From NCBI RefSeq assembly GCF_000315625.1, contig NW_005434527.1, positions 37,941 to 101,940 of the forward strand: 64,000 nucleotides of DNA, in the 5' to 3' direction. The position numbers and the translations under genes are program-made. Positions 1-64,000 of this stretch are shown in pieces; within the stretch, counting starts at the first letter, position 1; each line of letters starts with the position of its first letter. Under the pieces are notes generated by a model. The model worked only from the letters and a program-made list of their open reading frames with translations. It was not told the origin of the DNA and ran no database searches. This stretch comes from Guillardia theta CCMP2712 (Eukaryota > Protista > Cryptophyta).

Positions 1-946
1 AGCAGTAGCGAGTCGGGAAAAGCTTGAACAGGAGGGAACCGAGGAGCGAATATGATGACCTTGTGGCAGCACGAAAATGGCATCGAAGGGAACAAGAGAA
101 AACTCAGCCGGATTGTTCAATTCAGTGAGACCTTCGGTGCTGAAGGTCCTTCTTGTGTTTGGTTGAACTCTTGTCGCATCCCTTTGATCAAGATTTCTCA
201 CTGCTCAGGTCCCGAAGATGACTTCTTCGACGATGGCTTTCCGCAGGAGGTTGAAGTCTCATGCAGACAAACTTGTCCTGATGCCATCGCAGGCAAAGGC
301 TCTAGTCCGCAAACTTCTCTCTGTAGATCCCGCACAACGTTTGGATACAACGAACCCTCAAGGTATTTGGAGTGATGTGAAGAGTGACGGGTTCTACGCA
401 AGGTTGTAAACAGAAAACTCTCCTAGCCCTCACTGAGCTGCTTTCTTCCCAGTGTTAATTTTGAGACCCTCCCGTCCCTGCAACCTCCACAATTCCATTC
501 AGGGCTCGTCTCAGCAGCCACTGCCAACGATCGGCAATGGAACCGGAGGAAGCAATCCATGCTCTGGTCGCCCATGCCTGACAACTACTCCAAGGTAAAG
601 ACGGTGGAGCCGTGGAGTGCATGGTGTCTTGACGGCTAGCCTTCAGGCTTCTTCTGCTTCCCTCGTTGTCCTTCCAGAGGAGCCGGAGGGAACGCAGCAG
701 GTGGTTATAAGGTCCTGCAAAGACGAACATCATGCTCTCCCACCTACTGGCATCGTGCCGGCCATCAAGGAGGACGTGGCCATGGAAGAGGAAGGTGGAG
801 GGGAGTCACAGGGGTCGATGCTAGGGCATCCGCGTGAAGAGGACGAGGAGATCGAACACAAGAGACCCTTCATATCGCCAACGAGTGGACGTCCGCCTAC
901 TGTTCCTTCAAGAAGTGGCGCGAGGCAGACTGGGGGTCATATTTAA
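1..946 (+). CDS. Ser/Thr protein kinase (AGC/PDK1-like), 3' part only, multi-exon
   Basis: Spliced exons give FDDGFPQE|AKALVRKLLSVDPAQRL...WSDVKSDGFYA|SVNFETLPSLQPP...RRKQSMLWSPMP|ASSASLVVLPEEPEG...GGHI*; kinase subdomain XI plus AGC-like tail; GT-AG junctions keep frame; catalytic core lies upstream of window. Confidence 0.7.
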
Positions 947-994
947 TTCGAGGGTACGAAAGCCAGGGAAATCAGCGATTCGGCCTACTTTTCC

Positions 995-3588
995 TCATGC
1001 TCCCATGCTTTTGGCTCCAGCCATCTGATGTTTCGCCATGACTGAGTACATGCCCTGCAACATGCGATAAGGAAGAGAGCACTGAGTGCGGGCAACATGC
1101 GATATGGAAGAGCTCTCTCTCTCTCTCTCTCTCTACCTGTAGCTTCATGAGCTCTTGATGGGTTCCCTTCTCTACAATCTCTCCATCTTCAAGGACGCAG
1201 ATACCTGCAGATCACAATGAGGCGACAAATTCAAACTTCATGCTCTTCTCACAGGTGGCGTCCTTAATGGTGCTCAGGCGATGTGCGATCACGAGGACAG
1301 TTCTTCCCTTCATCAGCCTGTAGCCACTCACATCCTCCCTGCTCCAAGAGACAGGTACCGGTCGAGCGCCTCTTGCACGGCTCCTTCACTCCTCGCGTCA
1401 AGCTGACTTGTAGCTTCATCGAGTATGAGAATCTTCGGGTCTTTCAGGATGGCTCGCGCGATACTGGGAAGTCAGATTAGTCACTTCCTCTGCCACGCGT
1501 TTTGTCGGACCTGAGACGCTGCCTCTGCCCTGCACTTAGTCCGACCTGACTCACCATAGTCTCATACCTAGCAAGGATGTCAGTAACAGAAGAATGAAGA
1601 GTGCATGGCAGACCCCTGCGGAAGCTTGTTGATGAATTCTTCCGCGTTTGCCTCACGAGCTGCTCGGATCACCTCCTCATCAGTGGCGTGGGGTTTGCCA
1701 TAGCGAATATTGTCCGCCACAGAGCCATGAAAGAGCATCGGCTCCTGGCTTACCGTCGCCAACTTGCTACGAAGCCACTCCAGGTCGAGTTGGCGGAGAT
1801 CGCGACCATCAAGCTAATCGTGCGTGTGAGGTCAAGTACAAGGGAGGTGGGAGGGAGTGGAGGACAGTCTGAAGCCAAAAGAACACAAGGAAGCAATGAA
1901 GAGCACATGAGGAACGGGTATTCGGGACATGTTAGCGAAATGACAACCTTAATGTGCCCGGAGTCAGGATCGTAGAATCGCTGGAGCAGAACAGCAATGG
2001 TGGACTTGCCGTTACCGCTGCCTCCTACGAGCGCTGTAATGGTGCCGGGATTGAGGGTGAGGTTGAGTCCCCTTATCACTGTGACATCAGGTCTCGTTGG
2101 GTATGAGAAGAAGACGTTCTGCAGCTCGAGGGTGCCATGGATACTGTTTGGTTGGCTGCCTCTGCCTCGTTCAATGAGAGGCTGACGACGAAGAGTGCCA
2201 AAAACCTTGGAGGCGGACGCGAGAGCTCGTTGCTGCTCGTTGAGTATCTGCATGAGACTTCCAAGGGCGTTCCCAATCTTCCAGCTGTACTGCATGAACT
2301 GCATCATGTTCTCCAGGGTGATTCTTCCCTGCGCCACAAGAGATCCGCCATAGTACATTCCGCCAGCAGACAACATGAGGTTGACAGCATTGAAGAAGAG
2401 ATGCGCTCCTCCCGTGAAGATACGATACTCGTTCTCCATCACGTACTGTTGCATCATCCTCTCCTCATACCTCTCGCTCTCCTTGCCTTCCGCACAGAAT
2501 GATTGAACTGTTCTGGCGTTGTTGAGAACCTCAGAGGCGATTGCCGCTGTTTCTCGAGCTGCTTCATGTGCTCGAATCGCCTTCTTCCGACTTGCTCCCT
2601 GTGCTGCAACTGAGGCAATCGAAAGTACTGGAACAGCTGCGACCACCAAGAGAGTCGCATACGGTGAGATAGAAAGGACTTTGTATGCTCCATATACGAT
2701 GGTAGTCAACGATGTCAAGGTGTTGGTGATCTGGTCAGTCACTGCCTGCTGCATTCTCACCACATCCTCGCCCATCATGGACATGAGCTGGCCTTTGCTG
2801 TTTGCATCAAAGAAACCTATCTCCTGTTGAAGCATGGCAGCATACAGCTTGATCCTCAGTTTCTGCCGAATGCGTTCGGCCAGAGTTGCCATGAGAAAGT
2901 GTCTTGTTCCATCCAGCAGAATGATCGCTCCTTGAAGAAGCATGAATGTGTAAATAGGGGCTTTCAAGGGTAACTTTTCTCGACAAGCTGTCATGACGCC
3001 AGAAAACGCTGAAGGGAGATACAGGTTGAGGAGAGTGAATGTTAGCGTGACCGCTATGGCTGCCGCAAGGAAAAACCATTCACCATCGAGAATGCTGAAC
3101 AAGTCATAGAAGCTAACGGGCTCTTCCTCGTCGCTGAGTGAAGAAGCCGGTTGCTGCTGGTGTCCTCCCTGCATTGTTGGAAGACCTGTTCCTGGTTCGC
3201 AAATCGCATCGTTACTCTGTCCTGATAGCTGCAAGCACAGCACTGAAGACGCCCCTGCTGCCAGCAAGCTTGCCAATCGTGATCCTGATGTATCACATGA
3301 CCAGTTTTGGTCGTCATGGTGATGATTCTCGTGACTTTTGTTTTTGAACGTTCCCGAGGTCTTAAGATGTTTGGTCTTCTCCAGATCTGAAGGGGATTGA
3401 AAAATGTTGGAGATGTGCGGGTGTCTTGAAACCACGTTGGACGTGGAATAAAGCTGCTTCACGTGATTGAGAAGGATCCTCGATGAAGAGCTGACGGTTA
3501 CCCTCTGCATTGAAGATAGTGGCAGAAGAGAAGTAGAACACCACATAGATCGTGCAAGCAGTGATATTCTTGAATGTGGAAACATCAT
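995..3588 (-). CDS. ABCB half-transporter (ABCB10/MDL1-like, probably mitochondrial)
   Basis: TM domain, Walker [18 protein letters not shown], signature LSAGQRQRL, Walker [17 protein letters not shown]; 3' exons spliced to [19 protein letters not shown] (stop 995-997); Ser/Arg-rich N-terminal presequence. Confidence 0.92.
1112..1134. repeat. (CT)n microsatellite, preceded by a short direct repeat, in last ABCB intron
   Basis: ctctctct run; caacatgcgata...gaagag occurs twice at about 1058 and 1093. Confidence 0.8.
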
Positions 3589-4297
3589 GGATCTTGCAAT
3601 GCTCCTTTGTCCTCAAGCCGTCAAGCAACTACTAGACTAGTTCCCTACCATATCTCCAGCCATGCTGAAGCTATTTTTTACTCCCAAGTGTCCACCACGG
3701 TCATCAGTAGTGCCAGTCCCGGATCCGGCCTCATCCAAGGCCCCGCAACCGTGTATTTAATTGATTTATTCAAAGAATCAAACTGGTTTGATTCGATCGC
3801 ATTTAACTTAAAAACTTTGAGCAAAGAGTGCAGGGGACCAGATTTGAATTCTATTCCCCAAGCATCCAGTACCGGTATGATTCACTGTAAAACGTACTCA
3901 TGAACATGGGTGGGTGATTACTTGCGTTCAAACGGAAAGGGTGGACCGACCCCTCACCATCCTCTGCTACTTTCACAATGAAATGTTTATCCTAAATTTG
4001 GAAATTTAGTGGACTCTTACCCCCCAAATGCAATAAAATTCTCATAGGGGAGGGGTGGAATTGTTGGCAGTTGGTTGGTATCGCGGTTGGGCGGGGAAAC
4101 TCGGGGAGAACAGAGGGAGGGGTGGTGGTAGGATCGGAGGGGTTGATTTGAATTTTGTAGGGGTAGGGTAAAGAGTAGTACGGGGTGATGCCTGGGAAGA
4201 TTATGGGAATATTGGGGTCATGTGAGATAATGTTGGATGACGGGGTACTACTTTTTTTGAATCCCAGGGTGGGTAGCAACGGGCTGGGAATTATTAA

Positions 4298-5770
<1,473 letters not shown>

Positions 5771-6270
5771 ATTTCCCAACACTTAACTAACAGAGTTTTG
5801 TATTTTGTTTCCATCTAGATCTTTCCTAATAGAGCTCGACATAGTATTGTACCATTTGCGTGTAGTTTCATTGATTTGGAATAGTTGTATGGAAGTTTTG
5901 ACTAACTCTGCAAAACCCTAAACTTTAGATAAAATTTTAAGGTTTCCTTCCAGACCTATTTTTCTCTCCATCACGCTTGACGGAGTGTCATGGCCTAGAT
6001 GTTGCAAGAACATTTGCTGTGAGTTACGGTACGGTCCGACAGTCGATGTGAAACAGCATGTTACAGTAGTGCTGGCCGGTATGAGGATCAAAGTCTGAAC
6101 TTTGAGTAAACCGTAGCCGAGCGTCCACTACTGTTGCTCGTACTGATTTTTAACTTAACTTTGAGTAAAGGACTGTTGCCCAGCATTCCCGCAAAGCAAG
6201 GCGGCATGCACATGATGAACGATGTCTTATTTGCTGCTGTATCTCTATTCGTCTCCTTCACTCTCTCTCT

Positions 6271-7694
6271 ATGAACTTCCCTCTTGTTTCCTTTGTCTTT
6301 CTCTGCTCTCTTATTCAAACGAAATCCGTCTCTTCGCGGCATGTGCAAGATGTAATTCGAGCCATATCTCCGCCGGGCGTAGGACCACGAAGCGAGGAAT
6401 TTGGTCCTAGGCGTGCGCTGGGAAGCACGGACATAGATGGGAGAGGCGTACAGCATACTGTGTCTGTCTGTGGCCCTTTCATGTTCTTGGAAGACGCATT
6501 GCTTCCACGAGGTTTTGCTTCCCTTCAGTACTTTTCAGGCTATTGAGAACATTTCAGGAAAAATGCCGCCTCTGGGCAAGCATCCGCATGCTGGGCTATG
6601 TACTGCCACGATCTTGCTGCGAGGAGACTCCATCAAACACTGGGATAACATAAGGGACATAGAGGAAACGGCAAAAAGCGGGGGCGTTTTGTGCCTGCAC
6701 AGTGCCGGAGGCATCGTACATTCTGAGGAAGCTCATGATGAGGACAAGGATGAGAGCAGCTTCACGCACATTTTGTACGTGTGGTTCGATCCAGGTAAAT
6801 GAATGCCGTGTTTAAAATCCAGATTCATCGATTATTCCAGGAATTCATAGAAGTCAATTGATGTTTCCAAGAATTGAAATATTTGAGCCCTGTCAGTTGC
6901 CAATGGTATTTCCCCTTCTCTTTCCCTTTCCCCACACCCTGTTGATGTCTGAATTGGACTAAACAGATACAAGAAAGAGACATGCGCATACGCTTGTTCA
7001 TGGGTTCTTACATGGGTCGGACTTCCCCAGTCTCTACGTACGACGCTGAGTAAGAACTCTTTGATCCTCATTCGCGTGAGTGACCTCTACTAGCATACTA
7101 GTACTCGACTGTCACTTGCCACCCGGGGAAGAGGAGCATGTCATTTTGATCCCCTCGCGCATGGATGCGGCTATCGTCTTCATTCCGAGGTTCGGAGGGT
7201 CAGGCTATTTCGGTGGCTCGAGGACGCCAATATCAGAGCTGGAAACAGGAATGCTTTCAGCCACTGGCAACTTCATGTCAGTTAGGAGCGCTTCCAGTCT
7301 CAGTTTGCATTTTTTCCTCCTTGCTGGCAAGAGTTTCTCCCTAGAGGAGCGAACTTTCCTTTTGACAGGCCACAGCGGGGCGGTAAGTGGTCATGCTCGG
7401 CACCCGCAGCGATTGACCCCAATGCCGACAGGTGCTTGCTACCAGTGAGGAGAAAGCGAGGAGTTTGATGGAAGACTTCGAGAGAGACCCAGATAACTTT
7501 GGAAACTTTTTTGATGTATTGCATCCTTGCGCTTCTTCTTCTCTAACCTCAAGCAGGAGGAGGCTTGGCACAAAAAGAACGAGGAGCTGGACATGTCCTA
7601 CCCTGAAGAATCGTCACCACCTTCTCTTACCGATATCCCTGACTTTCCAGACCCCGGAGGAAGGCTCAATGTCACATACGATGATTCAGAATGA
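6271..7694 (+). CDS. pirin-family bicupin protein, multi-exon, possible signal peptide
   Basis: GPFMFLED, HPHAG..., GIVHSEE (metal ligands H,H,H,E), IRLFMGSYMGRTSPV, Pirin_C-like FFLLAGK...VLATSEEKARSLMEDF; last exon inferred. Confidence 0.8.
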
Positions 7695-7820
7695 AAGGTG
7701 GAAGGAAGGAGAGAAGAGTCATGGCATTCCAGTTTCATAACATACCATTCCAATCATTTACCTCATCTCCAACCTGTACATTCTTATTTTACAGTAGCTA
7801 GCCAGATGCTTGGCATCTTA

Positions 7821-10800
7821 TCAGGCGGTTTGTTTGAGAGCCCCCCGTCCTTGTGGCCTGCTAACATCTACAATATGCTCTAAGGATTCACCTCTGTCTT
7901 TCAAATATTGCTGCAACCTGAGTCAGCAGGTAGTGGTCGTATAGAGTCATTCACCTCCAGTTTCGCGATCCCTCGCAGCTGAACTTCTCGATCGGGAGGA
8001 ATGTAAAATTTCTCCACGCATGTGCCTCCTCTTCTCGAGATCTCTGTAACTTGCCACCCCAATCTTTCCAGCGAATCATCAAGAACCTAGGGTTGAGTCA
8101 AGCTGCAAACAGTTCCAGATGAGATCTCACCCTGTTTGGTGCAGAGCAGGTTCTCTTGACATGCCCCGAGCCCCCACAATTATTGCAGAGGTATTTGTTC
8201 TGGACCTTGTAGTACTTGCCTCTGACTCCTTCTCGCCGACACCATTCTCCCTTGGTTCGGTTCTCTGGAGCTTGTTTGACTTTGACCGGCTTGGCATGTT
8301 TTCTTTTCTTTTCTTTTTCTCCAGTCTTCTCCTGCTGAGCACTTCACCCCCACTTGAAGCCTGACCATGCCGGAAGGACCGAGAAGTTTTCTTCTTCTTT
8401 TTCTTTTCGAGTTTGCGTTCTTCTTCCTGGTCAATGACGTCGCTTGCTTGTGAGGTGCAATCGGAAAGCGAGCTGCCTTGCCGCTCTTCTTTCGACAACG
8501 CTGAGTTTGCTTGCGCATGTTCCGCGCTCTTCCAACCTGCGTCTGCAAATGCGTCGGTCACCACGGAAGGGAGCGAGCTTCCCATCAGTTCTTCCGCAGC
8601 CGAAGTTCCTTCGCTCTCGTAGACCGCGCGGACCATCTCGGCTCTGAATTGCTCCAATCTTGAAAGCCCTGGCTGCTTGGGATCCACCTTACGTGGATGG
8701 CAGCTCAAGCTCCGCAGTCGACTAGGCCTCTCGACAACATCTTCGCCGGCATGGTTGGACTTATATTTTGTTGACTGCCCGGAAAATGACTGCACTGCCT
8801 GAGACTTTCTCACCCTCGAGACGGAACTTGAGGGCGTCATGTCGTCACTCTCAAGTTGCAAGTTGTCATTCGTCATCTTCCATTCATCCTCACTCTCCCA
8901 TGTCGATGTTTCCTTCTCCAAAGATGACAAATCTTCGCGAGTCTCTCTGCGCGTGGGCTTGACAGTCAGTCCGAGCTCTTCCAATGCTTTCTTGTTCTGC
9001 TCGATTCTTCGAAATCTGTCTTGCTCATAATTGCATGCTGCTTCTGAATCGCGCTTGTCTGCTTGGTCGTGATCCTGTTCCATCTCGTCGTTACTTACAG
9101 GACTCTTATTGACATTTACTTGAGATTCATTCCCGACCACCTCAGCTTTTCTCGGAGAATTCACGCACATGACCTTGCAAGTGAGTAGAGCGGCCAAGAG
9201 AAAGTTGTTGATAGACATTTGCTGCTGCAATTTGTCCTGTAAGATAGAACAATCATTGCAACGCTTGACAGGTAGGGTTGTCACATTCCGCGAAAAGACA
9301 ACTTTAGCGAACTCATTGTCAAGTAGAAAACGATCGCAAGCTTGGAGAAGAGACTCCACTGAAATAGGTTTGACGACTGAATCAAAATTCGCTTGTTTAA
9401 ATTCATCACATGTGGAACTTGCATTCAAGATAGTTGGCTCATTATTCTTCAAATTTTGTTTTGTGGCATCCAGAGAAGGAGTATTATTTTGTTCTGCTGC
9501 TATATCATCAAGCGTCTTGGTATCCATATCTCTCTGGCTTTTGGTCATTTCGGAATTGCGCTGTGTGACTTTCTGATCCTTTAAGTGGTGATCAGAGCAA
9601 TGAGAATCTTGTGCGCGAAGTACTGGACCAAGACTTTTATCGTCTTCGCTTTCAACGACCATCTTCTGAGTATCAGTCTCCCAGTCAATCATCATACCCT
9701 TCAGCTCAGGCGTCGGAACTTGAGATTTCAAGGTCTCCCTGTTGCAATGCGTTTCAAACTGGAAGCTCTTCGCTTCTCGGCTAACGGAAGAGCTCAAGGC
9801 TGTTGAACTGTTTACTCTCTTCTGCTCACACCGTTCGACGCTTGATACATCATTGCAGCCAACCATGCTCTCGTCGTTATCTGACTCGCTGCTAAAAACA
9901 TAGTCCATGTCGTCAAAGCTGATTTTGCGACTGTGATCAAGTGGTGGTTCAGATCGAAACGACTTCTCGGAGGGAGCTGAGCAAGGACGATTCAACTTTC
10001 CTTTCTGGGAGCTTTGGAGGTCCTTCTTGGGTTCCAGCGATTCTCTTATCTTCCTTACCGGCGTCTTGAGAAACCTGAACGTGGGAGTGAGCATCCATTT
10101 CTCAAATTCTGACTGATCTTGAGGCTTGTCAACTGGAACCCTTCTGGGAGGACTTGTCAGGAAGCTCGTGTGAGGCGTGTCTGTGTTCAAACAAGCGTTT
10201 TCCGGAAGGCTGTTGGCTGTTGCGCTCTCTTCACCTGCAGAGGATGAATCCTTCTGCAAAAACCTTCTGCGGAACGAATGGAAATCGTGATCTTCAGGCC
10301 TTGATTTTTGATTTTTGTTGAAATCTTCCAACTTCAATGTCTTGAGGAGATGATTCCTCATATTTGCCGAAGTCTGTTTCACAATCTCCCGCGCATGTTC
10401 GGGGAATTTTTCAGCGACCTGAGAGACAGCTTGTTTCCCGCAACTGCGCACAGCAACTGAAGGATCATTCAAGGCCTTGACGACCAGACGAGAGATATTC
10501 TCAATGTGAGCAGTCAGCTCCTTGTCACTTCGATTTCTAAGCGTTTGGATAAGGACACTCGCGCAGCAATGCCTTACAACCCCGTGAGATGAGACAAACC
10601 TCCTTTGAGTCTTTTTACCTGAGAGGGAGATGCAAATCTTGAAACCCCCGATCCAGTTCGATCAAGACATTGGCAAGGTTCAAGTAATCAGCTATGGAAT
10701 GAATACAATCCCATGAAGCCGAGGAGATCACTTTGACCTTCAAAACTTGAGCTTAGACAAGACAGTAGATTTGAGTTGTGCACAAGAACTCACTGTCACG

Positions 10801-12011
10801 TATGTCAGTTGGAGCAAACTTGATAGGAGAACAGATGGATATGAGTCAAAAGCTTTTCCTATATTTTGAATACAAGCAGTGATTGTACCTTTTCATCGTG
10901 ATCAGAACGAACCAAAGAGAAACAGACACAGAATCGACTTACCACAGGTTTCTTTGACCAGACTAGACCTCTTGTCTAGCAATTGTTCACATATCATCGG
11001 GACGAACTTGCAGAACAAGTTCACAGGAGTGTGTTGAACACTGTATCACGGGTCACACCAACTATTTTGCTTGCTCACGGGATATTTGACCTCACACCGC
11101 CGGGAAGCTGCCCTGTTTCAATCTCTTTGAGCACTTTCGGAATTTCTTGTATTGCCTTCACTCTCTGCGAAACTCCTGAATCAAAAACGAATTTCCTCGC
11201 CAAATACAAACCATAGCCCAGTCAACATTTCGCTCAGCTAACGAAGTTTCAATGTTCTGCACCCTTGACTCCCACAACTGAACACCCTGCAACCAATCAA
11301 GGTCGATTCGAACTGGAAAATGGAGAGCACATTCAAGGCATTCGTATCCTCTTTGGTTGACTCCGAGAACTTGGCTGCTGCACAGAAATCAGTATTGTAG
11401 TGTTTGAAAATGCGAAGAGACCTCTGATTAACGGTTGTTTCTGTGTTGCCTTAGCACTGCTTTTCAGTATCCTTACCGATTCCGACGATCTGGAAGCACT
11501 CAGAATACATACATGCATGGGGAGGGAGGGAGGGAGGGAGGGAGGGAGGGAGGGAGGGAGGGAGGGAGGGAGGGAGAGGATGGGAGAGGGCGAGGGTGAA
11601 CGAGGGCGAGCGGGATTACCCTTTCAAAACGTTGTCTTGTTTAAGAAAGCCGGTCTGATGTTGCAAGACCTGAGCGTCGGCACCTTTGAGCTCTTCAGTC
11701 TCGTCATCCTCAAGGAACTTGCAGGTCTTTTGAAGGAGAAAGGGAGGTGTTTCCGATCCTCCTCTCAGAGTGCTGCAGCCAAACCCTTGAGGCTTGAGAC
11801 GCGAGACGGCATTCGCTGATACTAGCTGCGCATCTACTGAACTGAAAACTCTTGCGTCCTCAATTAGCTTAGCGATGTCCCACTTGCACGGGCATGACGT
11901 GGAGGGATGGCTCGACACAAAGGAGCTTCGCATGGGAGAGTAGAGTGGATCGACAGGGAGGAGCATAACGACGACACAGATCAAGACCTGGACGAGTCCT
12001 GCGCTCTTCAT
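7821..12011 (-). CDS. CLASP_N/TOG-domain protein with signal peptide + LRGG leader, long disordered middle and C-terminal chromodomain-like region
   Basis: All exons join in frame by GT-AG introns: MKSAGLVQVLICVVVMLLP...TLRGG...; DWAMRVKAIQ...LLDKRSSLVKETCGTITACIQNIGKAF...VKVISSASWDCI...ALNDPSVAVRSCGK (CLASP_N HEAT pattern); YEQDRFRRIEQNKKALEELGL; GFLMIRWKDW...NFTFLPIEKF. Confidence 0.75.
11520..11576. repeat. (GGGA)n microsatellite in first intron of TOG gene
   Basis: gggagggaggga run. Confidence 0.9.
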
Positions 12012-12279
12012 CACAGGGATCTCAGTGGATCAATGCACGAGGGACCCCTTCGCCTCCGCTTGACGGGGGCCTCTCGTTCATCTTTATGTGCATGTCTTCA
12101 TCCTCCAGTGCGTCGAGTCTTCCGCTAGTTGTCACGCACATGCTGACTAGCAGGAGCATCTCCCATCCTCCCATCCTCCCTCACTCACGCATGGAAGGGC
12201 TTTTCCCCGCCATATTTCCTTTTAAATTTTGAAATCCAACCCAAATTTCGATCAGCGAATGCAGCTCTGAGGCGCAGGA

Positions 12280-15200
12280 ATGCGCTCCATGCGACGCCTG
12301 TGGGTGTGGCGGATGCTCATGGCGGCGGTGGCAGGGAGCGTGGCAGGAGGAGACATGGCGCAGGGAAGGCGGCTCCTGGTTCTATACGGTTCTCAGACAG
12401 GAACAGCAGAAGAGATGGCTGTTCATGGGTCATCCAGGCTTGCGCTTGCTGGTGCAGCTCCAATATGCAAGAGCTTGAGTGAATGCTCGCTTCAAAGTTT
12501 GCAGCAGGCAGAAGCTGCTGTCTTTGTCGTGTCAACTACCGGAGATGGTGAGGCTCCGTTGACCATGAGACGGTTTTGGATGACCTTGCGAAAGCGGGAC
12601 CTTGACCAAGCGTGCCTTGCAAATCTCAGTTATGCTGTGTACGGTTGTGGAGATTCCTCATACCCCAAGTTTAACGCGGTAGCCAGAAGACTTGATATTC
12701 GCCTCCAAGCTCTGGGTGCCAAGCGATTGTGTGATGTAGTGTTGGGTGATGAGCAATCCCCCTTGGGTGTCGCGCAAGGTCATGGCATGTGCTGTTCTCA
12801 AATTTGTTTTGAAACTTTTCTTAACAGGACTATCTGAATGGACGGATCGAATCGCTTCGAAGCTGAAGCTCCTCCATTCTGATCATATGGACAAATACCT
12901 GCACACTCATCAGGCTATGAAATATTTTCTTGGCAGCAGAGATGGAGCATCTGTAAAGCGCAAACCCATGGATTTTTCAGATTATGTGAGTAATTCATGG
13001 ATGAAGTATAAGTTTTGAAATAGGCACAGGAAGAAACTGTCCATTCGCTTTCTTTGTGCTCACAAATCGTTCTCTTTGCCAATGGCAACCCACTCTCCAA
13101 ACAAATGTGCAGTGGAACAAAGAACGGTGAAATTTCTGTCCGCTTGCGTTGACGGTCTGAGCAAGTTCCAGCATTTTCTTTGCTGCGACTGGCAGGATTG
13201 AGTTTTTCCTATTTTGATACGTCTCTCGATCAGGAGATCAGAGAGAGTTTGACCAGACGCTTTCAAGTGAATCCGCCGTTTGTGTGCGGAAATGGATCTA
13301 TCCTTGTCAGCAGAGACGAGCTGAGAGCATTGGAAGAGAACATAACACTTGGAGAGCTATCCTTACAGAGGTTGATGTGCTTCCAAGAACCAGGAGATAG
13401 ATATGAGAGGTCACTGAATGATGACCTGAGGGCTGGAGATTGTGGAGAGAACAGAACTCAACACATGTGGGACTCTGAATCGATTTCGAACCATATACCA
13501 GGCATCAGAGAATCTATCTTGAAAGGTCTTTTGAAAGGAATTTTACACTACATCTGATGCTCTTTGATTCTTTTCCCGGCTTCCAGCGACTGTCAAATTT
13601 GTCAGCACGCTTACAAAAGGAAGGGATTTCGATGTCAACGACGTTAGACACGTTGAACTGAAACTCCCAAATGGTCCGTTCGATCAGTGCCAGATCTTAT
13701 TCTAACAACAATGGAAGAATACAGGTACAAAGCTGGAAATGTTGCGCTTATCATGCCAAGGAATCGGCCATGTTGCACTGAACGCTTCTTACGTTTGCTC
13801 CGCCTGAATGGTGTCTGAAGGCTCACGCGAATTGGATGCTGAACTTGCAGCAGGCAACACAATCATTGATAGCATCAATGTATCCAACTCTTCCTTTGAT
13901 TTCTTGCTCAACCGCTTGAATTTCCGTCTTCCTTGTACAGTGCGAGAAATCGTTTCTTCACAGCTTGTAGCCTTTATCTCCTTTGTTCACAAGCACTAAG
14001 TTCCTGAAGGATCTTGAGGGGCGGCCGCAGCCCTATCTCCTGCATCTACTGTCCTATTTTGCTGATGACGCCGAAGAGGCCGAAAGACTCGCTTACTTTG
14101 CTAGCACGGTCAGCCAACACCTTGTGTTATCTTCAAGATTCTAATGTGAAGCAGGAAGGCGTGGAAGACAGAATCGAATACTGTGAAAAGACGAAAAGGA
14201 CTATCCTCAATGTTCTTGAAGATTTCCCTTCTCTCTGTAAAGCGGGTACTTCCTTAAGATTTCCCCATGGGACTGCCATAGTGCTGCCATAACGGTACGT
14301 CAGATTTCAGTCATCTTCTTGCAATACTTCCCCGGCTTCAACCGCGAGCGTATTCGATTGCATCTTCGCCATTAGCTCACAGGCAAGCACAGCATTTTTT
14401 GAGATCTCACTCATTGTTTTGTTAATCAGTCAAGAGCTACATTTCTGTATTGTTGTTGTCGAGTATCGATCACCTCTTGGACGGAGTCTGAAGAAGGGTG
14501 TGTGCTCAAGCTACGTGTCTGGTCTGGTACATGTAGTCACATACATTCACTGACAGATGATCTGATCCCATCTTGTCAGGAGCGATTTGACTGTCTCCCT
14601 GCTGCCATCTTTCCTGATTTTGGTTGCGGCCTGGCGTTCAATTTCTTCAAACCAGCAATTGTGATTGCTGCTGGATCTGGGATCGCACCGTGAGTCTGCA
14701 GCAGAGGAAGCATTCAGAGGAGACTTGAATGTTGACACAAGCCTGTTGACAGCTTCAGGGGAATCTTGTGGGAGCGGAAGATGATGAAAGAACAGAGCCT
14801 TCCCGTTTGCTCTGTGCTCGCCATTGTTGGCTTTCGCTACAGGTGAATGCTTTTTTAGGATCGAGCCACTGATGCATTGCCTTGCAGAAAGGCAGATTAC
14901 ATGTACGAAAAAGATTGGGAAGAGCTCTTCAGCAATGACCATGATGCCGTGCTGAAGCTTGCGTATACTGTTTCCCAGCCGCGGAAGTTTACTAATATAT
15001 TTCACAGATTCTCTCGCGACGGGAAGCAAAAGGAGTATGTCCAACACAAGATTGCTCTGTTCTCAGATGAAATCTGGGACGCTCTGACGTCGTTTCTCGA
15101 TTTTGTCAGCCTTGAGCTCAGATCATCGCAGGCGGGGAGCTGTTATTTACGTCGCAGGATCTGCTGGGGCTATGCCAAGAGCTGTCGAGGAAGCTTTCAT

Positions 15201-15340
15201 CAAGGCATCAGGCGAGCAGAGCACCTCGTGGTGGTTAAAAGTGCTAGCAGGTGGCGGCCGAGCGGATACGAGACCCGCGCAGCCTGGAGCAGTGGACACA
15301 TGAACTCAAGACCAAGCGACTGAGGGTTGAGAGCTGGTAG
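12280..15340 (+). CDS. NDOR1: NADPH-dependent diflavin oxidoreductase 1 (Tah18/NDOR1), multi-exon
   Basis: LVLYGSQTGTAE, VSTTGDGEAP..MRRFW, GCGDSSYPKFN, LQPRAYSIASSP, GVCSSY, AAGSGIAPFRG, FSRD..KEYVQH, IYVAGSAGAMP, C-terminal RVESW*. Confidence 0.92.
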
Positions 15341-16452
15341 CTGAGTTACGGCATCCGATCATATCATACCGCATGTTAGTGAATCGAAACTTGTGATAGC
15401 CTAGTAGCACGACTACCCGCCGGGCCCCGTCACGGTTTGAGTAACGTGCCAGGCAAAAAAACTCAGTGGTGCCATGATCGGGCAGCCGCTGAGCGGTGAA
15501 GCACTGCCCGGCGGGCTCAGTACGGCCGGGCCCTGGCGACCCAGTATGCCGCATGATGCTTTGCCAAGTTGAGTAAAGGAAGATGCGGGGACTCCGGGAG
15601 TGACTATCGGCCCGATCGGTGACTCAGGCCCGACACTGACTTGACCGCCGACGGTGTGTCAGCGGCTGGGTGCGACCAGACAGCGACCTCCGAGCCCCAG
15701 TCAAACATGCCTTACCTACCTCGCAGATTTCCTATCTGAGCTAATATGTAATTTCCTACAGGTGGGTAGTATTCACCTTCGGGAGCACCCCATTGGAGTT
15801 TACCATCACCTCAGGGGGTGCTCGGGCAGTTGTGAAGCGATATTCTATGCCCGCCTCAGGAGCTGTGCCGCGTGCGTCAAATATGTGGCCCTTCCAGAAG
15901 ATGGCGAGGAGAGGCGACAGCTATGGTGGGGAAGGGGTTGACAATGATAGTGATCGTGAGCACAAGAACAGTAAGATATGAAATCAAAGATCTTGGTGAA
16001 GAGGGTCGAACTGGAGTTGAAGGACCCAGGCTTTTTGCTATTGAAAACTTGACAGCGTTACAACTAGTCCATATCCATCAGTCCGCTGTATTGCTGTGTA
16101 TTCACCTAATTGACGAAAGGACCATAGGTTGAAATAACTCATTTTATGAAAGATTATGCGTGATCATGGCGTTTTGTGACTTTATCAAGGAATCCTTCAG
16201 ACGCGTAATTTTAAAACGCTGGCTACTGAACACTTGCTGCAACTTAACTTGACAGCGATGTGTCTGAAGAGTTAGGGAATATATCTGCATTCTTTTCCAT
16301 GTCTGACCATTTATATTGAAATGAAGCACAATTAGTGGTGATTTTTGTTGAAAACGCATATTCTTGTTTCTGCACAAACAATTTTGACCAGTTTGGTAGG
16401 AATTGCGTGTGGCACAGATTGGATTTCATCTTCAACTACTTCGATTTATAAA

Positions 16453-17038
16453 ATGGCAGTATCTAGCAGGATACAAAAGGTATGTTGATTCTGATTCTTC
16501 AACTTGAGGATTTATTGAACGACGATGAATTTCCAGGAAACTCAACGCATGCTTCAGAAGCCAGATCCAGGAATTAGCGCCACTCCCCATGAAGATAACT
16601 TGAGATATTTCAATGTTATCATCGCAGGACCGCAAGACTCTGCTTATGATGGTGCGATTTGTGTTGTAATATTAATGATTGATCATTTCTCCCATCTTTA
16701 TCGACAATCAAAATGTAACGGCTGAATCAGGTGGAGTTTACAAATTAGAGCTCTTCTTGCCGGAGGAATATCCAATGACTCCTCCGAAAGTGAGATTTCT
16801 CACAAAGATTTATCATCCCAATGTAGACCGTCTGGGAAGGATCTGCCTTGATATCCTCAAGGATAAGTGGAGCCCTGCTTTGCAGATCCGAACGGTTCTT
16901 ATCAGCATTCAAGCACTTATGTCAGCTCCGAACCCAGATGATCCTCTCAACAACGAGGCCGCAGAACATTGGAAACGCAATGAAAAAGAAGCTCTTGATA
17001 TGGCAAAATCTTGGAATCGGCAGTATGCCATGAACTGA
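16453..17038 (+). CDS. UBC13: ubiquitin-conjugating enzyme E2 N (2 introns)
   Basis: RIQKETQRM...[17 protein letters not shown]...[11 protein letters not shown]...[31 protein letters not shown]. Confidence 0.96.
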
Positions 17039-17212
17039 TTTGCCTTTTTGACACAACCTCAAGGAATACAACTACAACAGGCTGGAATGATTTGCATGTT
17101 GGGTTCAGTCTCCTAGTTTTGTGAGTGCGATTCAAGCAAGATACCTGGTTCGGAGCTTTAGATTTTTTTTATCGATATTGGCTTAAATATGATTTTGAGA
17201 TGTTGGCTGATA

Positions 17213-18437
17213 TCAACCACAAGAAATGCGTTGTGCGTTAACTTTCTTCATGATTACGACCTTGAGACCACTGTCGAAATCTTCGGATAAGTCCTTGGAC
17301 CTGCTGCTACATTAGAACATCCAACCACCCTTCTTGAAAATTGCACATTGCAAGGCCACAAGAAGATGAAGACGCGAGTTGCTGAATCTCGTCCAGCGAG
17401 TGATTGCAGGTTTTCAGTAGAAGGAAGCCTCCAGGTTCTAGTAGTGCAGCAATGTTACGAAAGTATCCGATCGCTCCTGAACTGCATCCAGTCATTATCA
17501 CACAAATGTTTGTCACGAAAAAATACGATTCTAATCCTGTTTCATCTTGAGAATCTGAGCGCTGTCCATGTAAGCCTCCTAATGTTCCTCGAGCCCCTCG
17601 ATCAGGAACAGTCATGGCAATGCTATCAAGAGTTCCTTTGCAAATGACAAGTAACTCAAACAAACAGTGAGATCACCTCAAACTTACCACTGTCATGGAT
17701 TAGACGGAAGCTTTCTTTCTCCAAACTTGTGTTCAAAACATCATCACATACGTACCTTACCAATCAAAAGCTCATGATTTGTTCACGTGAGTAAAAGTCC
17801 TTTCAGCAAATCTTACCGTGTTCCCCAGGATTGTAAATCAGATTTTTGTTTCCTAAAGTACGACTGTACCTCATTCGCAAGATTTATCGCCTCCATGGAA
17901 TAGTCCAACCCAACGATATTTGTGAATCCCAGTGCATGCAGGACTTCGCAAAAGAAACCGTTTCCACACCCAACATCCAAAATAGCTGCATCATGTCTTA
18001 TGTTGAGATCAGCTCCTTGAATGACGTTTGCTGTGTATACCATGTTCATTTTCCCGAACCATACAAACAACTTTTCCATCGGATCAGGGTTCCCATCGGC
18101 CATAGCCTGTGAAAGCTCGTTTAACTCCTTAATGTACGTGTTGCTCCAGTAGGCATGATGCTCATTGCCAAGCATGGAGACCAACATTGCAACTTCTTCC
18201 GGTATTTCCTCGAGGTGATCCTGCAACCTTTGATCATGCCAATACAATGACAACGGAGATAAAATTCTTTCTATCTTCTTCTATTGTTCTCGGTTCATAT
18301 CCTGCATCTTCTATTGTTTTCGGTTCATATCCTGCATCTTCTATTGTTTTCGGTTCATATCCTGCATGTTTCTCATGTTCCTAGGCCTCCTTCTACTTTC
18401 GTGTGCAGGGATAGAGACCTACCGAGTCGGCCGCCAT
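17213..18437 (-). CDS. class I SAM-dependent protein-lysine methyltransferase, EFM4/EEF1AKMT2-like, multi-exon
   Basis: YWSNTYIKEL, WFG, ILDVGCGNG, GFTNIVGLDYS.EAI.LA, GTLDSI, LLEPGGFLLLKTCN; start MAADS at 18437 inferred from splice sites. Confidence 0.8.
18276..18366. repeat. 30-bp tandem repeat x3 (encodes AGYEPKTIED on minus strand)
   Basis: tcttctattgttttcggttcatatcctgca repeated three times with one substitution. Confidence 0.9.
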
Positions 18438-18479
18438 TATGGTTTGATCACATGTATCCTTCAGGATAATGCTCTACTG

Positions 18480-19100
18480 GCTGAGTTCAGTTAAAACTTA
18501 AAACTTTGAGTAAACTGGCGACGCCACTCAGTGCCAGCCTGGCCGCGCCGCGCCGGAGCATCTTGTAGTACCGGCCCGCGGTAGTACCGTACCCGGCGGC
18601 CGCCGGGCTGGGCCCGTGGGCGGGGGCTCACGGCAAGATCATTCTGTCACGTTATGGCATACTTCTAAGTCCGCCGGCCCCACTGACCCTTCGAGATCGA
18701 GGCTTTCTTTACTTTAACGCCGGTCCGACAATGTGACAGCGGCTAATCATGGCATGCAAAGTCACAAGTTAAGTTAATGAAATCCGAGTACGTGGACAAT
18801 CAGGAGAGAGAAGAGAGAACATTTCCGAGCCTGCCCCTAAGTTCCGACCGGCGCGAGACTCCGGGAGTCCCGGAGTCCTGCCAGAACCGTGAGCCTCAAC
18901 GGGCCTCCGATAACCGTTGAACACGGCCGCGGGCGCAACCCCCGTCCGATCGGATCATTATTGCCCAGCTGGCAGTGCCAAGCAGCGAAGGACCGTGACC
19001 CGGTGGTACGGTACAGGGCCGGGCCGGAGTTCGGCGAGGCTACGCCCGGCCGAGTCACAGGCTAGGCTAACCGGCGGGCCCGTCCTACCTCCCGTGACCC
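18480..19100. other. GC/CpG-rich intergenic island with dispersed AACTTAA(A)CTTTGAGTAAA-type motif
   Basis: ccgg/gtac/cagt-rich non-coding DNA between divergent genes; motif copies near 18491 and 18766. Confidence 0.65.
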
Positions 19101-19605
19101 TCCATGTTCACGGTTCTACAGTAGAATAAGAAGATCGACACAACAACAGTAATTTACTTAACTATATTCTGATAGATGTTTTGCTCGACATTGTTTTCTG
19201 TAGTTGTTTCCATCCGGGTAGGGTGAAATGAGTGGGGGTGGTTTTCAATATAACAATTGGGGTACTTATGGTCGGTCCGGTAGTACTGGAGTCACAGGGG
19301 TAGGGTGTATTGTTTCTTGCAATCCATCCGTGACGATGCACTTTGTGCTGTCGCGGCTAGTGGCTAGGGAACGTTGGGAGGATAAGAGGGAGAGGGAGAG
19401 GTAGAGTAGAGGTGAAGAAATGCTATGTGCAAGACAGTTCACAGGCGATAGAAGTTCAATGTCGACGATGTGACCATTTGAAACAATACTACCTGCTCTT
19501 GCATTCGACATGATTGTGTAAACTTGCGTTTTGTTTGTCTCATGCATTCTGCTGTCAACCGTTTTTGTAGCTGACGTCTTTTGGCAGGGTAAACCTAATC
19601 TCCCC

Positions 19606-21931
19606 ATGAGAAAAATTAAGAAGAATATCTCTGGTGCCGTGGCTAGTGTAGGTAAGCTATATGCGACTTATCAACTTGATATTTCGATTTGTTGACAGTT
19701 GTGTCGTAGGCAAGAAAGTCATACCATCAGCAGTGAACAAAGTCTGCAATGTAGAGAGCATAGACAACGATACTACTCGCTTTGAATGGATTGTTGGCTC
19801 CCTCTCAAGATTTACCTTGGGCGATAAAATCACCAGCTCTTCTGTATCGGCTGGAGGTTCAAAATGGGTGTTGGACTTTTATCCGAAGGGATATGTGATG
19901 CCAGAGCATGCTTCTCTATACTTGAACGTCGCAAATCCTGAAAACCTCGCAGCTGATTGGAGTTGTCATGTTACTTTCACTCTTTCTGTGCTTAATCCTG
20001 CGACCAAAGAGCCCATAGAAAAGTCAACGTTTTCAAAGCTGTTCACGAAGGAAGTTCATAGCTGGGGCAAAAACAATTTTGTATCAATAAGGGGGATTCA
20101 AGCTGGTCAGTATACTGTCAACGATACTATTCTCATCGGAGCAGAGATATCAAGTGTAAAGGAGATTGCTCATGATATTGAGGATTGGGGACTTATGTCA
20201 GACGGTCGCCATCGTTTTGTTTGGAAAGTGCAGAACTACAAGTCTACATTTTCTAGATTGAAAACGGGACAAAAGATTTCAAGTGCCTCCTTTGTTACCG
20301 GAGAACTACCGTGGTTTCTTGATTTGTATCCCAATGGTTACAAGAATCCCAACTACATCGCAGTCTATCTGCACTCGGGATCCAATAGTAAGGAAGCTCG
20401 AGCTGCACGGGTGCCGTTCTCACTTCTGGTTTTTGATAACCATTCCCAACAATTTCAGCTCTGTGCTAATTTGTGTCAAACGTTTGACCGGAGTGCACGA
20501 TGCTGGGGTAAGCATAGCCTCAAACGAAAAGCAGATGTGATGTCAGGTGATAAGAGGTATATCGATAACAACATGCTTGTATTGGCGGTTGACATTGCTA
20601 TGATGAAAGAAAATTTTGCGCAAGCAAAGAGATATCTGTGGGTGCCTATTGCCAGCGCCAGCCGTTGTAGAGGATGCCAAAAAAGTCTCTTCTTCAATGC
20701 ACAGAAAGTTCAATGTCATTACACTGGAGAAGTTTTCTGTGGAAAATGCTGCAAGACTAAAATCAAATTGCCTGAGCTCGGATACAAGACTGAAGTCACG
20801 GTGTGCGACCGTGCAATTGCAGAAAGGCATCTTGCAAAGAGTTTTAAGCAACTATCTGCGAATCCCCTCAACTTCCACCCTGCTCTGGTACAATATAAGG
20901 GACCTCGCGATGGCTTTGAAGATTTCGAGTGCATGGCATATGGAGTTTTGTGGGAGCCTGAGCCAGCTGTATTTCAATGCAGAGCATGTTTCAAGCCTTT
21001 CGGCTTCTTTCGAAGAAAACACCATTGCAGGTTATTTGATATTTTTCAACGAAAAAACTGCTTTACATTTTTTTTGATAAGGTGTTGTGGAATGATTTTC
21101 TGTTCGGATTGTACTAGTTTCAAAGCTACCTTGCCCGAGCTTGAATTGAACGAACAGGTTTTCGATCATTTTCTGCTTTTTCTGGATCTAAGTATTAATT
21201 TCAATAGGTCAGAATGTGCCAGAATTGTTTCCATGCTCGAAAGGCATCCAACGTTCGACTCGTTCCTGTTACTCCAAAAGCAGAGAAAAAGGTTGCCCTC
21301 ATGACAGAAGATTCTAGCACTTATTTGGTCTTAGGGGATGGCTGCGAGAGCAAAGCGCAAGAGGGAGGCTAAGGATGTTGATGAAGGAGATCTTTCAAAG
21401 CTACGACTGTACTGTCCGTTCCTTGCCAATGCGATCATGAAGGCAGGAAGATTCGGCAAAAAGAAAGACGACAAGAAGAAGCCTCAGAAGGTGATATTGC
21501 TTTATTGAAGGGACTCAAGCATGACAGCGATGGGTTTAGGGAGATGATGACTTCGACAGCGATGATGAAGAAGCTGAGATGTTGAAGAAGAAGAAGGTGA
21601 CACTTTCCCGCCTTTTCTCACGTCTCATGTCCCACTTCGCAGGAGAAAGCGAGAGCGAAGGCGAAGGCGGGTAAGAAAGGAAGCAAAGCCAAGGTAAATC
21701 CACTGCGCTTTTTATCATGAAATAAGTATTTTTCGTCACAGGGGTCATCTGGACCACTGTCTATTGTAGCAAAGGGTATTAGAGATGTTCTGGATTACGA
21801 CCCTAAGAAGGGAGCCAAGGATGAAGGTATTTTTAGCTTGCTTTGTTTTTTGCAAAACTGATATTTCCTATAAAGGCGAAGAAGCTGCTGAGAATGAAGA
21901 TGGAGGGGGAGGGGGAGGAGATTCGGACTGA
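19606..21931 (+). CDS. tandem MATH + tandem FYVE zinc-finger protein, multi-exon
   Basis: Two MATH repeats (FEWIV...KWVLDFYPKG...ASLYL...SWG; FVWKV...WFLDLYPNG...IAVYL...CWG), degenerate FYVE then canonical WEPE..CRAC.KPFGFFRRKHHCRCCG.IFC..C...VRMCQNC; acidic/basic tail; start uncertain. Confidence 0.85.
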
Positions 21932-22185
21932 TTGCTTGTTTGAAAATCCTCTCAGGCATGGTATGACGAAATGTTCGATAAGATGGAAAACAAAATACAG
22001 CAATTCAGATTTTCTTCATCGTTTTACTAGTTTCTACATATCACTACGTTCCTATTGCATGTCGAATCATGCTGAAGCTGTCTTGGTAACCGTTTTCACC
22101 CACTCTACACTATAATACATTGAAAACCAGCGTTTCCGAAGGCATCACACTTCCCAGCGTGGTTACATGTTCTTGCCGCATTGAA

Positions 22186-22751
22186 TCAGAAGTACTTAGT
22201 ACGATTCGTCAGAGGGACCATGGTTCTTCCTTTGTTAGACTCAGCACAACGCCTAAAGGAGCCACAACATGTGATGTCGGAATAGTCCTGCAAGTGTGTC
22301 AATGAATCTGAGATCCAAGCTGGATTGTTCAGACCTTCTCTTTCACTCGCTTCGGCTCAGCATTGTTTTCTGACCACCGGACACGTATTACTGTAACATG
22401 CTCTAGGGAACCATCGACGGTCTCAAGTTCGAGGGTGACTGCGGTTCCTGGCTTACCGTAGATCATCCTATGAACTGAAAATTCATCGCAACCCTACACG
22501 CCATCAACGACAGTTATCATGACATGCTACAACATTACCGTCACTGAATTCCAATCTACAGAGAGGAGCTCATCCCCAACACGAATCTGTCTTGCAGCGT
22601 GCGCAGGCCCCCCGGGTCGAATTCCCGCTACATACCATCCACCACCATCGCCACGTTCTAGTTCAACACCAATGCCGCAGTCTTGCATTGTCGTCTCATC
22701 TTCCCTTTCCAGTTCGGAAGTCGTTTCAGTCTTTGAATACTCAAGACCCAT
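22186..22751 (-). CDS. small single-PDZ-domain protein (2 introns)
   Basis: MGLEYSK...CGIGVEL...WYVAGIRPGGPAHAARQIRVGDELLSVD|..IYGKPGTAVTLEL...TKYF*. Confidence 0.75.
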
Positions 22752-22839
22752 CGCAAGCCCTGGCACAAGCAAAAAATCAAGACTTTCTGAATTGGGAAAA
22801 ACACGATGGCAGGTAAGCAAATGGCTGGCAAACATTTGA

Positions 22840-23435
22840 TAGGATGGAGGATAGGGTAGGGAAGGGTAGGGTAGGAGGTGGAGACACAAGGCAGGTGAGG
22901 ATATGGAAGGAGTAAAGGATAGGATGAGGTGAGGGGATGCAGGTGGGATGAGGAGATGAGGATGGGGAGAGGGGGAGGAGAGGAGGATGATGGGGAGAGG
23001 GGGAGGAGAGGAGAGGGAAAGGAGAGGGCGATAGGAGGAGGATGGGGAGAGTGGTAGGAGAGCAAGAGAGGGGAGGTAAGAGGAGGAGGAGGAAGGGAAG
23101 AGTGGTAGGAAAGCAGGAGATGAGGAAGAGGAAGAGGAANNNNNNNNNNNNNNNNNNNNNNNNNNNNNNNNNNNNNNNNNNNNNNNNNNNNNNNNNNNNN
23201 NNNNNNNNNNNNNNNNNNNNNNNNNNNNNNNNNNNNNNNGGAGGAGGGGGAGAGTGGTAGGAGAGGAGGAGAGGAGGAGGGGTGGGGTTGGGAGAGGGGC
23301 GATAGAGGGGGGGAAGGGAAGAGGAGGAGGAGGGGGAGAGTGGTATTTAGAGAGGATGAGAGGGGGAGGGGAGAGTGTAGGAGAGAAGAAGGTGAGGGCG
23401 ATAGAGGGGGGATAAGAGGAGGAGGAGACGATGAT
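22840..23435. repeat. purine-rich (GGA/GAG) low-complexity tract containing assembly gap (N 23140-23239)
   Basis: near-pure G/A sequence flanking N run. Confidence 0.9.
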
Positions 23436-23472
23436 GGATGTGGGAGATGCGCAGAGGATTGTGAGGGTGCGC

Positions 23473-26400
23473 ATGCCATCACGCAAGGTAAAGGCAGAGG
23501 GAAATGCGGCAGGCAGCAAGGCCGGCATGTCCCACCGAAACGTTCAAGTTACCACAAGGTCTGTCCATACTTCTATGTGGATTTATATTAGGAGCCCAAT
23601 CAATAAAAGCTCCACCCTCAGAGGGGTCGAATACTCACCCCTGGTAACTTATGTGGCTGCTACAGTAGCTGCAACACCGCCGCAAGGTTTTAGTTAACTG
23701 CAGTTTTTCCCGCCCTCTGAGGCCACAAACTCTTTGCAGAGAATGCAGACACCAGCATGCGTTCGCCTGCAGACTCCGAGTGGACATTTCGATTCTTCTT
23801 CCAGAAAGATGGTTCCAAGCACCATCAACACACTATCTACTGGTGGAAAGAAGCATAGAGAAGATTTCATCTTGGCTGTAACAGAAAACAAACACAGAGA
23901 GGTTCATGTTGTGATTTGGCTCTCTTTGTTTCATCCTGAGACTTGCTCTAATATTTGCCAGATTGGAATATCATTGCTGAGCATTCGAGGAGCAACAATA
24001 CTTCTCAGTCAATTCAAGGATGACTGTATGTATTCAACGCTTTTGCATTTAATTGATACATACACCCCAACGGAGATCCTGTTGCCCCACACGATGGAAA
24101 ATAGCGGTACGGCATATGGTTGAGAAGAACTGGAATTGATACTGACAACCTAATCCCTCCTTTTGTATATAAAGCACTCCATACAGTGATTCTACAGACC
24201 GAGCATGGATTCATAGTTTTCGTCAAAAGGCATCACTGGAACGATAATAAAGGGTTAGAACAGATGAGAATCCTAGCTACCAAGGAGACAATATCCATCG
24301 AGCTTGAAGTTTCTTCAAAATATCTTGCCTTATCTTCATTTCATGCATTAATTCGGTACACGGAATTTGGGCAGGGATACTCGTATGCTGCGACAAGTTG
24401 TCGATTCGAGTACAGGTTTGAAAATAAGTCCCTAAGAATCGTTTTCGATTGTGATGTATCAGTTGCAGATGCCCAAAGGAATATTTGCAGATTGACCCCA
24501 GAACTGCTGCAAATCTTGAGATTATTCATAATGCCCGTGATGTAAAAAATGCATCCTTATTCGGAATCATGAATTTTTGTAAGACACATATGGGGCAAAG
24601 ACTGCTGCGAACAAACATGCTGCAGCCACTCAGTTACCTTTCCAGCGGAAAAATCCAAGAAAGACTTGATTTCTTGGAGATTCTTTTGAAAAACGAAGAA
24701 GCATTTTACGAGATTTCTGAAAAGTTGCCACCATTTCCTGACCTGGAGTACATTGTTACAGCGACCCTTGTGCAGGTAAACCCGTTCATTCTGATGCGAG
24801 TACGATGGTAATGATTCTTTGATCTGCAGATTCCAAAATGCGGAACACAATGCATTTCGGTTGAAAAATGCCAGTCTCTCATTTCCAAAATTCTCAACAT
24901 GAAAAATGCTCTGAACCTGGCTACTGGATTGGCGAACACTTTGAAAAAAATGAAAGGATCATGTGCCATTTTAGATAAAATGTTGGACTCACTTTCAGAG
25001 CCGAAGCTCGATTCAGTCAAAAATGCAATTGATAGAATACTAGCTGATGAATCTTTTCCAGCAAAGGGAAATATCCTTTCACAGGTGCAGCGATGCTTTG
25101 CACTGAGAGCAGGCATCGATTCATTATTGGATGTTGCGCGACAGAGTTACAATGACGTGATTGACGATATATACAATTTAGCCCAGCAATACAGGGACGA
25201 ATATGGAATTGGTTCCATCAAAGTGGTCTACAATATTCGTAGAGGGTATCATCTCAGCATGAAATCTGATATTTCTTCTCTACCCCCGATTTTCATACAA
25301 AAATCGCAAAAAGGGCATTGCACGTTGTGCACGACAGAAGATCTTGCGAGTCTTGCTAATCGCCATAATGAATCTGTGCAAGAAATATATTTGATGACAG
25401 GACGGATTCTTGAGGTTATTTAGCTGTATTACTTAAGATCAACCGATTTTGACCATCTTTAGGACCTTGTTGTTCGATTGAGGGAACATACTGGGTATCT
25501 TGCTTTGTATAGTATAATCACCTATCCATTGTGAGATTTTGCAGATGCCTCCTTGATGTTGCAGACTCAATCAGCCTCCTGGATATGCTGGTCAATGCAT
25601 CATGAACGGAAACGAGTCGATTGACCATATTTGTTCACAGCGGTCGTTTGCGCATATGATTAGTGTATCTTCGCAGCCATTTGTTAGGCCACAATTCTAC
25701 CCTGATGGACCACTTGCAATTAGACAAGGGTGATGATATGCAACCGATGAATGACAACACATGTATGTAACTTTGACCCGAACAGACGGCATCCGATGTG
25801 TGAGATTCTTGCTCCTGGGTCTTTCGTGTCAAACAATACTATGATGAAGCCCAGAACATCTAGTTCGTTTTGTGTTTTGACAGGTCCAAATATGTCTGGA
25901 AAAAGTTGTTATCTTCGCCAGGTTAACTTTGAATTTTGGAGAAGGAGGTTTCATGTTGCCTCAGGTCGCCCTCATCATCATATTAGCTCACATGGGAAGC
26001 TTCATTCCAGGTAAGGTTCAATAAGAGTTTAAGATTTGGCAATACCAGTAATTATGCATTGTCCAGCTGAATATGGATGCTTCCCTTCGATAGACAAAAT
26101 CTTTTCTAGAATTGGGACCTCGGATGATTTTGAGTCAAGTGCGAGCACTTTTTACCTTGAAATGCAAGAAATGTCGCATATAATAGGTCATGCAACGCAA
26201 CATAGTCTCATCATAATTGACGAATTGGGACGCGGAACCAGTAATCAGGATGGTATCGCAATTGCCTGGGCTTGCTGTGAGCATCTCATAAACTTGAGAG
26301 CATTGACTCTGTTTGCAACACACTATTCGGAACTTCAGCAGCTTGCATCTATCTACCCAAATGTAGAGAATTGGACGCTTTCCGTGGAAGCAACAAAAGG

Positions 26401-26811
26401 AGGACTGCAGTTCTTGTACAAGGTCATCAAAGGATTTTGTCAAGAGGGCTCATATGGAATGTAATATATGACAATGATGAAGGAGACAATCTTACTTTTT
26501 GCAAAGATATGCTGCAGAGAGCGCTTTCTTTCCCAGGGAGGTCGTCGAATCAGCAAAAGAGATCAAAGCATACTTGATGCAAGAAAAATCACGAAGCTCG
26601 ACGCATATTCAAGATAACACTGCACGACTGCAGGTATCAAAATAGACTGATTTCTTTGATATAAATAGTAATGTGCTTACATTCTGAATGCTAGGTTCTT
26701 TATTCTCTTGCTCAAAAATTGTTAGATCTGAAAAATTCCTCGCTGGAAGAGGGAGTGCTCAGGGGTGTGCTCTCCGACCTAAAAAAACGATATTTGAAAG
26801 GATACGACTGA
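23473..26811 (+). CDS. MSH4: meiosis-specific MutS homolog 4, multi-exon
   Basis: No mismatch-binding domain I; ILAVTEN..REIG, IDPRTAANLEI, RCFALRAGIDSLLDVARQSY, TGPNMSGKS, SRIGTSDDFESSASTF..EM, DELGRGTS..DG.AIAW; start uncertain. Confidence 0.9.
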
Positions 26812-28303
26812 TCAATGTTCCATGTCTTCTACAAAGTCAGCTACATCGTAATCCACGTTTGCAAAGAATAAAGCATGGGCTGGCGCCTGATTATTGATTC
26901 ATGCATGGTGCAACATGGCAATTCAATAATCGAACCATAGGCCCCGCAAACGAACGATTCTTGGCTTCCAAAATTCTTGAAATATCGTTGGGGTCTAAAT
27001 TTCCCAAACCCACTTCAAGGAGGGTTCCTACCTACTCAGAGTTCACTTCAGGAAGGGAGAACATCCTCCACGCCACTGACCAAAATCCGACACATTTTAT
27101 ACAGGAAGCCGTTGGCCTGTATAGTGAAAGTGATAAACTGATGAATTCCTTCCGAGCGCCCGAAAAACGCTTTCGTATCAATTAATGTCAGCTCAAAACC
27201 ATGTCAAAAGATTGATATGCAGCACCTGGCTCACCAATGGTCCATTGATCTTGTGCGGGGGATTCAATGATTTGCAGCTTTGATAGATTCTTGAAGGGAT
27301 TAAGACGATTTGACCTGAATTTTTAGTGTGACAGATAGCTGATACGCTTTGTCATGACCTGCTTGGATCATATTTTGTAAACGAAGTGAAGTCTCGGTAC
27401 CCGATGAGATTGTTTGCTGCCTCTCTCATCGCTTCAACATCGAGCTTATCACTTTTGACCAGCCCAAGGGCAAATCGATTTCGGAATTGTGGGTTCAAGA
27501 AAGGATTCAAGTGAAAACTATATTTTGAGAGAAAGGGGTCCTCTACTTCTGATGAAGTGTGTACCCGGTAAAGATAGGTCTGCGCACTCTTCGATAAGAT
27601 GCATCAACGAGATTCATCAGAACCTTTCTCTGGGCAGTAAATTGGGCATGCCATAGGGGACGCGAAGGACTGATCTCCAAAATTCTTATCGTCCTAGGAA
27701 GATGCCGATTGCAGCTCGTCGTCATCGCCTGCAATTGGATGTCAAGGCACACTTGTTTTGCTTGCATCAAATTTCAAATCACTTGGAGTTCTTCCAAACC
27801 ACGTCTCCGTCTGTCCGCGATATCGAAGTGGCATGGCATCCTGAGAGCGTGCACCCCTGCATCCGTCCTACCTGCCCCAGTTACCTGTATTGATTTGCAT
27901 CTGAAGGCACTCCTCAAGGCATCCTACCAGAAAGTTAGTGGCGACCGAGGGCTGCATTTCACACCTCCAGGTGATACTGGATGGTGTTGTTTGATTTCTC
28001 TTGATTCCAAGTGTGCCAACCAGAAAACGACTCACCGTCATACCTGACGATCATTCTATATCTGTTCTCCCAGCTCTCCAGTCTCCAGCCATTTTGAGGC
28101 GTGCTGGAACCTTGAACACGAAGGAGCAGGGCAGACCTCAGTCGGATAGTTTCACTCCTCATCTGACTAAGGGCTGGAGGAGAAAGAAAGCTCAATCCGC
28201 TTGAACAAGACTGAGTCAAGCAATAGGATGAGACCGAACTGTCGTGGCGATCGCACGAGAGGAGTAGGAGGAGGACAAGGCTTCTATAGTCCAGCGGTCG
28301 CAT
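26812..28303 (-). CDS. truA: TruA-family tRNA pseudouridine synthase with signal-peptide-like leader, multi-exon
   Basis: YDGESFSGW, GAGRTDAGVHA, DFTSF, ANGFLYKMCRILVGTL, APAHALFFANVDY; N-terminus MRPLDYRSLVLLLLLS. Confidence 0.9.
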
Positions 28304-28369
28304 TTCGGGAAAAGTTGTAACGGCCTAATGTAACGTACACTGATGTTGGAGCAGCCGTTGAGGACATCC

Positions 28370-29297
28370 ATGGCAGAGGAGGAGGAAGAGGAGGCAGCGC
28401 AAGAGTTGACGGAGGAGCTGATCTCGGATAGCTTATCAGGTCAGACTCTCTTTGAACATCTCTTCTCCTAGTTCCTTCTCCGTGATAATTTTCTTGCAAG
28501 GAATCGAAAGTACTATTGATGGAAAGAGTGTCGCGTTCACCACGTTGAACCTTGAAGGCAAGAAGATCGGAGACGTGTCTTCTATTGCCTTGTTGGAGCA
28601 TGTTAGATATGCCCATTTATCTCGGAATCTGATCAAGGACTTGAGCCCACTGTCAAACTTACGGTATCTCCTATCCTTGAAGCTAGACAACAATCGTTTG
28701 GAGACTGTTGATTTGGGCTTGATGTCTTTTCTGCAATTCGCTGACTTTTCAAACAACATAATTGGGTCGTGGCATGGAGTTGAAGCGCCTTTGCTTCGCT
28801 ACCTCGACTTGAGCTTCAATAGAATTCATACAGTCACCGGGCTAGAAAAGAACTCTCAATTGCAAAATCTGTTCCTGCATGGTAACGAGTTGGAGTCATG
28901 TCAAGGGGTGGCATACCCAAACATCAAGGAGATCACCCTGCACAAGAACAAGATAACAAGTTTGCAAGGTCTAAGCGCGCTTCTCAATGTGAAGAAACTG
29001 GATTTGTCGGAAAACAACCTAGTCGAGTTGCAAGGGCTTCCCGATGGAGAGCTTGTCTCTCTTCACTTAAGGCAGAACCAAATCAGCGATCTTTCTGCTG
29101 TAACTGCTATACAGGCGACAGGCTTGCGAGAGTTGAATCTTGAAGAGAATCCTGTAGCAGACAACCTGGACCGAATCAGTGTTCTTCGTGCTCTCAGCTC
29201 GCTCACCAGCTTGAACGGAGTTCCCATCACCTCCGAAGAACAAAATCTCGCTTCCCAGCCTCCGCCTGAGGAAGGTGAGCCACCTTCAAGTGATTAG
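28370..29297 (+). CDS. SDS22-type leucine-rich repeat protein, LRRC23/LRGUK-like (probably flagellar), 1 intron
   Basis: MAEEEEEE...LTEELISDSLS|GIESTIDG.SVAFTTLNL; about 9 LxLxxNxI repeats and LRR cap NPV...R..VL..L.SL..LNG. Confidence 0.8.
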
Positions 29298-29625
29298 AGG
29301 ACGCAGTGATAGAATAAACTAGCTGGAATATTCGAATTCTCCAGCTAGCACACTGCTGGTTCTCAGGCTGTGATCGCCGGGCATCACCTAGCCTGGCATT
29401 GAACAGCTAGCACAACACCTCACACAGGTGATCCTTCCACCTGTGAACCTTATTTAAGTCCTTTGTGGGGTTATGACTCGTCAGGGTAGGGTAGTACAAG
29501 TGAATAGTGGGGGTAGGGGTGATACTGAGGGTTACGACCCTCATCACTACTGAACGATGCAACTCCCCACGATGAGCCGAACGTGGAGGAGAAAGAGGAG
29601 GCGAGCAAAGTGATGATTGAGATTT

Positions 29626-29688
29626 AAGATGTCAGATGTAAGATGGTAAGATGTAAGATGTCCGATGTAAGATGTCAGATGTCAGATG
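29626..29688. repeat. 7-bp tandem repeat (AGATGTC/AGATGTA)
   Basis: agatgtcagatgtaagatggtaagatgtaagatgtc... upstream of HAD gene. Confidence 0.8.
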
Positions 29689-29786
29689 TTTGCAGGTTGT
29701 AGCATCTAGATCGTACATATTTGATATATCAGTGATTCTATACTTTGGAAAATGCAAACTTGAAATCTGACATGATTTTGTTTCAG

Positions 29787-30864
29787 ATGCGGTCCATACC
29801 TGCAGTACTGCTGATATTGTTTGTTTTCTGGGACGCTACAAACGGATTCCTGATTCAATCATCAAACAAATTGTTTTCTTCACAAGCTCCTCGAGGTTTA
29901 CACCTCAAAAGGCAAACTTCTCCTCGATTTCAGCGTCTTGTCACACAAGCAAAGCTCGGAGCGATCATCTTCGCTTGTGATGGTGTGCTGGTAGACAGTG
30001 AACGGGACGGTCATCGAGTTGCTCTTAATGCTGCACTGAAGGAGGTGCGACCTGACCTGGAATGTAGCGTCGAGGAATACGGAAGGCTCCTACAAGTTCG
30101 TGGTGAAGAGAAACTCAGCAGGTATGAGCAATATGTTCTTGGCAGTATTTTCTGACTTGGTTGATGAACAGGCTCTGGGATGAGATGGGATGGGATGGGA
30201 TGAACATGGACCTGGCAATTCAAATATATAATCGCAAATCCGAAATTTTTACCAAGATGTTGGAAGACAAGAAACTACCGTGAGGCAACATGTTACAAGA
30301 TCTCATGTGATTGACGTACGCTTCACAGTATCAGGCCTGGCGTGTTGTCCTTGGTGGATGAGGCGATTGCTGCTGGAATTCCCCTCGCAGTGTGTTCGAG
30401 CAACACTCAGAAGAACGTCGAGTTGATCATCGAAAGCATGGGCCCTCAACGAGCAAAGCATTTTTCAATCTTTGCTGGAGGCCGAGTGGTTCACCGGTTG
30501 CATGCCATGGATGCGAGAGGGCCTTGCTGACTCTGCTGGGTCTCAGGAAGCCGTCACCGGACATCTACAACCTTTGCAAGGGCTCCTTGTCCTTACACTC
30601 TGAAGACGTCGTCATTATCGAAGATGACCTGGTTGGGTTGCAAGCAGCGAAAGCGGCGCATTGTGCCTGCCTGATCACCAAGTCAACATATTCCGTCAAC
30701 GACGATTTCAAGACAGCTGATCTTGTTGTGGATGATCTCAAGGTGACCGACCTGTCTTACAAGAAATTGACGTTCTGCAACTAAAATGCATCTTTCAGAA
30801 AGGCGAAGTAGACTTGAATACAGTTTCTAGGCTCCCATTGTCCATGGTTGGCGTAAATGCTTGA
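29787..30864 (+). CDS. plastid-targeted CbbY-like HAD hydrolase, multi-exon
   Basis: Leader ...ATNG|FLIQ; FACDGVLVDSERDGHRVALN, RPGV, KPSPDIY, IEDDLVGLQAAKAA. Confidence 0.85.
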
Positions 30865-31057
30865 TCTAGAGGTTCGTGGGACTGATGGCTTCATAGAAAG
30901 AGCCACATAAACGCAAAAGCTAAGAATGAAAACATTGAACTAGATAGGAGAAATCTTGACTCGAAGCATTCATAATTGATGTTAAACTGGTCAATACCAG
31001 TCTCACGGTTGATCTGTACGGGCATCTCTACGGGCATATCTATGAACATGTTCCGAG

Positions 31058-33206
31058 TCACTGAGTCGCTCCCTTTGCCTCCACTGCCGCTGCAGGCATA
31101 GAAGCGTTTGAGTTTGCACTTTGCAAGGGGGGGGCAGGCTGAGGTGACCCCGTTGTAGGGATAGTAGAGGTGGCAAGATTTGGCATCATCCCCATCGACG
31201 GCATGGCAGGCATGTTGTTGGGCATGACTTGCTGTACGTGGAGTCAGTCGGTACCGGTAACACCTCTAGGCTTGTACTTGCCTTGTGTATCGCAGCAGTA
31301 GCAAAATGCACAGAAAGAGCATGTTGGGACTTGAAGAAGCGATTGCAGACCTTGCAGAGGATCGGCTCTCCAGTGTCATCCATCAAGTTCACCCGCCCTG
31401 TGTACGGAGATGCGGCGGAGGCCATGTGTCCACTAGCCCCTGATGCTGCGAGTCACCTGCAATCCTTTGAAAGCACAGCAACTCACCCGATGCTTGCCCT
31501 GGCGTGCTACCAGGGACAAGATCTCCCGATGATGACTTGCCGGGGTCCTGAGATATGACTGCGAGCAAATCCTGCACGACTCATGTAACTAAGATACAAG
31601 ATCTCAATGCAGCCTTTACCTCTTCTAAAATCGCATCCTCAATGTTCAATGGGACATCGTAGCCCTGAGAGTTTAGATAATGTAGCACCGCCTATGAGGT
31701 AGTATGATTTACAAGTTGACAAAGAAACAAGGATGAATAAACCTCTTCGGTCCATGGCTGTTGCCAGACATTGACTCTTCGCAAGTCTGCAGACCTGAAC
31801 AATGCATAGCGATCTATGCCCTGAGATTGGATGACCTTCAGATCCAGGGCAAGCGATGTCAGCATTTCACGAAGGAACGAAAATGGTTTTTCTGCAAATC
31901 CAGACATGAAATCGAATCTTTGTTTGCGCTCTTCGATTTGAGAGACGAGGTCTTCTATTTCTGAATCAAGCTTTGTACAAGTGGCATTCAAATCGTCAGA
32001 ATGTTTCTCGTCTACAAGGTCGCGCATTTGCTTCATGAGTGGATCGTCCATCTCCACCAAAGTCTCATAAACTGATGTAGTTGAGGTTGTAGAAAGTGAA
32101 ATCTTATGAATAATTTCCAAAGGCTCAATTTCTGTGACGATTTCGCTTAATTTATCCGAGATTCGACTGATTGGAATCCTCTCATCTCCAAGAATCGACT
32201 GAAGTTGTGAATCAAGTTTCAGATATAACGAATCTTCTTCATGCTGAATTCCATTCTTACTGATGTAGTTCCAAAACGCTACCAGAAGGCTGCTCCAAGT
32301 CCCGCTTTGCCACCCAATCAATCGCGCAAGTTCTGGACAACTTCGAAGGGAATATCGCATCGGACAGAAGCGAGGATAAAACAAAATTCTCAAGTCAAAT
32401 TCACTGTTTGCGTGTCTGGTCACTCGGAACCCTGACGGTTTCGATGCTCCCGATTGCAGAATTCCCCCTTCCTCAAGTTCGACTTGAGCCTTGTTGGACC
32501 CTGAATGATTGACATTTCTATTCCATTCGATGCAATGAGAATGTGGATAGAGGTCTGAGGGTAGGAGGACAAACAAACGATCAAAATAGGCTGTGATGTC
32601 ATGTCTTGAGGCAGCATCCGATGATCCTGCAGCCTGTTCATCCTCTACCAGCTTTCCTGCTATGTGCAAAGTCCACTTCTTGCTTGGGTTGCGTACACAT
32701 GTTGCTGATTCTTCGACTTTAGATCCCTCCTGTTCAACTCCATTGTCATGGCTTACATCCTGCTACGTAGGAGTCATTCGCAGAGAAGAGAACGGAAGTG
32801 AACTTACCACATGTTCAACTGTATTGAAAACAGCAATTTGAAACCGTTTGTAAACCTTTCTTTGAGATTTCAGTGACTCTGTAATCTCAAGAAATTTTCT
32901 TGAGCTGGAAATAATCAAGAATGTCATGGATAAATTCAAAAATCTTTTGTTGCAGACCGTATCGTATCAATCCTTCGCTCAAGCTGTTGAAGTTCATGAA
33001 ATAGCTTTGCCTCAGGCAATCTATTCCTATGAAGAGGAGGTTCATCAATGAGATCTCTGCAAATTCAAGTACCTGACTATTTCAGGAAGATTATGATCTA
33101 TCTTCTGACGCTTCCCTTTCTCCATCGCACTCTCATCTCCCTTTCCTTGGAATTTTTTGGGGGCGAACCATTTCCTGAAAGTTGCCTCGCCGTCTTCTTC
33201 CTCCAT
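31058..33206 (-). CDS. SMARCD: SWI/SNF subunit BAF60/SWP73 (SWIB domain) with C-terminal C2H2 zinc finger, multi-exon
   Basis: LPEAKLFHELQQLERRID, KWTLHIAGKL, IEW, GFRVTR, SWIB (FWNYISKNGIQ), RFDFMSGFAEKP, QPWTEEAVLHYL; further in-frame exons reach CKVC.RFFKSQHALSVH.....H. Confidence 0.82.
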
Positions 33207-33329
33207 AGCAATTTCCCGAGGAGCATCCTGAAGAGTTTCATGCTCTGCTTTAGCACGTGTTTTCAAGTTGCCCTTTTCATCAAAGAGATCTGTAGGTTTC
33301 TGGTGATATGGACGAGCCTGTAACTATGA

Positions 33330-33826
33330 TTAGCCTACGTTTGTTTCGACGAGGATCATAGAGCATTCAACATAAGTCACTACCTCTGTGGTACCAATGC
33401 ATTTGACAAATTCATTTCGCAAGTAGTCTCTTGAGACGGAGTTGCCAGCTATCCCTTGTTTGCGAAGGAATTCCCTCCAAGCCTCACCACCGAACGGACG
33501 TTCTCGCATTATCTTCACATCCCTGCATGCTTTCATTCCTTTTCGTCCAATCGTCACAGAGCTCACCTGTGAGGAAGTGTGTACCAGTCGCTGTCACCAT
33601 CGTCGAATACCACATGCCACCGGTTTCCTCCGTCGCATTCACTCAGCTTGCCAGGATACCACTTCCCATCCTCATGTAGCACGAGGACAGATGAACCAAT
33701 GGCTGGAATCCCTCCTTCACCCCACCAGCAGACCGAACTGTTATCAGGCCCATGATGACCACCAATCCATCCAGAGCTTTGTGGTGTCTCGCTATGCCGA
33801 TTGTGTGCGGGTCGGATGCGATTCAT
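33330..33826 (-). CDS. small Tudor-like domain protein (2 introns)
   Basis: IGSSVLVLHEDGKWYPGKL...WHVVFDDGDSDWYTLPHRDVKIM. Confidence 0.65.
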
Positions 33827-34084
33827 TGTCGATCAATGACAAGCATGCAGTTGCCGGATTTGATCACAGGTGCAGTAGGGAGGGGATAGCAATTGAACTG
33901 AAGGCTGAATTACAGGAAGCAGAAGGCGGGAAAGTCCAGGAGAAGAATGGAACGATGCAGGACTATTTTGAATCTGGGTCACAAAAGAAATGCAATCTAG
34001 AAATCGAGCAAGGTTATGATGGAAACCAGGAGCGATGAATGCATGGACGGCAGCGGGGAAGAGGCAGCGGCAATGAATGCGAAA

Positions 34085-34152
34085 AGGGGGAGGGAGGGGA
34101 GGGGAGGGGAGGGGAGGGGAGGGGAGGGGAGGGGAGGGGAGGGGAGGGGAGG
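34085..34152. repeat. (GGGGA)n microsatellite
   Basis: ggggaggggagggga run. Confidence 0.9.
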
Positions 34153-35190
34153 ACAGTTATGGGGCGGAGGAGGGCTGGGTGGTGAAGTTCAGTAGAGGCG
34201 GCAAGGCAGCATGGGCGGCGGGAGGGGCAGAGGAATTCAGAGAGGGGTGGGGTACTAAAGTAGAGGGGTACTTTGAGACCTTCATAGATATGCCGCGTAG
34301 AGATTTCTACCTATTCCAGAGGGGTTGGCATTTTTATAGGGTAGGGTGGCTTCAACTAGGGCGATGTAGGGTAGGGTGGGATAGGAAGGGCTAAGGTAGG
34401 GTAGGGTGGGGTTGTCACCGGGACAATCAGAGACAAGACAGAGGTCCGGGCCCCGGAGGCTGCGGATGATAAGGCAGCTGTAAGTCACATTAATGAGATA
34501 ATTGCTGCCTTTCGTCTATTTCTTATTTGAATCTTCTGAGGCAGACTTGTTCTCCGCGTGTCGTTTTTTTTTAAGGAATTGTTGGGGGTAGGGGTATCTT
34601 AGCAGGGGTACATTCAAAAGGAATGTGAGTTGCTGTCAGGGGTGGGTGTAAATTGTTCAAGAATGTGGGTTGGTGGGGTAGTTACAGCGGCAGGCGGCGT
34701 GGGCAATGCAGGATCGATGTGGAAGCGGCGCAGGGGAGGAGGGAGGAGGGGGCAGAAGAAGAGAGGAGAAGAAGAATATCAGGAAAGAAGTGAGAACAAG
34801 CTAGAGCAAAGATTAGAAGAATAGCACGAAAGATGCCTGTGAGGACAATGATGATGGAGGGCGCGGGAGCAGAGGTGTGATGTCAAGTCGAGATAGCAAG
34901 TTTAATGTCAGCGATAGGCAGTGACAATGATGTATCACCCGAATTCAGGCGTCTTGTTGTCCATTGATTGGGAAGCTTCGCGAATTGATCAGTCCTAACT
35001 GCTTTTGACCAGGATGGCATGCTGAAACACCAATCCGAAATTCGCTTGAACTGTTGCTGATAGCTTTCGTCTAGATCTCAAACGCAAAGGTAAATGTACA
35101 TTACAGCTAGCTTCTGAATCTTGACGTGATCTCTCAGGGGCGAGACCAGCCGCTTGATTGATTCTATAAGTGTTTGTGTTGGACTTAACA

Positions 35191-38100
35191 ATGAGATTTG
35201 TTCCTGATCAAGAGGCAGCTCTTAGAGCCCGTTTGATTGACCAACTGTCAACGCTGTCTGAAGCCGAACCTCCTGTCTTAGCAGAATATGTTATCGCTCT
35301 TCTAAAGAATGACGTCGCGCTCGATGACCTCAAAAAGACTTGCAATGATGAACTTCACGACTTTTTGCAAGACAACACTCCGGTGAAAAGGCACTTCCTA
35401 ATCGATGTTGTATGACATTATTTTCAGCTTTTCGTTGATAAGCTGTTCGAAGATCTCCAGGATTGGAGCTGGATGTCAGGAGCCAAAAAACAAGTTTCAG
35501 CAACTATTCTGCAGGGCCAAGTCCTTGATCATCAGGACGAGATTGAGAGGGACGAACACACTTCGCAGTCCAACATCGGAAAGCACGCCCGTGAAGGAGG
35601 GGCCAAGTCGGAGGGTAGCAAAGTGACGTCTTCAGAAAAAGAGCAAGCTTCGAGCTGGAAGGAGGCAGAGGAAGCAGAAATGTCAAGAGTTCCTTCGGGG
35701 GGGCCTTCGAAGCGCCGTAGGAGGGAGAGAAGTCGAAGTTCAGGCGATGAGGAAGACGAACGAGAGAGTCGCCGTAGAAATCGCGACAGAAGAGGAAAGT
35801 CTTCGTCCTCTGAGGATGAACAAGACAGAAGAGGAAGGGAGGATAGGAGGCAGATGGATCGCAAGCGTGAATGGGATAGCAGGGATGCTCGATCTAGAGA
35901 CAGAGGCTGGCAAGGTCATGGATCATCCCATCATCAGTACAGAGGACCAACGGGAAGAGGCGGCCATGCGCCTCCTAACTTCATGGGCGTTGGGCTTTCA
36001 CTCCTTGGAATGCCCTTCGGCCCCATGGGTATTCCGCCTAAGGGCGGCATGGGCGCCTTCGGGTTTGGGGGCGCTGTTGCACCAAACAATCCCAGTTTTG
36101 GATCCAGCGGCAAGCTGGAATCCGGTGGTGGTAACGCCGAAGATTACAATCCGGAAAATCCAGCAGTCCCAGAATTGCAACAACGACAAATGATCATGAA
36201 TAATCCTTCACAGCCCATGTTTCCCTTGCCTCTGCCGTCTCCCCAGGAACTGCAGAGATTCCTACGTCAGCATATTCAGAATCAGCTTTCCGCGGGGCGG
36301 GGAAAGTTGAATCAGCCTGTGGGTGGAATGCGGGACCGGAGTCGAAAAGATTTTGATTGGCAACCCAACGAAAATCGCCCAGGCACCAACGGTGAGAAGC
36401 CTCAGACAGTACAGCCAACCCTGTGTGTTGTTCGTTGACTGTGCAAGTAGGAGAATCTTGGGATGCTGGAAGAGGCGGAAGCAATGTCGAGAGCAGAGAA
36501 GGAAGAAACGAAAACCGGCCTCGTGTTGAATGGAAAACTGTGAGCGATACCATTTTGGTCACTCAGATTCCTGAGAACCAATGTACCGAACGACAGGTAT
36601 GCTTGTGACAGCGTGCTTGTTCTCCACTTGTAATTTCAGCTACAGCTTCGCTCTCACTTTCAGAAATTTGGAGTGATTGCAAAGATATCTATTGATGACA
36701 AAGTAGACGACAAGAACAACAAGAGTGCCAAGATTACCTTTACATCACATCCGATGGCCAAAGCAGCCATCGGATGCGTGGATGCCGTTTTCTCAAATCG
36801 TTTTATACAGGTCTTCAGTCTCCTTAAGGTTGTTCGATACATGTTTGATGTATCGTCGCAGGTCAAATGGGCTGCACCTTCGGGAATGGATCATGGAAAT
36901 GGTTCCCTGCAATTGTTTTTGCAAGCGAGTGCTCTTAACTCTACTTTACTCTCAGCGGCTACACAGCAGGGAAAGTTGTCTCAACACGCAGACAGCGGTG
37001 GCAGAAAAATCATTGGAAAGGCCAAAGGCATGAATTTTGTCCGTGCAGAAGGCGATGCGAACGAGGTATTGCGGTGGGGTTGAGGTTCATCCACGTCTGA
37101 ATCGACCTAGGGCGGGAGCTTAGCGTTGAGTTCTACTGCAGAGACCCTTGAAGATTTACTTGCCCGACAGAAAGAGGCGTGTTTGCAATGATCATGCCGC
37201 CTTGCACTCGAAGAGTGGAGAACTGACTGATTGCCAAAGGTCTTGGCTGCCCTAACTGCCAAAGGAGCTGGAGAACTGAGTGCTGATGAGAAAGTGAACT
37301 TAAAGAAGGAATTTGCTGAGCTGAAATCTAAGGTTGTTTTCGTCTACGTCCAGATGACTCGATCGAGTGAAATGCATGGCAGGTACAAGCTGCGCTGAAA
37401 AGGAAGCAAGAGCAAGCGGAGGCCGCGGCCTTGGCTGCGACTGCTCCAGCCCATCCCCCGATTCGTGGAGGATTTCGAGGAGGTAGAGGAGCAGGTAGAG
37501 GGATGGGAAGGGGACACTTCCATGGAGCTCCGCCAGTCAACAGGGGACCGAAAGCGATTCTGGTAAGTTGGGACGCTTTAATCCTGCATGCTTGACTTGC
37601 CTCAATTCACTTGCTGGGCAGATCTCGAATCTTCATCCGGATATAAGCTTTGAGGGCTTACTGCGGAGCCACTTTCAAAGCTACGGACCGGTCGGAGAGA
37701 TTGAGTTTCAAGAGGATAAAACAAGCTGGTGAGGGACAAGACTTGATGTGATTCGTTGATGAATGTGGAGATAGTGTGGTTCATTTCGCGACAAGGGGAG
37801 CCGCCTCGCATGCCCTGCGGCATGCTACTTTTCTCAATGGAAAGGTAACGAACACAATCTGCCGTCGCCTGTTATTGCTGCAACTCTCATGCGTGCGAAG
37901 ATTTGTGTGAGATCTGCGTGCTCTTGATCGCCGTCGGTCATTCCAGGCACTCACGACAAACTGACATGCGATGTATAGACTCTCACACTCTCGTGGTTCG
38001 AACCTCCAGAGACGGCAGGGACGGAAGAGGTGACGTGCTTGATTTGCTCTGACTTGTCTAATCTGCATTCCCCTCCTTCAGTCCAACGATCAGAATGGAG

Positions 38101-38257
38101 ATGAAGGAGAAAAGAGTTCAGCGATGGAGGAGGAAGCGAACGAAGGCGCCATGGAAGCGGACGCAGGCGACAAAGTTGAAGGAGTTGAGGAGGAGCAAGG
38201 TGTACTTGCTGGTGTTGTTCGCTCCAGGGCTATTTTGACCTCACGACAGAGTGCTGA
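35191..38257 (+). CDS. RBM26/RBM27-like RNA-binding protein (PWI + RS-rich + RRM), multi-exon
   Basis: PWI (SEAEPPVLAEYVIALLK...ELHDFL...FVDKLF), YNPENP motif, RRM ending AVFSNRFIQVKW; 3' end approximate. Confidence 0.85.
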
Positions 38258-38428
38258 AGGGAGGAGACTCTGTATTAGGCGAAAGAATATTCTTTGAGAC
38301 CACTTGAAGTCTGCCGAAGGCTTCAGGAAGCTACTTGAGATGTAAACATACCTAGGCGAAGCTCCGCTCTCGCTTCATGAGCAGGACTTGTGAATGTTGC
38401 CAAGAAAAATAAGTTTGACTGTCTAAAG

Positions 38429-38550
38429 AGCGGTGCTATGAGCGGTACTATGCTATCAGCGGTACTATGAGAGGTACTATGAGTGATACTATCAGTGGTA
38501 CTATGAGTGGCACTATAAGCGGTACTATCTGCACTCAGTACTATAAGCGG
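38429..38550. repeat. degenerate 12-bp minisatellite (AGCGGTACTATG), about 9 units
   Basis: agcggtgctatg agcggtactatg ... agaggtactatg agtgatactatc agtggtactatg agtggcactata agcggtactatc. Confidence 0.85.
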
Positions 38551-38688
38551 CTGTACCGGACTGATCCGAGTGAGTTGGGCAACTCCCATGAGAACGGCAG
38601 TGAAATCTCCCTGGAAATCTCCAGAAACAAGAATGAAAGAGCGGGGATGTGGGTATGGATTTCGGAGGGTGACATGGCAGGGTAGACC

Positions 38689-41621
38689 ATGGAAGGGGAG
38701 CGGACGCTGTTGCTAGTCGGAGACGATGGAGGAGAAGAGAGCGGGAGAAGAGAAGGAGGAAGGGGAGTAGGAAGATGGATCTCGAGGAACTGCTGCTCAG
38801 GAAGGATCCCCGTCCTTGCATGCTCGATCGTCGTCGCTCTCTTCGTCGGAGCGTTGCACCTGCTCCCAGAGGACGCCTCTCACCAGACGTTCTCGAGAGC
38901 CAAAGGCAAAGCAACAGGCCAGCAGCTGAAGCATGCTGATCATGCTCATGTTAGAGCTCCCAGATCCTCCACCATCTCCTCCTCGATGCTGAGCAAGATA
39001 CCCAGTGACATGCGTGCTTCTATCAACTCGAGTGCGGACCCGTGCACGGACTTTTACGAGTTCTCTTGTGGGCAATGGCTGGAGGAGACGAGCATACCCT
39101 CTTGGCAGTCCTCATGGGCTAAGCAGTGGGACGGGGTTACCACAGATGTTGAGCACGAGACAGTCAAGGCGCTCCAGAAGGACGCGGGGCCAGCAGGAAC
39201 ATTTTTCCGTTCCTGCATGGACACGGCTACGATACAGAAGCTCGGCAACGCTCCTCTCAAGCCATGGATGAATGGCGTGGAGCTAGTGAAGGATCATGCC
39301 TCCTTCATGCGATCTCTTGCAAACTTCGCTCTGTCCGACATGACGGTCTTCTTCGGGTGGTGGGTCGATGCAGACAGCATTGACTCGAGCATCAACAGCT
39401 TCTTCATAGCGCAAGGCGGCATCACCATGCCCGACCGCTCCTACTACATCGACCCGTCCAAGAGCATGGCGAAGAAGAGGCTGGCCTTCAAGACGATGGT
39501 GTTGAACATCATGCAGCTGTCGGGGAGGACCAGGTCTGAGGCGGTCGAGGACGCGAACAACGTCATGGAGCTTGAGACAGCCATAGCGAGAGCTATGAAG
39601 GACAACGCAGCGGAGCGAGACGAGCATGGGGAGAGGATGCGCGTCTCTGAGCTTCAGCAGCTTGTGTCGAGCATCGACTGGAAGAGCTGGCTGAAGATGC
39701 TGGGTTGCCCGGACGTGGGGAGCGGGAAGGGAAGACATTTGATTGTGAAGAACAAAGAGTTTCTGACCAAGGTAGGAGAGCTGATGAAGACCTCCAGCTA
39801 CGACAAGATCAGAAGCTACTTGCGATGGCAGGCAGTCTACAGCTTCGCTCCGTACCTGTCCTTCCCTTTCGAAGACGAGCTTGTGAGGTACAACAACGAG
39901 ATCTACGGGATCTCAAAGCTTCCTCCGAGATGGCGCAAGTGTTTCTTCTCAACCGGAGAAGCGATGGACATGCATGTTTCTCGAGTCTTCGTGAACCATT
40001 ACTTCCCCGAGTCATCACGTCGACATGCCCTCGACATGTTGATGCAAATCCGTGAGCAGTTCAATCAGACGCTGCAGAAGAAGGAGTGGATGGATGAGGC
40101 GGCGCGTGTTAAGGCTGTCTACAAGCTTCAGCACATGTTCCTCGAGGTCGGCCATCCCTCTGTGTGGCCTCCTAGCGCCTTCCAAGACTTCAAGAGCTTC
40201 GGGGGCATCCGGGACAACACTTACTTCGACAACATCGTCGCCACTAACGCATTTGACGTGCAAAACGCGCTGTCACGGTTGGGCAAGAAGGTCGACAGAC
40301 GACGATGGGGCAGCTCATCGGCGACAGACGTCAACTCCTACTACTCGAGGAAGGTCAACGGAATTTTCATCCCCGCAGGCATCCTCCAGCCTCCTTTCTA
40401 CAGCCCGACACAGGCCATTGCCAGAAACTATGGCAGCGTCGGTTCCATCTGCGGGCACGAAATGACCCACGGCTTCGATGACATCGGTACCTCCCGCCTG
40501 GTTGCTGGTCGCAGCTGACGCATAGAGCCCAGGACGTGAGTATGACGCGGATGGGAATAGAAATGGCTGGTGGGACGAGCAGGTGGTGAAGAACTTCAAG
40601 GAACGAGCCAAGTGCATATCCGAGCTCTTCTCTAGCTATGAGGTCGACGGCAAGGTTGCTACGCTCCCTCCTTGCCCCTCCTCTTCCTCCCCTTCCCTCC
40701 TCGTTCCTCTATCTCCACTTCCTCCCCTTCCCACCTCTTTGCTCTATCTCCCATTCCTTCCCTCCCCGCTCTTTCCTGCATCCCCTCATACGGTTCCTCC
40801 TGCTCTCAGTCCTCCTGTTCTCCTTGTCGCCTCTGCTCGTCTCACTGATTGTTTTCCTGCTCCTTGACCAACAGCATGTCAATGGAGAGCTGACGCTAGG
40901 TGAGGCCATCGCGGACTCCGGAGGTCTCAAGGTGAAGCTCCTCTTGCTCCACGTGCTCTCCTTGTTCACTCCCCGACAGTTCTCCTGGGAATCTTTTCTG
41001 CATGCATATCAGCCGTCGCACACAGACCGGTAGCGGAGCGTTGGCTGACTTGTTTGAAGTTGATCTCTCCTGCCAGGATGTTGTTCTTCATCGCCATGGG
41101 GCAGACATGGTGTGAAAAACTCAAACCGCAGGTCAGTCTCTATCTTCTCCTTGTTTGCCGCCACTTGCTCTCTACCTTCTCCTTGTTTGCCGCCACTTGC
41201 TCTTCTCCTCTGCTCCTCCTCGCCCCTTTCCTTCTGCTAAACTTTTTCATTCAGGGAGCCAAGGCTTCACTTCTCACTGATCAGGTCGATTGTCTGTCTT
41301 TATTCACCCCGTCTCTCCTCCCCTCCTCCTCCTCTCCTCCTCCTCTCCTCCTCCTCCTCCTCCTCCTCTCCTCCTCCTCCTCCTCCCTCTCCTCTTCCTC
41401 CTCCTTCCTCCTCCTTCCTCTCCTCCTCCTCCTCCTTCTCTTCCCCCTCCTCCCTTATCTTGCTCTGGCTCTTTGTTTCTCTCACTCCTCATCTTTGGCA
41501 GCACCCTCCTTCCAAGTTTCGCGTCATCGGAACTCTCAGTCAGTTCGCTCCGTTCGCGGAGACTTTCAGGTGTCCTGTTGGCTCTCCCATGAATCCCGCA
41601 CGGCGATGTCACTTGTGGTAA
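38689..41621 (+). CDS. M13 family zinc metallopeptidase (neprilysin/endothelin-converting-enzyme-like), type II membrane protein
   Basis: N-terminal [64 protein letters not shown]. Confidence 0.95.
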
Positions 41622-41938
41622 TGGGGAGAGTCGGCGCACAGCACATGTCGAAAGAGAATCAAAACAATCTTATCTATTAGACTTCCAATGAAGATTCACA
41701 CACATGGATTTCAGTTTCAAAGATTCTGTTGGAGGAACTTGTTGTTTGATATGGAGCATGATTGTTTTAGATCATGTAGATTATGAAGAGCGTGTAGGGC
41801 TGGAACACATGGAGAGCATGGTGAGCATGAAGAGCGTTTCATCAGCGGCGCTGTCCTGCCAGTGTCCTTCTCACCATAAAATTTCATTAGCTTTTAAAAC
41901 CAATAATATCCCGTATAAAGGCTTTAGGGGGACCAACC

Positions 41939-42619
41939 ATGGCAGCTCCGCTACCTCTTTCCTTCCTCCTCCTGCCCCTCTCCCTCTCCCTTCGATCAGC
42001 TCCCCCTCACTTCTCCTTCTCTCCCTCCTCCCTCCTCTCCTCCTCTCCCTCCTCCCTCCTCTCCCGCTCTCCTTCCCGCTCTCCTTCTCTCACTTGCGCC
42101 AGGCCTCCTCGACCATGCCGCGCTTGTTCATCTGCCATGTCGAAGACGCCGGGAGGGGGAGAGGAGGAGGGGCAGTACCATGAGGTAGAGTACAAGGGAG
42201 AGAAGCTGAGGGTGAAGGACGGGGAGCTCCTTCGCTCCTCCCTCCTGCGAGCCTCCCTCTCCCCTCACAACTCCCTCGCTCAGACTATCAACTGCCGCGG
42301 GCTGGGAACCTGCGGCACCTGCGCCGTCAGCATCCAAGGACGCGTGTCTCCTGCCGAATGGACCGCCATGGAGCGAGCTCGTCTCAACTTCCCCCCGTAC
42401 AGCAACGACAACAACTCGCTCCTCCGCCTCGCCTGCCAGGTCCATCCCGCCTCCTCCTCCCCTCCTCTGACGTGCGACCGGTAGGTGCGAGTACAGGGCG
42501 ACCTCAAGGTCACCAAGTTCGACAAGTTTTGGGGTCAAGGCAAGGAGGAGACGCGTGACAAGAAGTTTACAGCTCCTCTGGGAGAGCTGGAGTACATCCT
42601 AGATCGCAAGAGAGAGTAG
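41939..42619 (+). CDS. 2Fe-2S ferredoxin of cyanobacterial type with bipartite-like leader (1 intron)
   Basis: NCRGLGTCGTCAV...RLACQ|VRVQGDLKVTKFDKFWG; hydrophobic then Ser/Pro/Arg-rich N-terminus. Confidence 0.85.
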
Positions 42620-42731
42620 CGGGAGGAGGAGGAGAGGACAGACTTGCGAGACAGGAGGAAGAGACAGTGACCTTGAGGTTTGAGATGATACAAGAATTCC
42701 TTCAGGTTAAACAAATCTCCTGCTCCTGCTC

Positions 42732-43312
42732 CTACCTCCACCCGACCTTGGACTTGGAACGCTCAAACCCGAAACGCTCCTTGTTGGAGGGCTTGCCATG
42801 AGCCGAGGATGGCCGTTGATCCTTGGGCAGCTTGAGGATCGAGTCTCTGCTGTGGGGAGATCAAATCAGACAAGGAAGAGAGGGGAGGGGAGGGGAGGGG
42901 AGGGGAGCACCTGGAGCTTGTTGCTGTGGAGGGACGAGGAGCAGAGCGGGGGGGATGCAACGAAGTTGCGTCAGTCTGTGAGCGGGTGACGAGGCGAGGA
43001 ATCGCTGTCGTCTCTTTCTTGGACAGCAGCCGTTTGGTCTCCTCCTTCTTCTGCCTGAACCTGCCGCAAACCGTCATCGCCTCCTTCTCCTCCTCGCTGC
43101 TCAGAGACCTGGCAAGTCTTTCCTCCAGCGTCTCGCACTTGTTCCCATCCTTGTTCTCGTCTCCGAAGGTTCCACTGCTCTCATCCTTGCCACTTGCATG
43201 TGGGGCCCGCTCCTCTTCCTCCTCCTCCTCCTGTTGCTCCTCCTTTACCTCCTCAGCATTCCAGTCTGACAGCGAGTACAGCGACTCGAAGCCCGAGGGA
43301 CCTGAGGAGGAT

Positions 43313-43348
<36 letters not shown>

Positions 43349-46300
43349 CCTGTGCTCTGACCCGAGAGAGAGGAGCGATGGGTGAGCAGGGTATGCCTGT
43401 GGACGGAGTCCTTGTGTCCTCCGAACTCAAAGCTGGACGAAGACAACCTCCTGTGCTCAGGCGAGGAGGAGGAAGAGGAGGAGGAAGCAGAAGCAGGGGC
43501 GGAGGCCTCCGGTTGCTGGGAGGCGGGAGGATCGCAAAGGGTCTTGACGTCACGTTTCTTCTCCTCCTTCATCTGCTTTCTCAATCTTTCGTTCTCCTCC
43601 TTTTGCTTCCGTTCTTCCACCTGCTCAGCATCAGAGGCACATGGCGAGGGAAGAGGCGCAGGCACCTCCTTCTTCTCGAGCTTCTCCTGCAGCATCGCCA
43701 GCTGCTCTTCCAGCTTCTGCTTGTCCTCCTCGACCCTCCTCGCGCTCTCCTTCGCCTCCTGCACCACCTGCTGCATCTCCTTGAGGGCAGCCGCCGACCC
43801 TCCATCTCCCCTCCTCTTTGCTCCTCCAAGCTCCACCCCCCGGGCCCTCGTCGCAAACTGCAGGGAGCAGGACGTCTCTGGTGCATCGGAGTCGCAGGGG
43901 GAGGAGCAGACGAACATGAGGACCTTGGCATCGCCTGCGAGCGAGTCCTGCAGGAGGTGGGTGAGCTTCGAGTCCCTGAAGGGGATGTGCTTGCTCTTGG
44001 CCACGAGAGCAGACACGCAGTTGCCCAACGCCGACAGCGACTTGTTGATGTTCTTCGCCTCCGTCAGCCGCTCCCCAGTCGCCCCAGTCCTTGACAGCCT
44101 CTGCAACTCCGTGAGGAAGGGGAGGGGAGGAAGAGANNNNNNNNNNNNNNNNNNNNNNNNNNNNNNNNNNNNNNNNNNNNNNNNNNNNNNNNNNNNNNNN
44201 NNNNNNNNNNNNNNNNNNNNNNNNNNNNNNNNNNNNCGAGCAGCCCTCGCTCGCGATCGGATCAAACTCAGGCCCATCGCCGCCGTTGGCGAAATGGGTG
44301 CAGGTTGTCCAACCTAGCCGTCGCCTAATCTCCCACCATCACCCCTCGGGTCGTCAAGTCGGGGGGGGGGAAGGGGAGCCTGAGAGGAAGTGGAGGGGAG
44401 GGGATGGGATCACCTCGGAGCCAGCGAGGTCGATGAGGTGCATCTTGCCAAAGAAGTTGCCGCCCTTGAGGAGGTCATGGCAGGTGACGTAGACGGAGAA
44501 GACGCAGTGGGAGCGGCTGCTCTGCTCGTTCATCTGCGTCGAGCTCGTCGAGCGATTCTTCATCCCCAGCGCGATCACACGCTGAACGTCCTGAGGAGGA
44601 GGAGCGGTCACGGGTAGGAGAGCGGCCGAGGCAGGAGAAAGAAGGGAAAGGAGGGGGAGGAGATACCTCGAGATCTTGGACAGTGACGAGCTTGAGGTCA
44701 GGGACGTATGTGGAGGAGGTGGAGGAGGAGGAGGGATCAGGTTTGACGTCCAGTCGCTTCATCTCCCCCTTGGAGTCGTGCAACTCCAGCAAGTCCTTGA
44801 GCTGCTCGTTGTAGATCTCCATCAGGCTCACCTGCACACAGTCAGCTGGAGATGAAAGCTGGGAACGAGCTGGACCTTGAACTCGTACTTCATGGTGGTT
44901 CGTCGCTCGAGGGCGAGGCGGAAGAGCATGTCAAGCGCGCGGTAGTTCACGCCCCTCGCCTCGCTCCTCCCCTCCATCGTGTGAGTCTTTCCGCTGCCTG
45001 TCTGCCCGTACGCAAAGATGCAGATGTTATAGCCGTCCATGACCTGCAAGGCTGCTGAGTCAGAAGAGGCAGGCAGAGCAAAGGAGGAGGAGAGGGAGGA
45101 GGAGGAGGAGGAGGAGAAGGAGGAGGATGGGGGAAGAAGGCAATCTGCTGCGAACCGAGACGACAAGAGGAGCAGTCTCTTCGAAGACTTCCTCCTGCGA
45201 GGAATCGGAGGAGAAGATCTTGTCGAAGCTGAAGTTGGAGATCTTCCCTCCCACATTGAGGTTCAGCTCTGTGTCGGAGGTGCACTGGATCGCGTTCTTC
45301 TTCCCGCTCTGCTTCTCTGACTCCGAGATCTGAGCGCCAGTCAAGAGAGAGCAGGAGGAGGGAGTGGAAGGAGTCAGGGAAGAGGGGGGAGTCGAGGAGG
45401 AGAAGGCTACCGGACGAACTCGGCAGAAGACTCGGATGTTTCCCTTGAGCTCTTGAACCTGCGGCATGTATGAGAACAGCGATCACGTTCTGCCCCTCCT
45501 GCTCCACATCCCCATCCGTCTTTCCTACCAGGTTGTGCAGGCGCCGCCTCTCAGCTACTTCCTCCTTGAACTTCAGATTGGTCTCGTCCAGCCCTGACTG
45601 GATGGAGCTGGCAACCTGAAGGATGCTCTTCTCCAGCAGGCCACCAGCATCCTTGAGCGATGGCAGGATTGAGCTTCTGACATCCATCACGTACCCTCGG
45701 AGCGCAGCAAACTCCTCTCGGATGCTGCCAAGGGAGGTCTGGACCGAGCGGATGCTACCTCGCAGCCTCCTCGACTTCATCTTGCCTCTCTGAACCTCCT
45801 CCTCCAGCTCCAGCTTGAGCTTTCCCAGCTCCTCCTCCTTCACCTTCATCCGGTCGCTGCTCGCTTGCTTGAACTTGTCGTGCGACTCCTCCATCTCTCG
45901 CTTCTCTTGCTCCAAACACTGCGATCGTTCTTTCTCCAGCAGATACTCCGGCTGTGCCTCGATGTCGACGGGGGCCGAGGAGGACTCCATTCTGTCCCTC
46001 ATCGCCCTCTTGAGCCTTTTGATCGCCTGCTCCACCAGGTCGTCACTGTCCTCGTTGACCTCGCACACGCCCATGCTCTTCACGTCCCCGCCGCTGGCCA
46101 GCAGGTCGCAGAGGGAGGAGAGCTCCGCCACGAGCGCCTCCATCTTCCTCTGAGAGGCCTCCTGGTCACCCTTGCCGGGCGAGCTCTCCTGAATGTTTGG
46201 CATCAGGTACTTCATGCTCATCGCCAGTTCGTCCTTGTCCTCAGCCTGCGACATCTCCTGGTCGGGTCGGAGGTAGGATTCATCCAGCATCGAGTCGCCG

Positions 46301-47067
46301 GGGTCTCTGCAGTCCTGGAAGCAAGATTGACGTGCCATGCTCTGCCTCAACCCTTCTGCACAGTCCTGGAAGCCACTCTCAGACGCTCTCCCTGCCATGC
46401 TCCGCCTCATCATCGCTCTGGTGCTGTCAAACTGTGGAGGAGGAAGCATCGAGTCCCTCGGAGATCGCACTTGCTTCAGCGTAGGCAACTCAGGTATCCA
46501 TGGGCCAGATTCAGCAGCATCAGGGTGCGAGGACGATGAGATGTTGTCTGTCTGGATGTCTTCTTCGCATGTGATGTAATCGTGAATCCTGAACGTGTCT
46601 GTTTCAAGAATCTTCTGTTTGCGAACTATTGCGCTCCTCCAAACAAGCCTCCCGTCCAAGTCCTTGAGCATGTATTGATACACGATTTCAAGGGAAACGG
46701 GGAAATAAATCTCAATCTCCCAGTTCCCATCGCCATTTCTCTTCATCCTCTTCGCTTTCTTCTCCTCCCAGTTCCCCAGGTGCTTGGAGGATCCTGTCAT
46801 GTACATTTCAACTCCAACGTCGTCCACTTGAGGGCGACTGGGAGGATGATTCACGCGAAAGATCACTTTCGCCAATCTTTCATCCTCATGGTCAAGTTTG
46901 GCTGCCATGCCAGCTGAGCTCATTAGCGCCTGCGTCATTCCCTTCTCTACGACTGCGATGGGCGTGCGAAGGAGGTCCAAGAAGGCCCGGTTCCTGCTCA
47001 GACATGCGTCAGAAGGAGCTGAGGACTGTGACTTGCTTTCATCTCACCCATGACCGGGACTGAACAT
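42732..47067 (-). CDS. kinesin-14 motor with N-terminal CBM20 domain and coiled coil; spans assembly gap (N 44137-44236)
   Basis: [23 protein letters not shown] neck, [35 protein letters not shown]; N-terminal [10 protein letters not shown]...W...YQY...VW; ends KVGWR*. Confidence 0.9.
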
Positions 47068-47249
47068 CTCGAGAGTGTCTAGAACGGCTTTCCTCGGGCT
47101 GAACAAGGGCGTTTCCCTTGCTCCTTTCCCTCCCTCCCCTTGCATTCCACCGTTGCAAAACCAGAAATTCAAAAAGGTGTGTATGGTTTGCCTACCGGTC
47201 CATTTAGGCTGTTTGTGTCGATTGGGGTATGGTGGGTGGGTTGAATTTC

Positions 47250-47690
47250 ACGGTTTAGAGGGCCCGGCCGGGCCCGCCGCGCCGATTACTCGAGGCTACA
47301 CTCGGCAGCTGAGCAGCCTGCGGGCCGGGCCCAGCCACGGTGCCAGTGTACGGTACGGTACCAGTCCGAGGCAGAGTCCGAGGCCGCGGAGGCGCGTGGC
47401 GCGCGGCGCCGGCCGCACGGTGCCACGGTGCAGGGCACTCTCGCCCTTGCGGCGCGCGTCCTGCATCCTGTTGCCTGCCGCACGGTGCCCTCCCCCTCAG
47501 GGCCTGGCACAGTGCAGGCCGCTCAGCCGCTGCCCGGCGGCCGCGAGAGTCCGACTGTGACGGTGACTGCCGCTGTGCGGCGGCGCCCGGGTCCAACCGG
47601 GTCACCGGACCCATCATCCGAAAGGCACGGTGCCATGATGATCGGACCCGTCGATTCCTTGGAGCGGTGCTGTCAGACAACTTGCAAGTT
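47250..47690. other. GC/CpG-rich intergenic island upstream of kinesin gene
   Basis: very GC-rich, acggtacggtac and cacggtgcc micro-repeats, no credible ORF. Confidence 0.65.
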
Positions 47691-50600
47691 GTTGCTAAGG
47701 CTTAATATCGGCAGAGTTCATGCAGTTCAGTTGATAATCACTGATCTGGCCTTTCAAAGAGGTCGACAATCTTCAGAAGCATGAAGCATCGCTCGATGCT
47801 CAGCCTGACAAACAACCAGGAAACGACAAGGCTGAGCGTAGAGAGACGATTCAAGTTCTCAGTGATGGTATATGCATTCTATTCCTTTTGATGGTACAGT
47901 ACATCACTTCAGCGATCTCAAATTAGTGGCGTTAATCTAATTGATGCATCGAGGCTTGCTCCAGCTTGTTGTGTTGTAACACATCATTCAGCCAAAAACC
48001 AAAAATCACAACAGTCTATAAAATTCTTCAATCACAAGAGAAGAATCTTATTTGACAGAGGTTTCCAAAAATCGTGTGTAAATTAAAATCGTTCGGGAAG
48101 TGAAGCAAATTCTGATTGAGACCTTTCTCTCTCTTCTTGGCTAAAACCAACTTCTCACTTCATTCGAACCTTGCCATCATCAATGATTGCGTTTCAAACC
48201 CAACCTAGTTACTCCAAGCAAGCCCTCACGAGCCTACATCCTGCGGATCATAGACTCATACTGCATACCGTGCCCCGCACATGTAGGGAAATAGGTCATG
48301 TCCTAGCCGACAGCAGTAATCTGTCGTGCTCGTTGTGTTCTAGTAAACGCAGCAGTGATTGCTCTAGTGCTCTCCCTTATTCCCGGAAGGTTGTCTGTAC
48401 AACATTGTTCTTGCTCCTCAAAGAATTCCTTGGCAGGCTTGAAAGCTCCTTGCTGCCTAGAACTACATCATCGGGCTTGCATGATGAAAGAACAGGGCAA
48501 GTATCTGACAATTCCACCAACAAGTTTCTCACTTCTCTAACGTGAAGGGGGACGTTGTGATAAACACAGGTTTCTTTACAGAGATCATCACAGTATTTGT
48601 AAGTACATGGATGTGCACGACATGCCGTCTTCCTGCAATTTTCATTTCCTACACTTGTTCATTCGATCTCTTACATCTCAAAGTCCTCCCACACCTCTCA
48701 CCCTCACTTCCTGACATTGATCAGCACATGTCACAGGGTTCATTCACCATTGCAGGGAAAAAAGACGAGTACAAAAAAAAACTGCGGATGGCTAAAAATA
48801 ACACCCGACGGATCCGACGCTCCGACTGGCCTGAAACCTATTGTTATCTGACGGCTAACTTTCAAATTTTGACTTATCAATGTTTCAAAATTTGAGAGCT
48901 TTTGGATGAAATTGAGTTATGCACAGATATGCGGACGTGGCCTTTTCATGCCTCTATGACCCGCCGCCACCCCCCCCCNNNNNNNNNNNNNNNNNNNNNN
49001 NNNNNNNNNNNNNNNNNNNNNNNNNNNNNNNNNNNNNNNNNNNNNNNNNNNNNNNNNNNNNNNNNNNNNNNNNNNNNNCCCCCCCCCCCCCCCCCCTTTT
49101 TTTAAAAAAAAAAAACTTCCCCTTTACCCCCTATCAGAAGACAGAAACACAAAAGAAAAAAAAGAGCGGCATCAGGGGCAGAATTTCTTCGATTGGAATT
49201 TTTTAAAAACCCTTTAACCCCCTTCCGACCCACTCCAAGGTCATTCCAGGCATTCCCAAGGGGGGTCCTGGGGGGTGAAAATTTGTTCATGTTCCGGTCA
49301 TTCCCCGGGTACCACCCTCCTTTACACTGCGGGCTTGCAAAAGATATCCATGTGGGTAGGGGTAGTGACACACCAGGGGTATGACCACACAGTTCACAGT
49401 GGGTACAAACTATTCAGATAGAAGGGGAGAAAAAAATGGGGGGTGGGGGGCGGTACGGGAATGGGAAGGGGTGGGTTAATCGTTGGATATCAAGGGGTAG
49501 TGGTGGACTGGTGGGTCATATACGAATCGTCGAGATTTTCTACTTTACAAAATTGGCGAGAGAACAGGAGCCCGCGGCAGTCAGCCAATGGTGTACCCCA
49601 CCCACATAGCGGTGTTTTTCAGGGGTAGGGTGGTAGTGGGAAATGTACGACCCATGAAATCTCTCGATCGTTTGTACCCCTACCCCCCCTGCAGCAAACA
49701 TTGTTACACCCCCACCTTCTATTGATCCGACTCCTTGGTACCTCTCTCCAAATCGGTTCTAATACGGACCCGTACCCCTCGACTTCCATTCCAATCATCA
49801 CATTTTGTACCTGATAAAAGCTACCCCTACCCCCAGATCAGAATACACCAGTCATCATTTGAACATCATTTGAGATCGGTCCTTACCCCCACCTACTCCC
49901 AAAGATGACCCCACCCATCACAGTACAGAAGGCGCATATCCCAATTTGTACCACTCATTTTTTTTGTTTCACATCCATGGGGGTGGTTTGTGGACAAGAA
50001 GGGGGTGGTGATGGATGGATTTACAGTGTTCTCAGCCTACTCGTTTTACACACTACCCCACCCCCTTCTTAAGTAAAGTTCTCTTCCCAACGGAGAACTT
50101 TTCCCACCCCCCACCCCACTCAGGATAACTGATCTTGAGATTCATCCCTTTGGTAGCATATCCATGAAGAATAACCCTACCTACCCCGTGTTGTGCACTT
50201 AGCCTTAACCTACCCATACGTTCCCCATAAAATGACCCTCGAAATATCTGGGACAAATCTTTCAGGACCAACTACTACCCCCACAACCCCATTCAGTCGT
50301 TTCACCCTACCCTAGTTTCCGGTATCCGAGGCGTACCCCACCCCTGAGAAAGGAGACTGACCCAGGTTCGTGATCCGGAAGGCACCATGACCCCTACGTT
50401 GCAGTTAAATCCTACCCTACCCCTATCCCCGATGCACACCCTCTTAACCGGAAAAGCTATTTAAGACCTTCACAGTCACCCACCTCTTGCGTGTACCGTC
50501 ACCCCGGCGCGACTCGCAACACCTACCCACCCCTACCCACCATCTTGACCTCACCGACCCCTTGAATCCCTTGTTCCAATCCACCTGCATGTAATCATTA

Positions 50601-51028
50601 CCCCCGCCACCCCCCACCCCTCCTCTCAATTCAGCAACACCACCCCACCCTACCCTGTTGACCTGACCCTGTTCCCGCCATGGAGCTTCGTTGAGACTTG
50701 CTGCCCTTCCTCCCTCCCTCATCCGCGACTCCTGGAACTGCCTCCTCTGCCTCCTCTGCTCCCTCCCTCCTCTACCTGATAGACCAAGAACCTCCTTTCT
50801 ATCCTTGCGAATTCAAGGCTTGCTTGCCCAACCAGGAACTGAAGCATTTGGCCCCAGGCTGGGTGCTCCCTCGTTTGGAGAGCCTTCCATTCTAAGTTAC
50901 CAACTATCAAGATCCTTCCCCATCGCTCAGAACCGCTTCCAACCTCTCTCCCCTCCCACCCTTCCTTTGTCGCAGAAGATCTTGCCCAGCTCACCGGAGC
51001 AACAGGCAGTGCGGCAATACCTGGCGAC

Positions 51029-51634
51029 ATGCAGCAACGCATCCGTCCAAGGGGGGTCTTGCGGGATGATGTTGTGATGAGCATCTACGCTGACCGAGTG
51101 TCAGAAAGGAGGAAAAAGACGGCAAAAAGCATGGCGCTGGCACGAAAATATGGCGTCACTGCAAAGGCGATCAGAGACATCTGGAATCGCCGCACATGGT
51201 GGCACGTCACGCAGCCTCTGTGGACTCAAGCTGAGAGGCTGGAGTATGAGCGGACGGGACCCAAGAGGCAGAAGGCAGGAGCATCCAAGCCTGCCGCCTC
51301 CAATGCAGAAGGGATGCGAAGCGATCAGTCGGTGGGCTTGGGAGTGAGGAGCTTGGAAACGCTCTCCTTCGCTGACAGAATCCTGCATGGCAACAATCAG
51401 ATGGTGTCAGGGCAGGAGGGTCAGGGTGAAGAAAACAGCTCCGAGGAAGAGATTTCCTCCAACTCTGATGGATCTTCCTTTGGCTGTGACTCGGATAAAG
51501 AAATTTGCCGAGAGGCCAGCCTGATGAGGACCGGTTTCACAGGTAGAGGAGCTGAATGCTGTTCCCTTGCATATCCTTGTCTGATGTTGTTACAGGACGT
51601 GCTACGCAAAGAATCTTCATGGAAAATGATCTGA
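51029..51634 (+). CDS. putative helix-turn-helix DNA-binding protein (AIRDIWxxRTW type); 5' end uncertain
   Basis: VMSIY...ALARKYGVTAKAIRDIWNRRTW.HVT.PLW; HTH pattern LAxxYGVxxxxIxxI. Confidence 0.65.
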   Translation: MQQRIRPRGVLRDDVVMSIYADRVSERRKKTAKSMALARKYGVTAKAIRDIWNRRTWWHVTQPLWTQAERLEYERTGPKRQKAGASKPAASNAEGMRSDQSVGLGVRSLETLSFADRILHGNNQMVSGQEGQGEENSSEEEISSNSDGSSFGCDSDKEICREASLMRTGFTGRGAECCSLAYPCLMLLQDVLRKESSWKMI

Positions 51635-52259
51635 TCCTCGAAGCCTACGAACATTTCGTGCAGCGCATGTCCTCTGGCACACAGCATGCCTCCTTCCAGA
51701 CTGTGAAGTCTTGATAAGTCCTGACCAGACCTCCGGGAATAGGGAAAATGGAACCAGTCGTGTTTAGCTAGTCTATCTCTCTCTTCTCTACCCTCTCGCC
51801 CTCCCTCCTTCCTCTTTCCCCCCTCCTCCTCTCCCTTAGGCACTACTCATTTTTTCTCTCTCAAATCTCTTCATTTTCTGTACAGATTTACTTTGTCGAT
51901 TTCTCACATTAAGTAAAGATTGTCGATTTTGCTTGTTAGCGGCTTTACCTACGTGTTTCAAACTCTTTTCCTCAGAACTTTCAATCCTTCCAGATTTATT
52001 CCTCATTTACCAGCAGCTTAGCTGTGCTGGCTTACGAGGATGATGCTCGTGCATTTTAGGAATCAACAAAGGTGGGCCTCTTTCTCCTCCACCTCTGAGA
52101 CGCTTTTACGCCGTCTGATCATTCGGATGTACAATAACATGCGGGCAATTTGAAGTCTGAATTCAATTTGTGTTCTTTGCAAGAAATTATCGAATAGAAG
52201 ATTATTACAGGATGAGTTGATGGTTTGCAGCAGAAATAATGATACATGTCACAAGCTTA

Positions 52260-54835
52260 TCATTGCATCGACTCAGAAGAATTTTCTTGGTCATCCACCG
52301 ACACGCTGGTCCCATCAGGGTAATGTAAGTGCATGATCCTCCCGATTCCTGGCATCCATCATCATCAACTGCATTGACATCTTCATCCTCACCCTTCGTC
52401 CGTCCTTCTCTGAAGATCAGGCGAGCTCCGACCAGGAGATACTCCGGGCGGAAGAGAAACTCGAAGGTCACGAGCGCGCGATCTCCCGTGCGGATGCACT
52501 CGCGGTCGAGGCTGACGACCTTGCAGGCCTGACGGACGGTGAGGGAGTGAACGACAGGCTGGTAGTTGATGCCGATGGTAGTGGGATGATGCAGCACCAT
52601 CACCTCCGCTGTGAACCTGCCAAGATCTGCATCAGCCTTGACCTGCTCCCACTCGTCTCTCCTCCCTGCTCCCACTCTCACCTCTGACACGCTTGGGGGT
52701 TCAACTTGGCATCCACCACGACCATTCCCTTCCTGATCTGATTTCTCTTGACCTTCTTGATTGCGAGGGTAGCAGACTGCAGTCACGTCAGTGTCTTAGT
52801 CGAGGAGGAGGACTGGAGGAGTGCTGAGGAGTTCTGGAGGCAGATACTCCGAATGAAGAGGAGAAGCCAAGGAGCAAAGAGTTCACCTGACCCGCAGACA
52901 CTTGATTGACTGGCATGCTCTTGTTCATGATGGACTTCAGCTGGATGGGATGGAACTGCCCCTTGTTGTCCGGCCCGAGCAGGAGGTTACTCCTCGTCGA
53001 CAACGTTCCTCTCAGCATGGTGCCAGCTACAACCGTCCCGACGCCCGACACCTGCAGGAGCATCAGCACAGCCGCACTTCTGTGTCGCCTCCCCCGACAT
53101 AGAAAGTGTCGTCGATGTGAAACTCGGCAGGTGCCTTCACGTCGAGCCCTTTCGTCTTCTGCGCGGGGATGATGTTGAGGAACAGTCGCAGCAGCTCCAG
53201 GCTCTGGCCTGTAACGCTGCTTACGAGGAAAATGGGAGCGATCTGCCCAACGAGCGTCATGCCTTCTAAAGTGTGGTGGAAGGGGAAGAAGGAAAGTAGG
53301 GAACGGGAGGAAGAGGCAAGGAAAGGAAAAGGAGGGAACGAGGGGAAGGAAGGAAACAAGGGAGGGAGTACCCTGGCATCGCTCGCCATGCTCTTAGCAC
53401 AAGTCATGACATCTTTCTCACTCTTCACAATGAGAGGCATCTTACGGATTCCTGCAGAACTTTCCTTACAGAGCATCAACCCACAGCCTCCACTTACCCG
53501 GTGCCTTCACGATCTTCGACAGCTCATTGACAGTCCCTTGTAGCACGTTGTCCGGACACATGTCAACCTTGAAGTTTTTCAGTCCTTCCCATCGCATGTT
53601 CTTCATTGTTCACCTTCGTGACAACAAAATATGTCGGACATTTCAACGCGAGCGCAACGCCAAGGTGTTCCTTGGTCATTCGTTGAACTCCCATGTTTGC
53701 TCCGACCACAACCTGCCGAGGCAAAGGCATTCAGACTGAATCAAGAAACACACGGTGAGGCACCATGGTGTAGTCTGGAACACAGCCAGTCATTCCATAC
53801 ACGGTAGTCTTAATGTATCGTTCATGGCCAGCCAGATCGATGAAGGTGACAACTTTCGCACTGCAATGCATTGTTCCCATGAGCGACAGCTGCAAGACAC
53901 ATAATGCTCACCTTTCTTTCACGATCTCGCTGCTTGTCTTCGCGTGTATGCTGCTATAGTTGACAATGTCTCCACTAGCGTTGATGCCCATGATATGTTG
54001 AGTGATACTTGACGTCCTTCCGCTTTCAAGCTCATGCCGATGCCGAAAGACCGAGCTACAGGACAACAAAGTCATCCTCCTCCTCCTCCTCCTCCTTCTC
54101 CTCCTCCTCTTCGTATGCTGCCCTCACCTCCGTGCGAGTCCTCTGCCGTTGTCCAGTTTTCCAGAAGTCAACACACCTACTATCGTGCTCTTTCCGCTAT
54201 CAACATTGCCGACAACAGCAATGCGCATGTCGATGAAATGTCCGTCCATTGGCTTTTGCCTCACCATGACCTCTGCACACCATCCTTCCTTGCCCTGATC
54301 ACTATCGTCAGCTTCATGTCAACGAACTACAACTATGATCCGACATCTCCATCACAGATTGATTTCTATCACAGCATCATCTCCATCTCCATCATTCTGT
54401 TCCAATGTGAACTTCAAAACCACCTGCTGTTTCCGGACCATCGCCATGTCACATCCTGCTCGTTCCGACATTTCTTTTAGAGTTTCTAGCGACGACACAA
54501 GGTCTTGCTCTGAGATTCCTTTGCAGGTTCCATCGTCCTCAACCTACCCAGCACAATCAATCAACAGGGAGCGTCATCGAGCAGGAGAGAAACATCACCC
54601 CAATCGCATAGATAGCCTCTCCCGATCCTTCTAGAACTCTCCATTTCAGTTGTGTAGTCAGGTGGTGCAGTCTCTCCTCGGAGGGGTTGACAAGCATGTA
54701 CTTATATTCTACGTTCCCTTCCTGCGGCTCGCATTGGATCTTGTCCTTCTCACACTGATTGTCCAATACGATCGACTCCGAGTGAAAATCGTCTTTCACA
54801 TACGATTGGAAAGGAGAACTTTGACAGTCCTGCAC
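52260..54835 (-). CDS. GTP-binding protein GTPBP1/GTPBP2-like translational GTPase, multi-exon; 5' end uncertain
   Basis: [96 protein letters not shown]. Confidence 0.92.
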
Positions 54836-56749
54836 TTCTGTCAGACCGTGCTTGAGGGAAAGGCGAGGTGACGTGGCCAGGACAAACTGAGGTCATGAAG
54901 AAAAGATACAAGAAAGTCGAGATATCTACTCTAACAAGCACAATGAAACACAGGTATGACACAAGGCAAACTAGTATCTTGAAGAAAATACGGAGAGGGA
55001 GAAGGAATAGCCGGACACCAAGGGGTCGCGACACTTGAAGAAACAAGCAATGAGCTGATGGTATGCCATTCAATCGTCACTGAGCATGACACAACCACTA
55101 CAGTCTAGATATCATAAGTTGATCAAATATGACCCTGTGAGTCTGACATTCGACTGCTCTCAGTCCCTTTGTCCTAACCTTCGAAGCCTTGCAGGCCCGC
55201 GCACACATCAGGTGTGATTCTCAGCTGACCCTAGATTACAATCTCGCATCGTATCTCCTCGTGTTGTTCAGTTTTTCTAGTTCGTGTCGATCGTCTCCAG
55301 GTTTTACACTATGAATTGCTCCGAGTCTCTTTATCTTCCTCTTCCTGCGCACTACGCCTCCCACCTTCCCTACTGGCATGACCCTACTCCCCAACAGGCA
55401 TCAAAGAATCTTCACCCGAGTGTTCTTGTACACCATTCGAACACGTTGCGGACATGAATCTTCATCGTTTTCTATCCTCCTCTCCTCGTTCCCTTTCTTG
55501 ATGGCCTTGCACCTCCGGGTACTCTTACCGCAACCTCAGCCATGGAACCGGCCTGTAGGTCTCCTTGTACCCCTACCCCCACTTTTTCCAATAAGTACGC
55601 TGGTCCCTGACGCTGCTTACCCCACCCCTCTTGTTTCCACGATGTACCCCTTCGAATCCCCCAGGAAAATGGACCCCTACCCTCATCAATTATATAAAAT
55701 ACTCCTTTTGTATTTTGTATACCTCAAATAAATTTCAGTACAAAAACTAAAATACAAGAAGTACAAAAACTGAGCCAATAGTTTGCATATGTAGTTTTCT
55801 TCCAGGTAGTAAATATTTATATATCTTGAATAAAAGTCTTTTGTGAGCAAGTGAGGTAATCGTTCTCGGCCTCTCTCCGTATATAAGGTTTATAAAAATA
55901 TATAACATTTCTACCAAGAATTTGAAAGCTGTACCATTGTACTTTTCGGAAAATCTGTTTTTAAAACACCACCACCCCCTTCTCTGTGGGTAGTTTCACC
56001 CTCCCTTGTTGACCGGATTACCCACTGCACCCCACCCCGTGAAACCCCCTTTTCTCGGAACACAAGTGTACACCATACCCCTTTCCAATCAAATCGTACC
56101 CCTACCCTTCTTTTCATAACAAATTACCCCTATAAATCGCCAGTGATTTCATTTCATGCTTCTACCCCTACCCACCTTTTCCCATACACCCTCTTCCCCT
56201 TTCAAATCGTCGCTCCCCAAATTTACTGAAAATCTGCAGTGGGAAGTGCTTCTCGATAGGGGGTGGGTGGCTTTGTGGCCTTGAGATGGGGTGGGGTGTC
56301 AATCTCAGTCATCGGGGTAGAAAATTTCAAGCCTGGTAGGATTGGAGTCCAATTGGGGGGTGGGGTTACAAACATCCTCATAAAGAGTGGGTTGGGGTGG
56401 AAAGGAATGGGTAGAAGAGGTGGGGGTGGGGCGCTGGACAACAGGGTGGCCACTTGCAGAGAACAAATAGGCGCAAAGAAGCACTAACGACTAAGATTGG
56501 GGGGTAAGGGGGTGATCAGAATTGAGGCCGGCTAACATGGAGGGGTGGTCCGGAGGGGCATGTACAAAGGGGGAGGTCCCTGCGGGCGTATCTGCACCAG
56601 GGGGTGGTGATTAGGCATTCCCTGGGGTAGACATGGCACTATGGGAGATGAGTGGGTCCATGAAATTAGTACCCTACCCCCGTTTTCGAAATGGAGATTG
56701 TAGGGGGATTGCAGGGGTAGTGAATGGTCAAAATGGTGGCTGGTCAAAA

Positions 56750-57720
56750 AAATGCTATTTCCGCCGCCCCGGCGAGACCGTACGGTACCGGCGGAAGTAC
56801 GGTACGGTACGGCCGGGCAGGACAGTCACCGGCGGTGCCACGGTGGGGCCCGGGGCGGCCCGCACCAGTGACCGGCCGGGCGGCGCAGCCGCCCGGGCCG
56901 CCGCTGAGCGGCCGGGCCGGTCGGGCCGCGGCGCGGCCCGGTCCGTGTGGGCTGAGTCCGCCCGGCCCGCCACTCTGATCACCGTCACGGTAACAGGCTT
57001 CTCTGAGTAACTGACTCTATGAGGCTGTACGGCTGACTCTATAAACAGTCTCTTTACTCAAAGTTAAGTTAAAAATCAGTAGGAGGACAATCAGGAGAGT
57101 CGAGGAGGCCGCGCTTGCCAGGTGCCACCGTCACTGCCGTCATGACCTGACACTGTCGCACAGGCCAAACTGCGGCGCCGGCGAGAAGAGAAATCAGGGC
57201 CTGCCGGGCAGGCTGCTGTGAACAGTCATGTACTGTACTCAAACTTGCAAAGTTCAAATTAAAAATCAGTCCGAGGACCGTCAGGAGAGACGAGCCTCGG
57301 AGGCTTGACCTTGGCACACTGTACGGGCCTGTCGCACAGGCCAAACGGCGAGAAGAGAAAAGACAGCGAGAACCAAACTTGAAACCCAATCCTGCCGATC
57401 GGACTGCTGTCCCCCAAACTTAACTGACGGTAACCTTCCGACTGACTTAACTGCGCGCGGCCGCGGCCCGGGACAAGCCCCCCGCGCCATCATCATCCGA
57501 GATGCCAGCCGGATGTCGCTGCGGCCGCCGCCGAAGGAATGAGACGCATACCGGACCGCACCTGCGATGATCGCACCGAAGGACAGGGAGGCCGGCTTGA
57601 AGTTGACTGAGTCACATGATTGGCTTTGTACGGTAACTTGATTGCCGGGTTAAATTGAGTGACTCTGGAGGCACCGGCGGCACTGCACTAGTGAAGCCCG
57701 GGCCCGGCTCCGGGACTGAG
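56750..57720. other. GC/CpG-rich intergenic island with internal degenerate duplication and shared 30-bp motif
   Basis: units at about 57050-57193 and 57235-57360 share ttaaaaatcagt, tcaggagag, ctgtcgcacaggccaaac, ggcgagaagagaaa. Confidence 0.7.
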
Positions 57721-58078
57721 GGTCGGAAATGAACTGACGACTTTGGTGACAGGAATGAGGGCCGGGGAAGAGGATGGGGTAGGGTATAGAACGCGATCCC
57801 GGTGGTAGTTTTTATCTTTGGGGTGGGTAGTCATTGATGTCAATCAGATTGTCAATGGGTACGAATGACCATGTGTCAATAGGAAAATCGAAGTTCAAAA
57901 CTACGGGTCATTGAAAGAACTAGGGGGTAGAAATCGATAAGGGGTCTGAAAGAAGGGGTAGGCACCATCTAGGATGGATCCAGTAGGTAGGGTGGATCAT
58001 TGCAGAGACTGGGTGGGGTGGAAGGACTTGAGGCCAGTGGGATGGACACGTTGGGTCAGCGAGAATGGTGCAGTGAAG

Positions 58079-58088
58079 GAGGAGCAGG

Positions 58089-58183
<95 letters not shown>

Positions 58184-58186
58184 CAG
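58079..58186. repeat. (GGAGCA)n microsatellite
   Basis: ggagcaggagca run. Confidence 0.9.
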
Positions 58187-58631
58187 AAGTGAAGAAAAAT
58201 AATGAGGTGGGCTTACACCTGAAATTCTATTGAGAGAAAGAGTTAAGATGAGGGTCAGTGGAGTATTGCAGTGAATGATTAGATTTGCTATTGCGTATTC
58301 TATGATGGCAGCAGGAAACATACCATTCATGCCAACTTTTTGCTTTAGACCAGAGGGAAACACAAGTTAGTAAGGTAAAATGTGCAGGATGACAGCATAT
58401 ATGTATGAGCGAGCGATGGTCAAGATTGAGGAATCTTATTGGGATAGTGGAGTAAAAGACAGGTGCTGTGGGAACAAAGGAGTGAAATCATACAGGAGAT
58501 GCTTGTTTCATGGAGCATTGAGCGACTGCTGAGCTTCCGCTGCTCATCAACGTTATGAGAAGAACCCAGTGCTCTTTGATGATAGATGATAGCCTTACAT
58601 GAACTCTGACTTGGCCTCTGCTCTACAGAAG

Positions 58632-59641
58632 ATGGTCGCTAGCGCAGGAAGGGCTTTGCATGTGCGCATTCTTCATGCTGCGCTCCTTGTTCAATTGGTG
58701 TCATCGTTTGCCCCTCCAGCTGCCTTCCACAATGGCAAGAGAGCAGCTGCAGCAGTTCGATCACAGCAGGCGACCCGTGGACTTCGGATGGCTGATGGTG
58801 GTAATTTCTTTGGAAACATGTGGGAGAAGGCCGTGCTAAAGGTGATGAGGGTGTAGAAAGCTTGTTTGAGGAGGATCACGTTTATCATAGATTGTGGAAG
58901 TGAAGGAGAAAGACTCTTCGAGGAAGGCTCTTCAGAAGTGCGTCTTCTGTGATAACGGCAACATCAAATGCGATTCTTGCGGCGGGTCAGGCAAGGATGT
59001 CGCTCTTGGGTCGGGTGAGGGACATGGAGGCCTGCGCCTGAGGGCTGAGGGAGCTTGCAGACGAGAAATGCTTTCTCTGTGACGGCAAGGGCGTCACCAT
59101 TTGTGGCATCTGCCTTGGAACCGGCATGGTGGACAGAATCCGGCGAGGGGGAACGGATGTAAGAGGAGAGGGAGAGGGAAGGGGAGAGAAGGGGGGGGAG
59201 GAGGGAGGGGGAGGGGGAGGGGGAGCAGGAGGAGGGACAAGTGGAGGAGGGGGGGGAGGAGGAGGAGGTTTTTATTGTTTTGCAGACCAAGGGGGAATGG
59301 ATCGGCAAGCAGAAGGTCATGGACCCGCTTAGCCCCCAGTATGAGGCCTACGTGCTTGAGCTCGACCCGGCGACCAAGTACGTTTGGTGCCAGGTAACGG
59401 AGGGGAGGAGAGGAAGAGAGACTGGTGCCGCTGACCTCCTCCTCAGTGCGGCGTGAGCACGCGCCAGCCGTTCTGTGATGGTCAGAGCCATCGAGCCTAC
59501 GGGATCAAGCCTGTGGCCTTCACGTCGGAGGGAGAAGCAGGAGGACAGAAGGTCAAGGCCGCACTGTGCGGATGCAAGTACACCAATACGCCACCGTACT
59601 GCGACGGGACTCACGTATCCATGAAGAAGAAGGATGAGTAA
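58632..59641 (+). CDS. plastid-targeted protein: DnaJ-type Cys-rich zinc finger fused to tandem CDGSH 2Fe-2S domains (4 introns)
   Basis: Leader LVSS|FAP; CVFCDNG, CDSCGGSG, CFLCDGKG, CGICLGTG; then WCQCGVSTRQPFCDGQSH and LCGCKYTNTPPYCDGTH; junction gat|gtaag...ttgcag|acc in frame. Confidence 0.85.
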
Positions 59642-59814
59642 GGCGAAAGCTTGCGGCGAGACGAGAGATGAAAGGCGAAAGCTTGCAGCAAGACGGGAGG
59701 GAGGGAGGGAAGTGCGGAAGGATAACATGGCACTGTTTTAAGAGTTAAGAGCTTTACAAAGAATGTACAACATGCAGTCATCTTCAGTCCCTCTTGCTGT
59801 AGCTCGCCAGGCCC

Positions 59815-62469
59815 TCATGCGATGCTCTCCGGTGGCGTCCTGGAACCTTGTTCGTCTGTGCCCATCGAGGAAGTTCGATCCACGTAGGCGAACCCCAGGG
59901 AACCGTAGGGAGGAGGAGGATGAGGCGGAGAGGTCTCCTCCATAGCTCCTGGTAGCATCTCGTCGTCGAGGTCCTCCACGCGGAGGAAGGGGGGAGATCG
60001 AGGAAAGTGATCGTCTCCTACTGGCGTGATACTGAGCGGAATCACGAGGGTGGCAAAGGTTGAAGACTTGCTGCTGCTCAGCTTCCGCAGGTGAACAGGA
60101 GAGGGGACGTCTTCCTCCGTCGTGATGCTGTTCATCCTCCTGCTCGCCATGAAAGCGGTGAAGCCGCAGAGGAAGGTGAAGGCGAGGCCGCCGACAATGC
60201 TGGTGCTGAGGATGAGGCCCAGGTGGTTCTCCGGGACGATGTCTTGGATGTAGAGGGCGACGACGAGGGGGAGGCTGCCGTTGACCGCCTTGAGCTCCTC
60301 GTTGTATGAAGCGACGGAGAGGACGCGCTTGACGAAGGCAGGGTCGTCAGCTCGGAGCGAGACTGTGAAGACGGAGGAGGTTAACTTCTCCTCCACGCGA
60401 CGAGACAGCCCTATGTCCTGCAAGTTGAGTCTGCAGAGGAGGGAGAGAGCCTCCAAGTACTGCCCTGACAAACTCCTCAAGTTGCTGGCGCTTGTCGCCA
60501 CCTCCACGAGCACCCGGAGGTTGTCCCGATCAAGCTTGCTGAGGGGGAAGGCGGCGGGAGGAGCAGGCGTCGAGCTTGTAGTGAGCGGAGGAAAGGAGGG
60601 GCTGGAGGACATGCTCATGTAAGAGGAGAAGTGGAGGGTGTCGGTGTAGGTCAGGTTGCTCCCTTCCACCCGCCCTCCCTCCATCCTCACCCAAGGAGGA
60701 AACTTGGTCTCGTCCTTGTAGTAGACGTGCACTTCATGCCCCGCCGGTACCTGCGAGGGGTCGAACGGCAGAAAGATTCTGACAGGTTTCTGAAATGTCA
60801 GCCCAGGAGGGCCGAAGTCCAGCACAGGCCCAGCAGGGCCGAGGGAGGAGGCCTGGATGCCGAGGTCGAGAGGCTTGTCGAGCTGGAAGACTTTGACGCT
60901 GATGGTCTGGTCCGAGCTGAGAGCCGAGGGAGGGACTTGCACCCCCACACCAGCCGCGCTCCTGACCGCTCCTCCTGCTGTAGCCTGCAGACGGCGAGGA
61001 GGGGGGGAGCTGGCGGCGTCGAAGACAGCGCTCTGGTTGCAGTCGAAGCCGAAGAAACCTTCAGAGCAGACGCACGAACGTGCGACGACGATCCCCCAGC
61101 AGACGAACTCGCAACTATCGCCGAACATACGAGGAGGGCAGCTGGTGACGGGGAGCGTGACGATGGCGGGCAGGGAGGCAAAGTCGTGCTGGATGACCGA
61201 GAAGTTGGCGACTTCCAGGACGCAGTTGGAGCAGGAGACTGAGAGAGCTGAGGAGTTCTGCTGGACGGGAGGGTTCTCGAGGATGAAGGAGAAGAAGAGA
61301 GAGGAGTTGGAAGGGACGTCGTGCAGAACCTTTACCGCGAGCTCCTTGCTGACGTCATCCCACGCCCCCTGCGAGCTGAGATGCTCGCCAGTGACCTGGA
61401 TGGAGGAGGCAGGGGAGTGAAACCCGTGGAAGCCGCTAAAAGTGACCGAGGAGCCGCCGATGAAGCCGAAGTTGGCATGAAGGTTAAGAGTGATGGCGTT
61501 GCTCGCTGTGACGTACTGGATGGAAGAGAACACCTGAAGGGACTCGAACTGGGGCGTCTTGATCAACTGACAGGAGGAGGCCTCCTGGACCACCGAGCAG
61601 TTCCAGAAGGACTCGACGTGACATGTAGCGTCGCATCCATCTCGAGCTCGAGTGTTCCCGTCATCGCACTGCTCTCCGCCCTCGATCACTCCGTCCCCGC
61701 AGACTTCAGCTGCTGCAGTTGGTGTCGTTGAGATCAGTGATGTCTCGGCCGTAGCAGTGCTCACGACGTCCTCTGCTTTCGTAGTCGATGTCTCCTCCGC
61801 TGCTGAAGGAGTGCTGAAAGTCTCGTCCTGCGGTACTGGAGTACTAGAGCTCTCCTTGGCGGCCGCTGCGGGAGTACTCGAGCTCTCTTCTGCCGGTGCT
61901 GGGCTGCTGGACGTCTCCTCCTGCGGTGCTGGAGTACTAGAGCTCTCCTCCTCTGCTGGGGGAGTACTCGAGCTCTCGTCTGCCGGTGCTGGGGTGCTGG
62001 AAGTCTCTTCCGCTGCTGCTGGAGTACTGGAACTGGACGACTCGATGAAGTTGGAGGAGGTAGACTCGATCTGTTGCTCCTGGACTGGAGTACTAGAGCT
62101 CTCCTCCTCTGCTGCTGGAGTACTAGAGCTTTCCTCCTCTGCTGCTGGAGTACTGGAACTGGATGACTCGAGAGAGTCGGAGGAGGTGGAATCAACATTA
62201 CTGATAGGGGTGCTTGATTGGCTTGTCTCTGCGATGATAGATGTAGTCTGAGGGATGGGAGTGCTTGAGCTTGAAGAAACCATTGCATCCTCTATCGAGC
62301 TGGTGGTTGAGGGCATTTGCGGTGTGCTCGAACTTGAAGAAAGTTCTAGAGAAGTTTCGTCGAACTGGGCTGCCGCTGGTTGTGCAAGGAGAAAGAAAAC
62401 GAGGTACAGCACAAGACGTGATCTTGCACGAATGCTTCTTTCACCAAAAAGATGCTCTATCGTCTTCAT
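59815..62469 (-). CDS. type I membrane/cell-surface protein: signal peptide, Ser/Thr/Glu mucin-like repeats, Myxococcus-type Cys repeat, EGF-like, ZU5-like domain, TM
   Basis: 884-aa intronless ORF; AAEEESSSTP repeats, CGDG.IEGGEQCDDGN....DGC...C, CSEGFFGFDC, GPVLDFGPPGLTFQKPV.I.LP, TLHFSSY, LGLILSTSIVGGLAFTFLCGFTAF. Confidence 0.85.
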   Translation of the reverse strand: MKTIEHLFGERSIRARSRLVLYLVFFLLAQPAAAQFDETSLELSSSSSTPQMPSTTSSIEDAMVSSSSSTPIPQTTSIIAETSQSSTPISNVDSTSSDSLESSSSSTPAAEEESSSTPAAEEESSSTPVQEQQIESTSSNFIESSSSSTPAAAEETSSTPAPADESSSTPPAEEESSSTPAPQEETSSSPAPAEESSSTPAAAAKESSSTPVPQDETFSTPSAAEETSTTKAEDVVSTATAETSLISTTPTAAAEVCGDGVIEGGEQCDDGNTRARDGCDATCHVESFWNCSVVQEASSCQLIKTPQFESLQVFSSIQYVTASNAITLNLHANFGFIGGSSVTFSGFHGFHSPASSIQVTGEHLSSQGAWDDVSKELAVKVLHDVPSNSSLFFSFILENPPVQQNSSALSVSCSNCVLEVANFSVIQHDFASLPAIVTLPVTSCPPRMFGDSCEFVCWGIVVARSCVCSEGFFGFDCNQSAVFDAASSPPPRRLQATAGGAVRSAAGVGVQVPPSALSSDQTISVKVFQLDKPLDLGIQASSLGPAGPVLDFGPPGLTFQKPVRIFLPFDPSQVPAGHEVHVYYKDETKFPPWVRMEGGRVEGSNLTYTDTLHFSSYMSMSSSPSFPPLTTSSTPAPPAAFPLSKLDRDNLRVLVEVATSASNLRSLSGQYLEALSLLCRLNLQDIGLSRRVEEKLTSSVFTVSLRADDPAFVKRVLSVASYNEELKAVNGSLPLVVALYIQDIVPENHLGLILSTSIVGGLAFTFLCGFTAFMASRRMNSITTEEDVPSPVHLRKLSSSKSSTFATLVIPLSITPVGDDHFPRSPPFLRVEDLDDEMLPGAMEETSPPHPPPPYGSLGFAYVDRTSSMGTDEQGSRTPPESIA

Positions 62470-63199
62470 TTGTTCTATCCGCTCTGCTAACTCAAGGAAT
62501 GTGTGACCTTGCTGAAGTTCAATCTACTCCAGTACCTTGCTACCTCCTCCTACAACTCTTGCGGGCTTTTCCTTTGTTCTTCTGATCGGATCTCCTTGTT
62601 CCTCTCCTCCTCCCTCTCTCCTCTTCTCGTTTGTTCTTCAATGATCCTCTTCGCTTCTCTCTCCTTCCTTTCTTCCCTCTCCTCGCATTCCAATCCTTCG
62701 AGGCTATCCGCTTTCCTGAATCTATTGTCACGGGGGGCTGTTGTCACGGTACCACCTTCACCCACCCTACCCTCTTTTCCCCAGTCGATCGGCCCACCCC
62801 ACCCCCTGTAGACGTTGAATGTACCCCCTAGGAACGTCTTTCGATTGTCACAACCGATTGTCAAATCGAATCAAATGACCCTGCACCCCCCTTTTGGTAT
62901 TGATTTAGCACCCCTACTTTGCCGCTTCAATCGGAGAGCCGCTACGGAAGCAACTACCCCTCCTTCAGGTACCCCCCATCTCAATCTTCCACCCCTCACC
63001 CCATCTCGACTGCCCGTACCGGAGAGGTGTTTCGGTTTTTTTTTCCTCCTTGCAAATTATCCTAACGGACGGGGGTGGGGGGTAGTACCTGGCCATTCCG
63101 GGTGCGGAGGATCACAGAGGAGCCGGTGGGTCCGCAAGGGGCAGATGGGGGGTGGGGTGGGAGTACCCCATGGGTCACCTAGTAGCATGGTCACCACTG

Positions 63200-63830
63200 A
63201 GCCTAACGAGTCAGCCTTGACTGAGTACTCACTCACTGGGGGGATCCGATCGGATCACTGCAAGTGAGTAAAAGTTCCACTGAGTTCCGTCACCTCAGTA
63301 TACTGTCAGGCAGTCACATGATGGGGGTGGGGGGGGTGCCGGGCGGCCCCGCAGTGGGACCCTGGGCCCTCGGAATGGCAAGTTGCAAGGTACAGTGCCA
63401 TTAAAACTTTCGACAGTTGAGTGAAGTTCCGAAGTTCAGCGCGGGGGGACTACTAGTAGCCGTTAATCATCACTGCCATACGCGTGAGTCACAGTGGTGT
63501 CTGTGCCACGCCGTTGGATGACCTTTCGATTCGACTGTCAGTGACCGGGCCGATTCCGGCAGCGTACGGTCACGGGGGCCGGGCGCCGCCGGCCGGGCAC
63601 CGGCCCGTCGCGTGACGGTCACGGCGGATTGCTGCGCCGGGCGGCTGGCTCGTACAACTTCCCGGGGCCCGTCGCCTCAGTGTCCAGGACCAGGTCGGAC
63701 ACTGACGCGACCGGGGCCCGACGATCGGACTCAGTGCCGTGTACCGTACTGCCCGGGCCGGGCCGCGGCTCACCGTGGCACCGTGACCGGGTCACCCGAT
63801 CTGGGACTGGGAACTAATTAGCCTAGCAGT
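63200..63830. other. GC/CpG-rich intergenic island
   Basis: ccgg/gtac/tgac-rich non-coding DNA, aagtt/aaactt motifs as in the other islands. Confidence 0.6.
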
Positions 63831-64000
63831 CTGGGACACATCTAGAACATTTCTCTCCATCTAGAACACCTTCAGTTTCTGTTTGAAGGAACCGACGGGT
63901 TGGCATGAAATGCACAAACCCGTTGGTTGAGAAGCGAGAGCACATGGAGGCAGAGGAGAAGAAGCAGAAGCAGAGTGTGTGTGAGAGGAGGAGGAGGAGG

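What the first reader, a model, noticed from the sequence alone, without database searches (positions are those of the whole stretch)
7821..12011. TOG (CLASP_N) + chromodomain-like protein with signal peptide and LRGG leader: candidate periplastid/nucleomorph segregation factor
Seen: the exon at 11619-12011 (hydrophobic MKSAGLVQVLICVVVMLLP, Ser-rich stretch, LRGG at 11757-11768) splices in frame by canonical GT-AG introns into a CLASP_N-type HEAT domain, then a long disordered region with a YEQDRFRRIEQNKKALEELGL helix, then IIVGARG...GFLMIRWKDW...NFTFLPIEKF..LQQYL, which resembles a chromodomain. Established: TOG/CLASP domains bind tubulin, chromodomains read chromatin, neither works in the secretory lumen; in cryptophytes signal+transit leaders without +1 Phe direct proteins to the periplastidal compartment, and the nucleomorph encodes tubulins although its division machinery is poorly understood. 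Inference: a host-encoded microtubule-chromatin linker imported into the endosymbiont cytosol.
Basis: partly seen in the sequence, partly recalled or inferred. Interest (0 to 1): 0.82.

Follow-up and report, generated by a model that had tools for sequence, protein, structure and literature searches.

The report
Periplastid-type leader on TOG protein
This Guillardia theta nuclear gene makes one spliced mRNA for a tubulin-binding (TOG) protein that carries the same kind of import leader as proteins proven to enter the relict endosymbiont cytoplasm, but its supposed chromodomain is a reading-frame artefact of a one-base assembly error; the real tail is a zinc knuckle plus a small unclassified domain.

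Summary
The window is Guillardia theta. The gene is GUITHDRAFT_119449, annotated "TOG domain-containing", on the minus strand.

Confirmed:
- A spliced transcriptome contig joins the leader exon (ATG at 12011) through eight GT-AG introns to a CLASP_N/TOG domain and the 2.4-kb exon.
- A second contig splices the last two introns.

Not confirmed: the "chromodomain".
- Contigs from three runs each carry one base more than the window within 8129-8411.
- Hanusia phi and metagenomic relatives continue in the shifted frame.
- The true 1210-aa protein ends in a basic stretch, a CCHC zinc knuckle and a small helix/hairpin/helix domain. Its MBD signal is below threshold and it has no fold match.

The targeting idea is strengthened.
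- All nine family lineages with readable N-termini show a hydrophobic signal-like start, a variable spacer and an invariant (L)RGG.
- All six G. theta presequences localised to the periplastid compartment by GFP fusion also carry (L)RGG at the leader boundary.
- Other follow-ups in this scan had noted the LRGG mark on other DNA of this genome. I tested it here.

A role in tubulin handling or nucleomorph segregation remains inference. The taxon of the relatives is unresolved.

The parts
12012..12209 (-). 5' UTR as far as the transcript contig reaches; contains upstream ATGs, including a 50-aa uORF (12174-12022)
   Evidence: X1 contig reaches 12209; ORF list; sequence
11952..12011 (-). Start codon and hydrophobic signal-peptide-like segment (residues 1-20)
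   Evidence: Kyte-Doolittle 12-residue mean 3.3; conserved in Hanusia (VMLLPVDP); equivalent segments in all family lineages
11769..11951 (-). Variable spacer between the hydrophobic segment and LRGG (transit-peptide-like, about 61 aa)
   Evidence: Poorly conserved and net positive across the family
11757..11768 (-). LRGG (residues 82-85), proposed end of the import leader
   Evidence: R83, G84 and G85 invariant in alignment A1; same motif at the leader boundary of six GFP-localised G. theta PPC proteins
11688..11750 (-). Conserved TPP...DDETEEL motif at the start of the presumed mature protein (residues 88-108)
   Evidence: T88, P90 and D103-L108 invariant in A1
10350..11268 (-). CLASP_N-type TOG domain (residues 176-397), split over exons 4-9
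   Evidence: Pfam PF12348 E 6.7e-20, 72.1 bits against cut-off 27; best solved relatives are CLASP1 and CLASP2 TOG2, 4k92 and 3woy; exon joints
8131..10572 (-). Exon 9: end of the TOG domain, long low-complexity region with conserved islands, basic region and CCHC knuckle
   Evidence: Continuous in X1 and X2 contigs; islands conserved with Hanusia
8967..9032 (-). NYEQDRFRRIEQNKKALEELGL motif (residues 837-858)
   Evidence: Conserved in P0002, P0003, P0005 and P0010
8532..8717 (-). Most conserved module of the family, LRSLSCHPRKVDP...FRAEMVRAVYESEGTSAAEELMGSSLPSVV...GW (residues 942-1003); no known family
   Evidence: 60-82% identity across lineages; no Pfam or PDB match
8299..8326 (-). A-rich run where the window most likely lacks one base (frame 2 to frame 1)
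   Evidence: One extra letter in contigs of X1, X2 and X9, overlap 8129-8411; Hanusia alignment breaks at RRRLE; frames
8146..8250 (-). GEWCRREGV.GKYY hairpin and CCHC zinc knuckle CNNCGGSGHVKRTC
   Evidence: zf-CCHC 20.1 bits against cut-off 20.8; family profile hits retroviral nucleocapsid knuckles at E 1.3e-4; conserved in P0002, P0003, P0010, P0013 and P0269
7955..8086 (-). Exon 10: first part of the C-terminal small domain (VLDDSLERLGWQV...EKFYIPPDREVQLRGIAKLE)
   Evidence: Spliced in the X2 contig; same sequence pattern in P0010, P0269 and L002; AF2 model pLDDT 87.8
7821..7910 (-). Exon 11: end of the domain and stop codon (7823-7821)
   Evidence: Joint 7955/7910 in the X2 contig; translation

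Best explanation
GUITHDRAFT_119449 is a nucleus-encoded protein of 1210 aa.

Proposed route and action:
- It enters the ER through an N-terminal signal peptide.
- It is then passed into the periplastid compartment (PPC), the relict red-algal cytoplasm, by a transit-peptide-like spacer that ends in LRGG.
- The mature protein would begin at about SETPP.
- Its single CLASP-type TOG domain would bind alpha/beta-tubulin, which in this compartment is supplied by the nucleomorph genome.
- Its lysine/arginine-rich stretch, CCHC zinc knuckle and small C-terminal domain would bind nucleic acid, possibly after entry into the nucleomorph.

Shown: the transcript structure, the domain content, the frame correction, and the leader pattern with its match to localised PPC proteins.

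Inferred: the localisation itself, tubulin binding, nucleic-acid binding, and any role in nucleomorph division.
For: Transcript:
- One spliced transcript runs from 12209 to the stop.

Leader:
- The hydrophobic start is conserved with Hanusia.
- It is present in all nine family lineages with readable N-termini. Most have positively charged n-regions, followed by a variable, net-positive spacer and an invariant (L)RGG.
- In ASAFind 2.0 Appendix S3 (PMC12136025), all six G. theta presequences localised to the PPC by GFP fusion carry (L)RGG at the leader/mature boundary. These are ugg-t, EF-1alpha, 14-3-3, RRM1, CyP and Ubc8.
- In EF-1alpha the motif lies directly before the conserved GKEK start.

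TOG domain:
- CLASP_N at 72 bits.
- Aligns to CLASP1 TOG2 with the DW..R motif and the loop K/R residues kept.

C-terminal module:
- The CCHC knuckle and C-terminal domain are conserved across the family.
- Residues 1001-1100 hold 27 K+R.

Substrate:
[quoted passage not shown] 1999, as listed in PMC1523203).
- Its alpha-tubulin mRNA is expressed (PMC5443833).
Against: - No localisation data exist for this protein.
- No signal-peptide or cleavage-site predictor was available. Leu or Tyr follows the hydrophobic segment, and Phe31 lies a little further on, so a plastid-type +1 residue cannot be excluded.
- The 5' UTR carries several upstream ATGs.
- The spacer contains conserved patches (CPCK..IAKL), unlike a typical transit peptide.
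- Relatives with the same architecture come from unidentified marine algae with red complex plastids. If these lack nucleomorphs, a tubulin or chromatin role in the PPC would not explain the family. Diatom PPCs have no tubulin (PMC3101018).
- The C-terminal domain matches no solved DNA-binding fold.
Confidence: 0.55

Rival explanations
1. The protein enters the secretory pathway and stays there: in the lumen of the ER, nuclear envelope or chloroplast ER, anchored by an uncleaved N-terminal signal anchor, or secreted. It never crosses the periplastid membrane.
For: The hydrophobic N-terminus is unusually well conserved between Guillardia and Hanusia (VMLLPVDP). No canonical small-x-small cleavage site lies close to it in G. 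theta, which fits a signal anchor.
Against: TOG, CCHC and basic NLS-like regions are cytosolic or nuclear modules with no known lumenal role. The SP + spacer + LRGG pattern matches six localised PPC proteins.
Confidence: 0.12
2. The leader is a full plastid-targeting signal and the protein goes on to the stroma, where the nucleic-acid-binding end would meet plastid DNA or RNA.
For: Leu23/Tyr24 and Phe31 in G. theta, Phe26 in Hanusia and Phe38 in P0003 follow the hydrophobic segment. With a late cleavage site, one of these could sit at +1.
Against: Other lineages (P0005, P0011, P0004) have no aromatic residue in a plausible +1 position. LRGG-ended leaders belong to PPC proteins in the published set. 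There is no tubulin in the stroma.
Confidence: 0.1
3. The protein works in the host cytosol or nucleus as an unusual single-TOG microtubule regulator. The hydrophobic start is not used as a signal, for example because translation begins downstream or upstream ORFs redirect ribosomes.
For: Upstream ATGs and a 50-aa uORF lie in the 5' UTR. Met27 is in frame. The domains are typical of cytosolic or nuclear proteins.
Against: The hydrophobic start is conserved in nine lineages, and the open reading frame is kept from the same Met in Hanusia. That would not be expected of untranslated sequence.
Confidence: 0.12
4. One reading: the C-terminus is a chromodomain that reads histone marks, making the protein a microtubule-chromatin linker.
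Against: The quoted residues are an out-of-frame translation. In the right frame there is no chromo hit in Pfam or by fold.
Confidence: 0.01

Closest known systems
CLASP (CLIP-associating protein) TOG2 domain, e.g. human CLASP1 4k92 and CLASP2 3woy
   Same: Full-length match to Pfam CLASP_N. The best solved sequence relatives are these two. The HEAT-loop DW..R motif and the basic residues are aligned.
   Different: There is only one TOG domain. There is no TOG array, no SxIP or Ser-rich lattice-binding region that I recognised, and no CLIP-binding C-terminal domain. Identity is only ~25%. The protein also carries a secretory-type leader and a zinc-knuckle tail.
Experimentally localised G. theta periplastid proteins (EF-1alpha, 14-3-3, RRM1, CyP, Ubc8, ugg-t; Gould et al. 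2006, as compiled in PMC12136025)
   Same: Signal peptide, variable spacer of 15-60 residues, then (L)RGG at the boundary to the conserved mature part.
   Different: Unrelated mature proteins. The present leader has not been tested. Its spacer (61 aa) is at the long end and holds a few conserved patches.
[quoted passage not shown]
   Same: A host-encoded protein with a bipartite leader, proposed to reach the nucleomorph and act on its chromatin.
   Different: H2A has an obvious nucleomorph substrate. Here nucleic-acid binding and nucleomorph entry are only inferred from basic stretches and a zinc knuckle.
Methyl-CpG-binding domain (MBD, PF01429)
   Same: The G. theta C-terminal 73 aa give MBD as the top Pfam hit, in register (residues 9-52 to profile 13-58). 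The 44-aa exon is nearest to MBD clusters by language-model features (0.84). From my memory of MeCP2, the spacing of W, RK.G, an aromatic residue, and R...L..Y agrees.
   Different: The score is 17 bits, below the 21-bit cut-off. Relatives P0010 and P0269 give no MBD hit. The confident AF2 model (helix, hairpin, long helix) finds no MBD among solved structures.
CEP104 (TOG domain followed by zinc fingers)
   Same: A TOG domain combined with a zinc-binding module. There is a sub-threshold CEP104-like_TOG hit (21 bits against 24.3).
   Different: The zinc module is of a different type. There is no jelly-roll or coiled-coil architecture. CEP104 is centriolar or ciliary and has no leader.

Membership tests
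TOG / CLASP_N (PF12348) | Profile match above the curated cut-off over the whole ~225-residue HEAT array | tested here: met
   72.1 bits against 27, profile positions 3-225 of 227. Also met in P0003, P0004, P0005 and P0007.
TOG / CLASP_N (PF12348) | Tubulin-contacting loop residues (Trp in the first HEAT loop, basic residues in later loops) | tested here: inconclusive
   The alignment to CLASP1 TOG2 keeps DW..R, DxRS, a Lys in 'TVKV' and Arg residues. Which of these contact tubulin rests on my recollection of the CLASP TOG2 literature, not on a tool.
CLASP orthologue | Several TOG domains plus a C-terminal CLIP/partner-binding domain | tested here: not met
   A single CLASP_N stretch in P0001 and P0002, against four in a typical CLASP such as P0008.
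Chromodomain | Chromo profile or fold in the translated C-terminus | tested here: not met
The corrected sequence has no chromo hit.
MBD (PF01429) | Profile match above the cut-off | tested here: not met
   E 0.0047, 17 bits against a 21-bit cut-off for G. theta. No hit for P0010 or P0269.
MBD (PF01429) | MBD fold (beta-sheet wedge plus helix) | tested here: inconclusive
   The AF2 model (pLDDT 87.8) shows a helix, a two-stranded hairpin and a long helix. There is no MBD among Foldseek or VIA hits, best Z 3.9. Small domains are often missed.
zf-CCHC zinc knuckle (PF00098) | C-x2-C-x4-H-x4-C spacing and a profile match | tested here: met
   CNNCGGSGHVKRTC has the spacing. Pfam gives 20.1 bits, just under the 20.8 cut-off. 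The family profile matches retroviral nucleocapsid knuckles at E 1.3e-4. The knuckle is conserved in five lineages.
Cryptophyte periplastid (PPC) bipartite leader | N-terminal signal peptide | tested here: inconclusive
   A hydrophobic 12-mer with mean KD 3.3 follows MKS. Equivalent segments with basic n-regions occur in relatives. No SignalP or TargetP was available.
Cryptophyte periplastid (PPC) bipartite leader | No F/W/Y/L at +1 of the transit-peptide-like part (PMC12136025) | not testable with these tools
   The cleavage site is unknown. Candidate positions give L23, Y24 or, further on, F31.
Cryptophyte periplastid (PPC) bipartite leader | (L)RGG at the end of the leader. This is an empirical mark, not a published criterion. 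| tested here: met
   LRGG at residues 82-85, invariant in the family. It is present in 6 of 6 GFP-localised G. theta PPC presequences.

The most novel reading that the evidence does not exclude
This is the first host-encoded microtubule regulator of the cryptophyte endosymbiont. It would be imported into the periplastid compartment and nucleomorph. There it would load or stabilise nucleomorph-encoded tubulin through its TOG domain while its basic, zinc-knuckle and MBD-like tail holds nucleomorph DNA. That would give the apparently spindle-less nucleomorph a minimal segregation tether under host control.
Probability: 0.18. Interest if true: 0.85.

Novelty: new variant of a known kind. Interest (0 to 1): 0.62.

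Why it matters
[quoted passage not shown] To my knowledge no microtubules or spindle have been described in that compartment, and how the nucleomorph divides is unknown.

A host-encoded TOG protein with a periplastid-type leader is a concrete, testable handle on that question. It can be localised, tested for binding to nucleomorph tubulin, and tested for binding to DNA.

The work also:
- corrects a public gene model, whose last ~100 residues are wrong because of a 1-nt assembly error;
- defines a conserved, unnamed protein family (leader, TOG, FRAEMVRAVYESEGTSAAEELMG module, CCHC, small domain);
- adds an independent case, checked against published localised proteins, for (L)RGG marking the end of periplastid leaders. 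I found no paper that holds both 'LRGG' and 'periplastid'.

Tried and rejected
- **Chromodomain:** rejected as a frame artefact.
- **MBD membership:** could not be established. Pfam is below threshold. Sequence searches against solved structures found nothing for the exon or for the spliced 73 aa. Two AF2 models were searched with Foldseek, VIA-align wide and atlas-by-shape without an MBD, chromo or any clear match.
- **Word-based protein searches:** the family alignment A1 found nothing new. P0005 found only unnamed metagenomic relatives.
- **Naming the organism of the GC-rich relatives:** failed.
  - Cluster look-ups gave only ENA, Logan and JGI records and a mis-binned 'Promethearchaeia' MAG.
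  - Contig records are Tara or other marine metagenomes.
  - The atlas search with the neighbouring KAS gave only broad plant and diatom clusters.
- **Other conserved modules:** the FRAEMVRAVYESEG module, the NYE...LGL motif and the N-terminal region have no Pfam or PDB match.
- **Literature:** the G. theta genome paper (10.1038/nature11681) is not held, so its predicted periplastid proteome could not be checked. No paper mentions GUITHDRAFT_119449.
- **RNA run X13:** it gave only 11 reads at 90-99% identity (9 of them at 95-99%), too few to say anything about strand or level.
Full report
**What the locus is.** A word-based protein search with the large exon returned the window's own product, GUITHDRAFT_119449 of Guillardia theta CCMP2712 (P0001, 1181 aa, "TOG domain-containing"). 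It also returned one named relative, from Hanusia phi (P0002, 1252 aa, 50% identity). The gene lies on the minus strand between a divergent flavodoxin-like gene that starts at 12280 and a convergent plus-strand gene that ends near 7740.

**Transcript structure.** I laid contigs of four public runs on 7400-12400.
- X1 and X2 are cDNA assemblies, because their contigs lack the introns. X9 is unspliced.
- One X1 contig (5308 nt) runs from 12209 through exon 1 (to 11620). It continues through exons 11489-11422, 11377-11331, 11286-11212, 11164-11091, 11040-10943, 10888-10794 and 10737-10619, and from 10572 onwards without a break.
- An X2 contig splices 8131/8086 and 7955/7910. X1 retains those last two introns.
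- All ten introns are GT-AG; nine are 44-56 nt and the first is 130 nt.

The leader exon and the TOG domain belong to one mRNA, and the ATG at 12011 opens the frame after an in-frame stop. The 5' UTR carries several upstream ATGs and a 50-aa uORF.

**The frame error.** The chain of exons adds up to 3629 nt, which is not a multiple of three.
- In one search the aligned pieces of X1 (7557-10571), X2 (8129-9224) and X9 (7843-8411) are each one letter longer than the window. X9 8410-10147 is not. The extra base therefore lies in 8129-8411. The tool dropped the row because it falls in a skipped A-rich repeat (8287-8326).
- The BLASTP alignment of P0001 and P0002 stops at RRRLE (residue 1074). Hanusia continues with KRAKPVKVEKPPENRTRGDWCRREGVGGKYYKVQNKYLCNNCGASGHVKRTC, which is the window's frame 1, not the annotated frame 2.
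- Adding one base in the A-runs at about 8299-8326 gives an open frame of 1210 codons ending at the TGA at 7823-7821.

**True C-terminus.** In the right frame the protein ends with the following parts:
- a K/R-rich stretch (27 K+R in residues 1001-1100);
- GEWCRREGVRGKYYKVQNKYL, followed by a CCHC knuckle CNNCGGSGHVKRTC. Pfam gives 20.1 bits against a 20.8 cut-off, and a family profile matches retroviral nucleocapsid knuckles at E 1.3e-4;
- VLDDSLERLGWQVTEISRRGGTCVEKFYIPPDREVQLRGIAKLE|QYLKDRGESLEHIV...

The same module is found in metagenomic relatives P0010, P0269 and P0013, and across two introns on L002. This independently confirms the frame.

What that last domain is remains open.
- The spliced 73 aa give MBD as the best Pfam hit, but below threshold (E 0.0047, 17 against 21 bits).
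- The 44-aa exon is nearest to MBD clusters by language-model features (0.84, a lead only).
- Relatives give no MBD hit.
- A confident AF2 model (pLDDT 87.8: helix, hairpin, long helix) finds no MBD, chromo or other clear match by Foldseek, VIA-align or atlas shape search.

I therefore describe it as a small conserved domain with a weak MBD-like signature.

**TOG domain.**
- CLASP_N matches residues 176-397 end to end (E 6.7e-20).
- The nearest solved sequences are the TOG2 domains of human CLASP1 and CLASP2.
- There is one TOG domain only and no CLASP C-terminal domain, so this is not a CLASP orthologue.

**The family.** An exhaustive HMMER search of 1.84 billion representatives found 228 hits. 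Most are generic TOG proteins. About a dozen clusters share this protein's particular parts: P0003/P0159, P0004, P0005, P0007, P0009-P0014, P0028, P0030 and P0042. These parts are:
- the leader;
- the TPP...DDETEEL motif;
- the TOG domain;
- a NYE...R.RI..N...L..LG(L/I) motif;
- a strikingly conserved module, HP..VDP...GL.R.EQFRAEMVRAVYESEGTSAAEELMGSSLPS.V...FA..GW (60-82% identity, against 31-45% in the TOG domain), with no Pfam or PDB relative;
- the CCHC and C-terminal domain.

All of these clusters come from marine metagenomes or Logan assemblies and none carries an organism name. On contig L003, a neighbouring KAS gene begins MGKEARKAALAACALAGSAEA|FVMTGF, a bipartite leader with Phe after the predicted cleavage motif. 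That organism therefore has a red-type complex plastid. Whether it is a cryptophyte, haptophyte or ochrophyte I could not determine.

**The leader.**
- Every lineage with a readable N-terminus (nine in all, including P0007 once its upstream in-frame extension on L004 is read) begins with a 12-20-residue hydrophobic run, mostly after a basic n-region.
- A 22-61-residue spacer follows. It is variable, rich in Ala/Pro/Ser/Arg and neutral to positively charged.
- An invariant (L)RGG comes next, and then conserved sequence.

The scan's own notes (s1-437025 and others) claim that LRGG ends periplastid leaders in this genome. I tested that claim against published data in Appendix S3 of ASAFind 2.0 (PMC12136025).
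- All six G. theta presequences localised to the periplastid compartment by GFP fusion carry the motif at the leader/mature boundary: ugg-t SLRGG, EF-1alpha LRLRGG (directly before GKEK), 14-3-3 LRLRGG, RRM1 LRLRGG, CyP LRLRGG, Ubc8 PLRGG.
- Several T. pseudonana members of that PPC set show it too: Der1-1 DLRGG, TrxH SLRGG, sSec14 QIRGG.
- A given tetrapeptide such as LRGG should turn up by chance in only a fraction of a percent of 100-residue stretches (my estimate from typical residue frequencies).
- No paper in the library holds both 'LRGG' and 'periplastid'.

This makes periplastid import the best-supported destination. It is still a prediction. The cleavage site, and hence the +1 residue that separates periplastid from stromal targeting (PMC12136025), could not be computed here.

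**Function.** The steps beyond localisation are inferred.
- The nucleomorph of G. theta encodes alpha-, beta- and gamma-tubulin (Keeling et al. 1999, cited in PMC1523203), and alpha-tubulin mRNA is present throughout the cycle (PMC5443833). A TOG domain in that compartment would have a substrate.
- The basic region, zinc knuckle and C-terminal domain suggest nucleic-acid binding, and the basic clusters could serve as nuclear localisation signals.
- A tubulin-nucleic-acid tether is thus possible, but nothing here shows it.
- In diatoms, no PPC-directed tubulin or other cytoskeletal component was found (PMC3101018). If the unnamed relatives turn out to be nucleomorph-less algae, the family's common function must be something else.

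**Verdict.**
- It is a new variant of a known kind, a single-TOG protein with an endosymbiont-type leader and a zinc-knuckle tail, and a good experimental lead on nucleomorph tubulin.

Noticed in passing
window 8299-8326: The reference assembly appears to lack one A in an A-rich run. As a result, the public protein GUITHDRAFT_119449 has about 100 wrong C-terminal residues and is 29 aa too short.
   Followed up: yes
window 7911-7954 and 8087-8130: The last two 44-nt introns are retained in the X1 transcriptome contig and spliced in X2. The Hanusia phi transcript model also reads through the equivalent intron after the CCHC knuckle. Retention puts a stop 10 codons after ...CSAPNR, which would remove the C-terminal domain.
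   Followed up: partly
window 12022-12174 (minus strand): A 50-aa upstream ORF, plus further upstream ATGs, lies in the 5' UTR of the TOG gene.
   Followed up: no
window 11515-11580 (intron 1): A (CCCT)n microsatellite of about ten units lies inside the 130-nt first intron. The reads tool skipped 11504-11610 as a repeat.
   Followed up: no
window 7431-7740 (plus strand): The convergent plus-strand neighbour has a 41-nt GT-AG intron (7516-7556). Its 3' end lies so close to the TOG gene's stop that the X1 assembler merged both transcripts into one contig.
   Followed up: no
window 12280-12837 (plus strand): The divergent neighbour starts about 270 bp upstream of the TOG gene's ATG and has a flavodoxin-like start (LLVLYGSQTGTAEEMA). 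Its transcript contigs begin near 12299-12302, so the two genes share a short bidirectional promoter region.
   Followed up: no
L003 and clusters of P0159, P0194, P0224, P0239, P0286: Fragments of this alga's nuclear genes (the TOG family member, KAS, a Kelch/BTB protein and others) are deposited at NCBI as proteins of a 'Promethearchaeia archaeon' MAG (MGB16xxxxx). That Asgard bin seems to be contaminated with eukaryotic algal contigs.
   Followed up: partly
PMC12136025 Appendix S3: (L/I)RGG also closes the leaders of several Thalassiosira pseudonana members of the PPC set (Der1-1, TrxH, sSec14; sCdc48-2 has GRGG). The mark is therefore not confined to cryptophytes.
   Followed up: partly
P0002 residues ~175-225 and 282-300: The Hanusia phi protein model contains stretches that look like retained or mis-framed introns within the TOG region, for example a 19-aa insert where G. 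theta has a 54-nt intron. Its TOG match is therefore shorter than in G. theta.
   Followed up: no

What the first reader, a model, noticed from the sequence alone, without database searches (positions are those of the whole stretch)
42732..47067. Kinesin-14 fused to a CBM20 starch-binding domain
Seen: within one ORF, VIFRVNH...[37 protein letters not shown]...IVYQYMLKD...LVWRS..VRK (about 46580-46870) precedes a coiled coil and the kinesin-14 neck. Established: this matches the CBM20 pattern (GSxxxLGxW, W, YKY, WE); kinesin-14s are minus-end motors whose N-terminal tail selects cargo. The site-1 Lys appears replaced by Gln and no signal peptide is visible (MFSPGHG|NRAFL). Inference: a motor that positions alpha-glucan granules or glycan-coated cargo, puzzling because cryptophyte starch lies in the periplastidal space rather than the host cytosol. 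I know of no described CBM20-kinesin.
Basis: partly seen in the sequence, partly recalled or inferred. Interest (0 to 1): 0.76.

Follow-up and report, generated by a model that had tools for sequence, protein, structure and literature searches.

The report
Starch-binding-domain kinesin-14 of cryptophytes
This Guillardia theta gene really encodes a microtubule motor (kinesin-14) whose tail starts with a starch-binding (CBM20) domain; it belongs to a conserved cryptophyte motor family that I did not find described in the literature, and it is puzzling because the protein has no import signal for the compartment where these algae keep their starch.

Summary
Confirmed. On the minus strand, 47067-42763, lies an eight-exon gene of about 1184 codons. 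It encodes a short N-terminal region, a CBM20 domain (Pfam E 2e-11, above cut-off; model matches solved CBM20 domains at TM 0.82), a 140-residue helical stalk, a kinesin-14 neck, an intact motor and a long tail.

The assembly gap (44137-44236) lies inside an intron. The flanking exons join as DLAGSE|[12 protein letters not shown], and neither the Pfam profile nor the orthologue alignment loses a residue.

The fusion is not an artefact. The CBM20, stalk and neck start share one exon. A paralogue on contig C13 has CBM20 through the first motor strand in one open frame. Full-length intron-less transcript contigs from other cryptophytes carry the same architecture.

The family forms one clade in a motor tree. 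Its named members are Guillardia, Hanusia, Rhodomonas and Teleaulax. It keeps the two site-1 tryptophans (40/40 and 34/40) but has Gln for the site-1 Lys (33/40).

No member has a signal peptide, so the motor is cytosolic while starch is periplastidial. The ligand is therefore unknown.

Four literature searches found no description. This scan noted the family before on another piece of the genome (s1-445576).

The parts
47048..47067 (-). Exon 1: ATG plus MFSPGH(G), 20 nt
   Evidence: Sequence read. The donor GT is at 47047. Weak homology to LFSPRHNG of P0002. No RNA evidence.
45529..46993 (-). Exon 2: N-terminal region, CBM20, linker, helical stalk and start of the kinesin-14 neck (…AERRRLHNL)
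   Evidence: Single open frame. Acceptor CAG at 46994 and donor GTAGG at 45528. tblastn of P0001, P0002 and P0008.
46576..46872 (-). CBM20 starch-binding-type domain
   Evidence: Pfam PF00686, E 2e-11. AF2 model with pLDDT 84. Foldseek matches to solved CBM20 domains at TM 0.78-0.84 and to Atlas CBM20 clusters.
45532..45951 (-). Stalk: one 140-residue helix leading into the neck (probable dimerising coiled coil)
   Evidence: AF2 on alignment A3: helix 68-207, pLDDT above 90. The last ~120 residues are conserved in orthologues.
45411..45458 (-). Exon 3: [16 protein letters not shown] (neck-motor junction, GN motif)
   Evidence: GT..AG borders read. Pfam Microtub_bd. Matches [13 protein letters not shown] of P0001.
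45156..45329 (-). Exon 4: motor, profile positions about 7-69
44876..45043 (-). Exon 5: motor with P-loop GQTGSGKT
44667..44831 (-). Exon 6: motor, profile positions 126-175
44414..44590 (-). Exon 7: motor with switch I (SSRSH) and switch II (DLAGSE)
44101..44413 (-). Intron 7, which holds the assembly gap 44137-44236
   Evidence: Donor GTGATC and acceptor TTGCAG. Profile and orthologue alignments are continuous across it.
42763..44100 (-). Exon 8: last third of the motor (to about 43800), a short conserved helix-like stretch, an acidic patch, a basic end and the stop codon. Introns inside the tail are not excluded.
   Evidence: ORF. Pfam Kinesin positions 236-326. tblastn to 43699. Charge profile.

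Best explanation
This is an intact nuclear gene of Guillardia theta for a cytosolic kinesin-14 with an internal motor.

Shown:
- One polypeptide of about 1184 residues carries an N-terminal CBM20 beta-sandwich, a long helical stalk, the kinesin-14 neck ([23 protein letters not shown]) and a motor with all nucleotide-binding motifs.
- After the motor comes a short conserved helix, and the tail ends basic.
- It belongs to a conserved clade of CBM20-kinesin-14s with two sister groups in cryptophytes. Group A is this gene. Group B is the C13 paralogue.
- No member has a signal peptide.

Inferred:
- The stalk dimerises the protein, so two CBM20 domains are presented together.
- The conserved site-1 tryptophan pair still binds an alpha-1,4-glucan-type ligand, with Gln in place of the usual Lys. 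This would probably be weak per domain and gain from avidity.
- The motor thereby tethers or moves a glucan-bearing particle towards microtubule minus ends, or couples motor activity to glucan status.
- The basic tail may be a second, nucleotide-independent microtubule contact.

The ligand in the cryptophyte host cytosol is unidentified, because starch lies in the periplastidial space.
For: One gene:
- The CBM20, stalk and neck start lie in one exon.
- Paralogue L013 ORF 2818..4269 holds CBM20 through [13 protein letters not shown] in one frame.
- P0001 is a 1092-aa orthologue on intron-less 3.5-kb contigs from three samples, with CBM_20, Microtub_bd and Kinesin.

Domains: Pfam, fold and motor motifs as given in the observation check.

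Family:
- Ten further clusters carry PF00686 plus PF00225.
- Named members are Hanusia phi, Rhodomonas salina, Teleaulax amphioxeia and G. theta.
- A 16-row clade with SH-aLRT 97 holds all of them except the PLAT type. The rows in it without a Pfam CBM20 label are either N-terminally truncated or match the family's own CBM20 profile at E 1e-11.

Ligand site, counted over 40 sequences from clusters at or below 50% identity:
- W543 equivalent: 40/40.
- W563 equivalent: 38 W and 2 Y.
- W590 equivalent: 34/40.
- Gln at K578: 33/40.

Cytosolic location:
- The highest 11-residue hydropathy in the N-termini is at most 1.5. A G. theta CBM20-GH77 control with a leader scores 2.76.
- The P0001 transcript has an in-frame stop upstream.

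Recurrence: CBM48-kinesin-14 (P0053) and PLAT-CBM20-kinesin-14 (P0072, P0110, P0215) show that glucan-module tails arose more than once on kinesin-14s.
Against: - No binding, localisation or motility data exist.
- The polar site-1 residues differ from canonical CBM20. K578 is Gln; E591 and N595 vary.
- Site 2 has lost Y527 and Y556.
- Some members have lost the W590 equivalent: P0001, P0189 and the PLAT type.
- G. theta lacks classical cytosolic glycogen enzymes (GT3 and GH133 are 0 in Table 2 of PMC6260743).
- Its CBM20-GH77 enzyme carries a leader. So no cytosolic glucan is known for the motor to bind.
Confidence: 0.6

Rival explanations
1. The CBM20 fold is kept but no longer binds storage glucan. 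It serves instead as a protein-protein or other-ligand adaptor, or as a regulatory module that folds back on the motor. The gene would then be an ordinary mitotic or organising kinesin-14 with an unusual tail.
For: - K578 is Gln in 33/40 sequences. Site 2 is largely lost. E591 and N595 are variable.
- Some sublineages have lost a site-1 Trp.
- No cytosolic alpha-glucan pathway is known in G. theta.
- The nearest described analogues, the plant malectin-domain kinesins, localise to division structures, and their carbohydrate binding is unproven (PMC7094084).
Against: The two solvent-exposed site-1 tryptophans are the most conserved non-core positions across a family with 36% mean column identity. 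This is hard to explain without a stacking ligand. Independent fusions of CBM48 and PLAT-CBM20 to kinesin-14 point to glucan as the common theme.
Confidence: 0.3
2. The motor works inside the periplastidial compartment, next to the starch, on nucleomorph-encoded tubulin. It would enter by an unrecognised route or from an unseen upstream exon.
For: Starch and the nucleomorph-encoded tubulins are in that compartment (established knowledge).
Against: There is no hydrophobic leader in the window gene, in either G. theta paralogue, or in seven full-length relatives. The P0001 transcript has an in-frame stop upstream. A G. theta CBM20-GH77 control shows a clear leader.
Confidence: 0.03
3. This is an assembly or annotation artefact: two neighbouring genes (a CBM20 protein and a kinesin) are read as one because of the gap.
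For: There is an assembly gap inside the locus. The third paralogue's public model (GUITHDRAFT_107592) is only CBM20 + coiled coil.
Against: - The gap lies 2.3 kb downstream of the CBM20, inside a motor intron.
- The CBM20 and the neck share an exon.
- The C13 paralogue and foreign transcripts show the same fusion.
- The third paralogue simply runs into a 5.5-kb gap.
Confidence: 0.02

Closest known systems
Plant malectin-domain kinesins (MDKIN1/2; KIN-14Q/R class)
   Same: A kinesin-14 with an N-terminal carbohydrate-binding-type beta-sandwich, a coiled coil, a central motor and a C-terminal extension. These are among the best-scoring named hits to orthologue P0001. Described in PMC7094084.
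   Different: The tail domain is malectin (PF11721), not CBM20. In the motor tree the plant clade is separate from the cryptophyte CBM20 clade. They are land-plant proteins with roles linked to cell division.
KIFC2/KIFC3-type kinesin-14 (KO name given by JGI to relatives)
   Same: The neck and motor sequence, and the Pfam Microtub_bd + Kinesin pair. Relatives in the same tree region are labelled kinesin family protein C2/C3.
   Different: Animal KIFC2/3 have C-terminal motors and no carbohydrate-binding module.
STBD1 (genethonin-1) and laforin: non-amylolytic CBM20 proteins
   Same: A CBM20 is used as a targeting module that brings another activity to glycogen. The STBD1 CBM20 (8x8k) is among the structural matches at TM 0.78. 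STBD1 acts as a glycogen receptor in glycophagy (PMC12785236 abstract).
   Different: The partner is a membrane anchor with an ATG8-binding motif, or a phosphatase, not a motor. To my knowledge they keep the site-1 Lys.
Plant KCH / kinesin-14 with calponin-homology tail
   Same: An N-terminal cargo or filament-binding domain, a coiled coil, an internal minus-end-type motor and a C-terminal coiled coil (established knowledge, named in PMC7094084).
   Different: The tail binds actin through a CH domain.

Membership tests
Kinesin-14 | Kinesin motor domain with P-loop, switch I and switch II | tested here: met
   PF00225 pieces cover profile positions 7-326 across exons 4-8. [13 protein letters not shown] and DLAGSE are read.
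Kinesin-14 | Neck helix directly N-terminal to the motor, ending in the conserved GN junction (…LKGNIRV(F/Y)CR(V/I)RP) | tested here: met
   RRRLHNL|[16 protein letters not shown] across a GT..AG intron. PF16796 Microtub_bd at E 1e-13 and 9e-15.
Kinesin-14 | Groups with kinesin-14 motors in phylogeny | tested here: met
   Tested on orthologues, not on a joined window protein. All best hits of P0001 are kinesin-14s (KIN-14, KIFC2/C3). The tree places the clade among them.
Kinesin-14 | Minus-end-directed motility | not testable with these tools
   Needs a gliding assay with polarity-marked microtubules.
CBM20 (starch-binding domain) | Match to the family profile above the curated threshold | tested here: met
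   PF00686: 44 bits against a cut-off of 23.3, E 2e-11. Genome-wide scan gives 45 bits at C147:84540-84761.
CBM20 (starch-binding domain) | Seven- to eight-stranded beta-sandwich fold of solved CBM20 domains | tested here: met
   AF2 pLDDT 84 with eight strands. TM 0.82 to 1cqy; the 50 best PDB matches listed are all CBM20 domains or CBM20-bearing amylolytic enzymes. Atlas matches are all CBM20 clusters.
CBM20 (starch-binding domain) | Binding site 1: two stacking Trp (W543, W590 of A. niger glucoamylase) plus Lys578 | tested here: inconclusive
   Both Trp are present in the window protein and in 40/40 and 34/40 family members. Lys578 is Gln in the window protein and in 33/40 members.
CBM20 (starch-binding domain) | Binding site 2: Y527, Y556, W563 | tested here: not met
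   Y527 is Val and Y556 falls in a deletion. Only W563 is kept. Many non-amylolytic CBM20 domains also lack site 2 (my knowledge).
CBM20 (starch-binding domain) | Binds alpha-1,4-glucan or cyclodextrin | not testable with these tools
   Needs a binding assay.
Malectin-domain kinesin (MDKIN) | N-terminal malectin domain (PF11721) | tested here: not met
   No PF11721 hit in the window exons or in P0001, P0002 or P0007. Separate clade in the tree.

The most novel reading that the evidence does not exclude
Cryptophytes keep an unrecognised alpha-glucan-bearing structure or soluble glucan pool in the host cytosol. Candidates are a relic of the heterotrophic ancestor's glycogen, or glucan exported from the periplastidial space. 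Dedicated CBM20-kinesin-14 motors in two or three paralogous lines would position it on microtubules or report it to the cytoskeleton. This would be the first motor class whose cargo selector is a polysaccharide-binding module with a defined ligand.
Probability: 0.25. Interest if true: 0.75.

Novelty: new variant of a known kind. Interest (0 to 1): 0.6.

Why it matters
Kinesin tails normally select cargo through protein adaptors. A tail that begins with a bona fide starch-binding fold, conserved with its stacking tryptophans across a whole algal lineage, suggests direct motor-polysaccharide coupling.

In cryptophytes the motor and the starch appear to sit in different compartments. The family therefore makes two questions testable. 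Does the host cytosol hold an alpha-glucan? Can a CBM20 be re-used for another ligand?

The family also adds a defined subfamily to the kinesin-14 catalogue. It gives a parallel to the still unexplained malectin-domain kinesins of plants.

Tried and rejected
- The look-up of encoding contigs on the window's own 90-aa fragment P0190 found nothing.
- Word-indexed search with the CBM20 of P0007 found only itself. The same search with the window ORF's CBM20 found only P0001.
- The feature search of the ESM Atlas and the fold search in the Atlas gave only generic CBM20 clusters and no taxa for the kinesins.
- Idea: a cytosolic DPE2-type enzyme would imply a cytosolic glucan. The G. theta CBM20-GH77 gene at C43 has a clear hydrophobic leader, so it gives no support.
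- The Goniomonas avonlea paper and its supplements do not mention a CBM20 kinesin. Whether the plastid-less relatives have the family stays open.
I could name no red alga. The PLAT-CBM20 kinesins lie on intron-less genomic contigs next to an INO80 gene in two runs. That would fit an intron-poor genome but proves nothing.
All searches used single exons by reference or natural orthologues.
Full report
**What is there.** The window is G000:C147:37941-101940 of an 87.1-Mb, 669-contig assembly. A protein named GUITHDRAFT_107592 of Guillardia theta CCMP2712 matches this genome at 99% identity. The organism is therefore G. theta.

On the minus strand I read eight exons, all with GT..AG borders:

| Exon | Coordinates |
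|---|---|
| E1 | 47067-47048 |
| E2 | 46993-45529 |
| E3 | 45458-45411 |
| E4 | 45329-45156 |
| E5 | 45043-44876 |
| E6 | 44831-44667 |
| E7 | 44590-44414 |
| E8 | 44100-42763 |

This gives about 1184 codons if the tail holds no further intron. Every search used a single exon by reference or a natural orthologue.

**The gap.** Exon 7 ends ...GGC TCC GAG|GTGATC. After the gap the sequence reads ...TTGCAG|AGG CTG TCA. The protein therefore reads DLAGSE|[12 protein letters not shown]. The Pfam kinesin profile is covered to position 237 before the gap and from position 236 after it. Orthologue P0001 aligns with residues 587-648 before and 646-780 after. The gap (44137-44236) thus sits in intron 7 (44413-44101) and hides no coding sequence.

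**The domains.**
- CBM_20 (PF00686) scores 44 bits against a cut-off of 23.3, E 2e-11.
- An AlphaFold model built on a 16-sequence family alignment has pLDDT 84. It matches solved CBM20 domains: B. cereus beta-amylase SBD at TM 0.82, CGTases, glucoamylases, STBD1 and GDE5. Atlas matches are all CBM20 clusters.
- The 208 residues before the neck include one 140-residue helix with pLDDT above 90.
- The neck reads RRRLHNL|[16 protein letters not shown].
- The motor has [19 protein letters not shown] and [10 protein letters not shown].
- After the motor come a short conserved helix-like stretch, an acidic patch and a basic end. The same charge pattern is seen in P0001, P0003 and P0007.

**Is the fusion real?** Three lines of evidence are independent of any splice prediction across the gap.
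- First, the CBM20, the stalk and the start of the neck lie in one exon.
- Second, the genome holds a paralogue on contig C13. There one open frame (L013 2818..4269) runs from the CBM20 through the stalk and neck into [13 protein letters not shown]. The remaining motor exons follow.
- Third, P0001 (1092 aa) is encoded without interruption on 3.5-kb contigs from three samples. It carries CBM_20, Microtub_bd and Kinesin.

A third G. theta gene (C30, GUITHDRAFT_107592) has the CBM20 and coiled coil, then runs into a 5.5-kb gap.

**The family.**
- A search with P0001 found further clusters with both Pfam families: P0002, P0007-P0011 and P0013. It also found PLAT-CBM20-kinesins (P0072, P0110) and a CBM48-kinesin (P0053).
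- The exhaustive profile search with the family's CBM20 gave 2248 CBM20 hits. The single-domain, full-length matches at the top are this family.
- Named members are all cryptophytes: Hanusia phi, Rhodomonas salina, G. theta and Teleaulax amphioxeia. The Teleaulax protein P0003 has a motor identical to that of P0002.
- In a motor-domain tree of 119 kinesin-14s, all CBM20 kinesins except the PLAT type fall in one 16-row clade with SH-aLRT 97. The rows there without a Pfam CBM20 label are N-terminal truncations or carry a divergent CBM20 that the family profile detects at E 1e-11.
- The window gene belongs to group A ([14 protein letters not shown]...). The C13 paralogue belongs to group B.

**The ligand site.** Residues were mapped on A. 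niger glucoamylase SBD through the alignment and counted over 40 sequences.

| Position (A. niger) | Window protein | Family count |
|---|---|---|
| W543 | W | 40/40 W |
| W563 | W | 38 W, 2 Y |
| W590 | W | 34/40 W |
| K578 | Q | Q in 33, K in 4, T in 3 |
| E591 | R | variable |
| N595 | V | variable |
| Y527 (site 2) | V | not conserved |
| Y556 (site 2) | deleted | not counted |

Conserved, exposed tryptophans argue that a stacking ligand is still bound. The changed polar residues and the lost site 2 argue for lower affinity or altered specificity.

**Location.** No N-terminus in the family has a hydrophobic leader. The maximum 11-residue hydropathy is at most 1.5. A G. theta CBM20-GH77 enzyme used as control scores 2.76. 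The P0001 transcript has an in-frame stop upstream. The motor should therefore be in the host cytosol, whereas cryptophyte starch is periplastidial (established knowledge). G. theta also lacks GT3 and GH133, the classical cytosolic glycogen enzymes (Table 2 of PMC6260743). The ligand is thus unknown.

**Mechanism proposed.** The model is a dimeric, minus-end-type kinesin-14 that presents two CBM20 domains at the end of a long stalk. It would tether or move a glucan-bearing particle, or sense glucan. The basic tail may be a second microtubule contact.
- The architecture, its conservation and the absence of a leader are shown.
- Binding, direction and cargo are inferred.
- The main rival is that the CBM20 has been re-used for a non-glucan partner.

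**Known or new?** Four full-text searches found no description of a CBM20 or starch-binding kinesin. The closest described proteins are the plant malectin-domain kinesins (PMC7094084). They share the layout but have a different tail domain and form a separate clade. The architecture is visible in automatic Pfam annotations of public sequences. This scan has already reported the family on another piece of the genome (s1-445576). I rate it a new variant of a known kind.

**Limits.** There is therefore no RNA evidence for this locus itself. Exon 1 and the tail are the least certain parts of the model.

Noticed in passing
L013 (G000:C13:461500-470500), ORF 2818..4269 and motor exons to about 5900: Second CBM20-kinesin-14 gene of G. 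theta (group B). The CBM20, stalk, neck and first motor strand lie in one open frame. Its orthologue in Hanusia phi is P0171.
   Followed up: partly
L020 (G000:C30:45000-54999), CBM20 ORF 1714..2586; N run 4239-9775: Third paralogue (GUITHDRAFT_107592, annotated as a 381-aa CBM20 protein). It has the CBM20 and coiled coil and then runs into a 5.5-kb assembly gap. Whether it has a motor is unknown.
   Followed up: partly
P0128 (NCBI MGB1594572.1): A protein labelled 'MAG: Promethearchaeia archaeon' holds half a kinesin motor. It sits in the 90%-identity cluster of the cryptophyte-type CBM20-kinesin P0008. This is most likely a eukaryotic contig mis-binned into an Asgard MAG.
   Followed up: partly
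P0072, P0110 (L023 1536-5660), P0215: PLAT + CBM20 + kinesin-14 proteins of 1374-1447 aa. They are encoded without introns on 13-15-kb genomic contigs next to an INO80-type gene in two runs. In the motor tree they form a separate clade beside the streptophyte KIN-14 clade.
   Followed up: partly
P0053: A kinesin-14 with an N-terminal AMPK-type glycogen-binding module (CBM48, PF16561), from an ENA metagenome contig. This is a second kind of glucan-module motor.
   Followed up: no
L022 (G000:C43:201500-207000), ORF 3273..4049 minus strand: The G. theta CBM20-GH77 (DPE2-like) gene begins with a clear hydrophobic leader (MFDIRRLVLVTILILSTTISV). Even this normally cytosolic enzyme type seems to be routed towards the plastid complex.
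   Followed up: partly
window 42137-42484 (+) and 38689-40518 (+): The downstream neighbours are a small 2Fe-2S ferredoxin-fold protein (Fer2, E 7e-6), convergent with the kinesin gene, and an M13 peptidase (Peptidase_M13_N, E 7e-90).
   Followed up: partly
P0162, P0163, P0168: Giant proteins of 2100-2700 aa with 12-13 CBM20 repeats top the profile search. Their organisms and functions are unknown.
   Followed up: no

What the first reader, a model, noticed from the sequence alone, without database searches (positions are those of the whole stretch)
58632..59641. Plastid protein fusing a DnaJ-type zinc finger to tandem CDGSH (MiNT/CISD3-like) 2Fe-2S domains
Seen: ASAFAP-like leader (LVSS|FAP), four CxxCxGxG-type repeats, then after an in-frame intron two CDGSH motifs, the first with an insertion (CDGQSH). 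Established: J-less DnaJ zinc-finger proteins such as BSD2 are plastid chaperones/redox factors; tandem-CDGSH proteins are labile 2Fe-2S donors, typically mitochondrial or bacterial. Inference: a chaperone-coupled Fe-S delivery or iron/redox sensing protein of the complex plastid. The fusion is invisible in the ORF track.
Basis: partly seen in the sequence, partly recalled or inferred. Interest (0 to 1): 0.7.

Follow-up and report, generated by a model that had tools for sequence, protein, structure and literature searches.

The report
Plastid zinc-finger plus tandem CDGSH protein
This cryptophyte alga makes one spliced messenger RNA for a plastid-addressed protein joining a BSD2/DnaJ-type zinc finger to two iron-sulfur (CDGSH) domains; the fusion is shared by other cryptophytes, the public gene model shows only its last third, and its function is untested.

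Summary
Exons are 58632-58841, 58891-59014, 59061-59158, 59286-59393 and 59447-59641, giving 244 aa.

The protein has four parts:
- a signal peptide followed by Phe (..VSS|FAPP);
- a short transit peptide and a conserved helix;
- four CxxC repeats (one degenerate) whose predicted fold resembles BSD2;
- a MiNT/type-6 tandem CDGSH fold (Z 13.6 to 3TBN, 12.8 to human MiNT).

The public Guillardia theta model, XP_005821357.1, has 89 aa and covers only the CDGSH half. Full-length orthologues with the same leader, the same fingers and the same one-residue insertion (CD[G/T]xSH) occur in Hemiselmis, Rhodomonas and Proteomonas and in environmental cryptophyte-like sequences. I found no such fusion outside this set, and no paper describing it.

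The finger half is 40-46% identical to a stand-alone finger protein of unnamed, intron-poor eukaryotes. The fusion therefore looks like a lineage-specific gene joining.

Function is inferred only. The likeliest reading is a stromal carrier of labile 2Fe-2S clusters, or a redox protein, tethered to a partner-binding finger. I class it as a new variant of known kinds, of moderate interest. The scan had not found it on other DNA.

The parts
58599..58601 (+). Upstream in-frame ATG, a possible alternative start that would add 11 residues
   Evidence: ORF list. Transcript contigs X1 and X2 reach upstream of it and X6 starts at 58627. Orthologue signal peptides are 20-25 aa long, which fits 58632 better.
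58632..58706 (+). Start codon and signal peptide (25 aa, hydrophobic core ILHAALLVQLVS, ends VSS)
   Evidence: mean Kyte-Doolittle hydropathy 2.0 over 12 aa. Orthologues have equivalent cores.
58707..58793 (+). Transit-peptide-like stretch starting with Phe (FAPP..): Ala/Arg-rich, no acidic residue before ..RMA
   Evidence: Phe is the first residue after the predicted cleavage site in all five full-length orthologues that have a leader. The rule for stromal import is given in PMC4494062.
58794..58841 (+). Start of the conserved mature protein: GG.FFGN..EKA.LK, a predicted helix
   Evidence: Conserved in the fusions and in the stand-alone finger family. The model has a helix at residues 9-22.
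58842..58890 (+). Intron 1 (49 nt, GT..AG, between codons)
   Evidence: Joint seen in X1, X2 and X6. Splice-site bases checked.
58891..59014 (+). Exon 2: finger repeats 1 (CVFCDNG, 58939-58959) and 2 (CDSCGGSG, 58969-58992)
59015..59060 (+). Intron 2 (46 nt, GT..AG, after the first base of a codon)
   Evidence: Joint seen in X1, X2 and X6.
59061..59158 (+). Exon 3: finger repeats 3 (CFLCDGKG, 59069-59092) and 4 (CGICLGTG, 59102-59125), then the invariant tail VDR.RRGGTD
   Evidence: weak BSD2_CRD and DnaJ_CXXCXGXG matches; invariant columns; BSD2, Z 5.4.
59159..59285 (+). Intron 3 (127 nt, GT..AG, between codons): G-rich low-complexity sequence lying close to the junction of the two modules
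   Evidence: Contig pieces abut across 59158 and 59286 in X1, X2 and X6 (table 8). The joints table dropped the row because of the repeat.
59286..59393 (+). Exon 4: short linker, first strands of CDGSH domain 1, and the first Cys of its CxC pair (..YVWCQ)
   Evidence: aligned to 3TBN and MiNT.
59394..59446 (+). Intron 4 (53 nt, GT..AG, between codons), which splits the first CDGSH motif
   Evidence: Joint seen in X1, X2 and X6.
59447..59641 (+). Exon 5: rest of CDGSH motif 1 with the one-residue insertion (CGVSTRQPFCDGQSH, 59447-59491), canonical motif 2 (59567-59614), and the stop at 59639-59641
   Evidence: (zf-CDGSH, 40.8 bits against a cut-off of 29.5).
59642..59689 (+). 3' UTR, at least this far
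   Evidence: Contigs X2 and X6 end at 59678 and 59689.

Best explanation
This is a nuclear gene of the cryptophyte Guillardia theta with five exons. It encodes a soluble protein of about 244 aa that is imported into the plastid stroma. Import uses a signal peptide followed by a transit peptide that begins with Phe. The mature protein has two independently folded metal modules joined by a flexible linker. The first is a short conserved helix plus a J-less BSD2/DnaJ-type cysteine-rich domain, with four Cys pairs that most likely hold two zinc ions. The second is a MiNT/type-6 tandem CDGSH fold that most likely holds two 3Cys-1His [2Fe-2S] clusters. I infer that the CDGSH half carries labile, redox-active clusters, as in NEET proteins, and that the finger half docks it on a specific plastid partner or client, as BSD2 docks on RbcL. 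The gene arose in the cryptophyte lineage when a CDGSH module was joined to the C-terminus of a pre-existing stand-alone finger protein. My odds: one fused protein, over 0.95; stromal location, about 0.8; at least one 2Fe-2S cluster, about 0.8; both sites filled despite the insertion in site 1, about 0.6; the finger acts as a docking or holding module for cluster transfer or redox work, about 0.4.
For: Shown here.
- Spliced contigs from three studies join all five exons with GT..AG introns (splice bases).
- The five exon translations map contiguously onto P0152, a 191-aa environmental protein that is 92% identical.
- Full-length orthologues at 68-75% identity exist in Hemiselmis tepida, H. andersenii, Rhodomonas lens, Proteomonas sulcata, one further MMETSP transcriptome and a 32-member environmental cluster. 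All have four Cys pairs and two CDGSH motifs.
- All five orthologues that have a leader place Phe directly after a hydrophobic signal core.
- For the CDGSH half, Pfam gives 40.8-53.5 bits against a cut-off of 29.5. PDB sequence matches are 3TBN at 1.6e-16 and MiNT 6AVJ at 1.9e-12. The model has pLDDT of about 95 there. VIA-align gives Z 13.6 at 1.5 A over 80 residues to 3TBN and Z 12.8 to MiNT. The ESM Atlas gives TM 0.92 by the matched bacterial model (0.41 by the whole query) at 1.1 A over 82 residues.
- For the finger half, the model resembles BSD2 at Foldseek probability 0.99 and Z 5.4 over model residues 31-85. A profile of the module matches BSD2 at E 0.006. BSD2_CRD is the Pfam family matched by most relatives.
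- The finger half is 39-46% identical over about 100 aa to stand-alone proteins that end just after RRGGTDD..K.K.

From established knowledge.
- An aromatic first residue of the transit peptide directs import into the stroma in cryptophytes (PMC4494062).
- J-less CXXCXGXG proteins of plastids bind zinc and hold clients (PMC5818400).
Against: - No experiment bears on metal content, localisation or partners.
- The first cluster site has Cys-to-His spacing of four residues instead of three, so it may bind differently or not at all.
- The finger scores below Pfam's cut-offs (16.5 bits against 27; 15.8 against 32.7). Its loop between the two finger halves is about 10 residues shorter than in BSD2, so it is not a BSD2 orthologue and its client is unknown.
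- No signal-peptide predictor was available. The cleavage site is read by eye and by hydropathy.
- The start codon is not settled (58599 or 58632).
- Restriction to cryptophytes rests on searches with limited reach.
Confidence: 0.55

Rival explanations
1. The cysteine-rich domain binds iron rather than zinc. It would then act as a built-in iron chaperone that loads or repairs the neighbouring CDGSH clusters, or passes iron on to the plastid SUF machinery.
For: The Cys-rich domains of the chloroplast J proteins DJA5 and DJA6 are reported to bind iron and donate it for plastid Fe-S assembly (review PMC9407819, citing Zhang et al. 2021). Fusing such a domain to an Fe-S module fits a shared pathway.
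Against: DJA5 and DJA6 act through their J domains, and this protein has none. The closest structural match, BSD2, is a zinc protein. Metal identity cannot be read from sequence.
Confidence: 0.15
2. It is a fixed accessory subunit of a large plastid complex, such as a ribosome, a photosystem or an assembly intermediate, and not a mobile cluster donor. The finger would serve as its anchor.
For: Among the best structural matches are tandem CDGSH proteins built into Tetrahymena and Perkinsus respiratory complex IV and into the Tetrahymena mitoribosome (Z 11.4-12.0). BSD2-type fingers work bound to an assembly intermediate (6EKC, 8ILM).
Against: No complex is identified. The model shows two modules on a flexible linker and no extended interface.
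Confidence: 0.15
3. The finger is redox-active, a thiol-disulfide isomerase like LQY1, CYO1 or ZnJ6, and the CDGSH clusters relay electrons to or from it.
For: Some plastid CXXCXGXG proteins have disulfide isomerase or oxidising activity (PMC5818400; title and abstract of PMC7865324, listed). NEET clusters are redox-active.
Against: The algal BSD2 counterpart ZnJ2 works independently of its thiols. There is no thioredoxin-type partner motif, and the idea rests on analogy alone.
Confidence: 0.08
4. The protein does not reach the stroma. It stays in the periplastidial compartment or the ER, or is secreted.
For: The cleavage site is not predicted by a trained tool. If cleavage fell elsewhere, Phe would not be the first residue.
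Against: In the five full-length orthologues that have a leader, as here, Phe sits right after a small-x-small site that ends the hydrophobic core, and a basic stretch with few or no acidic residues follows. The rule is in PMC4494062.
Confidence: 0.1
5. There are two separate products. The real protein would be the 89-111 aa CDGSH protein of the public models, and the finger would be a separate upstream gene or an untranslated leader.
For: The NCBI model XP_005821357.1 has 89 aa and starts at MDPLSPQ. One MMETSP ORF has 111 aa and starts at the Met in exon 3.
Against: Three independent contigs carry all five exons in one open frame. Six or more orthologues keep the fusion in frame. The short product would have no targeting signal, while the long one has a conserved leader.
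Confidence: 0.03

Closest known systems
MiNT / CISD3 and bacterial 'type 6' tandem CDGSH proteins (PDB 6AVJ, 3TBN)
   Same: One chain carries two CDGSH motifs that fold as a pseudo-dimer. Sequence E-values are 1.6e-16 and 1.9e-12. Structural scores are Z 13.6 and 12.8 at rmsd 1.5-1.7 A. All eight ligand residues are present.
   Different: It has a plastid-type bipartite leader instead of a mitochondrial presequence. It carries an N-terminal zinc-finger module. The first site has a one-residue insertion (CDGxSH). In the tree it forms its own supported clade, apart from the three canonical G. theta copies that were included.
BSD2 / ZnJ2 and other J-less DnaJ-type zinc-finger proteins of plastids (PF25436, PF00684; PDB 6EKB)
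   Same: It has four CxxCxGxG-type repeats and no J domain, is addressed to the plastid, and has a similar predicted fold (probability 0.99; Z 5.4).
   Different: It scores below the Pfam cut-offs. The central loop is about 10 residues shorter. It has its own invariant tail, VDR.RRGGTD, and a conserved N-terminal helix. It is fused to CDGSH domains. Cryptophytes have red-type Rubisco, for which I know of no role for BSD2 (my own knowledge, not checked here).
Stand-alone finger family of unnamed intron-poor eukaryotes (P0173, P0176, P0178, P0220-P0235); a lead points to plant 'Protein SPA, chloroplastic'
   Same: It is 39-46% identical over the whole mature finger module, including the helix and the RRGGTD tail. 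Its leaders, M..(A/S/G)F(V/L), recall transit peptides of red algae and glaucophytes, which start with an aromatic residue (inference; rule).
   Different: These proteins stop about 10-15 residues after RRGGTDD and have no CDGSH module. The source organisms are not known. The link to plant SPA rests only on language-model similarity of 0.90 and weak DUF5351 hits.
At-NEET (chloroplast/mitochondrial single-CDGSH NEET protein of plants; PDB 3S2Q)
   Same: It is a CDGSH 2Fe-2S protein associated with a plastid.
   Different: At-NEET has one CDGSH domain and works as a homodimer. The match here is weak, Z 3.4. At-NEET has no zinc finger.
DJA5 / DJA6 chloroplast J proteins
   Same: A DnaJ-type Cys-rich domain is tied to plastid Fe-S metabolism (PMC9407819).
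   Different: Those are full class-A J proteins that act with Hsp70 and SUF. This protein has no J domain and no C-terminal client-binding domains.

Membership tests
CDGSH / NEET iron-sulfur domain family (Pfam PF09360) | Score above Pfam's gathering cut-off | tested here: met
   Exon 5 alone scores 40.8 bits against 29.5. The 92%-identical P0152 scores 47.7 bits and orthologue P0004 scores 53.5 bits.
CDGSH / NEET iron-sulfur domain family (Pfam PF09360) | Consensus C-x-C-x2-(S/T)-x3-P-x-C-D-G-(S/A/T)-H in domain 2 | tested here: met
   CGCKYTNTPPYCDGTH at 59567-59614. It is conserved in all orthologues.
CDGSH / NEET iron-sulfur domain family (Pfam PF09360) | The same consensus in domain 1, with three residues between the third Cys and His | tested here: not met
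   The motif reads CQCGVSTRQPFCDGQSH. All ligands are present, but one extra residue lies between G and SH. The insertion is kept in every cryptophyte orthologue as CDG[QVNA]SH or CDTVSH. Similar insertions occur in scattered other tandem CDGSH proteins. The model is confident at this site.
MiNT / CISD3-type (tandem CDGSH, monomeric pseudo-dimer) | Two CDGSH domains on one chain folding like 6AVJ and 3TBN | tested here: met
   Predicted model: Z 13.6 to 3TBN (1.5 A over 80 residues) and Z 12.8 to 6AVJ (1.7 A over 83 residues). Foldseek E-values are 4.9e-8 and 4.1e-7.
MiNT / CISD3-type (tandem CDGSH, monomeric pseudo-dimer) | Mitochondrial matrix location, as an orthologue of animal CISD3 | tested here: not met
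   The leader is a signal peptide plus a transit peptide starting with Phe, not a mitochondrial presequence. The tree places the cryptophyte fusions in their own clade, and deeper branches are unresolved.
MiNT / CISD3-type (tandem CDGSH, monomeric pseudo-dimer) | Binds two labile [2Fe-2S] clusters | not testable with these tools
   This needs UV-vis or EPR and metal analysis of recombinant protein.
DnaJ-type cysteine-rich domain / BSD2_CRD (PF00684, PF25436) | Four CxxCxGxG repeats forming two zinc centres | tested here: met
   There are three canonical repeats and one CxxCxxG. The first repeat is canonical in Rhodomonas and in the stand-alone family. All eight Cys are invariant.
DnaJ-type cysteine-rich domain / BSD2_CRD (PF00684, PF25436) | Score above Pfam's gathering cut-off | tested here: not met
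   Exon 3 scores 16.5 bits against 27 for BSD2_CRD and 15.8 against 32.7 for DnaJ_CXXCXGXG. Orthologues score 13.5-14.6 bits. The best relative reaches E 6.2e-7.
DnaJ-type cysteine-rich domain / BSD2_CRD (PF00684, PF25436) | Fold like the solved BSD2 or DnaJ Cys-rich domains | tested here: inconclusive
   Foldseek gives probability 0.99 but E 0.03-0.07 and target TM 0.51-0.55. VIA-align gives Z 5.4 at 3.1 A over 55 residues to 6EKB and Z 2.3 to 1EXK. A Z under 8 may reflect only a common arrangement. The model's pLDDT there is 75-86.
DnaJ-type cysteine-rich domain / BSD2_CRD (PF00684, PF25436) | BSD2 orthology (Rubisco large-subunit assembly factor) | not tested
   Only a similarity of E 0.006 and a loop about 10 residues shorter were seen. 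No reciprocal search or functional test was possible.
Cryptophyte stromal bipartite targeting sequence | N-terminal hydrophobic signal-peptide core with a small-x-small cleavage site | tested here: met
   The core ILHAALLVQLVS has mean hydropathy 2.0, and the site is V-S-S. Orthologue cores score 1.4-3.0. No trained predictor was available.
Cryptophyte stromal bipartite targeting sequence | Aromatic residue as the first residue of the transit-peptide-like part | tested here: met
   Phe is in that position here and in P0004, P0166, P0167, P0201 and P0169. It is also seen in the environmental form P0213. The rule is in PMC4494062.
Cryptophyte stromal bipartite targeting sequence | Demonstrated import into the stroma | not testable with these tools
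   This needs GFP fusions or plastid proteomics.

The most novel reading that the evidence does not exclude
The fusion is a Rosetta-stone clue that J-less DnaJ-type cysteine-rich proteins of plastids, whose clients are mostly unknown, work in iron or Fe-S handling. In cryptophytes the finger would bind iron, or an apo-client, and feed the adjacent MiNT-type clusters. That would make a self-contained iron chaperone plus 2Fe-2S carrier for the red-lineage plastid. The stand-alone finger family elsewhere would then partner with a separate plastid CDGSH protein.
Probability: 0.15. Interest if true: 0.75.

Novelty: new variant of a known kind. Interest (0 to 1): 0.5.

Why it matters
Tandem CDGSH (MiNT-type) proteins have been studied as mitochondrial or bacterial proteins, and plastids are known for the single-domain At-NEET. 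This gene is a plastid-addressed MiNT-type protein kept across cryptophyte genera. It is welded to a member of the poorly understood J-less zinc-finger family.

A conserved fusion is among the stronger sequence-only hints that two modules work in one pathway. It therefore gives a concrete handle on what some of these fingers do, and on how labile 2Fe-2S clusters or iron are handled in red-lineage complex plastids.

In practical terms, the reference annotation of Guillardia theta is wrong for this gene. It gives 89 aa instead of about 244 aa. Pfam-based architecture listings also miss the finger, so database surveys would not find the fusion.

The naturally tolerated one-residue insertion in the 3Cys-1His site may also interest those who study cluster lability.

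Tried and rejected
1. I first misread the donor of intron 3 by one base. That suggested a frame clash, so I considered an alternative donor at 59129 and a two-gene model with a start at the Met of MDPLSPQ. The transcript contigs and a re-reading of the ruler show GT at 59159-59160 and a clean junction between codons. Both alternatives are rejected.

Every search on the window used single exons by reference. Whole-protein work (Pfam, PDB, folding) used database proteins instead. These were P0152 (92% identical to exons 2-5) and the orthologue P0004.

3. The word search with the 89-aa public protein P0151 returned only cryptophyte fragments. The search with the stand-alone finger P0176 returned 21 unnamed proteins. 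Neither gave the deeper origin or organism names.

4. The tree of 120 tandem CDGSH modules (80 columns, quick method) supports only the cryptophyte clade (SH-aLRT 95). The source of the CDGSH half is unresolved. It does show that the insertion is not a single-origin marker, with at least four origins.

5. The ESM Atlas searches found no large cluster with both modules, by features or by shape. This is not proof of absence.

6. The raw-read RNA run X18 laid only 7 reads. That is too few to give strand, ends or expression level.

7. Six literature searches found no paper on a CDGSH-finger fusion or on plastid CDGSH proteins of cryptophytes. A term search of the CDGSH phylogeny paper PMC5859297 found no mention of DnaJ, fusion, algae or chloroplast.

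8. Model coordinates are not exposed, so I could not measure ligand geometry at the inserted site.

Full report
**What is in the sequence**

The + strand between 58632 and 59641 holds five coding pieces.
- Piece 1 starts with ATG at 58632. It reads as a leader with a hydrophobic core, then ..VSS followed by FAPP.., an Ala/Arg-rich stretch and GGNFFGNMWEKAVLK.
- Pieces 2 and 3 carry four cysteine pairs: CVFCDNG, CDSCGGSG, CFLCDGKG and CGICLGTG. They are followed by MVDRIRRGGTD.
- Pieces 4 and 5 carry two CDGSH motifs. The first is CQ|CGVSTRQPFCDGQSH, with one extra residue before SH. The second is the canonical CGCKYTNTPPYCDGTH.

In Pfam, exon 5 alone matches zf-CDGSH at E 2.6e-10 (40.8 bits against a cut-off of 29.5). 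Exon 3 gives weak matches to BSD2_CRD and DnaJ_CXXCXGXG.

**Gene model**

One search for sequencing runs and one laying of reads settle the gene model. Contigs from three runs in three different studies (X1, X2, X6) each carry the same five blocks joined end to end: 58300/58494/58627-58841, 58891-59014, 59061-59158, 59286-59393 and 59447-59629/59678/59689. There are no mismatches.

The four skipped stretches are 58842-58890 (49 nt), 59015-59060 (46 nt), 59159-59285 (127 nt) and 59394-59446 (53 nt). All begin with GT and end with AG on the + strand. This shows that the contigs come from spliced RNA of this strand.

Its row was dropped from the joints table because the intron is a G-rich repeat, but table 8 shows the contig positions abutting across it.

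I had at first misread the ruler by one base and suspected a frame clash. That suspicion and the two-gene alternative are withdrawn.

The coding sequence is 210+124+98+108+195 nt, which gives 244 codons plus the stop. An in-frame ATG at 58599 would add 11 residues. Orthologue signal peptides of 20-25 residues fit 58632 better, but the 5' end is not mapped.

**The joined query was not made**

Each exon was searched by reference. For whole-protein analyses I used database proteins.

The stand-in, P0152, is a 191-aa environmental protein. The exon translations map onto it contiguously, at residues 1-18, 19-59, 61-92, 93-128 and 129-190, with 92% identity over exons 2-5. This independently reproduces the splice pattern.

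**Organism and public annotation**

I confirmed this. The 89-aa protein identical to the end of this gene is XP_005821357.1/EKX34377.1, 'hypothetical protein GUITHDRAFT_80584 [Guillardia theta CCMP2712]'.

That public model starts at MDPLSPQ in exon 4. It therefore lacks the leader and the whole finger module. An MMETSP ORF of 111 aa starts at the Met in exon 3. The fusion is thus hidden both in the ORF list and in the reference annotation.

**Relatives**

An exhaustive HMMER search with exon 5 gave 879 hits. The top ones are this gene, then proteins of 240-249 aa with the match at their C-terminus.

Using one of these as query (Hemiselmis tepida, P0004), the word search found full-length proteins of the same build:
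- H. andersenii;
- Rhodomonas lens;
- Proteomonas sulcata;
- a further MMETSP transcriptome;
- an environmental cluster of 32 members.

A fragment from Hanusia phi also turned up.

All eight finger cysteines, the VDR.RRGGTD tail, MDP..PQ, WCQCGVS and both CDGSH motifs are conserved. The one-residue insertion in site 1 is kept in every one, as CDG[QVNA]SH or CDTVSH.

Beyond these, hits are bacterial CDGSH proteins fused to cupin or YjdI domains. Neither that search nor the two ESM Atlas searches showed a finger-CDGSH fusion elsewhere. These searches have limited reach, so restriction to cryptophytes is likely but not proven.

**The finger half**

The finger half also matches a set of stand-alone proteins of 130-200 aa, at 39-46% identity over about 100 residues. 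They share the N-terminal helix motif (G.FG.L....L...V), all four Cys pairs and the RRGGTD tail, and they end 10-15 residues later.

They sit on intron-poor eukaryotic contigs next to ordinary nuclear genes such as TAF8, RRP7 and a ribosomal protein. Their organisms are not named.

Their leaders, such as MAFV.. and M..LSFV.., recall the aromatic-first transit peptides of red algae and glaucophytes (rule in PMC4494062). That is an inference only.

G. theta has no separate copy of this finger gene. The simplest history is that a CDGSH module was added to the C-terminus of a pre-existing plastid finger protein in the cryptophyte lineage.

A language-model lead links the stand-alone family to plant 'Protein SPA, chloroplastic' (score 0.90). 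Only weak DUF5351 hits support this.

**The CDGSH half**

G. theta has four other tandem CDGSH loci and one single-domain locus. The four tandem loci have the canonical first motif, or in one copy a degenerate one.

In a tree of 120 tandem modules, the cryptophyte fusion halves form their own clade (SH-aLRT 95), apart from the three canonical G. theta copies that were included. Deeper branches are unresolved.

Insertions of the CDGxSH type occur in scattered other proteins, for example one from the fungus Syncephalis fuscata. Supported branches force at least four origins. The position therefore tolerates an extra residue, and the insertion does not mark one family.

**Structure**

An AlphaFold2 model of P0152, built with a 118-row alignment, has mean pLDDT 78.6. 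The value is about 95 over the CDGSH half and 75-86 over the finger. The linkers are of low confidence (residues 18-29 and 87-105), and pTM is 0.51. This describes two modules on a flexible tether.

Matches of the CDGSH half (residues 102-191):

| Target | Z | rmsd and aligned length |
|---|---|---|
| 3TBN, type 6 CDGSH | 13.6 | 1.5 A over 80 residues |
| Human MiNT, 6AVJ | 12.8 | 1.7 A over 83 residues |
| CDGSH subunits of Tetrahymena and Perkinsus complex IV and the Tetrahymena mitoribosome | 11.4-12.0 | not quoted |

The finger (residues 31-85) matches Arabidopsis BSD2 with Foldseek probability 0.99 and Z 5.4, and E. coli DnaJ's cysteine-rich domain only weakly. A profile of the finger module matches BSD2 at E 0.006, with a loop about 10 residues shorter.

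I therefore file the finger in the DnaJ/BSD2-type superfamily. I do not call it a BSD2 orthologue, and it fails Pfam's cut-offs.

**Targeting**

The first 25 residues have a hydrophobic core with mean hydropathy 2.0 and end V-S-S. Phe follows. Then come 28 residues with four basic and no acidic residues.

In the five orthologues that have a leader, Phe likewise follows directly after the core: ALG|F, ALG|F, TDA|F, AQA|F and SSG|F. The environmental form has ACA|F.

In cryptophytes and diatoms, an aromatic first residue of the transit-peptide-like part sends the protein into the stroma. Without it, the protein stays in the periplastidial compartment (PMC4494062).

No second hydrophobic stretch suggests thylakoid-lumen sorting. 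Localisation is therefore inferred, with good comparative support.

**How it probably works**

Shown: it is one mRNA and one conserved open frame, with two metal-binding modules of known fold classes, a complete set of ligands and a conserved stromal-type leader.

Inferred: the CDGSH half holds two 3Cys-1His [2Fe-2S] clusters. Such clusters are labile and redox-active in NEET proteins. The finger holds two zinc ions and binds a partner or client, as BSD2 and ZnJ2 do (PMC5818400).

The most economical mechanism is a stromal 2Fe-2S carrier, donor or redox sensor, tethered by a flexible linker to a docking or holding module.

Four rivals remain open:
- The finger binds iron, as reported for the Cys-rich domains of DJA5 and DJA6, which donate iron to plastid Fe-S assembly (PMC9407819).
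- The protein is a fixed subunit of a plastid complex, as tandem CDGSH proteins are in alveolate mitochondria.
- The finger is a redox-active disulfide isomerase.
- The protein is located outside the stroma.

The two-gene reading is effectively excluded.

**Novelty and score**

Both modules are well known, and full-length orthologues already sit in public protein sets, labelled only as CDGSH proteins. Six literature searches found no description of this architecture or of plastid CDGSH proteins in cryptophytes. A term search of the main CDGSH phylogeny paper found no mention of DnaJ, fusion, algae or chloroplast.

I rate it a new variant of known kinds: a conserved, lineage-specific fusion that is mis-annotated in the reference genome. 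Interest is moderate at 0.5, because the fusion offers a testable link between J-less zinc fingers and plastid Fe-S handling, but no function is shown.

Noticed in passing
window 59815-62469, minus strand: An uninterrupted 884-aa ORF lies convergent to this gene. It has a Ser/Thr/Pro-rich repeated N-terminal part (SSSSTP..), a DUF4215 cysteine-rich repeat (E 3.1e-7), a ZU5 domain (E 6.9e-8) and a hydrophobic stretch near the C-terminus. Its stop lies only about 125-175 nt from the end of this gene's transcript contigs, so the 3' UTRs may overlap.
   Followed up: partly
window 57974-58363, both strands: A long trinucleotide low-complexity tract gives poly-Leu, (EQ)n and (GA)n ORFs on both strands just upstream of the gene. 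Transcript contig X1 runs through to 58300 and 142 nt beyond. Either the 5' UTR is long and holds several upstream ATGs, or a neighbouring transcript overlaps.
   Followed up: no
window 59159-59285: Intron 3 is almost pure G/A (GGGAGG-type repeats) and is the longest of the four. It lies close to the junction between the finger module and the CDGSH module. The reads tool skipped it as a repeat.
   Followed up: partly
G000:C1:1414578-1414772 and C1:1422265-1422462 (L003, L005); also C160:58494-58688 (L002) and C128:29945-30136 (L001): G. theta has four more tandem CDGSH loci with canonical first motifs. Two nearly identical copies lie 7.7 kb apart on contig C1, and one of them reads CDGSL (His ligand replaced by Leu) in its first motif, so it may be a decaying copy. 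A single-domain locus is at C55:51181-51264.
   Followed up: partly
P0170, P0203, P0204, P0210 (environmental cryptophyte-like contigs): Gene callers read through an intron that sits at a different place in the first CDGSH motif (between ..MKQ and PFCDG) than in G. theta (between WCQ and CG). Intron positions inside this motif therefore differ between cryptophytes.
   Followed up: no
L012 8001-8426 with 8767-9450; L015 8001-8399 with 8718-9434: In two different unnamed intron-poor eukaryotes, the stand-alone finger gene is followed by a short-chain dehydrogenase gene (adh_short) on the opposite strand, a conserved neighbourhood. L012 also has a Rieske-domain gene 3 kb further on.
   Followed up: no
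P0001 (MMETSP Transcript_35787 ORF, 111 aa): This ORF, called from a G. theta transcriptome assembly, starts at the Met in exon 3. That would be expected if the assembled transcript kept intron 2, which has an in-frame stop, or was truncated. It may point to an unspliced or alternative isoform.
   Followed up: no
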